From NCBI GenBank assembly GCA_038496445.1, contig JALMLS010000381.1, forward strand, positions 1 through 64,000: 64,000 nucleotides of DNA. The letters run 5' to 3'. Shown one piece after another: positions 1 to 64,000 of this stretch (position 1 is the stretch's first letter; every line of letters starts with the position of its first letter). A program made the position numbers and the translations under genes. This DNA comes from Trichosphaerium sp. ATCC 40318. Its lineage: Eukaryota > Protista > Tubulinea. Below the pieces are notes generated by a model. That model was not told the DNA's origin, did not search any database, and saw only the letters and a list, made by a program, of their open reading frames with translations.

Positions 1-1209
1 GTAGCATAACATATTCATTAACAGTAAAAACCCTGTTTCACTAAGCCTGTCCTTGGCAATTTTAAAGTGTATGTTATTATTACGGCTGATTTTAGTGATG
101 TTATGCAACTTAATTGACTATGAGGCCATTTTACTTTGTTATTGATTGCTTACTTTGTTTAAAACAAGTTAGTTAGAATAATGCTACATTGAAAAAAAGG
201 TGCATCTTCATTTGAAGTGTACTAATCATACACTAAGCGCATGGTTTCTCGGAATTATGCTATCCCAGGCTTCTGTATTTTTTGTTTATCCAACTTCAAT
301 GACGCAAGTCATTGTTTGTTTAAAAGTCATTTAAAGTCGAGTCGCTAAACAAACACCACTAGCTGATTTTCGAATTGAATCTAAGTGTTCTCGTTAGTGG
401 CAATATTGTTTAGTTGAACAAAACCTCAAAACCCCACATTCACGTAGTCTGTGCGTATATGATTTAGCAATACAAATGTAGCTTGAGTGTAATGAAGTTG
501 CCAAAAATAGAAAAAAACACATAATTACGTTTGGAAAAAACCGAGAAAATAACTTGCACGCTTTGAGCTGTATTTGTTCAACAAAGTCTCAATAACAACC
601 CCATGTTCAACTAAATATGGCGTACTTTGTACATTAGGCAGTTTGGAAATCCAGGCCACAATTTCTCGTTAGGCGTTCCAAGTAGCTTGAACATCTGAAA
701 AGAAAAAAATTAGAAAATAATAAAAACAAACACGAAGCTGTACTAGGACAAGCTGTTCGATTTCACTATAGCCCCATAAAAGAGGTTCTCCAATAAGTAG
801 TTCTACAAAACACATCTACAATATGTGGATGTTTACATTTGAGAAGTATATCCACTTCACGAAGACTGTGAGTGGAAATCCTTCTTTTTCTTTTTGCATT
901 TTTACTTTCTTTAATGCAACGATTTCGCCTGTTTGTTTATCCTTTGCTTTATCTGTTACTGCTTTAGCTTTGTAAGGGCATGTAAATCGTTTTTCGTACA
1001 TACAACACCGAATGTGCCTTCTTCTATTTTATTCTTTAGAGAATGCGTCAACAGATCTACATCCTCGTAATATCGCGTTGGCAGGTACTTTTGGCTGTCT
1101 ATAAACTAAAACTGCCTTTTCTTCTATTGGCGCTTCAGTTAGTTCATCTACCTTCTGTTTCTTTGACGTGTGGTCTGTTTTGTCTAACATCTTGTTATAT
1201 TATCAAACT
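1..1209 (-). pseudogene. Truncated, internally deleted copy of the neighbouring CDK11-like kinase
   Basis: 1-95 matches 3034-3125 and 595-1209 matches 3355-4623. About 640 bp (3584-4226 of the intact gene, including HRD and DFG) is missing at the junction near 816-820. It also carries small frameshifts ([10 protein letters not shown]) and lacks exon 1. It runs off the window start. Confidence 0.9.
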
Positions 1210-1397
1210 TGAGGCTTCTGACTTACGTTTATCAGTTCTGCTGAAAAACAGCTACTATTATGACTAAGGAGTACAGCAGAACCATCTTGGTGCTTTTTTA
1301 TTGATCACGTGTTAGTATGGTTGTGATGTTGTCATAAAAAACTCCTTTTTCTTTTGGTCGAAACTATGATTGACAACTAGATGCGTGAATGCTGTCT

Positions 1398-1445
1398 AAT
1401 TTTTTCGAACTGTTTTTTCGAACTTGTTCGAAACTTTTCGGACAC
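1398..1445. repeat. Phased TTCGAA/TTCGGA array upstream of Rho copy 1
   Basis: ttcgaa at ~1404, 1417 and 1427 and ttcgga at ~1437, separated by T-rich spacers. Confidence 0.75.
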
Positions 1446-1649
1446 CTTTGTACAAACAGTTTATTCGTTTAAAATTATTAAAGTGCTCCTGACAGCGTAT
1501 GTTAACTCATCACATGTTGTCATTTTGTGTACTGAGATTTTTGGTGTTTCACTTAATCTAATTCCAAGTCAGTTTCGCGAAAAAGGAGCATTAAGATAAA
1601 AAGCAATACAAAAAAGAAATCAAAGTAAACAAACACCAACAAGAATAAC

Positions 1650-2403
1650 ATGGCAGCAACAAAAATTAAAGTGGTTGTAGTAGGAGACAAAGCTGTAGGA
1701 AAAAGGTAAGATCCAAAGTACTAGCGATAAGCACTTTCCTCACTTTCTTGTAGGGCTTTGCTATTTACATACGCAAAAGGAAAGTTCCCTGAAGACATAC
1801 CGATAGTATTGTAAGTGCTTCACTTTTACTCATCCTTTTGACCACGTGTTATGAAGCAATTACTTATATTTACTTTAGTGATAATTATAAATGTAGTTTA
1901 AACACATCAACTGGAAAGAAAGTCAACTTGACACTCTGGGATACAGCAGGGTACGCAAAAGTCTTTTTGAATTCTGCACAATAAAAAACCTGTTTCAATG
2001 ATTGTTGAGCTAACCAGTGTTTTTTAGGCAAGAAAAATATGATAAACTAAGACCACTTTCATATGCCGATGCTGGGATTTTCCTAGTTTGTTATTCATGT
2101 GATAATAAGAAGTCATTATCAAATGTTAAAACAAAATGGATTCCAGAAATTACACATCATGCTCCTGATGTTCCTTTTATCTTAGTAGGAACAAAGTCAG
2201 ACTTGAAACACATTACACCTGATGGAGTATCTACACAAGAAGCTCAATCAGTTGCTAAAAAGCTGGGCGCAGTAACACACATGGAATGTTCAGCAAAAAC
2301 TGACTTTAACAGTGTGGAAGATATTTTTACTAGCATAGCACAAAGCGTTTTACATTCAAAGAAAAAAAAGAACAAGAAACACAAAAAGTGCCGTATCTTG
2401 TAA
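1650..2403 (+). CDS. Atypical Rho/Rac-family small GTPase (4 exons), CaaX CRIL
   Basis: Spliced: MAATKIKVVVVGDKAVGKRALLFTY...PIVFDNY...LWDTAGQEKYDKLRPLSY...GTKSD...ECSAK, then a polybasic tail and CRIL. Three GT-AG introns. Confidence 0.95.
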
Positions 2404-2838
2404 ATAACTCAAAAATAAAAAACTATGTACATAATTTGCGTGAGGGTTTCTGACTAGGCCGCTCGTTTTTACTCACCAATGAGAAGGATGGCGGACAAAG
2501 AATTAATTCCAATCCATAAAAACCATCTTGTTTATAATGAGTCTTGTTGATGACCACCCCTATTCCATATAACTACGAAATTCCATTCAAAGCGTTTAAT
2601 GTCATCTTCATGAAACACACTGGTACAAGACAGACTGAAGCTGGGTATCAGATTAATATCATAGAAAAAAGGTGTTGCTTGCTTTTATGTTCTGCTTTCT
2701 GGTATACGTTTAGGTTAATGTTGACTCTGTAAGAGCCTATTGTAGCTGATGCAGTTTGTAATCACATGTACACATATTAATCCTTGTGAACACATCAAGA
2801 ATATTAGCAATGTAGAAAGTACTGATTTACTTCTTATT

Positions 2839-4712
2839 TTACATACGTAGTACAAAGCTACTTGATGCTTTATCTTTTGAAGGGAACACAGCTTGGTTTA
2901 ATTCATTACGTTTTTCTGATCTATCATCTTTTTGTGGCCATGTTTGCATAAACTCAGGGTCTGTTGGTAAAGGAGACTCTTCAAAGTAAGCATGTCTTAC
3001 AGCGTCTTTTGCTTTTATTCTTTTTTCAGGATTGTAGCACAACATATTCATTAACAGTAAAAATCCTGTTTCACTAAGCCTGTCCTTGGCTATTTTAGAG
3101 CGTATGTTATTATACGGCTGATTTTCGAATTTTATCTGAGTGGTAGTTAGTATGCAAGTTGTTACTTAGTAAAAAAAAACCCGTAAAAAGTAGGTTCATA
3201 AGTATGGTTTAGAGCAAGGCTAGTAGATTGACGTATCTTTTTCTCACTAAAAAATGATAGAAAACACGTGATTTGTGAGTTGGAAAAAAACGAGATTAAC
3301 ACCAAAAAATTGAGAATTTGAACGAGTGAAGTAAAATCCTTCAACCAATTGACAATAAAAACCCTGTTTGACTTAATATGACGTACTTTTTGTACATTAG
3401 GCAGTTTGGAAAATCCAGGCCACAATTTCTCGTTAGGCGTTCCAAGTAGCTTGAACATCTGAAAAAACTTAGAAGATAATTAAAAAACAAACACGAAGCC
3501 GTACTAGGACAAGCTGTTCGATTTCACTATGGCCGCTTATAAGAGGTTCTCCAATAAGTAGTTCTGCAAAAACACATCCTACAGACCACATATCTATTGC
3601 TGTTGAATATATGCGTTGTCCAAGCAACAGTTCAGGGCAACGGTACCTTAGTATGGGTTAGAAAGAACGTCACATCAAGCTATCTTTTTAAGTACCATAA
3701 GGTAACAACTGGTTGTGACATCGCTTCTAAAGGATCACTATAGGCTCTTGCAAGGCCAAAATCACATATTTTAATTACACCCTCGTTATTTAGAAGAAGA
3801 TCTAGTGTTAAGGAATAAAAAAGAACTTGAAGTTTTAGCGGTAAATGACCATGAAGAAAGAACGGATACTAGCTGTCTTGATATCGCGATGGATCAACCA
3901 ACTTTCATGTAAATATTCAAGTCCTTGTAATAGACCTAGCATGAGTGTTTTAACCTGTGTAAAAGTATCAGTGAGCAAACTTGGTTCAGTGAAAAAATTC
4001 TGATTGCAAACGCTGTGACACTTCTGTGTACCTCTCCAATCTTAAATGGTGATTTCATATGTTCCATTAAACCCTTTAGATCATGGTCCAAAAATTCCAT
4101 AACAATGAATATGCTACAAAAGGGTAAGACGAGCTTGAATTGGAAAATTTTTCATTTTCTTTCTTTTGGCTTATTTATGCTTTACCTGTTGCCATTAGGA
4201 CCTGTGACGATTTCTTTTACGTCTACAATATGTGGATGTTTACATTTGAGAAGTATATCCACTTCACGAAGACTTGTGAGTGGAAATCCTTCTTTTTCTT
4301 TTTGCATTTTTACTTTCTTTAATGCAACGATTTCGCCTGTTTGTTTGTCCTTTGCTTTATCTGTTACTGTTTTAGCTTTGTGAGGGCATGTAAAAATCGT
4401 TTTTCGTACAGACAACACCGAATGTGCCTTCTTCTATTTTATTCTCTTTAGAGAATGCGTCAACAGATCTACATGCTTGTAATACGGCGTTGGCTGGCAC
4501 TTTTGGCTGTCTATAAACTAAAACTGCCTTTTCTTCTATTGGCGCTTCAGTTAGTTCATCTACCTTCTGTTTCTTTGACGTGTGGTCTGTTTTGTCTAAC
4601 ATCTTGTTATATTTTCTCAAACTAAACCGAAATAACGTGGATGATTAGAATACGTGCTTTCATCGTTTCTAGGACGCTTTTCACCAACAATCTCTGCATT
4701 TTGCTCTGACAT
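2839..4712 (-). CDS. CDK11: CDK11/CDK10-family (PITSLRE-like) cyclin-dependent kinase, multi-exon
   Basis: [58 protein letters not shown] and [14 protein letters not shown] joined by short introns. Confidence 0.92.
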
Positions 4713-5019
4713 GTGGTATGACACGGAGACAGTGGCAACAAAACAGTATTCACAATGTCAAGGGAGTGTACCAGGTAGTTTTCGGTGGATAAGCCGCTTC
4801 TAAGAGGTTACTAAGATGACAACTTTAAGTTGCATAGAAATGGTAAAACAGGATTGACAGAAATGACAAGGTATTTCATTTTTAACCAGCTTTGATCGAG
4901 ATGATCATGTTCTGCTTTTAGGACGAACACAACAGAGATATAAAAGATGAAAAATAAAGTTATAAGTGCAAAATCTGTTCCTTAAGCTCCATAATTATCG
5001 CACCCACGAGTGACACAAA

Positions 5020-5888
5020 ATGCGTATTCTTTTGATATGTACCATCCTCATAGTACTTAGTATTACTACGAAAGGGCAAATTGATTTTAGTGTACGTAAA
5101 GGCTGTAGTCGTTGCTCTTTTCGTCTTATTGTGCTTTAGATATATGAAGGAGCCTTTTGTGACGGCATACCGTTTAAAAATTTTACACGTGATTATAACA
5201 CTTGTTATGGCGCTAAAAACACTATACCTGCTCTAAACCAAGACATACAATACGTTAACTGCGAGAGCGATAAACAGTCTTCAACTGTTAGCCTTAAAAC
5301 CATAGAAATGCTATTGACGGGTACTTTAGTTGATATACAGGACATACAAGGACAATGCAACAAAGTGTCAAGAGTTTTTCGAAGAAGATACAATCTCTAC
5401 AAACTTTTGTATTTCAGCTGGTCCTTTTGCGTACAAAATAACTTGTAAGCCTAACCCTGTACGTATATTTCAGTTCACTTCCAAAAAGGAAAGATCTTTA
5501 CACGTGTAAAGCGTAAGATAAACTTCTATTTATCTTTTTTTTTTAATTCAAGTCGCCTCCAGCTCCGTTGAAGATATCATCGTTGGGTTACTTAAACTCT
5601 GACTGTTCTGGTAACCCTGCTTATATTGCAAATTTTACTAGTGGTAAATGCTCTACGGATAAAAAAGGAACGGCGTTTAGTGTAACGTGCTATGGTGTAC
5701 GTTTTAACAAAATCTTTTTTTTTCTTAGTTTCTGCTCACTCCGAATTAAGGGCTCTCTTCAACAAACCCAGTTCTTTGATGCCGAATGTAAACAACCAAT
5801 TGGAGGTGGCGGTTTTATGAATAGACAAAAATGTAGTACAACACCTGGGATTGGTTTATCTAATAGCGTTGTTTGTACAGAAAAATAA
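5020..5888 (+). CDS. Small secreted Cys-rich protein of unknown function
   Basis: Signal peptide MRILLICTILIVLSITTKG followed by repeated Y/F-x3-C-x-G units (YEGAFCDG, YLNSDCSG, FFDAECKQ). Internal splice sites are partly uncertain. Confidence 0.65.
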
Positions 5889-6047
5889 ATGGCTCACACA
5901 AAACACTTGGTAGTTTGTTTCAAATACCATGAATTGTAACACAAGCGAAATTAAACAGTATTGAAGTACACAACTTTGTTGCAGTCACGTGTTGAACTTA
6001 AAATTGAAAAGTAAGGCAAGTTAGAAAGAACTTTCTGTGGTACGTTG

Positions 6048-6303
6048 GGGGCCATAGTTTTATCGAATTTTCCGAAAACAAAAATTCGAAAAAATAGAAT
6101 TCGTAGAAAGATGCATAGCTAGGGCAGTCCACTTAACTAGAAAGCGCCTGGTTCACTTACGGTCGGGTCCTCGCTGTGCTCGGAACTAGAACCCGACCTT
6201 CGCTCACATATAGTGATCCATTGGTGGGTATAGGCATTCGGTTTTTGTATCGAATTCTATTTTTTCGAATTTTTTCTTTCGAAAAATTCGGAAAAAACGT
6301 GGG
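6048..6303. mobile_element. MITE-like fold-back element with imperfect ~60-bp terminal inverted TTCGAA-array repeats and a GC-rich internal hairpin
   Basis: 6052-6115 is the imperfect reverse complement of 6234-6303. Internal stem ggtcgggt (6161-6168) pairs with acccgacc (6191-6198). Confidence 0.55.
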
Positions 6304-6625
6304 ACCGGAACGTTGCATGATACACATCTATAAACTTCTGCAAAAGTCTATTCACATTTGGAACTGATGGGGCTTTACACGACGCCTGTTTGTAACTGAA
6401 TATTTTGTAAATGCTTTGTGCGCATTACACTAGTACAGGTAAGTTCAGGCAAAGCACAACCCTGAATGGGACTGAAATCACAATTTAGGCATTCTATTCT
6501 TTTCTCTTTACGCCTACGTACAGCGTTTAACTATTACTATTAAGTTCAATCACTTACAAAACTCCGGTTACACAATCTGATTATTGTTTTTACAAACAAT
6601 AGTAATACACCACTTCACTGCCACA

Positions 6626-7935
6626 ATGAGCTTGGTATTATTCCAATTATATATAATTGTGACTGCATGGCTTGTTTCTGGTTCGTTTAGGAATACAGCA
6701 ATGAAATTAACAACCAAACCGCAGACCACCAATTATACGCCCAACCGGTGTTACCTCAATCTCGTGGCTGTAAGTGTCAATGTGAGGCGTGTAATGGATG
6801 TATGTTTGAAGATTCGACCGCTTGCCCGCGTCAAAATGGCGGTGGAGACAGTACGAACTTATTTCTGTAATAACACGTGTTTTGGTTAATGTTTTCCAAA
6901 AGTTGACCTTGGATCACTTGGCGTAGATTGTGTCGTTGTTGACGCAAGTGCTGGTACAATTGTAGGAACGGATGGTGCTGATTGTATAATGATTACTGGA
7001 AGCTCTACAATTATATCTGGTGAAGTTACAGGAGAAAGAGGAAACGACTGTATCATAGTACAAGATAAAGCAACTGTGATGAATTTACGTGGAAGTATGT
7101 CCAGTTTTGTAGCTATTTATAGCTGACACATGCTTACCAATCTATCAGACCAAGATGATGACTGTATAAGAGTTATTGATTCAACAACTTCTAGGGTAAT
7201 CGGTAGCAATGGAGTGGACGATATTATCTTCGAAGGAGTAAGAACAGATTCAACTGGCTCGTATGACTATGTACGCACATCACATTCTAACATTATCACA
7301 GGTTTGCGGACATAGAGGGTAGAGCAGGAGACGATTGTATACGAGTCTTACCCTACAATGGAGTACCTTCGATTCTTAGAGACATACAGGGAGACACAGA
7401 AAATGATTGCATTGAAGTACAAAATAGCGTAATGGAACGAATAAGAGGTAATAATAGAATCGGCTCTTGAATAATGACCAAAATTATAGCTGGCGATGGC
7501 GATGACATAATAGATGCAAGGTGTTCATCAATATTCTCTGCTGAAGGTAGAGGTGGAGATGACGTAATTATCTTATCTTCAATAACAGTTCGCACGTGAC
7601 AATTCCTCAATTAAATCTTATTTTGATCATAGCTGTGTCAGCATCAGAAGTTCGAATTGTACGCGGTGGTAATGATCGGGATTTGATTATAATAGAAGAT
7701 GAGATTCAGAACTCAAGAGTTGATGGGCGTATAGATGGAGGAAACGACGAAGATGTGTATGTAGACTATCTTTTAGTTAAACTAACACTATTTAAGGTGC
7801 TGTTTGGCAGATCAAATGGGTACTGAAATAAGAGACTGTGAGATTCCCACGACATGTGTATCACCTTGTCCAATGATGCGAACGCCTTCAATGTGCAATA
7901 GACGGCTTAGTACTTGTATTGCATTGACAACCTAA
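6626..7935 (+). CDS. Secreted RTX-like (hemolysin-type Ca-binding) beta-roll repeat protein, ~8 exons
   Basis: Signal peptide, Cys-rich cap, then about ten G-x-x-G/D-x-D-x-I repeats (IVGTDGADCI, VTGERGNDCI, VIGSNGVDDI, IEGRAGDDCI, RAGDGDDII, AEGRGGDDVI, VRGGNDRDLI, IDGGNDEDVC) and a Cys-rich C-terminus. Confidence 0.8.
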
Positions 7936-8129
7936 GTGCAAATACTAAAACAAAAAATACAGTTCATTCTCTATGGGCGAATGTAATCATATCACGCACA
8001 GTGTAGTGTGCACACTTGAATTTATATACAGTCTTTTTCCTTACTACAGGGATTAATATAATTATATCACTAACAGAGCAATGGTTGTTGCTTTAAGTAA
8101 GACAAATTCATATATTTTACGGTGAGATT

Positions 8130-8212
8130 TTGGTGGGTATAGGCATTCGGTTTTTGTATCGAATTCTATTTTTTCGAATTTTTTCTTTCGAAAAATTCGG
8201 AAAAAACGTGGG
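8130..8212 (+). repeat. 83-bp exact direct repeat of 6221-6303
   Basis: ttggtgggtataggcattcgg...gaaaaaacgtggg is identical at both positions. Confidence 0.95.
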
Positions 8213-8363
8213 TCTGTCAAATCGCAGTTTTAATGTTTGACAGCTTTTGACCAACAACACCAAGCGCTAGAAGTTATATTCGGCGTGAATGGAACAGTTA
8301 CCGCCTGAAATATTGCTTTACATCGTCGAATACGTTAATAGTCCATCGTATTTAGCAAATACT

Positions 8364-9477
8364 ATGCAAACATGCTCTTTGCTTGCGTCTGTTGCTAAAT
8401 CATGTCCCTTATACAAAGTACAACATTATGAAGCCAATTTTCGGCTTGTTTATTTAGTTTAGTTTATGACTAGTGACCACAAGGTAACGAGAGTAGCAGG
8501 GAGTGGAGAAGGATACCAAGATGGTAATACTAATGCTTTGTTTAATTATCATCAACTCAATTATTTGTGGGTTAGGAGATGCTATTACAACTGCAAGGTT
8601 TGATTTCATATACGCTCTGGCATTTGATAATAATGGTGACGTATGCCATAAATGTTTTAGGATTGAAGTATTAAGATTATCATCAACTAACTTGTTTCTA
8701 TGTAAGCTCATTATATCTGATAGTGTGAATCAAGTGATACGAAAATTATGTATGAAGACAAATATAGTGAGTACATTTGAAGGCGTTCAGTATAAATTAC
8801 GACATCCTGAGGGCATTGCAGTTGATGAATGGAATAATATTTTTATAGTAGATGGTGCATATGTACAATATTGGGTGAACTCAAACCTTAATTTACGTAA
8901 TATTTTTAGCGGATAGTATACTTGGACAGTCAGTCTGGAGAGCTCAAGGAACTTGTAAAATATCCTGGCAAATGGATAAGAAGAATTGCGATTGCTCACG
9001 GGTATGTTCTATACACCTCAAGAAACAGTTACTATGTAGAATCTACCAAACACCCTCGAATGACTCAATCCATATCAGTGAATACACTTGAATTTCCAAG
9101 AGCAAAAGACTATATTTGTTGCATCGCAGTTGATGATAATGAGAATATTTACTTCAGCTGCTACAAGTATATTTATAGAACAGACAACAACTTTGAAACA
9201 AAGATTATCTATGAGATGCCAGCTGAAGCAAGCGAGTTCTTTTCTTATGCAAAAGGTATGACGTGTAATCATAGAATGTATTTTGCTGATATCTTCTGCA
9301 GGGTGTTTATTTTTTGGTAGTACGGCTAACTTGTATTGTTTGTTTGTTGAATCAAAGGATTTGTTAAAGATTAAACTAGATGGAGTTTCCCATATTGATC
9401 ACGTGACATATTACGGAGAATCGTTGTATTTTACTCACGCTGGAACTCGCATAAGCAAGATTGATATGAACATTTAA
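8364..9477 (+). CDS. NHL-repeat beta-propeller protein (possibly with a premature stop)
   Basis: RVAGSGEGYQDG, TARFDFIYALAFDNNG, LIISDSVNQVIRK, LRHPEGIAVDEWNNIFIVDG and CIAVDDNENIYFS. The frame stays open past TAA 9475-9477 to 9621. Confidence 0.75.
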
Positions 9478-10203
9478 AGGTCAATACACATTGCTTTCAA
9501 TAACCTTGATGTCTTCCTTGCAACCCTCCCTCATGTTTGGTCCAGAGACTGGCTACAGCCAGATTATGTAGTTACTCCCACTTTTAAAACAAATTTTGAC
9601 GTTGAAAATAGTTTGTTATGATTAACGCTTGAGTAAATTGTATTACATACTATAAATAACATATATAGAGTATATAAAAATTCATTAATAGTAGCGTACT
9701 CTACAATGACTCTAAAAAATAGTTTAATTTGTGTGACTTAGCTGGTTTTTTTTTTTCACAGGATTTTGTACCCAAATTTTCAATTAGAATTTTTAATGTC
9801 GGAATGTTACTCTAGAGCCATTTTACTACCCAATCAAGTTGTTTAGAGTGAAAATAAGGATTGATTGATTAGTGATTTTTAAGGTAAACATGGTCTTTTC
9901 ATGAACGAAAATGGCAAAAACACAGAAAATAAGTAAATAATTTTTTTTGCCCTTACAACGTAACTTTATACTCTCACGCTCCACCACCTAGTTTAACAGC
10001 ACCTTTTAAAGCCGATAAGCATGTGTGAAATGCTTGCGTAATTTGGCTCTAGGTCAATTGTTTTAAATAAACCTAGACAGTTTTGGAAGGTATTTATTAG
10101 ATAGCAACCATTGGTAGTGTTTGCGGGTTTTTTTTTTGCTCCTTGTGTAGATTGAAATAAATATTATTAAGGAGAACGAATAAATATTTCTATGTTGCTT
10201 CAG

Positions 10204-11125
10204 CTATTCTTCGGTCGTCATGGGTAGGTTATCATATAACCAATCAAATTCTTGCATATATTGTTGTCCTACTTGTAAATGTACATTTTCTTCTGATAGA
10301 GCGGAGCAGTCCACAAAATCAAAATTCTGCTGCTGGAAATCACGATATTGACACTGTCCATCAATACCAAGCTCACGTTCGTCAAGACAGTTTGTCTCTT
10401 CTGTAGCGTGTGGGTATGTAGTGTCCATGGGGGTTGGTTCCAAACGATTCATCTGTGATGTTAAGGCGCTGTAGTCTTGGCCCATGTCATTGAGATTGAA
10501 CGCCAGTTGAGTATTATAGGCTGTTTGTGTGGTATTAGTATCGAGCAATTGTTTATTTTCCTCCACTGACGTATCATTTGCGTTTATTGTAACTGTTTGA
10601 AATCCTAGAGAGTGATAAGAAGTCAAGATTTTCTAGAAATGCTGTAAAACATCTTTTTTTAAGTACCCTTCATTATATGTTGCCTAACTAAGCTGAACGC
10701 ACAAGGATTAAAATGCGACGTCATATCAGGTACTTCAGGATGGAATATAACGAACTGATATATGCATTGGCCACCGTGTAGCACTTTTTTGAACTTCATA
10801 CGCTTACCCTAAAAACAGGTTTAAAAAAAAAAAAATTTGGAGAAAAGCGGCTCACTGATATTGTAGACCGTATACAGAACTTGTATAGGTTTCTGATCAT
10901 AGTATTTTTAGTTGTGTACATCTGTTCGAGTGTTTTATAGCTTTCATCGCTAATGTAGACTATGTATCCCTTGGTATCGAAGTCTGTAAAATGAACCTAT
11001 ACCAGGGTGTTAAAAAATACGTTTTGAAAAGAATCACGTGCGCAACATTCTTTTGAAAGGTGCCTGTAAGGTAATACCATCCTTAAGAAGCGCACTAGTA
11101 TAGTCTCTTTTTTGGTGGCGCTCAT
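10204..11125 (-). CDS. Divergent HSF-like winged-helix putative transcription factor, paralog A (4 exons)
   Basis: MSATKKETILVRFLRMVLPYRHLSKECC|VHFTDFDTKGYIVYISDESYKTLEQMYTTKNTMIRNLYKFCIRSTIS|GKRMKFKKVLHGGQCIYQFVIFHPEVPDM...LVRQHIMK|GFQ, then an acidic Q/T/N-rich tail. Homologous to paralogs B and C with the same intron positions. Confidence 0.75.
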
Positions 11126-12509
11126 AACTTGTCTGTTAGTTTGGAGAATGAGTTATTCAAATATTACCAAAAAAATGGACCGCCCACGTTGGAAGTTTCC
11201 AAAAAGTTTCACAGATTCGCGAATCTTGGGTTTTGTGTTTTTCTAAAAGATAAATCTGCAATCACACCTACATTTACAAACACAACAATCTTTTTTTGTT
11301 ACTATTTTAGCGTCATAATTTTTTAGCGTGAAATAATTCACATTACTCAGGAGTTGATTCTAAAAAGAGTAAAAAATTCACACTGGTCTTTCTTGAATAA
11401 ACGAACTTTGTATTGTTGTGTTTGATCATTTACGAAGCGTTACTATGGATGCCAACCAGAACTTCCGTTGGATATCTTTTTATCATAACGGTGACAGACT
11501 ATGGTTGTATTTTTGTACCACTTAGAGATGGCAGAAATACATGGTTTGAACCAATTCAGGTCCAAAAAAACCGGTTCATAAACGGTCCAAATAGTCCGCT
11601 GTCAAGGAAGTTTGGAAAATGAGAAATTAGCTGAAAAGGAATTTTTGTGTTTCCCTTGATTTTTATCAGTCAAAACGGTACTCTGTCACAAAATCTCAGA
11701 GCTGCCTACTCACTGTGTGAATGCACATAAGGTGGCTGTAGAAAATACTCCATCCCACCTGTTCAAAAACGTTCAGAATCATCTCAAATTGAACCTCGTG
11801 AGCTGTTAGCGATGTGTTTCTATTCTTCCTGAAAATACCAAGAGATGTTTGGTTCGAAAACTGTAGTGTACTGGAATTTTACATTGCGTTCGAAAGTCTT
11901 ATTGGTGTGCGTTTCTATTACGAGCAGTTATTTTTAACAATTCACTGAAATACAAGTCTTGAACTAACATATTTCCTCAAATGTCCATCAATATTTTTGA
12001 CTGAAATACAGAGCAATCTCGAATTCTGGGTCCCTTAGCAGAGCTCTACCGCCACTAAAGAATATAGGAAACACTACAAGAGCTCTTAATTCCTTGATCT
12101 ACCAATTGTTGAGGCAAACTTCAATCACACGATAATTGTTAGCTGCAGCTACCAAACTCAATGGTAATTCCCAGGCGCTACCAATCTCATTTATAATCTG
12201 CTCGAGCTTGTATAGGATCTGCATTCATCTGATTTGATAGAAGCTGAACATAGAAGACGAGTACACTTAGAGATCGGGCAAGCTGGTGATTTTTTTCGAT
12301 GCATTAATCTTGTAATTATTATTATGAATAAAGTGGGCTACGGCGCTGGCCTCTTGTTTGAAAAAAAACATAGAAGACGTAGCAAACAGTCTCTTGCGCT
12401 AGCAGCTTTTTTTGTTCGCCACCAAAGCTGCTGTAGTCATCACATGTCAACACCAAATTAGGAAGCGTACTTTAAATTCTAACTAGTTGTTTATTAAACA
12501 TTACATTTT

Positions 12510-13471
12510 TCAGTATTCGCTAGCAAGCACACTATTTTGCATTTGCTGTTGGTTCAATAGCCATATTTTTCTTTCGCTTTTTAATAGCTCGTTTTCTTCT
12601 TGAACATCGCTAAACATAACCAATAAATCCAAGTACATTTGCTGCCAATCACACTCTTGTTGTCCAAGAGTGCTAGTTACAAAATGACATCGGTTGTTTG
12701 TACCATGGGTATAGGAAGAGTCGATTGCCATTGGGTCTGGTGAGTTACCTTTGGAAGGATTGGAAGGTTGTTCAACGCACTGAATGTTGGGTTGATACTG
12801 ATCTTTGACGACATACTCGCCTTTGTACTAAGGATTAGAAGATTCAAAAGTACAGCTTATTGGCACGTACCAGTAAAACAGTTGTAAAAGTATCCATTCT
12901 GGGGTGTTACAAGTTCCAGTATTGTATGTTCTTGTGGAAAAACATCACCGCATGCTTGTATATTTTTAAACCCTAAGAGTTGATAAGTCAAGCTTAGATT
13001 TGCCTTAAAATGTTAAGTACCGTTTATTTGCGCTTGTCTTACAAGTGACAGAGCACTTACTTCATAGTTTGAATTCATATCAGGAACTTTAGGATGAAAC
13101 ACAACCAGTTCACACAACTCCTCGCCGCTACAAAGAACCCACTTGAAAACCACGCGCTGACCCTTTACAATGAATTAATGGTTTGTTTAAGGGTTCATTA
13201 GTAAACACGTGCCGGACAAGTGGACTTGATACAATATTTGTACATGTTATTAGTTATTGCCTTGGGATTCGCATATTTATGGAAAATTTCATCGTAGGTC
13301 TGTTTATTGATGTAAATAATCCAGCCCTTTTGGGGTTTACCGTATTTAAACACAGCCTATGACTGTTAGCGTAGGAGAATAGAGGAACCATACAGCACAT
13401 TGTTTAGCAAGGTGTCTATAACGCTTTGCTGCAGTTAAAATTATCTTGAAGAGAGTTTGTGTCCTACTCAT
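12510..13471 (-). CDS. Divergent HSF-like putative transcription factor, paralog B (5 exons) with C-terminal coiled coil
   Basis: LFKIILTAAKRYRHLAKQCA|...GWIIYINKQTYDEIFHKYANPKAITNNMYKYCIKSTCP|GQRVVFKWVL...VVFHPKVPDM...LSLVRQ. Tail WQQMYLDLLVMFSDVQEENELLKSE. Confidence 0.75.
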
Positions 13472-14789
13472 GCGTTGTTTGTTGGAAAGTGAAAAACAAA
13501 AAAATAGTCTAAAAGTGGTTTGGTTCACATTTTACTTCGGAGGCTAAACAATTTTTGAACAATACCAAATCTTGGTGGCCACAACAACTTTTTATAGTTC
13601 TATGCGAAGCCACATCAAGTAAGGATGGTATTTTTTGTACAAGCAAATTTTTCTTGAACAGAAGCCTAAATTCTTTGTAAAAAACTCCCACAATGAAAAA
13701 ACCAAACAACTGGCTGAAGTGACTCTATTTGTGTTATGGTAACTGTAAAAAACTAAACGGAGCTTTGTAGTAGCGTTGTATTGATATTGTGAGCTAACCA
13801 TTCTAAAAACAGAGGGAAAAAAAAAGTACTTTTTGTTAGCTAACATTCCGTTACCTTGGTTAAAAACTCATCGCTAGTTTCTTCCACAAGTTCACTGTCA
13901 TCGCACTTAGAATGGCAGCAAAATTGTCCCTGGGCTTGTTCACGTGATGAGCACGTTATGAGCATACATGTAGATTTCTCGATGAAACATACCCAGTAAT
14001 TTCTTACACTACTTTTGTAACGCTAGTCACGTGCACATATTATTATGTAAACTGGAATCTATGCGTTTGAAAATGCAGCAGAACCTTCAATAACAAGCCG
14101 GCAGTATTTTGAAAAAAAAGCTGTTATGAGTGTACATTTTTTTGATAGCAAAAAACGCATGTATACAACTCAACGTAATCAAATTAAGCAAGATAACTGA
14201 AATTTATACAAACACATCAGTTTAAACCGGAACCTATCCGAATAATAACATCATTGTACATGGCAAGATATTCGTGGGTTGAGTGTATCTATGACTTTTT
14301 AATCACGGGATTAAAATAAAATCCGGTGTTTACCTCAACTTTGCGGAGTTTCTGGGAGAGCGTCTGCTTTAGTAGGTCACTGAAAGGCGTCTAACCAAGC
14401 CGAATTGCCTAGCATAGTTATTTCCGTTGTATTATGTGCACTAACGTGATGATCATGTATAACAGCGGGAAGCAGTTAAGCAATAAATACACTTCCAATG
14501 GTCGCATGGATTGATGTTTGTATTCCGAATCTATCCAGGTAAATTCTTTGTATATAAAGTCACTTGTCAGTAGTGCCCTACACGTACCCTGGGTACAATG
14601 GAATTTATAAGCGGTTTATATATATTGTAGGTCACGTGATAAAATAAAAAGAAAAAAAACCTAAAAAATTAATCACACCTTCACGCCTTCAGTTCACCCA
14701 CTTTTAGCTCAACCAACGCTCTTATTTGTTGCTAAGATTTTTGCCAGATCTGTTTAGCCAGCGTATTTTTTATGAGTTTCAAAAAATAT

Positions 14790-15700
14790 TCCGTTTACCG
14801 AGCCTCAAAATAAACTTTTGCGGTATATGTCATGCAAAGAGTCGTACCGTACTAAACACGTGTTGTAAACTATTGTGTACACAGTGCGGTCTTGTCTTCA
14901 GTTGGAAAAACTTGCTAGCCGCGTAACGCTTCTACGTCCTTCCAAGTAATGAGACGAACTAAGGTTAATGTAAATAAAGCGAGTTGTTCAAGTGCATGTA
15001 CAATCTAAAGTTGAAAACTAAAAACTTTTCATATTTTATCATTCGTACAACATGCAACTCCTCAATTATCGAACTTATCCTTGTCACGATATGACAAATA
15101 TTGAGATATTCCTTTTGGACGCCTTTCCTTGCCTGGATTATGTTTAGTATTAAGACAAGGAACCGACAGTACAAGACATTTAAGACTAGCAAGTCTCAAA
15201 AAAAAAAAAGAAAATCGACCACTTCAGCGTGTAAACACTAAAACATGCTTTTGAGCATTCTATGTACGTAAAACAGGCGTCAGTGTTCGTATTGTTTAAG
15301 TGTTGTAGTTGATAAAGGCCCAAACCGCTGCGAAGAGTGTTGCTGAAGGTATATAGACTTTCTAGATAATCTGCGCTAAAATATACTCATACAACACTCT
15401 TCAACACTAAAAACTTCCATCTAGATGAAAAATCAGTGTAAACACGTGCCCTTGGAACGTTAAAACGTGCTAGAGCACAAATTAAAAAAAAACATCTAAC
15501 ACCCCTAAAAGTTATGCACGCCAAGAACCAACGCCACGTAATCGATTGAGGTATGTTTGACGTACCCAAAATCAAAACTATCTTACTAACGGCCTTGTGT
15601 AGCTGTTATTGCTGTTGAAACTATGCTCAAAAATAAATAGCGATTCTGTTCTTGAAGGGCGTGGTTTCTTTTTGGCCGAGGACTTAAGTTAACTTCACAG
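14790..15700. repeat. Diverged ~0.9-kb non-coding module, copy 1 (others at ~17830-18745 and a partial copy at ~20850-21000)
   Basis: Shared blocks in the same order: tgcggta..gtcgta, tattgtg.ac, ttccttgcctggatt, cacgtgccctt..aacgttaaaa, ctaacg.ccttgtg.agctgttat. Confidence 0.8.
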
Positions 15701-16692
15701 CGGTGATAAGAGTTTGAAAAGTTATATCCATAAGCAGAGTACATAGGGAGTTGTCCAGAGATTTGTAATCTGAATTTACACTATCATTGCTTTCATAAGT
15801 TTTGAGAGTTTTTTAAGCTCATTATCGTCTCTAGTGAACTGGAAGGAGCCCTGCCCTAACCCCAATAGTTGTTCCAAGTACTAAAATAACCAAAAAACGA
15901 TGACTTTTAATTCGACGCTGTCACAAAAGGAATATTAAGTACGGGAAATTGCAAACAAAATTAAACATACAGAACCCATACCAGACAAATATAGTCAATA
16001 TGGATGCCTCTAAAGCCTCCCCGGTTTGTTGAATCTGTAAAATGTATCATTACAGATTGCACTACATAGTTTGCTTTCCAGCGAACCATCCCAGAAGTTA
16101 CAAACTCTATGTCCAGAGAATATTGTTCAAATTAATCCAGAGGTGCCTTGGTTGGTAGGCATCCGTAGCTGTAATGACTAATTTATGTTTTAAAGGAGTA
16201 TTCGTTCATGCTGATTTTAAGATAAGAACGTGACTAGTTTTTTAGCAAAGAAAATGCTCAACTCAAGTTGTTCTGAAATAAATAAATTCGCCTTGCTTTC
16301 AAGTTCACGAAACTTCAACATTTAACACACAGAAATAGTGAGATACTCCTTGTGGCAAGCAGATTTGGTCTTGGATAGTGTAGTAGCAAGGCTTGTTTAG
16401 TAGGTTTTTGTAAAGCGATCACCTACTTTATAGCCTCTAGAAGAAAACTAAGATAAGCAAAAAAATTACCAACACATTTAAAATCTCAATAGCAGTAAAA
16501 AAAAAAGAACAAACAAAGATTAATCACAAAGAATGTCTGTGTACTACTTCAGTCTTTGGTACTATTAGTCAGCACTTTAAATAAGACGTTCCAACAAAGA
16601 GAACAACTAGTGGTACATATGGAAACCCCAGCCATACCAGTGAACATGACACTCATCACATCAAAAAAAACTAAACAACAACAAAATACGCA

Positions 16693-17123
16693 ATGCATCG
16701 CCTCTTGCTCCTTCTGTTGGTATTATGCTCCTTTACAGCATCGATCTCTGCACTTGTGCAGTTCCAAAGAGGAGGGATTAACATTGCGCTATGGAAGCTC
16801 CTATTAGCACTGTGAGAATGCAAACTATAGCTTTTAGCACCTCAGTGTCGCCATCACAGTACTGGTTTCAAGTATCTCGCCCAGGAGGAACAGCTTACAG
16901 AAATTATCAAACACGGAGGTGCCTTGAATTAGACATCAACTTAACAAATCCTAATCTTTACGTTGGAACTTCTGCATGCACTTTCTCTAACAAGCAATTG
17001 TTCAATCTTGGTAGTGATAAAAAGCTAAGGGCTGTTGCTGGTGGATGTATAACCAGCGGAGGCGCTGGTGGTCGTGTTCAAGGAACTGGTTGTAACAACG
17101 CTCCTCAGTGGTTTCTCGTATAA
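16693..17123 (+). pseudogene. Intronless secreted ricin-B (beta-trefoil) lectin with a 1-nt frameshift after the signal peptide
   Basis: Signal peptide MHRLLLLLLVLCSFTASISA is out of frame with ORF 16791-17123 (SQYW, RNYQTRRCLE, KQLF, GGCI, PQW). TAA at 16779-16781 in the lectin frame rules out rescue by an intron. Confidence 0.65.
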
Positions 17124-17829
17124 AAACCTTTTCACTCAAATAAATGATGCTATTCATTTCACCAAGCCTTAGTTTTTAGCCAAGTTCCTAGAGTACGATC
17201 ATGTTGATAATAAGTTGATTTACGTTCGATTTCATCGTTGTGAAATATGTGTGACTTTTTTGGTCCGATTTTTTATGTGTCACGTGACTAGAAAAAGTTG
17301 ACAAAAAATTGCATGTTGAAACTATGAAAACGCCTATGTCCTTGTTAGCTGAACGTCTTGACACAACAATATCAAACGCGTTAATATTGAAGAAATTTGA
17401 TTGCAGATTGCACGTTAACATATTTCTGATATTCCTGTAATTACTGCGTTGACATTGAATGATTTTTTTTTATTCCGGTTTCAATGAACAGCTGCAGATA
17501 GAAAAGTTTTTGCCACGTGCCAACATGAAGAAAGGCCAGACGCTCTTTAATATCTTTGTCATGCTTTGGAAGTTCTAAAAAATAACAAGAAAGTGATTTG
17601 TAATCAGGATACAAAACGGAAAACTTGCCCACATGACCTTCTCTTGGTTCAGGAAGCCAATAAATATGAATTTATACCAAAATATGAGTGTACAGGCAGT
17701 CTCGAGTTCAGTTGAACCTAAAATGGACGCATCTGTACGAGGGTGGTTCCACTTTGGAAGTAGGTAGGCAGTGTTGGTCAAAAACACGTGAAAAATACTT
17801 CAAAATGTAACGCACTAACTCCGTGTCCT

Positions 17830-18745
17830 TGTTTAACTGTTTAGAAAGCCACGTGTACCAACGGGTTTTTTGTAGGTTAAAGACCACCAGTTACCAAAAA
17901 TAAGCAACTGTGCGGTAAATCTCACTACAAACAGTCGTAACATAGCTAGCACAAGATACTGTGTGTAGAGTATTGTGCACATACTACTCCGTTTGCAGCG
18001 CACAAGTAGGAGAAAACTGCTTCGGTTAGTTTTATCAGATAGATAAAGCGGTGTAGCTCCTTTTAATGTTTCTTTATGTGTACGACTACTGAAGGTGAAC
18101 TAGCGAAAATTCATAATGTTAGTTGGGTTTTTTTACCTCAACTTCATCTGATGAGCTTGCGTATAACATAACGTTCCAAGATACAACTCCTAGATAGAAA
18201 CATTGAGATAGTCTATATTTTTATGCCTTCCTTGCCTGGATTCATGTCAATACGAACTAACCACGAGCAACAAGGTAGTGTTTGGTCCAAACAAAACAAA
18301 AAATTATCAAAAAAAAAACGACATTGTAAAACACTAAACGTACTTGTGGCATTCTACATACAGCGCCAACGCCATCGTTTGTTTTTGAAGCCTACAAACT
18401 GCGTTGTAGGCAAACAAGCTTGTATACTCTAAAAACTTTCGTTAGTGTAAAAAATGGAGTTACACGTGCCCTTAAAACGTTAAAAACGTGTCAGCAAACT
18501 AAACCAAAAAAAACGACATTATCACAACATTTTGTGTTCACCCAACGCTGAGCGAACACCGGTAAAGCATTAAACAGCTGATACGCTATGTTTAACGTAC
18601 CGAAATAAAAACTGTCTTCTAACGACCTTGTGCAGCTGTTATAGCGCTTGAAACTTTGCACAAAAGCACTACACATTTATGCAGGGCTTCTGTTATGAAA
18701 CAGGAGGTTGGCTGGGCTGTGTTTTTGGAGACTTAACTTCAAAAC
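17830..18745. repeat. Diverged non-coding module, copy 2
   Basis: Collinear with 14790-15700. cacgtg.accaacgggttttt is shared with 20876. Confidence 0.78.
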
Positions 18746-18843
18746 GTTTGGTAAAAAAAAATACACTATTTATTGTACAATGATTGATACCTTATGTAAA
18801 TGATGGCGCTTAAACAAGTCAACTTCTCTCTAGTAGTAAATAT

Positions 18844-19772
18844 TTACAGCGTTCCAGTAAGCGTCGTACGTGTGTTCCTTTTCTTCCATTTGCAAGGGGT
18901 CGCCACCAGCTTCTTGCCCTGTGCTGAATCAGAATTGTACTGCTCTTTTTCCGTACCTTGAGGGTTATCGATTACCATTGGTTCAGTAGGCTCACAAGCA
19001 AGGGATTGTGGTTCGTCAACGAACAAGGAGTTGGACTTGTCCACAAATGAATTGGGCGGCGCGGTGTTTTGGATCATAGCATCAGGATTGATACACTTGC
19101 TAACGTTATTTTGGTGAGTTGGTGAATCGTTACCAATCTTTACTTCTTTATCTGTCGAGACTTTAAGAAACTCTACATAGAAAATATGAGTAAGAAATAC
19201 TTTTGAAAAAAGGATTTAGTACTCCGTATGTAGCATTCCTTTACTTTTTTATAGTGATGTGGCTCTAATTTTAGACTCATGTCAGGTGCGTTAGTGTTGA
19301 AAATAACAAATTCAAACAGTTCTCGGCCACCAGCTGTAATTTTTTTGTAGCATCTTCTTTTTTTCTACAAAAAAAAAAATTAAAACTAGTTTTTCCAAGT
19401 TTGTTGTTGTTAAACACTCACAGCAATGCTACTTCTTATGCCGTACTTGTATAAGTTGTTTGTGAAGGATTTTGACGATGTATAAAGTCGTTGAAGGGTA
19501 CGAAAGTCTGACACAGCTATGTAGAACAACCACGCTTTAACGACTTTTATACTACCTCCATCTCTAAAAAGAGCCTATACACATTGTTAGTTGTTTCAAA
19601 AAACAAAGCGAAACAAGTAAATGAAGTTAAAAAAAAACCCGGAAAAGCAAAAAAGCAAAAAAAGCAAACCATCACGCACAAAACACTTCTTTGACAACTG
19701 AGGGTTCTTTTGAGCAAGTTTTAAAACTTTTTGTATCAGAGGTTTATTATTTCTTTCTTTGCTGTGACTCAT
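18844..19772 (-). CDS. Divergent HSF-like putative transcription factor, paralog C (4 exons)
   Basis: KPLIQKVLKLAQKNPQLSKKCF|ALFRDGGSIKVVKAWLFYIAVSDFRTLQRLYTSSKSFTNNLYKYGIRSSIA|KKRRCYKKITAGGRELFEFVIFNTNAPDM, then a low-complexity tail with basic KWKKR. Confidence 0.75.
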
Positions 19773-22701
19773 GCTTTGTTTGGTAAAAATAAAACACACT
19801 TAAGTGTGTTTAAGTCAAACACCAACGATATTTTTCAAAAAACTTACCATTTCTGAGTGGTGAAAGCTGGTTTTGTAGTTATTTTGCAAGTGTTGTGAGT
19901 TATTATCGCCTGCTTTCAGGAAGTAAATCTATAGATTGAAAAGTCAAAGTTAGGGTTCAAAACAACATCAAAAAGTTTTTCAATGATGGAATGTGACAAA
20001 CACGTTCTAGTGGGTTAGTCAAAAAAACCCGGTACACACCGGAGTTTTAAAGAAATGTGAAGCTGGTTTTGTGTTGAATAAAGGGAGTGAAAAACATGGC
20101 GTCAAACAGCCTATTTGAGACTGAAAAGAGTTTGAAAAGGGGTTTTTTTTTCGGTTTCACAAAAAAAACGTTAACTGTTTTTCAAACCACACTTACCTGA
20201 GCACCGGATTGACTCATATTTGCTGCTTACTCCTTTCTGATGTGTACCTCTGCTGAAACATTTCGTAACAACTGCTTTTACTACAAAATTTTTCCGTTTG
20301 GCTCAGGCGAGGCACAGCAAGTCACATTACATCTGGGTTAGTAAACAGAAGAAAAGATTGATACTGTGCTATATTTTTAGCTTAGCACCTATCAAAATAT
20401 CAGATGCGACAATAACGATAACAGTACCTTTTGGAACATACCATAAATTACATTGCTAACAATAAGATTTACTGTTGGCGTTGTTCACTCCACAAATGTC
20501 AACCATTTTGGCCTTTACATACATATACATCATTGAATGTTGTACCACACACATTCTGAGCTACTGCTCGATGAAAAGCGATAAAAAAAGCCAAAAACTT
20601 TTACCTATCCGTGTATCCTTTTGTCAATTGTTCATGAGCCTAATATGAATTTAGACAAACACCGAAACAGTTTAGAAAACAAAAAGCAAACAACAAAATA
20701 AACGAAAAAAAAAACCGCTCCAACAAGGAATCTTCTTGGAAAGCATTTTGAAGCTCTAAGTTCCAGTTCATTTCTGAAACAAATAAAAAATCCTTCTACA
20801 CCTCTTTTTGTACAATCAATGATCCCCTATGGAAGATAGTACTAAGGAGACCTTGTTTAGGGCCTTTTTAAAAGACACGTGCACCAACGGGTTTTTTTGT
20901 CGTTTCATTTGAAAAATCAATAAATAATTGCTGCAAACAGTTGTACAGTTACTAACACAAGGTTTACCTTGTAGTAACGCAGTTGGAAAAAGCCATGTTG
21001 AAGCCTGTCATTGTTTTAGTATGCAATTAAAAGGGACAGCTTTATACATATTCTTGAGGTGTAAACCTGTTTTTGAATTTGGTTATAAAGTGAGTAGAGA
21101 TTATTGCTTGTTTGTGATAAAGATGGTATTCATCCCGCTAGTAGGGCGGGTATGGCCAAATTACTTTCTGACAATACGGTTTTTTCTAGCGAAGAAAGAA
21201 AATAAAAAAGCTATGTTCTGCCACGGTAAACTCAAAACATAGAAAGTTGTGAGCAAAGAAAAAGTGACATTACAATTTTGCAGTGGTAGCTTTTTGTGCA
21301 CAACACGGGAAAAAATCACGAAGTATTTAATAGTATTCTCCAAACAAAAGGATGTTTAGTAAGAATTTTCAGCCTACTGGCATCATACTTTTTTCTATGA
21401 ACTTGGTGAAACAAGAATCGCAAACAATAGCTGGAGGTTACCAGTGTTTTCCTATCTTTTTGGTAATCTCGGTGGTAATTTACTCCGATGATAGGCTCTC
21501 GCAATGCACATTCCAGTTGGCTTTTTGTAAAATGAAAACAAACGTACTATTTTGTACTCCAAACACATGGAAAGGTTTTTTTTAGAGGCGTAATCTACGT
21601 GATTACTAAACAGTTAAGAAAATCACGTTTGTCCTACTTGAAACAATTGCTCACGAAAACAAAGTTCTCCACCACGTAAAACGCCAAGTTGTAATACTAT
21701 AGCCATGCACAGAGCGTAAAGCACTGGTCGTGTATTCTTACCGCAAAACTTTCTCAAACCCTCATCATACTTCAAATTGAAGAGCTCCAGTGGGTCCTAG
21801 ATTACAAAACATAAAGTTAGCCTCCGCTGTATTTGTTACTAACTTTGAATTAAAAAAAAGAACAAAAAAAGATTTGTGGTTTCGGAAACGTAGGGATCCA
21901 TCACGTGATTAAAACGTGACAACTACGCCGCTAATACAAACGCATGGAAAAAGCTCACAGTTCTATATAATATGTTTTACTATGGCTTAAAAGAACCTAA
22001 ACATGTAAAACAATTACCAGGAGGTTTTTAATACAGTTTTGTATAACCAGGCTTTTAATGAGTTTTGACACATGGATTTTTTTTTGTGCCAAAACACAGA
22101 AGAATTTTCAAGCGAAAAAAAAGATCGAAACGGCTTATACACACCAGTCTTGAGGATGTAGATGGCATGGTTTGTCATTTTTCCAAAAAAGCACGCACGT
22201 ATCGTTGGTTGTGAACAAGCCACTTTTTTACCATCGCTGATAGTACGAGCCATAATAATGAATATATATGTCGACGCAGCAGAATAAGAACATTCCGGCG
22301 GTTTTTTTTTGTGCGTGAAGAAAAACAAGCGTAGTAAATAAAAACTAATCTTCATACGCACTAATTTGTACTCAAAAATAGTTGGAAAGGGTTTTTAGAA
22401 GGTATAAAAAAACCGTTACAATTTTTTTCAATACTAGCGTACTCTCACTCCAAAACCGCTCACGTTCGCGGTTATACGTTGATGTATACGTAACAATTAC
22501 GGCTATACCAAAGCCTGCTGTTTGTAATATGGCGACGCACATAACGAATGTTGAGAAAGAAGATAGCGTCTGGCATATTTTTACACTTTAACCCTATCAA
22601 AAAAATTGTTACACGTGACAATAACATAACAGTACCTAGATAACAGCTGTATATCACCATCTCACCATAAATTAAAACTGGCACAATAGTAAGGGTATAC
22701 T

Positions 22702-25700
22702 TTACTGATGAGTTGTAATTATAGCACTATGCGATGACAACCCCGGAGAAGTTGCTGTAACAACAATAGTCCCAGAAGTAAAATCGGCTTGAACAATTGC
22801 ACGTGATAAACCATTGAATGAAGATCTCTTTGTCGCTTTATCTGGCTCATGACAACTAGGGTCTCCATTACCAACACCAATTATTGAACCTGGTCCAGTA
22901 ATAGCGAATGAAATCATATTACTGGCAGTTGGTACAACTCTTCCGACGTCATCAACAACAGAAGCCTAAAATTCTCATACGTAAGCCATAAAAAAAAACC
23001 TGTTGTTCGTCTATTCTTACAGATATCATCGCTGAATCCTGTCCATCTGCTTTTATTCCACCGCCTCCGACTTCAACCACCAGTTTTATACTATGTGGCA
23101 CACCGGTCGTCTAGAAAAAATAAAAACAAAAAAAAAACTGCAACATTACGATTTTCTCACCTCTACTGTTTCTGAAGAAACTTGTGTTCCACTCCCATCG
23201 TAGCCTTTTGCTGATACACTACCTTTTTCGTATAAAACACTCCATGATACATGTCCATAAATAGGAACGTCTTTTTTGCCTTGAGAAACACCTACAAAAT
23301 AACAGTTAATAAGCACAACTTTAGTTCTGTTGAGCGGTTACCATTGATGAATAGCTCAACTGACTTGGCATTTGAGTACACCCACACAGGCCTTATAGAA
23401 CCGCTGTTAGTTAGACACCTATCGCCTGCAGCGCCTGAAACGATTGTTTGACCTTTCAAAGTCCATTTTTGATTTGATCCTTCATCGCACGTGTACACAC
23501 CAACCTCAAGTGATTTTAGTTTGTTTCTTATTTGCTTTTTAAACGTACGTTTGGTCCTTCTCCTGAATCCCAAAGATCCATACAACCACCATTAGCAACG
23601 TTTTTAAATGATCCGCCTTTTTCGTGAGTGAAAAGCTGGTTTTTATCGTCTAGTTTACATTCCGCAAGTGTCAATGGTTCACAGCCCTTAGATACGTCAT
23701 TGCATGTAGCATCAACACACATGCCAGAGCTATGCTGGATAGTTCCTAGAAATAGTTAAGAGCATACTAGGCAAGAAAAAGGAAAAACTGTTTTGCATAC
23801 CTGCGGATCCTTCACTTCCTGAGAAAGTAAATGCTTGCTCTTTGGAGAATGATCCACATAAAACAGCGCTTAAATGAAGTGATGATGAAGCTTTCAATTC
23901 ATTCCAATGAGGAAAGATATGTAACACAGGCTCAGAAGTCCACCAAGACTACAAATAATAAAGTCAACTTAATTCTTTAGGTTTCCAAGTCTTTTCTAAT
24001 TTCGTACTTGGTAGTACCAAAAGGCGTCCTTTGGAAATCCAGCTAAATCTATAGCGCCAAAGTTGCTATTAACACAAGGCCAATTGTAAGGCGTTGGTTC
24101 ACCTTGACTTGTTAGAAATGCGGTTTTTTGTAGTTTTGTTTAGTGGTTACCTTTGTAATCGAATCCTGTCCAAGCAAATCCTCCGGCGATAAAATCACGT
24201 GTTGAATCTACGGTCCACCAATTTTGCATGCAACTATCAGCAGAAAATACAGATTTATGTGCCGCAGTATCATTTGTAACATAAATACCTCTTGCACACG
24301 TGCAACTTGCTGTCTCGCTCTAACGAAATGAGAATATTTCTTCTTGTTAATAGGCCAGCTGGACGTACTTGAATCATAGGTTTATCTGGATATGTTTTAT
24401 GATACACATCCAGTTCTTCGTAATTATAGTTGACACCTTGAACATCCATAACCTGAGGAAGAATGATAAGTCTTCTTCGCTCTTTTTTTTTATTAAGTTA
24501 CCTTTGGTCCCCATCCGTAGAGTAAGTCTTGTAACTTTGCATTCCAGGCACCACTTACAGGCCTCGTATCGTCTATTTTATCAATAATAGACTTAAGTTC
24601 CATGGCAATATCTAGAGCTTTGGTATCATTTGCTGCCTCCGAGCAACCTATTTTTTAAATGTCTTTAGTGAGTTCTTAGAAATCAAAGTAGCTCATATAA
24701 CCTACCTCCTTCGTTACACAATGACCAAATTATAATCGAAGGATGATTTCTATCCCTATGAGGTAACACAGCAACATCAGATAAATACTGAGATGTATCA
24801 CCAAAGTTTCTATTCTCATCCCAAACCAGCATACCTTAAAAAAACGTGTTTGTTTCACAAGGTGATGTTTACGAAGTACCATTTTCGTCCGCGAAATCCA
24901 AGAGTTCTGGATTTGGAGGATTATGTGACATTCTCCATGCGTTAGCACCCATTGACATTAATTTTTGAACCCGGAATAAGTTGATACGATCAGGTACAGC
25001 TGTTCCAACACCAGCAAAGTCTTGATGATTGCAAAATCCTAGCAGTTTATTATTAAAAAGGAATGACATGATTCATCGCTACCTTTGACTTTTACAGATT
25101 GATCGTTGAGTATCAGACCTATAAAATAATCAATACTAGTGGCTCTTGTAGGAACGGTTTTTTTACAAGTACTGGTGCAAACCACAGAAGACCTGTTTTA
25201 AATTAAAGTTTGAGATGTACCTTTATCTTTATCAAAAACTACTTTGCGTACACCTACGCGAGTACTGACTTCGTCTATGCTAGAAGCACCATTCATGATA
25301 CTACTTACTAAGGTGTACAGATATCCATCTCTGACATGCCATAGATTCACCTTCAAAGAGATGAGTTAGCAAAACATGTTTCTGTAACAAAAAAACACAT
25401 CCCGCACATCGTTCATACTTATTGTCAATACTGCCGTGGTTGTGCCTTTTGGACCCAATTGAAAGGACTTCGTTGTATTCGATCCAACAATCTTCATTTG
25501 AGCATCTTTAATAGATGTAGAAAGCTATCACCACAGTTAGATTAAGGAATAACACTTTTTTATAAATGTACTGTGAAAGTTTCCGTTGATGAACCGTCGT
25601 TAATAATGTCTATGCTGATATCAAACATCGCACTACTTGAAACAAGTCCATTTGCAGTACTAGCAATAGTACCAGTCACCAGAGATTTAGCATAACTACA

Positions 25701-27092
25701 AAGTGAAACATTAGAACTTCAGTCAGATTCAAAGTGCTTTTGAGGAAAAAACGTACACTCCCCAAGGTACAATATGTAAAGGATTCGCTGTAGTTAGCCA
25801 TACATGCCTGTATACACCACCACCTTCATACCTAATTGGTAGAGTGAGATAATTCATCTACGAAGCTGACTGTTATCAACATTATATACAACGTACCACC
25901 ATCCTTCATTGTGTGTTGAATCTACTTTAATAGCAAGTACATTAGGACCATCATACCGTAAATAATCTTGGATGTAGTATCTGAAACTAGTGTATCCAGA
26001 AGGGTGATTTCCTAGTTCCCAAATAAACACAGTAAGCTTGAAATCTGTGTACAACAAAAAGAAAAAAACAGAAATTGTACCGAGAAGATGTCCGTTCAAA
26101 TAAGCTGTACTATCACGGTATACGCCATCAAAATCCAACCAAATCGTTTGGCCTTCAGAGTCAGAAGGCGCATTAAATGTCTTTCTGTACCAAGCGATAC
26201 CCTACGAGTTGCTGTTAAATCGATAAGTTGCTAGTGCCAATTAAGTCAAACGGAAAAGTTGAAGTAAAAAGTGGAATTGTGCTTTGGCTTGTTTCAATTT
26301 TTCCAGCTTTGTCTCCTGAAGAACTTCGTAGATTGTACCTTTGGTAGGTATCCATGACTCCTGTCACCATTCTCGTTAAATGTTCCCTCTATTACAAAAT
26401 CATGTGGTACGTTCAAAGACCTCCAAGATGAATCATTAAAATCATCCATACAATACGGATCACCACATGTTTGATTATTCAATGGAGGTTTTACAGTTCT
26501 CCCTTTTGAAACCCATCCCTTACCCGGTTTACAATCCGCCGTACTACCTACCCAGCAAGTCCCAGCAGGCGTACATTCAGTAGATCCAGGTGGACACCTA
26601 CGAAACAGTTTAGTACCACGTGACCTAATAACTCACAACAAATATGTACCACTGCCACGTGCCGCATTCTACATCTGCGCAACAGGCGTATCGACACTCA
26701 TCTACATTTTTCGCTGCGTTGTATTGAGAAAGGCCAAAACACTGCGTATCGTTCATGTCGATCGGAAATGTACTCGAAGGGCATACAACAGTCTTTTTCA
26801 ACAGATAAAACTTCCATCTGCGACAAAATAATATTAGCACGTGATTTTAAGCGTTAAAAACGTGTTGGAGTGCGATTAACGAACTGAAAGAATCAGTGAT
26901 AAACCGTTAGAAAAGTTTTGCGTTCACCAAAGATCAACCCAAAGCGAATCCAAATAAATAGACCAACAGTGCTCCAGAGTGGTATTAACATACCCAAAGT
27001 CAAAACTAGATCGCTGGCGACCTGATACAGCTTTTGCTGAGCTTGAAGCTATAATCAACGCTACCAAGCAGCAATACTGTAATGCGTAGCAT
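22702..27092 (-). CDS. Secreted glycoside hydrolase family 2 beta-galactosidase with inserted Cys-rich (PAN-like) and ricin-B modules
   Basis: RSSFDFGWKF, WRSLNVPHDF, FDGVYRDS, SGYTSF, WWYEGGGVYRHVWL, GFCNHQDFAGVG, MGANAWRMSHNPP, DRNHPSII, GFAWTGFDYKGEP, GVGNGDPSCHEPDK. Confidence 0.93.
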
Positions 27093-27320
27093 GTTTATGG
27101 AAAGATCAACACTTAAACTCAATGTACCTTTGACTTAACGGTTACGTTACACATAAAGCAGCCCGTGCTAGATAAATTATGTCTCCAGAGACCTACGTGA
27201 TTGTGCTTGAGTTTCCAAAGTGTGTATTCTTGTGGTTGTCTAAGGTGGTCGAGTCGGTGTGTTGCTTACACCCAAAAACAGTTTTAAAATTATGTTTTAT
27301 TATTACTTATTTCTTTTACA

Positions 27321-30300
27321 CTAAATTGGTGAATGCATACCAAGCCTTGTATCAAAATCAAGCTTAAGTATACGTTGTTTTCTTGTATATAGTGATGCAT
27401 ACATCTTCTTACATATCTGATCAATTATAACAATGATAGGCACCCAAGCGAATATTACTACATACGTATACCATTTGATTTTATCAAATAACTCATTGTT
27501 CTGTGTTGTAGATACAGCAAAGAAACCGACTTGCAATACCACACTAAAAATAGAATATGAGCAAAATATTCACGTGTTGATGATTTATAAAAATGAGTTT
27601 GAACGCAGGAAGATCAAGACGAATACTAACGTTTTTTTGTTTCTTCGCGTTTTAAAGCTGGCTGGTTTCTGATTCTTGATCACGTGCCTGATTGATACAC
27701 ATGCCACCCATGGTAAGTTAAGAAGCGGATTGTACTGAAAAATTGTTCTTGATGGGTGTTGGAAACTCAAGGAGCTCACCGCTACAAGCTTGTTAAATAT
27801 ACACCAAAATTGAAACAACAAGGTTGTTATGCATACCAGTGAACAAAACAAAGCTAAAAAGCGCAATGTTTTGTGAAAAATCTTGAGCAGAGTAAAATAA
27901 TGCATCAGGGAAAGTGTTTGGTAGTTTGGCACCAAATATAGCCTCAACTGGACCTCCCCAAGTTTGTGAAATTGACCTGTACAAAAAGTTAATTACTTCA
28001 AATCAACAACACTCCACAGAAAAACATCTCGTACAATGCGAATATAAGGACTAGCACTGATATAGTTGGTATAACGCGTATTGAAAACCACTTAAGGTAC
28101 GTCTTGAAATCATTCTTAAACCGCGTGTTATTCTTCGCTGTATAACAGACATTAACAAAGAAAAGGAAGAAAGAATGATGTACCCGAAATAAGCTCGATA
28201 ATCTTGGATTCTGCACGTGACGATAGTAGTGGAATTGTTATCAAAGGTATTATTACAAAAATTAACCATAATATCTGTAGTCCAGATAGCGGTTGTGGTA
28301 ATAGAATAACGTTGCTTACAAGCAAGAAAAAATGGAGTGATAACAAAACTGATAAGAAAAAAAGCACAGCCTATAATTTACAGCGGTAAGTGACTTATCA
28401 ACTTATTAACAAGAATTGACGTACCTGTTTAGTATTGCGTGATACACGTCTACCTTCCCATAACAGATTCAATAACCGTTCGAACTTTGGCTGTCCGAAA
28501 ACAAGATCACAAGCAAGGCAATTCAAGTCAACACCAAAATTGGATGTTGTACCTTGTGCTTTAAAATGCCTTGAAGAAATCTCGCCAGTCTTATAAAACA
28601 AAAAAGTTAGTAAATGGTTGGCACGTTTCTTTTTCGTTCTTTGACGTACAAAATATTGTGTTCTTGGTGTCATTCCAATAGCTAGATGCGCTTGACTGAA
28701 AGATGGTACATTTTTGTGCGTAAGGGAGCTTCCAGCAACCATTACAACCTCTCCATTTTCACGCAAGATTTTTATCTACAACGTTTGAGTTTAGGATACT
28801 AATTTGGTACAATACGTACCATCTCCGAAGCCGATGATGCATCTACGTCACAAAATAACTTTACCAAGAGCGGTACATTATCAACATTTTTAATGTGATC
28901 ACGAATAGACGAGATACCAACTGGTAATTTTTCTGCAAACAAAATGGTCAGGGTCAGAGCCAACTACAATCCTTCATGTGGACGTACGTATTTCTGATTC
29001 TGTTTCTGGTTTCTTAGACTTTGGTGGATCTCTCAAAGTTACACAACAATTCCAGTCCTATTAAAACGAAGTTTAAAAAAAAAGGCAAAAAATTAAAGTT
29101 GATTCGTACTGTTTCTATTCCAAGTTTTTCACCAAAACTCTTGATAACGGATTCTGAGTTTGGAGAGAAATACATGAATCGTATACTTGCTGAATTTAGA
29201 GCGTGCTAGATGGTGTTAAAAGGTGAACAAAAAACTTAATTTTATTTACCAAGGCAGCTACAGCTGTTGCTTTTGGAAGTAACCGTAGGGCTGCCATACC
29301 TAAAATAATATTAAAAATAGCTCAGTATTAGATATAAGTACCAATGAAAATTTGTTTGTGTGTCAAGGACTCGAATTCTTCAGCAACAGAACCATCTAAA
29401 TGAAGATTAGTATTTTAAAATGCAGTACAACTAAATACCTTGTTCTACTTCACTTTCATCCAAATCCTCTGTATCACTATCTTCTGTAGTCCCTTGATGA
29501 ACTACTTTGGAATATTTCTTATCTATAGATTTAAAGCTTTGAATGAGTTAAAGAAAGGTCGTTTTGTAATCCAATGAAAAAAACAAAAGACGTGGATACG
29601 AGAATCCCAACAACTTGTAATCAGTAAGGTTCCAGTCGCTCACTACCTTTTTTAGAGTTTTCCTATCTGATTTACGAAGCTTTTTAATACTCTTGCCATC
29701 CCAAAACTCTAATCAAGTTATGACTAAGTGTGCTTGAATGTACTTACCAGAGCAAGACTTTAGAATATCAAGCGGAGGACCAACAGCCAACAATTGCATG
29801 TTGCCACTGTTTTTATCTTTAACAACTAAGCTTACACCATCATTGTGAGGTATCCATCTCGGTTAAACTGTAAGTAATTGACCATAGCAAGAGAATAGCA
29901 ATACCGTATTGGTACAAAGTTATATTTTATATCTGATTTAAATCCAATTACTGTTGCTAGATCATCTAAAGCTCCATGGTAATGCTTGACACCAAGAAGC
30001 GTTGTAAGCTCGCCATAATACCCTGTTAGAATGCAATTCAAGCCAAGAGGCTTAAGTGCTCTTAAGGTCGTTAGTCGAACAGAAAACGATTTTATCAGTC
30101 GGCATACGGAATAAGAGCTTGCCATTCTTGCATTTTAAACGACAGAACGCCATCATCAGCCTCTAAACTGAGTAGCTTCGGTGTTCGTTTTTCATCCATA
30201 ACACAAATAGACTCAACAAAAGGTCTTGCCTAAAACTATCTTAGAAAAAAAATTGGACCAGTGTATCACGTGCCTTAGTGAGTATACCCTTCTTATCAAT

Positions 30301-31968
30301 GAACACAATAGTTGTTACATTACCTTTGTACACGTAAGTATCTAAGAGAACATGACAAAGCTGTACCGAGTATATCAGCGATATATTGGGAGCATTGAAG
30401 TGAAGTCCCCGTTGCTACTGAAAGGAAATAATACCAAATGCTAACTAGTTTAACATTAATTTTTCTCAAGATTTGTGCAACCGTTTATCTAAACGTACAG
30501 AATTTACCACCAAGATCACCGGTTTGCATCTCTACAATATTACCAATGTCAGTAGATTCCATATTACTTGGTTTGAACTTCTTCAATTCCTAAACAATAG
30601 TTGAGAGTCAAGGTGCACAAAGACGTTTTTACCTGCATATGGAAGAAAGATAGCAGTTTTGCTGTTTGTAAAGTACGAAGCATGAACAGAACAAATGGGA
30701 AAGAGAATGGTACTATGACAGGAAGTATAAGGTATGCTTGGCGAAGTAACAACAAGTCTGGCCAAATTTCTCTCATTTTGGAGTCTGTAGCAACTCTACT
30801 CATTAATTTAGACAAATAATTGACGTCCATGCATACCTTATAATCGAAGCAATAACTGCTATAACTGCTGAAACAATTGGTACCCAGAATAAAGACTTTT
30901 TTAAGAACGCAATGAGCCTTTGTATAGGTGTGACAACGTATCTTCCTCCGCCTATAAACTTCAGTTAAGAAAATGCTCAACAACTTATAACATTCTTTGT
31001 ACTCACTTCTCAAAGCCTCTTTAACAATGGAGATAGCTATAGTTTCCCTACAGCGAAAAAGGAGACCACTATTAAGGTTTTTAACATTAGTTGAATCCAC
31101 ACCAAGCTTCTTAAGAGTTATTTTATCATTTGTATTATACTCCTTCCCTAAAACAAACATTAACCTTTTGACCTACGTTGTCCTACTCTTCCAACGTACC
31201 ATTGTGAAGTGACTGCATTCGACCCGGAGATTTACATCCTTAACTACGTTGAGCAATATAGTAAGTCAATGTTCAAGGTACCTGGAGCAATAGCTACAAT
31301 ATCACCTTCAACAATTTTTGATGCAAATTCAGGCTTCCATTGTCCACTTCTGAATACGTAATAATTACTGAGATAAGCAGTATCATCGTCTTTATCTTTT
31401 ATACCACGTGTATTAACAAAATTAACCACGTGAGCAAGGATCCTATCCCGTGTACAAAAAATCTAGGGCAAGATTGTAAAAAACAAAGATTTTCCTATTT
31501 TGCGTTTTATTGCCACACTATGGGCTGCCTAAAATCTAAGTAGAATTCTATACGCGTACGTCTGTGCGTTTTTGGTGCAAATAGAGCAATAATAGTAATA
31601 CACCAGCAATTGTAAGCAAAACTGCTTCTGAGATAACGTGCGCTTTGGCTAGTGTTAGGTTTACGTGCGTTAAAAGCACTGAGCGTGCCTTGATGGAAAT
31701 CTACAAATCCTGCTGCCAATATAACAAGTAATAACGCTGCAAAGTACCCTAACGCGTTGACAACCCATCTCAGTATTAACAAAAAGTAATAAATCTTTGG
31801 CCCACATATTTGTAATGTAGCGCGTATATCACGGACCAGAGACCTACAGTACCACTAAGAGAGTAATCATAAAGAAAATAATCACTTTTTGGCTTTTTTA
31901 TCCGATAATCCTTTTTCTGGTGGCTGTGCCAGTGGGATGGGAAATTCTCCACCTGTTTCACTCTCCAT
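27321..31968 (-). CDS. TMEM94: TMEM94 / ERMA homolog (atypical P-type-ATPase-like ER Mg2+ transporter), many exons
   Basis: N-terminal KGLSDKKA, IVEGDIVAIAPG, LGNVTTIVFIDKKGILT, IRFMYFSP, GIETDWNCCVTL, KLPVGISSIRDHIKNVDNVPLLVKLF, ENGEVVMVAGSS and C-terminal LKLDFDTRLGMHSPI all recall human TMEM94. Confidence 0.9.
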
Positions 31969-32052
31969 ACGGCCAAAAAACGGTGAATGGCGATTTTGAC
32001 ACTCAAATATTGAGTTTTTACAAAATAGTTTTAAACATTTCACTAATCGAGA
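31969..32052. promoter_or_regulatory. Minimal bidirectional promoter between TMEM94 and cobT
   Basis: Divergent ATGs at 31968 (-) and 32053 (+), 84 bp apart. Confidence 0.7.
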
Positions 32053-33348
32053 ATGGCCGCCACAAATCAAACTTGGGAAGAGAAAGCACAAAACGAGCTA
32101 AATATCAAAACAAAGCCAGTAGGTTCTTTAGGACAACTAGAAACATGGAGCAAGCAGTTATGCGCACTACAGCGTACGCTGAAGCCTTCGTACGTGTCGT
32201 ACTGTAACATTTGACACTAAGTCATGTAAGCGTGCAAGGCACTATGCTACTGTTTTGTGGGGACCACGGTGTTGCTGAAGAGAACGTAAGCAAGTTTCCA
32301 AAAGCTGTCACAAGAGAAATGATAAAGAACATCTCTAAAGAAGGCGCTGCAGTAAAGTACGCTATCACTAAACGCATAATCTTCACTTCATACAGCGATT
32401 CTCGACCGTTGCCACGGAAAAACTAACTTCCATCATGTGCTTATGGTTTGTAGCGTACTGTGCAAAGCAGCTGGTATCACATTGAAGACAATAGACGTTG
32501 GTGTTGATGCAGGAGACCTCCCAACGCTCCCTAGTATTGAAACTAAAAAGATAATGAACACAGGGACAAACAACTTTGTAAAAGAACCTGCCATGAACAC
32601 TGAACAGTTCGACTACGCCTTGAATGTTGGAAAAGAAGCTGTTGAAGCAGCAATCAAAAGCGGATCTAATGTGATCTGCCTTGGAGAACTAGGCATTGCT
32701 AACACCACAAGTGCCTCAGCCCTCGTCCGTTTAATGTGTCCTGATGATATATCAAGCAAAGACATCGTAGGACGAGGTACTGGAGTTGATGATGCTGGTG
32801 TAGCTAGAAAAGCTGCCGTAGTTGAGAAAGCCTTCCAAAAATATAAAGACTTGCCTAAAGTCCAAGAAAAAATCGCAGCTGTAGCTGGTGTACGTCATTG
32901 ACTTTACGGCACGTGATAGTCACTTTTTTTTTACTAGTGCGAGATGGTTGCTATGATAGGTGCTTCGTTAGCTTGTATGGAGAAATCCATTGCCATCCTT
33001 GTTGATGGTTTTATTACAATGTCATCAGTTTACGCTGCCTTGTCTATTGCCAAGGAGAGGAAAGATGATTTGAATTCGAATTGCTTCTTTTTCTCACATC
33101 AATCCGCTGAACAGGGTACAGTGCTTCTTGTGTCAAAGATAAAGGCACTTTTAGGCCACTGTAAGCCAGCTTTGTCGCTTGGATTCCGTCTAGGTAAAAC
33201 GATGTTTTTTGTTCACATTTTTGACTCATAACTTCTTGCAGGTGAAGGTTCTGGTGCTGCTACATGCTTTCCTTTATTGAGAGCTGCTGCTGCTATTATG
33301 GAAATGGCAACGTTTGGTCAAGCAAATGTGTCTGGTCCAAATGAATAG
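32053..33348 (+). CDS. cobT: Nicotinate-nucleotide-dimethylbenzimidazole phosphoribosyltransferase (5 exons)
   Basis: KTKPVGSLGQLE, FCGDHGV, VSKFPKAVT, GELGIANTTSAS, VGRGTG, ILVDGFI, SHQSAEQG, LGFRLGEGSGA (catalytic Glu) and MATFGQANVS. Four GT-AG introns. Confidence 0.95.
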
Positions 33349-33641
33349 ATTTTAATAATAAATTCTTCATTTACGCTGCCGGGCTAGGCTGCGCTTTTTA
33401 AACTAACCTGACTCGTTTTCTACCTTTTGAAAACAAAAATACCGTTGCCGGAACATTTTGTACAAGTTTGTTGTTTTTGATACTCAAATCTGTTCGCTTT
33501 TATGGGCAAGTGCAGTGTCAAGTTGAAACCATGTCATCTATACCTTGGTAGCTTTTATTCGTATTTTCTTCAATCATGAGTTATTTGAGCGACTCGCAGG
33601 TACATTCTAATAAAAAAACTGGCGTTTGGTAAAACTAAACA

Positions 33642-36600
33642 ATGGAAAGGGTAGTTTGACCGATCTCCTAACTCTTTCTGGCCAATGTACGTTATGATAC
33701 GATTATTTTTATAATTTGTTCAAACCCACAAAATCTGAAATTGAACGCAGCGAGCGACAGCGATGTGATGTCTCCAAGCAGGAGAACTCATAAAAAGCGA
33801 TCTTGGTCAGCTAGCAGAAAGGATAGTGTAGGAGGTACGACCCTTTAACGTGTAGCATGATACAACCTGTATCTGCGTAGTGTACCGCACCAAAAAAGTC
33901 TATCGCCTTTTTATGACTACAACGTTCAAAACGTATCGCGCCTGCGCTATTTTCATAAAAATCTTGTTCAGTACACCATACATAGTGTTAATAAATTTTA
34001 AGGTGTACCTCTTTCATACAGCTCAATATCTCCTGGATCGTCACCACTAGCATCACCAACGTACGTACACAGCGTTTGAATTTAGCTCGCTGTAAAACCG
34101 CTCCGCATAGCGTCAACAGATAATCTCCGTTTTACCAGCGTGAAAAACAGCGAAACAATCTCACAACGCTTAAAAAGAGCAAAAAAAAATACTGCACGAG
34201 TTTATGAAAATCAAAAAGCCTAATTCCCTTGTCTGACAGTGTTTTAATTACATTTTTAGACTATATGGTCCTCGTCTAGGAGATCCAGTACGAGGTGGCC
34301 ATGTCACAGCTACAGCTGACATGATCAGCGATGAAATAAAAAAGATTGTCCATAGAGGCCGTACAAAGTCTTTAGGAAGGCGTAGACGAAATTCTGAGCG
34401 AGATGGCACACGTATGCAGCAAAGAAGTTGCTTTTTTTATGATTTTTTTATGAATAATTCGTTTTGCACTGTACTCACGTCACATGTAGTGAATATGCTT
34501 GAGTTTAGCGCAAATAGCCAAAGAGGTTATAATAGAGTACATTCTAAGCAGCGATCATATAGTTTATTCGCTCTGACGTCTGTAAACCTTGTAATGTCTT
34601 CTGAAGGTGATTGGTTGGGTACGTTTTATCTTTGTGAATTTATACTAATTTACTACAGCTCCTGAGGCTGTAAAACAGCTCGCTACAGATAATCTAGATG
34701 ATTTACACACCATGGCGTGTAATTTAATCAAGCGATTTAGTGATGGCATGTGTCATGCGCTTGAAGCTTCTAGAGGCCTTACAATGGTATATGTAAGGCA
34801 AATCCGCCTTATACTCACCACTGTAATTGCTGAACTACCACCAGCACCTTGTAAATACTGCTTCTTGCTCGCTGGTGATATTAGGTATGAGATTCTTTTT
34901 TAATCATGATTTATTTTCCTATTTATGGATTTCTCTTGTTTTAGCTTGTTTGTTTGGTATTTATTAATTCTATTTCTAGTTACGGTCATACAGGACCATA
35001 TTCAAAAGCTTTATTAATCATATTGATTGAAAATGATACCCCAGCGATAAGAAAGTATTTTCAAAAATTAATGAAGAATATCAAGTCTTTCAATGTTGAT
35101 CGATTTGTATATTGTTGTCTTGATAGTAAACAAGTAAGAAAAAGACATATTAAAACTGCAGCACAAATGGCAGAGTACTTGGATGAGTTAGCAAGCGAAA
35201 CAGATAAAGGTACAAACTTTTATTTCACTATTTCTTCGTTTCTTCATTTTCACAAAGACAGACTTCCTTTGCGGTTACTTAGTTTCTCAACAACTTTTAC
35301 TTACTTTTTTATCTGTAGGAGATATCCAACTATATATACGATGCAGAGATGCCGTGTTTCTTATGGGTCATCGGCCTATTTTCATCGATTTTCAAGCTTA
35401 CTTTTATGATCGTCTTAATCAACGTGATCCAATATCTAATTTTACACAACGAGAAGAAAGAAGTAGACGTCTTATGACAAAGAGATTTGGTTTGCCTTTA
35501 GCAAACTTAAAGTCAAGTAATGCAATACATGTATTCGGTCATTTACAACTACCTTTGGCGTTAATGTTAAGACAACTTGGAATCTTTCATGAATTTCCAG
35601 AACGTGATATTCTTGAACTCTGTTCTATCCTTTTTGATGGTGTTCAAAAGATTGAAGAGAGCGTCAGAGTTGCTATGGTACGTAATAAAATACCACCATG
35701 ATAGATTTATTTCTTGATTTTATGTTGATATCAAAAACTCTAAAACTTCTTCTAGGACAAAGCTATGGAGCTCCGATTTAGGTCTCACTTGTATTATAAG
35801 ACAAATAATAATATTGTCAGATTAAAACGTGATGATGTCAAAGATGTAGCAGGACAAGAGAATTACATGCAACTAAGCACAAATGACTCTAAAGAAGTAA
35901 TTAATATTATTGTAAATGTGCTTCAACCATTTTATGATGCAACACCAAAGTTCTGTGCATTACCACTTTATGATGCTGCATTGGAGTATACAATGTTAGT
36001 AGTCAAACGATCAGCTGATAAGACTCTACGAGAGTTAAAGAGAGACTTTAGACGAACTGTAAAGAGGTACGCACTAACTTCTAAGTTTTTCAAAATTTTG
36101 TGAAACATGATATTAACAAAACAACCTTTAGGCTTATTGGTACTGATGGAAGCCAACCTAAGTTAACAGGTGGTGAAGCTGGACAATTTTCAATTACTAA
36201 AGATCTTGCTGAAAAGTGGAAAGATCCATCTAACCTTACTATTGATGGTAATGGTATTATAATAAAACGGCAACCACATCTTGCAGGTACGTTCTTATTT
36301 TATTTTATCCAAGTTCGTCATTGTTTGCTACGAACTTTTCGTACAGTTTTATCAATAGTGGCATAGCCTCATTTGTTTCTAGGCTACCAGCATGCTGCTT
36401 CTCTTCTCTACTGGCTCATCTTGGGCTATGGAGCACCTTACAATGAACTATGTAAACTTGAAGGCAAAGGAGGTCAACATGTGCCTGTATTGCTTACTAG
36501 GAGGATTCTTGGTATACCAGTACCTTATGCTGATACTAGAAATCGTAAGCTCGATCATGCTGATCTCACAAACTTTATGATAATGAGTATGCTTCTTAAT

Positions 36601-39600
36601 ATGACGAGTTGTGCTCCTACAAACTTTATTTTGGAAAGATCTCCTACGGTACACTTTTATATGTAATACCAAATCTTAACAGTGTTCTAGAACCCTTCAC
36701 AATATCGTTTGTGTAATGTTGATGCTGAATATGGATTCTTATCAGAAAGTGTTACTCTTACAGACACTGGAGAAGAAGTACGTCTTCTACAGTTTTCTTT
36801 TAAAATTGTGGGTTTTTTTAACTTTTTGTAGGTGAAGGAACTCAAGATTCTGAATATTCTTTATTGTATGCCACAGATGACTGCTGTCATTCCTATGGGT
36901 ATATTACTGGATTTTAGTATCATTCAACCTCGTGCTGATGTTTTTTTTCAATATTAGAAACCAGAGCAATTTTTATGCAGATTGATCCTAAAGACATTGT
37001 CCATTCATGGGCTACGTATTTGGTAGAACAAGAGGAGCGATACCGTACATTATTCACAAACAAAGAGATGGAAAAATGGTGTAAAGAAGGTACAGATATT
37101 ACAAATTGTTGGTGTATTTCTGAGTGCTCTTGTAGGAAGTGTCTTGCCAATGATGTTCCAGCCTGACTGTCTACCTTTAATATACGACCGTCTTCGTCGT
37201 ATAACGAAAGCGTACGCATCAGTGCGACTGTACAGGTTGTATTCATGATGTATTAGGTTCGAGAGTGATCCAAGAGGTTATAGTTTAACGCCAATCAAAC
37301 TTCTTTGCCTTCTTGAGTCAGCAATGGGTAAATAGTTTCGCGTTGGATTTCTTTTAATGTTAATTGTATTCTTTAGGTTCTATCTATGAAGCACAACTAG
37401 AATTTAAACAGCAGACTCCACAAGACCGTTATAAGACTATTGCGCGACAGTATATGAGAAAATCAAGTCGAACAAATCCTTTCAAGTTTATTCCAAAGAG
37501 CATTAAAGCAGGTACGCAGTTTTTTTTTTCTTTACTTTTTAAACAGTAGCTTGTTTGTGACACCTTTAGCCGATATGTCAAAGCATGGTCTTGCAACGCC
37601 ATCTATAATGTTGATGCAAGCAAAAGAGATTGCACAGCATGGTGATATGGTTAGAAATGCTTGCAATGAGATGATGAAAGGACAAACCACTTTGTTCTCT
37701 GAATTTAAAGTACGCTTTTTATTTTCGTCACTTAAGTGACTGTTGTATTGTTCTTCTTTCCTAAACTATTTGTGTAGTCAGTTACTCTCAGAGAAGAGGC
37801 ATTAGAATGGTGTACATTTGGACCAAAGAAGTATAATGATGGTGAAGAGCGTGTCATTAAACTTCTAAAGAACGGAAAACGTATAAGTCTTCATCGACTC
37901 TCTCTTGAGAATTATAAACTTCTAAGCAACGAGAAGCTTCTAGCTATTATCCGTAATAGTCCACAGTTAACAGAACTTAATGTACGGACACTTTCAAACA
38001 AGTCAAAAGCAGTTTGATGCCAAAACAGTCTGAAACTAAATATTTCCAAATAGGTTTCTGGATGTCCTGTTGATGAAAAGACAGTTCACCAAATTTCGAA
38101 GACATGCAACTTTCTTCAACGATTAGTTATAAAAGACACTGCAGTTACTGTCTGGGATCAATACTTTCCAAACTTGCGGTCATTGGCTATTCATAATTGT
38201 CAAATATTGAAATTGCATTGTCCAAAGTTAGAGAGATTAGAACTATGTGGTAATATTAATGCACAAGATACTGAGAAGCTTGACTGTCCGAAACTACTAA
38301 GTATTGATTTTACTGCTTGTGATCACTTCCCATTTTTGGGTATTCTACGTCTAGGAGGTTATAAAGAAGGTAAAGTTAACTTTTTTTGAGTTAGATTTTT
38401 TTTGTTCAAGTCTTTCTTTTTGCGCTTTTTTGTCCGCTTCAGAGAAGTTTCCTTAGATCCCTGAACACGAATTTCTAATACTGGTATTGTTGCAAGCATG
38501 TACTCATATTTTTGTTAGGTTTCAGAGCTAGTGGGTTACCAGGAGAAACAAAAACAATGCTTCTTGAGCATTTTAAAACTCATGATATTCTCAATGGAAT
38601 GAATTGTACAGAGTTTTATGCAAAGTTCATTGATAAGCTACCTCTCGGTCGTGCTAATATCACAGATAAAAACCTATTGTCCACCCTTAACAGACTCGAA
38701 AACGTGAACCATGTAGATCTTCGCGGGTGCCCACTAATCACTGAATACGGTATTCAAGAGTTGAAGAAAAAATCGACTATCAAGACAATACAGCAATGGG
38801 GAGTTTTGGCTAATTATGAAGGATGTGATGGACGTGTACCTGGTATTATTGTCGTTAGACATATAGGTAAGTTCGGGTGTAACAAAACGCACCAGAGAAG
38901 AAAAATTGCTTCGTTCTTATTTTTTTCCTTTTTTTGTAGGTATCAATCTAGCTGCCACTGGAAGTACTCATAACTCTGTTGCTATATGGGATTTAAAAGA
39001 GATGAAGCTATTGCTATCTTGGAAAGCTCATAGTGGTCATGTTAGAGATATATGCGGTAAGCTTTATTAGTAAGTCTTTTTTGACTCTGCCACAGGACTT
39101 CCTGATGGAAGGTTTGCCACTTGCTCTGATGATAAAACTATAAAATTATGGCATTACAATCGTGCTAAGAACACAAAAGAGCATTTATGCACTTTTGAAG
39201 GTACTACTTCTTCGGACAAACAGTTTTATGTTTTTCTGGATTGTATGTTGCTTCTTTATGTGACTTTTATTCTAGGTCATACTGGAAAGGTTGTGCGTAT
39301 GTGTTTTAGACATAACGGACAGATTATATCAGCTTCACATGATAATACCATTCGGATATGGGATATCTTTACAGGAGCTTGTATAAGTACTCTGACAGGT
39401 CATTCTACATCTGTTCACTGTGTTGTTCTTGTATACACTGATATGTTGGCATCATGTGCTAGCAGGTACGGAAAGAGAAGGAAATTAAGACCTTGAGTTT
39501 GACAAATGCGTGACTTTGAGTTGATTTTTCTTTTTTTCAGATATTCGAGTGATACTATCGGTGAGGTCAAGATTTGGGACTTAAATTCGAAAACTTGTAA

Positions 39601-40194
39601 GCATACGATTAAAGCGCCTGGTATAATGGACTTGCGTCGGTTCCCAGGTGGAAAAGTTGGTGGTATGTTTTCAAAACTAGTTCAAATGTCAAATCGATCT
39701 TTCACTTGCTTTGGTTTTGTTTTGCTTTAGTTTGACTGTATTGATCTCGGTTTAGGTTGTAGTTGGCCTGGTGGTGAACAAGGTATGGTCACTATTTGGA
39801 GCGTAAGAGATCCTAAGAGAGGCTGTACTGCAACAGCTGTTCAGGTAAAGCCTTGTCGTCTATTTTACAAAAAAGCTATTTTATTGTCTTCGTCATGCTG
39901 ATTGTATTTTTTTCTAGCCTAATCCAGCCTTTATTTTACTCCTTCCTAATGGCAACTTGGCCTGTGGATCTTATGGTTTCATTAAGCTTTGGTACGTCAA
40001 TATATGATCTCGAAGGAAGAGTATCTTAATCATTTTTTGTTAGGGACTTAAAGGAAGAAGAGTGCCAATCTACTTTGATGGGATCTTTCGTTGGCGCTGA
40101 ATTATTAGATGAAGGCCGTTTATTAACAGCCAGTAAGAACACTGTTATTGTGTTTAATTTTCTAGAGGATCGTCTTGAACGTAAATCAACATAG
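33642..40194 (+). CDS. Large multidomain protein: degenerate PI3/4-kinase-like (atypical kinase) domain + LRRs + WD40 repeats; start uncertain
   Basis: GYGAPYNEL, PVLLTRRILG, MLLNMTSCAPTNFIL, YRLCNVDAEYGF and ILYCMPQM; LRRs (CPKLERLELCG, VDLRGCPLITEYGI); WD40 repeats (FATCSDDKTIKLW, ISASHDNTIRIWD, LTGHSTSVHC). Confidence 0.75.
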
Positions 40195-40559
40195 AAAGAA
40201 AAAAACAAGAAACGAAAAAAAAAAAGAAGCAACATTATCTTCATTCGCCCCTTGCTTTCAAAAAAAGGAAATGAAGTTTTTGTTGCCGTTATTTTAACGC
40301 TAAAAGGAAGAAAAGAAGCGGTTGTACTATACTAAAACGAAGAAGAAAAAACAAACTAAAAAGCAATAAAACTAGTCCTAAACAGACGTGTTGTGTTATA
40401 TTGCCAAATGATTCATCTATAAACGTGACAATTATTTAATATAATGTTCTGTTTATATTCACAGGCAAGTAACAGCATAGCGTCGACATATTTTTGAGGA
40501 ACGTAAAAGTGTACAAAAACTAGTAATGGCAAAATACTAATTATTTCTCACACTGTAGC

Positions 40560-40830
40560 TATTTTTCTAAGATCCTTTCAACTATGTCACATATGGATCT
40601 TTTTTTCTGCAAGTACACCGTTCTCGCCAGATAACCAATCACTAGCAAGAAGTATCCTTTTCATCACTGAGATATGTACCTGTATCATCTATCACAATAC
40701 CTGCACGTATAAAACCTGTTTCTATCTTCATCAGCTGGCGTCAATATTGCCATTAATTGACATTGATACAACTTCATTGTGTCCATATTGTGCTAGTAGA
40801 GTGAGATGTACTGTGAGAATGCTAAAGATA
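40560..40830 (-). pseudogene. Decayed ankyrin-repeat fragment
   Basis: LLAQYGHNEVVSMSINGNIDAS followed by stops and further GH..V..IL-like remnants. Confidence 0.4.
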
Positions 40831-40875
40831 ATTCGATTGCCCTCAGTAAAAATGACTTCAACTTTGTTAATTTTA

Positions 40876-42078
40876 TTATTGTCTGCACTGTGCTAGCACC
40901 TTGATGCCGTTGTTTGATTTACAATACGATAGATTAATAGATTGGGAACCCATCAATGCCTCTATAGCCTCGTCTGTAATCGATTTACAATAAGATAGAT
41001 CAATAAAGTGGGCACCCACAAGCGCCTTTATGCCCGCATCTGTAATGGCTTGGCAATTGGACAGATCAATTCTGTGTACTCCTGTCAATGCCTTGACACC
41101 TTCATCTGTTATAGATTGGCAATTAGATAGCTTGATAGTGTGTGCTCCAGCCAACGCCTTCACAGCTTTATCGGTTACCGTTGTAGATGATAAAGTGATA
41201 TTGTGAACACCTGCCAAAGCCATTACACCCTCATCAGTCATTGATTTACAATTACGCAGTTTGATAGTGTGTACACCTCTCAATGCCTTCAAACCCTCAT
41301 CTGTTACTAGTGTGAATGATAAATTAATAGCGTGTGCACCTGCCAACGCCTTGATACCTTTGTCTGTTATTGATTGGCAATTAGATAGATCAATATTGTG
41401 TACACCAGCCAAAGCCTTGACACCCTCATCAGTTATTAATTTACAATTACGCAGTTTGATAGTGTGTACACCTCTCAATGCCTTCAAACCCTCATCTGTT
41501 ACTAGTGTGAATGATAAATTAATAGCGTGTGCACCTGCCAACGCCTTGATACCTTCATCTGATATTGTATGACAATTCCTTAGCTTGATAGTGTGTACAC
41601 CTGTCATTGCCTTTACGCCTTCATCTGTAATTGATTTCCAATAAGATAGATCAATAGTGTGTACTCCTGCCAATGCCTTGATACTCTCATCTGTCAATGT
41701 TTGGCAATTAGATAGGTTGATATTGTGTACTCCAGCCAACGCCTTGATACCTTCGTCTGTTATTGATTTGCATCCCATTAGGTTGATAGTGTGTACTCCA
41801 GCAAGTAATTGCAGATGACAATTCATCACATCACTGAATTCGTACAAAGAAAGGGCGGTATTCTTCAGTAAAGGACTTCCTGAAAGGGTTTTCACTTCGG
41901 ATTCTGTTTTAACAACTATTTCATTGTATCCGACATGGTTGTGGACGATATCTCGTAATAAGCGGCATGTTTGGGCTGATCGGAGAGTAAATGTCCCTTG
42001 TTTGAGAATATGAGCTATTACTTCAACTGGAAGTGCTACAAGCTCAGTTTTCGTCGTTTTTGTGTGTTGTTCAGCCAT
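40876..42078 (-). CDS. Intronless protein with F-box-like N-terminus and ~14 short (21-22 aa) Cys-containing LRRs
   Basis: LVALPVEVIAHIL...TCRLLR, then a repeat of consensus LAGVHTIxLSxCxSITDEGVKA. Confidence 0.9.
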   Translation of the reverse strand: MAEQHTKTTKTELVALPVEVIAHILKQGTFTLRSAQTCRLLRDIVHNHVGYNEIVVKTESEVKTLSGSPLLKNTALSLYEFSDVMNCHLQLLAGVHTINLMGCKSITDEGIKALAGVHNINLSNCQTLTDESIKALAGVHTIDLSYWKSITDEGVKAMTGVHTIKLRNCHTISDEGIKALAGAHAINLSFTLVTDEGLKALRGVHTIKLRNCKLITDEGVKALAGVHNIDLSNCQSITDKGIKALAGAHAINLSFTLVTDEGLKALRGVHTIKLRNCKSMTDEGVMALAGVHNITLSSTTVTDKAVKALAGAHTIKLSNCQSITDEGVKALTGVHRIDLSNCQAITDAGIKALVGAHFIDLSYCKSITDEAIEALMGSQSINLSYCKSNNGIKVLAQCRQ

Positions 42079-42461
42079 TTCGTTAAAGATATTGCGTACA
42101 GAACCGTAGAGAGAGTTTGCTACTGCTATGAATGGTTGTAGACTATTCAGTTGTAGCCAGACAAATTAACCTTTGAAATCTGACGAAATTCGTATTAAGT
42201 TTACTTCAGTGCACTTAAGTTGTGAAACAAGTGTCACACTTTCTGCGATTTTCAAGTGTATTCATACAACGACAGGGAAGCTCTTGGAAAGATTGTATTA
42301 AGCCCAGACTGGTATCTACAATGACAGAGAAAATGGAAGGTTAAAGTCATCTGTTATGGATGCTTTGTTGGCAGTGTAAAGAAAAAAAAGAGTGGACCTA
42401 TTCAAATAAAACCCCTTGCACGAAAGCGATTATGTACACAGTTTTTTATTTTTGAGTATAT

Positions 42462-43222
42462 TTACAAGATACGACACTTTTTATATTTCTTACTCTTTTT
42501 TTTCTTTGAAAGTAAAACGCTCATCGCTATGCCTTTAAAAATATCTTCTACACTGTTAAAGTCATTTTTTGCTGAACATTCCATGTGTGCTACTGCGCCC
42601 AGCTTTTTAGCAACTGATTGTGCTTCTTGTGTAGATACTCCATCAGGTGTAATATGTTTCAAGTCTGACTTTGTTCCTACTAAGATAAAAGGAACATCAG
42701 GAGCATGATGTGTAATTTCTGGAATCCATTTTGTTTTAACATTTGATAATGACTTCTTATTATCACACGAATAACAAACTAGGAAAATCCCAGCATCGGC
42801 ATATGAAAGTGGTCTTAGTTTATCATATTTTTCTTGCCTAAAAAACACTGGTTAGCTCAACAATCATTGAACAACAATGTTTTTTTTTTTGGTGCAGAAT
42901 TTAAAACATGTCACATACCCCGTTGTATCCCAAAGTGTCAAAGTTATTTTCTTTCCAGTCGACGTTTCAAAAGTACATGCAAAATTATCACTAAAGAAAA
43001 TATAAGTAATTGCTTCATAACACGTGGTCAAAAGGATGAGTAAACGTGAAGCACTTACAATACTGTCTCTGTGGCTTCAGGGTAATTTCCATTTGTGTAT
43101 GTATGTAGCAAAGCCCTTCAAAAAGAAGTGAGAAAAAGCGCCTGTCGCTAGTACTTTGGATCTTACCTTTTCCCTACAGCTCTGTCTCCAACTACAACTA
43201 CTTTAGCTTCTATTGCTGTCAT
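42462..43222 (-). CDS. Atypical Rho/Rac-family GTPase, paralog 2 (4 exons)
   Basis: MTAIEAKVVVVGDRAVGKRALLHTY...ETVFDNF...LWDTTGQEKYDKLRPLSY...CRIL, with the same intron positions as 1650-2403. Confidence 0.93.
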
Positions 43223-43464
43223 GTTATTCTTGTTGGTGTTTGTTTATTTTGATTTCTTTTTTGTATTGCTTTTATCTTAACGCTTTCAGTTTCGCAAACA
43301 CAAAACCGAAACGGTTCGAATTAGCTTCAGTGAAACCCCAAAATACTCCTTGAAACTCCTACTTGTATTAATAGCATGACAAAATATGATGAGGTAACAT
43401 ATGCTGCCAGGAGCACTTTAATATTATTTTTGAACGAATAAATTTGGTACAAAGGTGTCCGAAA

Positions 43465-43696
43465 AGTTCGAACAAGTTCGAAAAAAAACAGTTCGAAAAT
43501 TTAGACTAACTAACAGGCGGTTCACTTTCTACCAGGACCCGCTTGAGGACTCGCTCCAGTTCGCAAGAACTCGGTATTGATTCACAAATTGTCAGCTGTG
43601 TACAGAACAATTTCTGAATTTAGGCTTATTCTAGAAAACACGTGATTTTTGCAGTTCGAACGACGAGTTCGAAAAAACTGTTCGAAAAATTCAGAC
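43465..43696. repeat. ~190-bp segment flanked by two direct TTCGAA arrays, absent from the duplicate at 1.4 kb
   Basis: Arrays gttcgaacaagttcgaaaaaaaacagttcgaaaatttagac (43466-43506) and gttcgaacgacgagttcgaaaaaactgttcgaaaaattcagac (43654-43696). Copy 1 has a single array. Confidence 0.75.
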
Positions 43697-44129
43697 AGCA
43701 TTCGTTTTCCCTCTAGTTGTCAATCATTGTTTTGACCAAAAAGAAAACGATTGGAGTTTTTTTTGAAAACCATCGCAACCACATTAACACGTGCTCAATG
43801 AAACAAGCACCAGGATGGGTTCTGTTGTAAGCATCAGTCATAATAATAGTTATTTTTCAACAAAACTGATAAACATAGCTTCAGAAGCCTCACGGCGTGT
43901 CATTTCTGTTAAATTAAGTCAGAGTTACACTAAGTGTATTTCTGCGACCATAATTAGCAGGTTTATAGCTGTTAACGTATATATCTGGTATGTACATCAA
44001 ATAAGCTACAATTGCGAGCAAATTCATTGTAATAATTCAGTAATGTTTTCTAGGCGTACTGTACAGTGTGAGAAAGCCACAAACGCACTTTGTAGTAAAT
44101 GGCGTAATTTCCATTGAAACTAGTAAATA

Positions 44130-47100
44130 ATGTTCAACGATACCGCTAAGCACTTCTACGGAAGTATTACTGCGTATACGTTTATTTGGTTCATTTTGCT
44201 CTTTGTAAGGCTTCAATGTCAAGAAAATGACCCCGCAGGTGGTTTTACCGCGTATGATAACTCTTTTGCGCATTTATCCGCTTGTAGTAGCTTACTTTCA
44301 CAGAAACTTACTGTTGGGTACATAACTTACGATTTCACCTAACAACGCTCTCAATGCGTACAACCACAAATAACTGACTTTTTTTCTTCGGGTTAAAGGT
44401 TTTTTAATGATTCGGATTCTCATTCTTCTGTTTCTCTCATGTGTAATGCAACCGCACCAATACGTGATATAGCAGTATATGGATCACAAGTATTTATGAT
44501 CCAAGATTCACGTGATATAGCTGTGTACACGTTCAACACTACGCACGTGTCTAAAACAGCTACTTTGTTTATTTACCCAGTATGTTGTTTTTTTCTTATT
44601 TCTTTCCGTTCCGCTTTCTGTACTACGAAAAAAGTGGTATTCGTGTAGTACTACGTTATGTTATCAGTCTTTTGGACACTACGTATTGATTGTTCTTTTT
44701 AAAGGTGCATGGCCAGTTAAGAAATAAAATTGCTGCAAAGTACTCTACACTTGTCGTAAGCACTGAGAATGAAATGATTGTTTATAATACTACAGACTTA
44801 ACTGCTATGCCATTAAGAAACGTTTTTATGAAAACTTCACAGTTTGTAAAAACAGAACCTATCATATGGCACATAGGACTCGATGGTAAAAGAATAATGG
44901 TACTTCCAAGTTCTGGAAAAAAAATAAAAAAAGAAATTATTAGCCAAGCAAGTTTCCTCTGTACCAAATGACATAACAGAGACAGACGTCGGCAGTTTTT
45001 TATCGCATTGCCAAAGGTTTGATTCTCATCTTTTCTCAGAATGGGATCTAATCAAGATCTTTTGAAGCGAAGGAACAAAGAGTCTTCAAAAACTACTTCT
45101 CTTTTCTTAATAGTTGTCTTCAATCATAACTTACTCTATTTGCAGGCTGTATGGCCCGATGGTGTTTTAACATCGTTGGTATTTAATGATACATTAACAG
45201 TTAGTGTTATTGGGGAAGAAGAAGGTAGAATCCTAGATTGTATCGTTGATAAACCTTATCAAGTAAGGTGGTTTACAAAACGTGAAGGTGCAGTGTATCT
45301 AGAACAATTGTATATTGGGTTTGATTTAGCAGTGCAAGGTGAACATGGCGGTTATGTTTTAGGTAATTGTGGTAGCAATAAAACACGCAAGTGTTTGTAT
45401 GTCTTAACAAAGGATAAAAATGGGTTTGTGTACTTAAAGAAGGTATTTGTTATGTACTTGTTTTTTTTTAATTTCTTTGTTAGATAGACAATGGAACAGT
45501 TCGTATTGTTGCTCCAACTGTTTATTATGATAGTATAGAGGTTATTTACAGGAAAAAATTTTTGAGGATTTTTCGCGCCAAAGATGGGTTACATGTTTAT
45601 ACAGAAAATAATTTTAGTGTTGTTCAAAATCACCTTTGGACAGTGCCTGTGCCGAAAGGACATCAACACACACCTCTAAATCTTATTCCGTGTAATCCTG
45701 GTACTTACAAAGATACAACAGATATTGGACCATGTCTTTTATGCCCTTATGGAACTCATCAGCCTAACCATGGTACAACAAACAAATCTTTTCTTTTTTT
45801 TGGATTTTAAACTTACCTTCGTTAGGTTCTGAGTCATGTATACCCTGTAAATATCCTGATGAATGTAGAGGGGGATCAAGAATACCATCAAAGCTCTCTA
45901 AGGGAAACCCATCATCGTTTTATCCTTTCAAACCAACGTTTCAAGCATCTTCCCAACAGCAATTTCTGAGGCTTATTGGACACCCAGATTCTGTTGTGTT
46001 CTTCTCATTAACAATCACTCTCGTAATTGCTTTGCTTGCTATTGGTATTACTTCATCTATACTAATTTTATGCGGTTGCGAAAACTTTTTTGCTGTAAGA
46101 CTATTATGTGCTATTGATATATCAAAGCAACTCGTTCTTCATACCTCACCTGTTTGGAAAGGTGATATTTTTGGCGGATTGGTTACTCTTGCCATAGTAG
46201 GCATGTGCTTGCTTGCTATTAGTGCTGAGACACACATTTATTATACATACGAAGCAACGCCTTTTGATATGAACAGCACAATTCACAAAAAGATCAAGAA
46301 CACTTAGAAACCCTCAAGCGGGATTTATTGATGATACAACAATGGATCACTATGAAAACCTACAACAGTAAGAGTGTTGTTTGATAAATACTAAATTCTA
46401 CATCATGGCTTATTCCTCTATTTTAGAACACTATTTTTAAATATCACGTGGTACGTTTAATTCCAACAATCTTTCTCATCTCTTGCCTTCTAGGAGTGAC
46501 TTGTTTATTTTTGTTCCTGGTTGCGCTATTCAAGTGTTTAGTACTGATGACTTACTCAATGTCAAAACGTATTCACTTAACAACACACAAAGGTATCGCC
46601 ATATTCCATTGTTTATCCTATTTTTAGTTTTAACTACTTTGCTAGTGTAGTTATTGAAGCAAAACTTCAAATGTCCTATGTAATTCAGTTGATAGCATGT
46701 CCAGCATCATATAATGCAATATCGCTTAGAGCGTATACAAACTTGACTCACCGTACTTGTTTTTTTAACCAGATTTGTTTTTGGTTCTAATAATGGGTTT
46801 TCTTAGCAACATCTGTCGAAGTACATATGCCTTCAAAAGGCCAATACCTTCCTTACCAAGATCACTCTATTGATATTATAACGACAGCAGTAATTAGAAA
46901 TACACAAGGATATACTGCATCACGTGTAGATGGTGAGCATGAAAACTTTAAAAGAAATTTTGATGTTTTTTACTAGTTTTGATTGACGTTCTCGTAGAGT
47001 ATTTAGGATTGATTGCAAAGCGTTTTAAGTCACAAGGAAAGAGAATGGAATGTTGCAACGATACAGAAATTTATGCTTTTAACAATAATATAATGGAGTC

Positions 47101-47425
47101 TCAGTAAGTTTTTGTTTGTGATGTTTTTTTCTCTTCTTTCTCTTGTTCTTAACTCTTGTTGTTAGTTTGACAATTAATATTGTTGGTAACAGCGCTCTTT
47201 ATGATGAACAAGATAGTGTATACTTTACACGTGTTGGACTATTATCAGCTATACTTGTCATATTTACTGTTGTATTCAACACAGGCATAGTATTGAACAT
47301 GGTAGAGAAGAAAATTAAGTTTCTTACTTGCCAGTGTATAAAAAACAAAAGAAAACAGGTATAGGAGAACATGTACGTTCAAGAGATATTTCTCATTTGC
47401 AACATAGTATGAACAAGTGAATTGA
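44130..47425 (+). CDS. Multi-exon membrane protein with a Cys-rich (ephrin-receptor/TNFR-like) repeat and several TM helices
   Basis: N-terminal hydrophobic segment; CNPGTYKDTTDIGPCLLCPYGTHQPNHGSESCIPC; TM segments at ~46000, 46180 and 47240; probable last micro-exon YEQVN*. Confidence 0.7.
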
Positions 47426-47624
47426 TTGATGAAAAATCTAAGCTAACTGGCCAGTCATCCTTAAACATGCAATGACTGCTAGACTGTAGGTTTTTGAGGT
47501 ATTATGCTCACTACGCTATATGTTGGTATAGCCTATGTTTTATTACATGGTCCTTGAACACACGAAATAAACAACTTTAAAACAATATTAGTGGTTTTTT
47601 TTTACAGTCCGTATTTGAAGAGTC

Positions 47625-48760
47625 TTAAAATGTCAACCAACCTTCCATGAATGCCTCACTCAATAAAGTGCATAGTTCTTGAATATCAGATATCAAACAG
47701 GCTTTAATGATACGAAATCTTGTTCGTGCTAGCAAGTCATTGTTCCTAAACCAAGTTGGTATTGCTTTGATGAATTGATTACGTGCTCGCACAGTTTTTT
47801 CTCCACTATGTTCTATGAATTTCATGACCTCTTCAGGTTTGATTGGTGTGTTCCACGATGCATTATAGTTCGGATTGGTTGTTTGGAATTGTGCAACAAG
47901 TTGTTTCCGCTTTTCTTCACATGGTAAAACACGTGATTCCAAATGTTTTTTTTTTTTACAAAACCGTACATAGACTTGTTTTGTAGGTGAGCACACTGTT
48001 AGATTGAATGCGTGGCACTGCGTTTTGGAGTCGTAGCCATCCCCAGAAGCTCTTTAGGATCCAAACCGTTTTTTGGAGTTTAACTCCCCCTGGTCAGAAA
48101 CAAACCCGCCCAGACACCGTCCCTGAGCGGCACTGACTTTATGTGAGATCCTACTGTAAAAGGACTTTGTTGACTGTACCAGAATAAACTGAACTGAACT
48201 GATACGAAAAAATAGAAACAACTTACTTGTAGGCAAGAGAAGCAGGTCGATCTTAACCTCCTCCCTTACCTTTGCCGCATTTTGAACGTCCTTTCAATAA
48301 ACAAGCTACCCCATGCGCTTCGCCAGAGCACCTCTTTCTTTGCTCTTTGAGCCTTTTGTTTCCTTTTGGCGCTCTGGTAGGCTGACATTTGCATGTGCTT
48401 TTATCGCCAATCACGTTCCTGTTCAATCACTATCAGTTTTCTTTGCTATAGTCAACAATCTTTTCTCGACCAATCTTCTAGCCATTGCAATTGGTAATTT
48501 AATACAAGTAGTGCGTCAATGAACCTCAACCAACTTTTGCAGAGGATTATCCTTAATATGGTTTACGTCCATTACTTGTTCGTAACCCAGTTGTTGCTTG
48601 GATTCTGTATGATTGAATTTACAAGAACTTTCATAGCTTTTTTGGCCTTGCGTATATCCCTTTTGGGTGTAGTTTTTGCCACCACTGATCCCTTTGTTGA
48701 CTTGCAATAAAAAGGTCTAAAATGGTAAACAAGTTTAAGCACTATTGCACTAAAAGTCAT
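47625..48760 (-). CDS. Probable basic protein of unknown function (gene model unresolved, possibly disrupted)
   Basis: Coding-like last exon 47625-47920 and Lys-rich upstream ORFs. No motif recognised. Confidence 0.35.
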
Positions 48761-48801
48761 ACTTTAGCTGTTAGACGAAGTTAGTTTGAATTTTCGGTAC
48801 A

Positions 48802-64000: not shown

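Follow-up and report, generated by a model that had tools for sequence, protein, structure and literature searches.

A lineage-restricted family of predicted winged-helix proteins, probably gene regulators, in the amoeba Trichosphaerium

Heat shock factors (HSFs) such as human HSF1 (5hdn, 5d5u), HSF2 (7dci, 5hdk) and HSF5 (8zys) carry an N-terminal DNA-binding domain (PF00447) with the order H1-b1-b2-H2-H3-b3-b4 and, elsewhere in the protein, an oligomerising coiled coil; their binding sites are nGAAn heat-shock elements. The recognition helix bears the signature S-F-V-R-Q-L-N-x-Y-G-F-[RH]-K, the Arg of which is inserted into the groove, and in DNA-reading winged helices conservation is concentrated in H3 and b3. 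The ETS (PF00178) and IRF domains, including those of viral IRFs (vIRFs), belong to the same topology class, and the CRP/FNR C-terminal domain, TcpK of pCW3 and the C-terminal HTH of Cch/DUF927 are DNA-binding wHTH domains. In TAF1, ORC, Roco COR and ESCRT-II, by contrast, winged helices take part in protein-protein or RNA contacts.

The window analysed here is a stretch of 64,000 nucleotides from Trichosphaerium sp. ATCC 40318 (contig JALMLS010000381.1). Three paralogs, A, B and C, lie on its minus strand, as had been noticed from the sequence alone; their splice sites were located in the sequence, and they have in common an N-terminal domain of about 125 aa and three intron positions (Table 1). 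ORF tracks miss the family because the coding sequence of each domain is distributed over three small exons, and GC-AG introns, which in the cluster are intron 1 of gene A and intron 2 of gene B, border two of these. All three paralogs are genuine genes whose transcripts are spliced: transcript contigs confirm the splice models of B and C in full and that of A in part. For gene B, three runs from a single sample (X2, X3 and X5) contain intron-less contigs with 100% identity to the window, a relative of about 95% identity is found in run X1 of another study, and exon by exon the reading frame is open as far as its stop codon, which ends at 12510. For gene C, the MMETSP/JGI transcript contig L026 aligns with 100% identity across all exon joints, each of them GT-AG, and its ORF is P0006 (230 aa), which matches exons 1-3 of the model of gene C drawn up in the sequence-only reading. 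The locus and strand of that model stand, whereas its end moves from 18844 to 18830, a 38-nt intron (18956..18919) being spliced out to join a fifth exon. The nuclear localisation signal formerly assigned to the tail, KWKKRNTR, is therefore out of the transcript's frame and is removed with this intron. Contigs of gene A (X2) cover intron 3 and the 3' end, the support for its GC-AG intron 1 comes solely from transcripts of paralogs about 96% identical, and its exons align collinearly with P0002, a paralog known from transcripts.

Table 1. Coordinates of the three paralogs and of their parts in the window
Feature	Position	Strand	Description
Gene A	10204..11125	-	4 coding exons, 255 aa: 11125..11042, 10996..10856, 10808..10667, 10604..10204; stop TAG 10206..10204
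Gene A introns	11041..10997 (GC-AG, donor GCACGTG), 10855..10809, 10666..10605	-	
Gene A shared-domain core	10668..10996	-	Exon 2: predicted b1-b2 and H2, and H3 as the putative recognition helix (...NTMIRNLYKFCIRS); from alignments and AlphaFold model of P0002
Gene A C-terminal 54 aa	10207..10368	-	Same motif as in gene B (CSALSEENVHL), then EFDWLYDNL; both kept in paralog P0002
Gene B	12510..13471	-	5 coding exons, 258 aa: 13471..13394, 13356..13213, 13162..13021, 12972..12871, 12820..12510
Gene B exon joints	13393..13357, 13212..13163 (intron 2, GC-AG), 13020..12973, 12870..12821	-	From spliced contigs
Gene B optional intron	12703..12656	-	In-frame, 48 nt
Gene B shared-domain core	13022..13356	-	Putative H3 ...KAITNNMYKYCIKS; wing GQRVVFKW...VVFHP; from alignments
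Gene B C-terminal 52 aa	12513..12668	-	Paralog-conserved motif C-x-x-[CD]...L...EEN-x-x-L; predicted parallel homodimeric coiled coil
Gene C	18830..19772	-	5 coding exons, 230 aa (P0006): 19772..19680, 19574..19422, 19364..19223, 19172..18957, 18918..18830
Gene C upstream non-coding exon	19930..19848	-	
Gene C shared-domain core	19224..19574	-	Putative H3 SKSFTNNLYKYGIRS; wing KKRRCYKK...EFVIFNT; from AlphaFold model of P0006:1-135

The cluster is far beyond chance because it belongs to a family for which exon 3 has 31 strong matches in the genome, spread over 18 contigs and partly in tandem clusters, which also answers the earlier suggestion to look for further members. When 1.84 billion representative proteins were searched with an exon-2 profile, four true clusters and no others were retrieved, all derived from transcript assemblies of MMETSP or JGI, each mapping to loci of this genome, and word-based searches for additional relatives added nothing beyond them. 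The family, of about 30 copies, is thus found in this marine amoeba alone, in line with the lineage-specific origin suggested for it before. The sequence CACGTG and arrays of TTCGAA, which had been put forward as candidate target motifs, occur beyond the cluster and are not specific to it.

The N-terminal domain is predicted with high confidence to be a helix-turn-helix with a beta-wing, having the topology of HSF, ETS and IRF domains. AlphaFold models were made from alignments of four full-length rows plus single-exon rows, for gene C (P0006:1-135; pLDDT 87, pTM 0.80) and for the A-like P0002:1-130 (pLDDT 91, pTM 0.83), the domain of which is about 85% identical to that of gene A. The two paralogs are merely 34% identical to each other and are nonetheless given the same confident topology, H1-b1-b2-H2-H3-b3-b4, in which a predicted three-helix core and an H2-turn-H3 are followed by a beta-hairpin wing, albeit with weak neighbour scores. 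In gene A the basic wing GKRMKFKK and strands of the EFVIFHP type are encoded by exon 3. The models thereby agree with the winged-helix fold of the sequence-only reading.

Among 48,161 PDB representatives compared with model C by VIA, ranks 1-3 are taken by the DNA-binding domains of HSF5, HSF1 and HSF2 (Z 4.8, 4.7 and 4.5; 81-86 residues aligned; 16-19% identity; rmsd 4.2-4.9 Å), scores that lie, like all VIA Z values given here, below 5, where according to VIA itself likeness may be just a common arrangement. In a second structural comparison HSF1 (5hdn_B) heads the list with either model (Z 4.8 and 4.1), while for the A-like model kinases and efflux adaptors predominate below rank 5. In the wide search with the A-like model, vIRF, CooA and Cch rank above HSF, which is tied with vIRF, CRP and ETS; the other high rows of the two wide searches are mostly winged-helix DNA binders (vIRF, ETS, CRP/FNR, Cch and TcpK). 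Foldseek, suggested earlier as a check, gave no significant match for either model, with no E value below 0.015 (HSF against model C, 0.057), and a shape search of the ESM Atlas reached a TM of 0.49 or less. The three clusters nearest to residues 1-122 of P0003 in language-model features are all HSF_DNA-bind (0.83-0.84), a result to be taken as a lead only, and the same search with P0006 returned no usable match.

It is somewhat unlikely, in our estimation, that the family is a true but extremely diverged HSF offshoot that multiplied and radiated within this amoeba and has an altered recognition helix, which would be a narrower form of the explanation preferred below. The HSF ranks and the feature clusters of P0003 speak for such an origin, as do the residues S-x-V-R...Y-G-x-R in H3 and b3 and EF-x-H(P) in b4, shared with HSFs including the genome's own, and the layout of an N-terminal domain with a coiled coil elsewhere in the protein. 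The HSF domain is nevertheless the best or near-best solved neighbour only weakly (Z 4.1-4.8, 81-87 of about 100 residues), with ETS, IRF and CRP domains tied within 1 Z unit and vIRF, CooA and Cch above it for the A-like model. HSF membership also fails by sequence: hmmscan of Pfam with single exons and with full-length P0001, P0002, P0003 and P0006 was blank at E values up to 10, so that the PF00447 match anticipated in the sequence-only reading is absent, and a six-frame search of the genome with PF00447 found a single canonical HSF, on contig C8, and no family member. That lone HSF gene contrasts with the approximately 30 family copies, whose introns are placed differently from its own. 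Moreover, the b1-b2 hairpin of the family is predicted to be much longer than that of HSF, and after the domain comes an acidic low-complexity region in which HR-A/B heptad repeats were not found; the short coiled coil, a predicted dimer, sits at the far C-terminal end, unlike the HR-A/B trimerisation region that adjoins the domain in HSFs. What stands of the HSF-like reading is the predicted topology and the place of HSF among the solved neighbours, and descent from HSF, though possible, is unproven.

Conservation in the family is strongest in H3 and b3 (I-R-S, R-N), and alignment gives the H3 consensus S-x-[IV]-R-N-A-Y-x-[FY]-[CG]-I-R-S. The genome's canonical HSF reads SFVR|QLNTYGFHK at this place, and the S, V, R, Y and G that it has in common with the family fall, judging from sequence and predicted models, in the same helix-to-strand register. 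The Arg-Gln of HSF had been thought to be replaced in the three paralogs. The Gln is indeed exchanged, its position being occupied in all family copies by Asn or another residue and mostly by Asn, whereas the Arg is retained in the consensus and in most copies including gene A, with Asn instead in B, C and L014 and Lys in L003 and L010.

The start of the wing, GKR or KKR, recalls ETS, and Elf3, ETV1, FEV, FLI1, vIRF K11, vIRF-1 and IRF4 score Z 3.0-4.3; the family differs in having no Pfam match, an H3 motif other than the ETS signature R-x-x-R-Y-Y, and none of the Trp repeats of IRFs, and is not assigned to Ets on these grounds. Genome-wide, PF00178 detects no ETS gene and gives one 16-bit, sub-threshold match elsewhere in the genome. 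The CRP/FNR, TcpK and Cch domains reach similar values (Z 3.6-4.4, TM 0.49) but stand in another domain context and have no sequence similarity to these amoeba genes, which have spliceosomal introns and acidic tails of eukaryotic type.

A degenerate LAGLIDADG-type half-domain (alpha-beta-beta-alpha-beta-beta-alpha), left by a domesticated homing endonuclease or mobile element and binding DNA by its beta sheet, is very improbable. I-OnuI-type meganucleases head the Foldseek list of model C (E 0.035-0.1), LAGLIDADG clusters are listed in the ESM Atlas search (TM 0.38-0.40), and the family is multi-copy and dispersed. Yet the VIA Z of LAGLIDADG chains is at most 2.8, where HSF chains of that set score 3.9-4.8, H1 contains neither the LAGLIDADG nor an acidic catalytic motif, neither terminal repeats nor flanks in common were found at the loci, and the genes carry conserved spliceosomal introns and acidic tails; membership of the homing endonucleases fails on the motif and the Z value.

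Still more remote is an FHA-like phosphopeptide-binding module in the N-terminal part. A profile search of PDB sequences gave weak matches only, to BUD31 (E 0.42) and to the FHA domain of CHK2, the latter with a profile of four full-length domains (E 0.023, 37 residues, kfLk..yR..SkkC..f..YldD). FHA domains are all-beta sandwiches of 11 strands and about 100 residues with G-R...S-x-x-H...N-G motifs. Both models have four helices, H1 spanning the matched stretch, no fold search returned an FHA chain and Pfam FHA has no match, which brings this assignment close to refutation.

Beyond the domain the proteins change character, from a pI of 9.0-10.2 to tails of pI 4.1-5.5, in keeping with the acidic tails described earlier. 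The tails of A and B, formerly held to be unrelated, are related, because a C-terminal coiled-coil motif of CxxC type with EEN-x-x-L is common to both; it recurs in several other paralogs and is missing from C and P0003. The coiled coil previously seen in B is predicted to be a dimer: complex prediction scores its tail as a parallel homodimer at 0.43 against 0.01 for the best control (partner pLDDT 77, runs in agreement), a mark that 21 of 30 solved homodimers attain and none of 23 monomers does.

The best explanation, to which we give even credence, is that of a lineage-restricted winged-helix-like family, most likely dimeric sequence-specific transcription factors, with A, B and C probably being lineage-specific gene regulators. 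The proteins would have three parts, a basic winged-helix domain of about 125 aa, a fast-evolving, acidic and probably disordered region, and in A, B and several paralogs, though not in C, a C-terminal coiled coil that should join two chains in parallel. H3 would lie in the major groove, the Lys/Arg-rich hairpin KKRxxFKK may touch the backbone or minor groove, the acidic tail may recruit the transcription machinery, and differences in H3 between paralogs (R-N, N-N, K-N) could direct them to different target sites. An unlikely alternative is that the shape serves protein-protein or RNA binding in a lineage-specific family of adaptors, as the TAF1, Roco COR and ORC winged helices found among the neighbours at similar Z, and the absence of a Pfam signature of any DNA-binding family, might suggest. 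Against such adaptors, a strongly basic domain with a Lys/Arg-rich wing beside acidic tails is the classic layout of transcription factors, conservation peaks in H3 and b3 as in DNA-reading winged helices, and DNA-bound structures make up the majority of the top neighbours. DNA binding and transcriptional function are what we infer for the family, the fold and dimer of which are predicted.

Little is known of the transcription factors that free-living amoebae possess, and standard Pfam-based censuses would overlook the whole family. The biological impact would be confined to one little-studied lineage unless relatives turn up elsewhere. Should the domain bind DNA, this organism would gain about 30 regulators that have no annotation, and the HSF/ETS/IRF fold class a new, very divergent sequence family, useful for tracing how the fold diversified and how specificity is retuned via changes in the recognition helix. 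More tentatively, the genes may form an orphan branch of the HSF/ETS/IRF-type winged helix, a new eukaryotic DNA-binding family of about 30 genes in one amoeba lineage, whose variable R-N/N-N/K-N helix would read different sites and whose C-terminal zipper would pair the chains. Were this the case, the organism would possess a lineage-specific regulatory network comparable to the radiation of HSFs in diatoms or of AP2 in apicomplexans.

The window is eukaryotic in character, with 36% GC and short GT-AG introns, and its genes A, B and C, three paralogs sharing an N-terminal domain of ~125 aa, have the same layout and all lie on the minus strand. Their splice sites were located in the sequence and then checked against public transcript data; folding and full-length searches used database proteins. 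The three spliced genes proposed by the sequence-only reading were thereby confirmed, as the joints of B and C occur in spliced contigs and A is partly covered by contigs. Gene B is matched at 100% identity by contigs in three runs from a single sample, with four introns spliced out, and a ~95% identical relative in a second study has the same joints plus one extra. The frame stays open through to the stop at 12510, and the coiled-coil tail previously ascribed to B is therefore correct. A 48-nt segment of this gene, in frame and free of stops, is kept in same-strain contigs and spliced out in the ~95% identical relative, and is an exitron-like optional piece immediately ahead of the coiled coil. 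One contig from the sequencing run X2 joins upstream exons into gene B, entering nine bases downstream of the first ATG base, which suggests an alternative 5' exon that bypasses the annotated start.

Positions in the window of exons, introns, transcripts, repeats and motif sites
Feature	Coordinates	Strand	Evidence or setting
Gene A intron 1 (GC-AG)	11041..10997	minus	
Gene B exons	13471..13394, 13356..13213, 13162..13021, 12972..12871, 12820..12510	minus	spliced contigs
Gene B intron 2 (GC-AG)	13212..13163	minus	100% identical spliced contigs
Gene B 48-nt segment	12703..12656	minus	
Gene B upstream joints	13462/13565, 13618/13771		one X2 contig
Gene C exons	19772..19680, 19574..19422, 19364..19223	minus	transcript contig L026
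Gene C 38-nt intron	18956..18919	minus	L026
L026 alignment	25946 to 18747	minus	100% identity, canonical joints
Unspliced 1.2-kb block	21796-20605		apparently non-coding part of L026
268-nt link intron	20196..19929		L026
32-nt direct repeat	17840-17871, 20866-20897		two spacers, 3 kb apart
Isolated ORF	16791-17123	plus	long B-C spacer
TTCGAA arrays	1404-1432, 6264-6283, 8173-8192, 43467-43497, 43655-43686		beside two Rho-GTPase paralogs and RTX-like gene
Single TTCGAA sites	11853, 11889		at winged-helix genes

The product of gene C, P0006 (230 aa), was recovered by a profile search with exon 2 over 1.84 billion representative proteins; its sources are an MMETSP transcript and a transcript contig of JGI. 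With the 38-nt intron removed, the protein runs to 18830, its last residues being ...YDAYWNAVNIYY; the NLS tail earlier read for C (KWKKRNTR) falls out of frame. The transcript contig L026 (5092 nt, MMETSP/JGI) also carries an upstream GH2 glycosidase with a ricin-lectin domain and ~2 kb of apparently non-coding RNA, which a 268-nt intron links to gene C. The presence of both genes on one contig reflects either read-through or bicistronic co-transcription, or a merge of neighbouring transcripts by the assembler. In the long B-C spacer an isolated ORF weakly resembles ricin-B lectin (E 2.7e-5, which is below cut-off); it could belong to an unannotated gene as an exon, or be a remnant.

Contigs cover intron 3 and the 3' end of gene A; for its intron 1 (TGC/GCACGTG) the evidence is confined to transcripts of ~96% identical paralogs. 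The four exons of A are collinear with its transcript-derived paralog P0002, with a domain identity of ~85% and a tail identity of 57%. Splice donors usually read GTACGT, GTAAGT or GTACTT; GC-AG introns with the donor GCACGTG occur in gene A, in gene B (CCG/GCACGTG) and after position 1358 of the sequence piece L012.

Across the 70-Mb assembly, 18 contigs carry a total of 31 strong exon-3 matches, which form tandem clusters on C106, C113, C70 and C235. Upstream of nearly every match lies an exon 2 of like orientation, and in many cases there is also an exon 1 ending ...SK-x-C. Near-identical copies (C355 and this window; C164 and C184) may be haplotigs. At a near-duplicate of the C164 locus (L005, G000:C184:18900-22500) exons 2 and 3 are on opposite strands (minus and plus, respectively), through either a local inversion or a misassembly. 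A very divergent member (L024, G000:C85:230600-233800, minus 1491-2320), reading RGFLIFINETD...FCIRSSDDAGKCQPRKREIGG...LWHPG, lacks the exon 2/exon 3 intron and has a first intron of 449 nt and, downstream, an exon that resembles a coiled coil; it could be an early-branching or a decaying copy, and was left out as master sequence because its 5' part lacks clean splicing. In the representative library the exon-2 profile found only four true clusters, all transcript-derived and each matching a locus of this genome, and no relatives outside this organism; the other rows were bacterial proteins with AYKWGIRS repeats, or long proteins aligning in many short stretches. Word-based searches gave no additional members. 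Judged by these sequence comparisons, the family is likely to be restricted to this lineage.

Pfam yielded nothing meaningful for nine exons taken singly or for four full-length products, the rows for BUD31, DUF6274, INO80F and MINAR1 lying under their own cut-offs. Membership of the heat-shock factor (HSF) family is not upheld by the Pfam HSF model, which over the genome matched no member of the A/B/C family and found one canonical HSF only, on contig C8; no ETS gene was found in the genome. This HSF gene is built of exons of 35 aa or less, and its transcript had no match in a metagenome scan. Among sequence-profile rows from the PDB, BUD31 (E 0.42), VPS28 and CHK2-FHA (E 0.023) were taken as chance or are contradicted by the structure models, and an FHA domain is nearly excluded. 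Language-model features placed the family protein P0003 nearest three HSF clusters (0.83-0.84, short of the range taken as reliable); P0006 gave no usable match, and its ESMFold model in the Atlas is of low quality (pLDDT 0.37).

The domain was folded from the database proteins P0006 and P0002 with alignments of four full-length rows and single-exon rows. Misaligned exon-1 pieces were dropped, as was an alignment with the read-through row L003 (exon 2, in-frame intron and exon 3), in which exon-3 pieces were misaligned. The models of P0006:1-135 (pLDDT 87, pTM 0.80) and P0002:1-130 (pLDDT 91, pTM 0.83) both consist of H1, a long b1-b2 hairpin, H2, H3, a short strand and a b-hairpin, then a short C-terminal helix and strand. 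This is the element order of the HSF, ETS and IRF winged helices, and in this respect the winged-helix fold anticipated from sequence is supported. Foldseek found no significant match in the PDB for either model. In an exhaustive structure search with VIA, the DNA-binding domains of HSF5, HSF1 and HSF2 rank first for the gene C model (Z 4.8, 4.7 and 4.5; 81-86 residues aligned at 16-19% identity), followed by vIRF, Cch, TAF1, TcpK, CRP/FNR, ETS and IRF. The A-like model is headed by vIRF (4.0), CooA (3.8), Cch (3.8), HSF5 (3.6) and ETS (3.5). When Foldseek's candidates were re-scored, HSF1 (5hdn_B) came top for both models (Z 4.8 and 4.1); all VIA values are below 5, a range that, as the tool warns, may stand for no more than a common arrangement. 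LAGLIDADG enzymes among these candidates reach Z <=2.8, and such a domain is nearly excluded. In a shape search of the ESM Atlas, TM did not exceed 0.49.

The family consensus for H3, the putative recognition helix, and the next strand is S-x-[IV]-R-N-A-Y-x-[FY]-[CG]-I-R-S. In the genome's own HSF this region reads SFVR/QLNTYGFHK; it has Ser, Val, Arg, Tyr and Gly in common with the consensus, as well as the predicted end of the helix, and the last strands of the family (E-F-V-I-F-H-P) recall the EF-x-H of HSF. Descent from HSF is plausible, though less likely than not, but the family failed the Pfam membership test. Since the consensus carries Arg in H3, this residue would be ancestral within the family; the replacement noted by the sequence-only reading applies to B, C and a few other copies only, and A keeps the Arg.

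Neither DNA motif put forward as a target of the family proved specific to the cluster. CACGTG occurs 65 times in the whole window against 9.3 expected (7-fold; at most 16 in 100 shuffles), scattered across genes and spacers alike; 12 of these lie between 10 and 20 kb, where the cluster is found. About as many as expected by chance (26 of 65) read GCACGTG on one strand, and two sites in the cluster are part of GC-type splice donors. It was consequently rejected as a family-specific site and could have a regulatory or structural role throughout the genome. TTCGAA (33 sites, 18.7 expected in the window) forms short periodic arrays with 10-15 nt spacing near the Rho paralogs and none in the A/B/C cluster, where only two single sites lie at the winged-helix genes. 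No repeats or terminal inverted repeats were found flanking A, B and C; a direct repeat, 88% identical, contains CACGTG and then ACCAACGGGTTTTTT. A bacterial sigma-70 promoter scan is not relevant to eukaryotic DNA.

Charge sets the two parts of the proteins apart, with a basic domain (pI 9.0-10.2, net charge up to +21) and acidic tails (pI 4.1-5.5). A winged helix that does not bind DNA is a rather unlikely reading. The C-terminal motif C-x-x-[CD]...L...EEN-x-x-L is common to A, B, P0002 and copies on C164, C41 and C106. A homodimer prediction for the last 52 residues of B scored 0.43 against 0.01 for the best control; 21 of 30 solved homodimers came up to the mark, against none of 23 monomers. 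Partner pLDDT is 77 and the runs agree. Because the contacts are in register, the model indicates a parallel coiled coil and supports pairing of B chains via the C-terminal tail. Overall, in the best reading, the A/B/C family may well represent lineage-restricted, dimeric winged-helix transcription factors.
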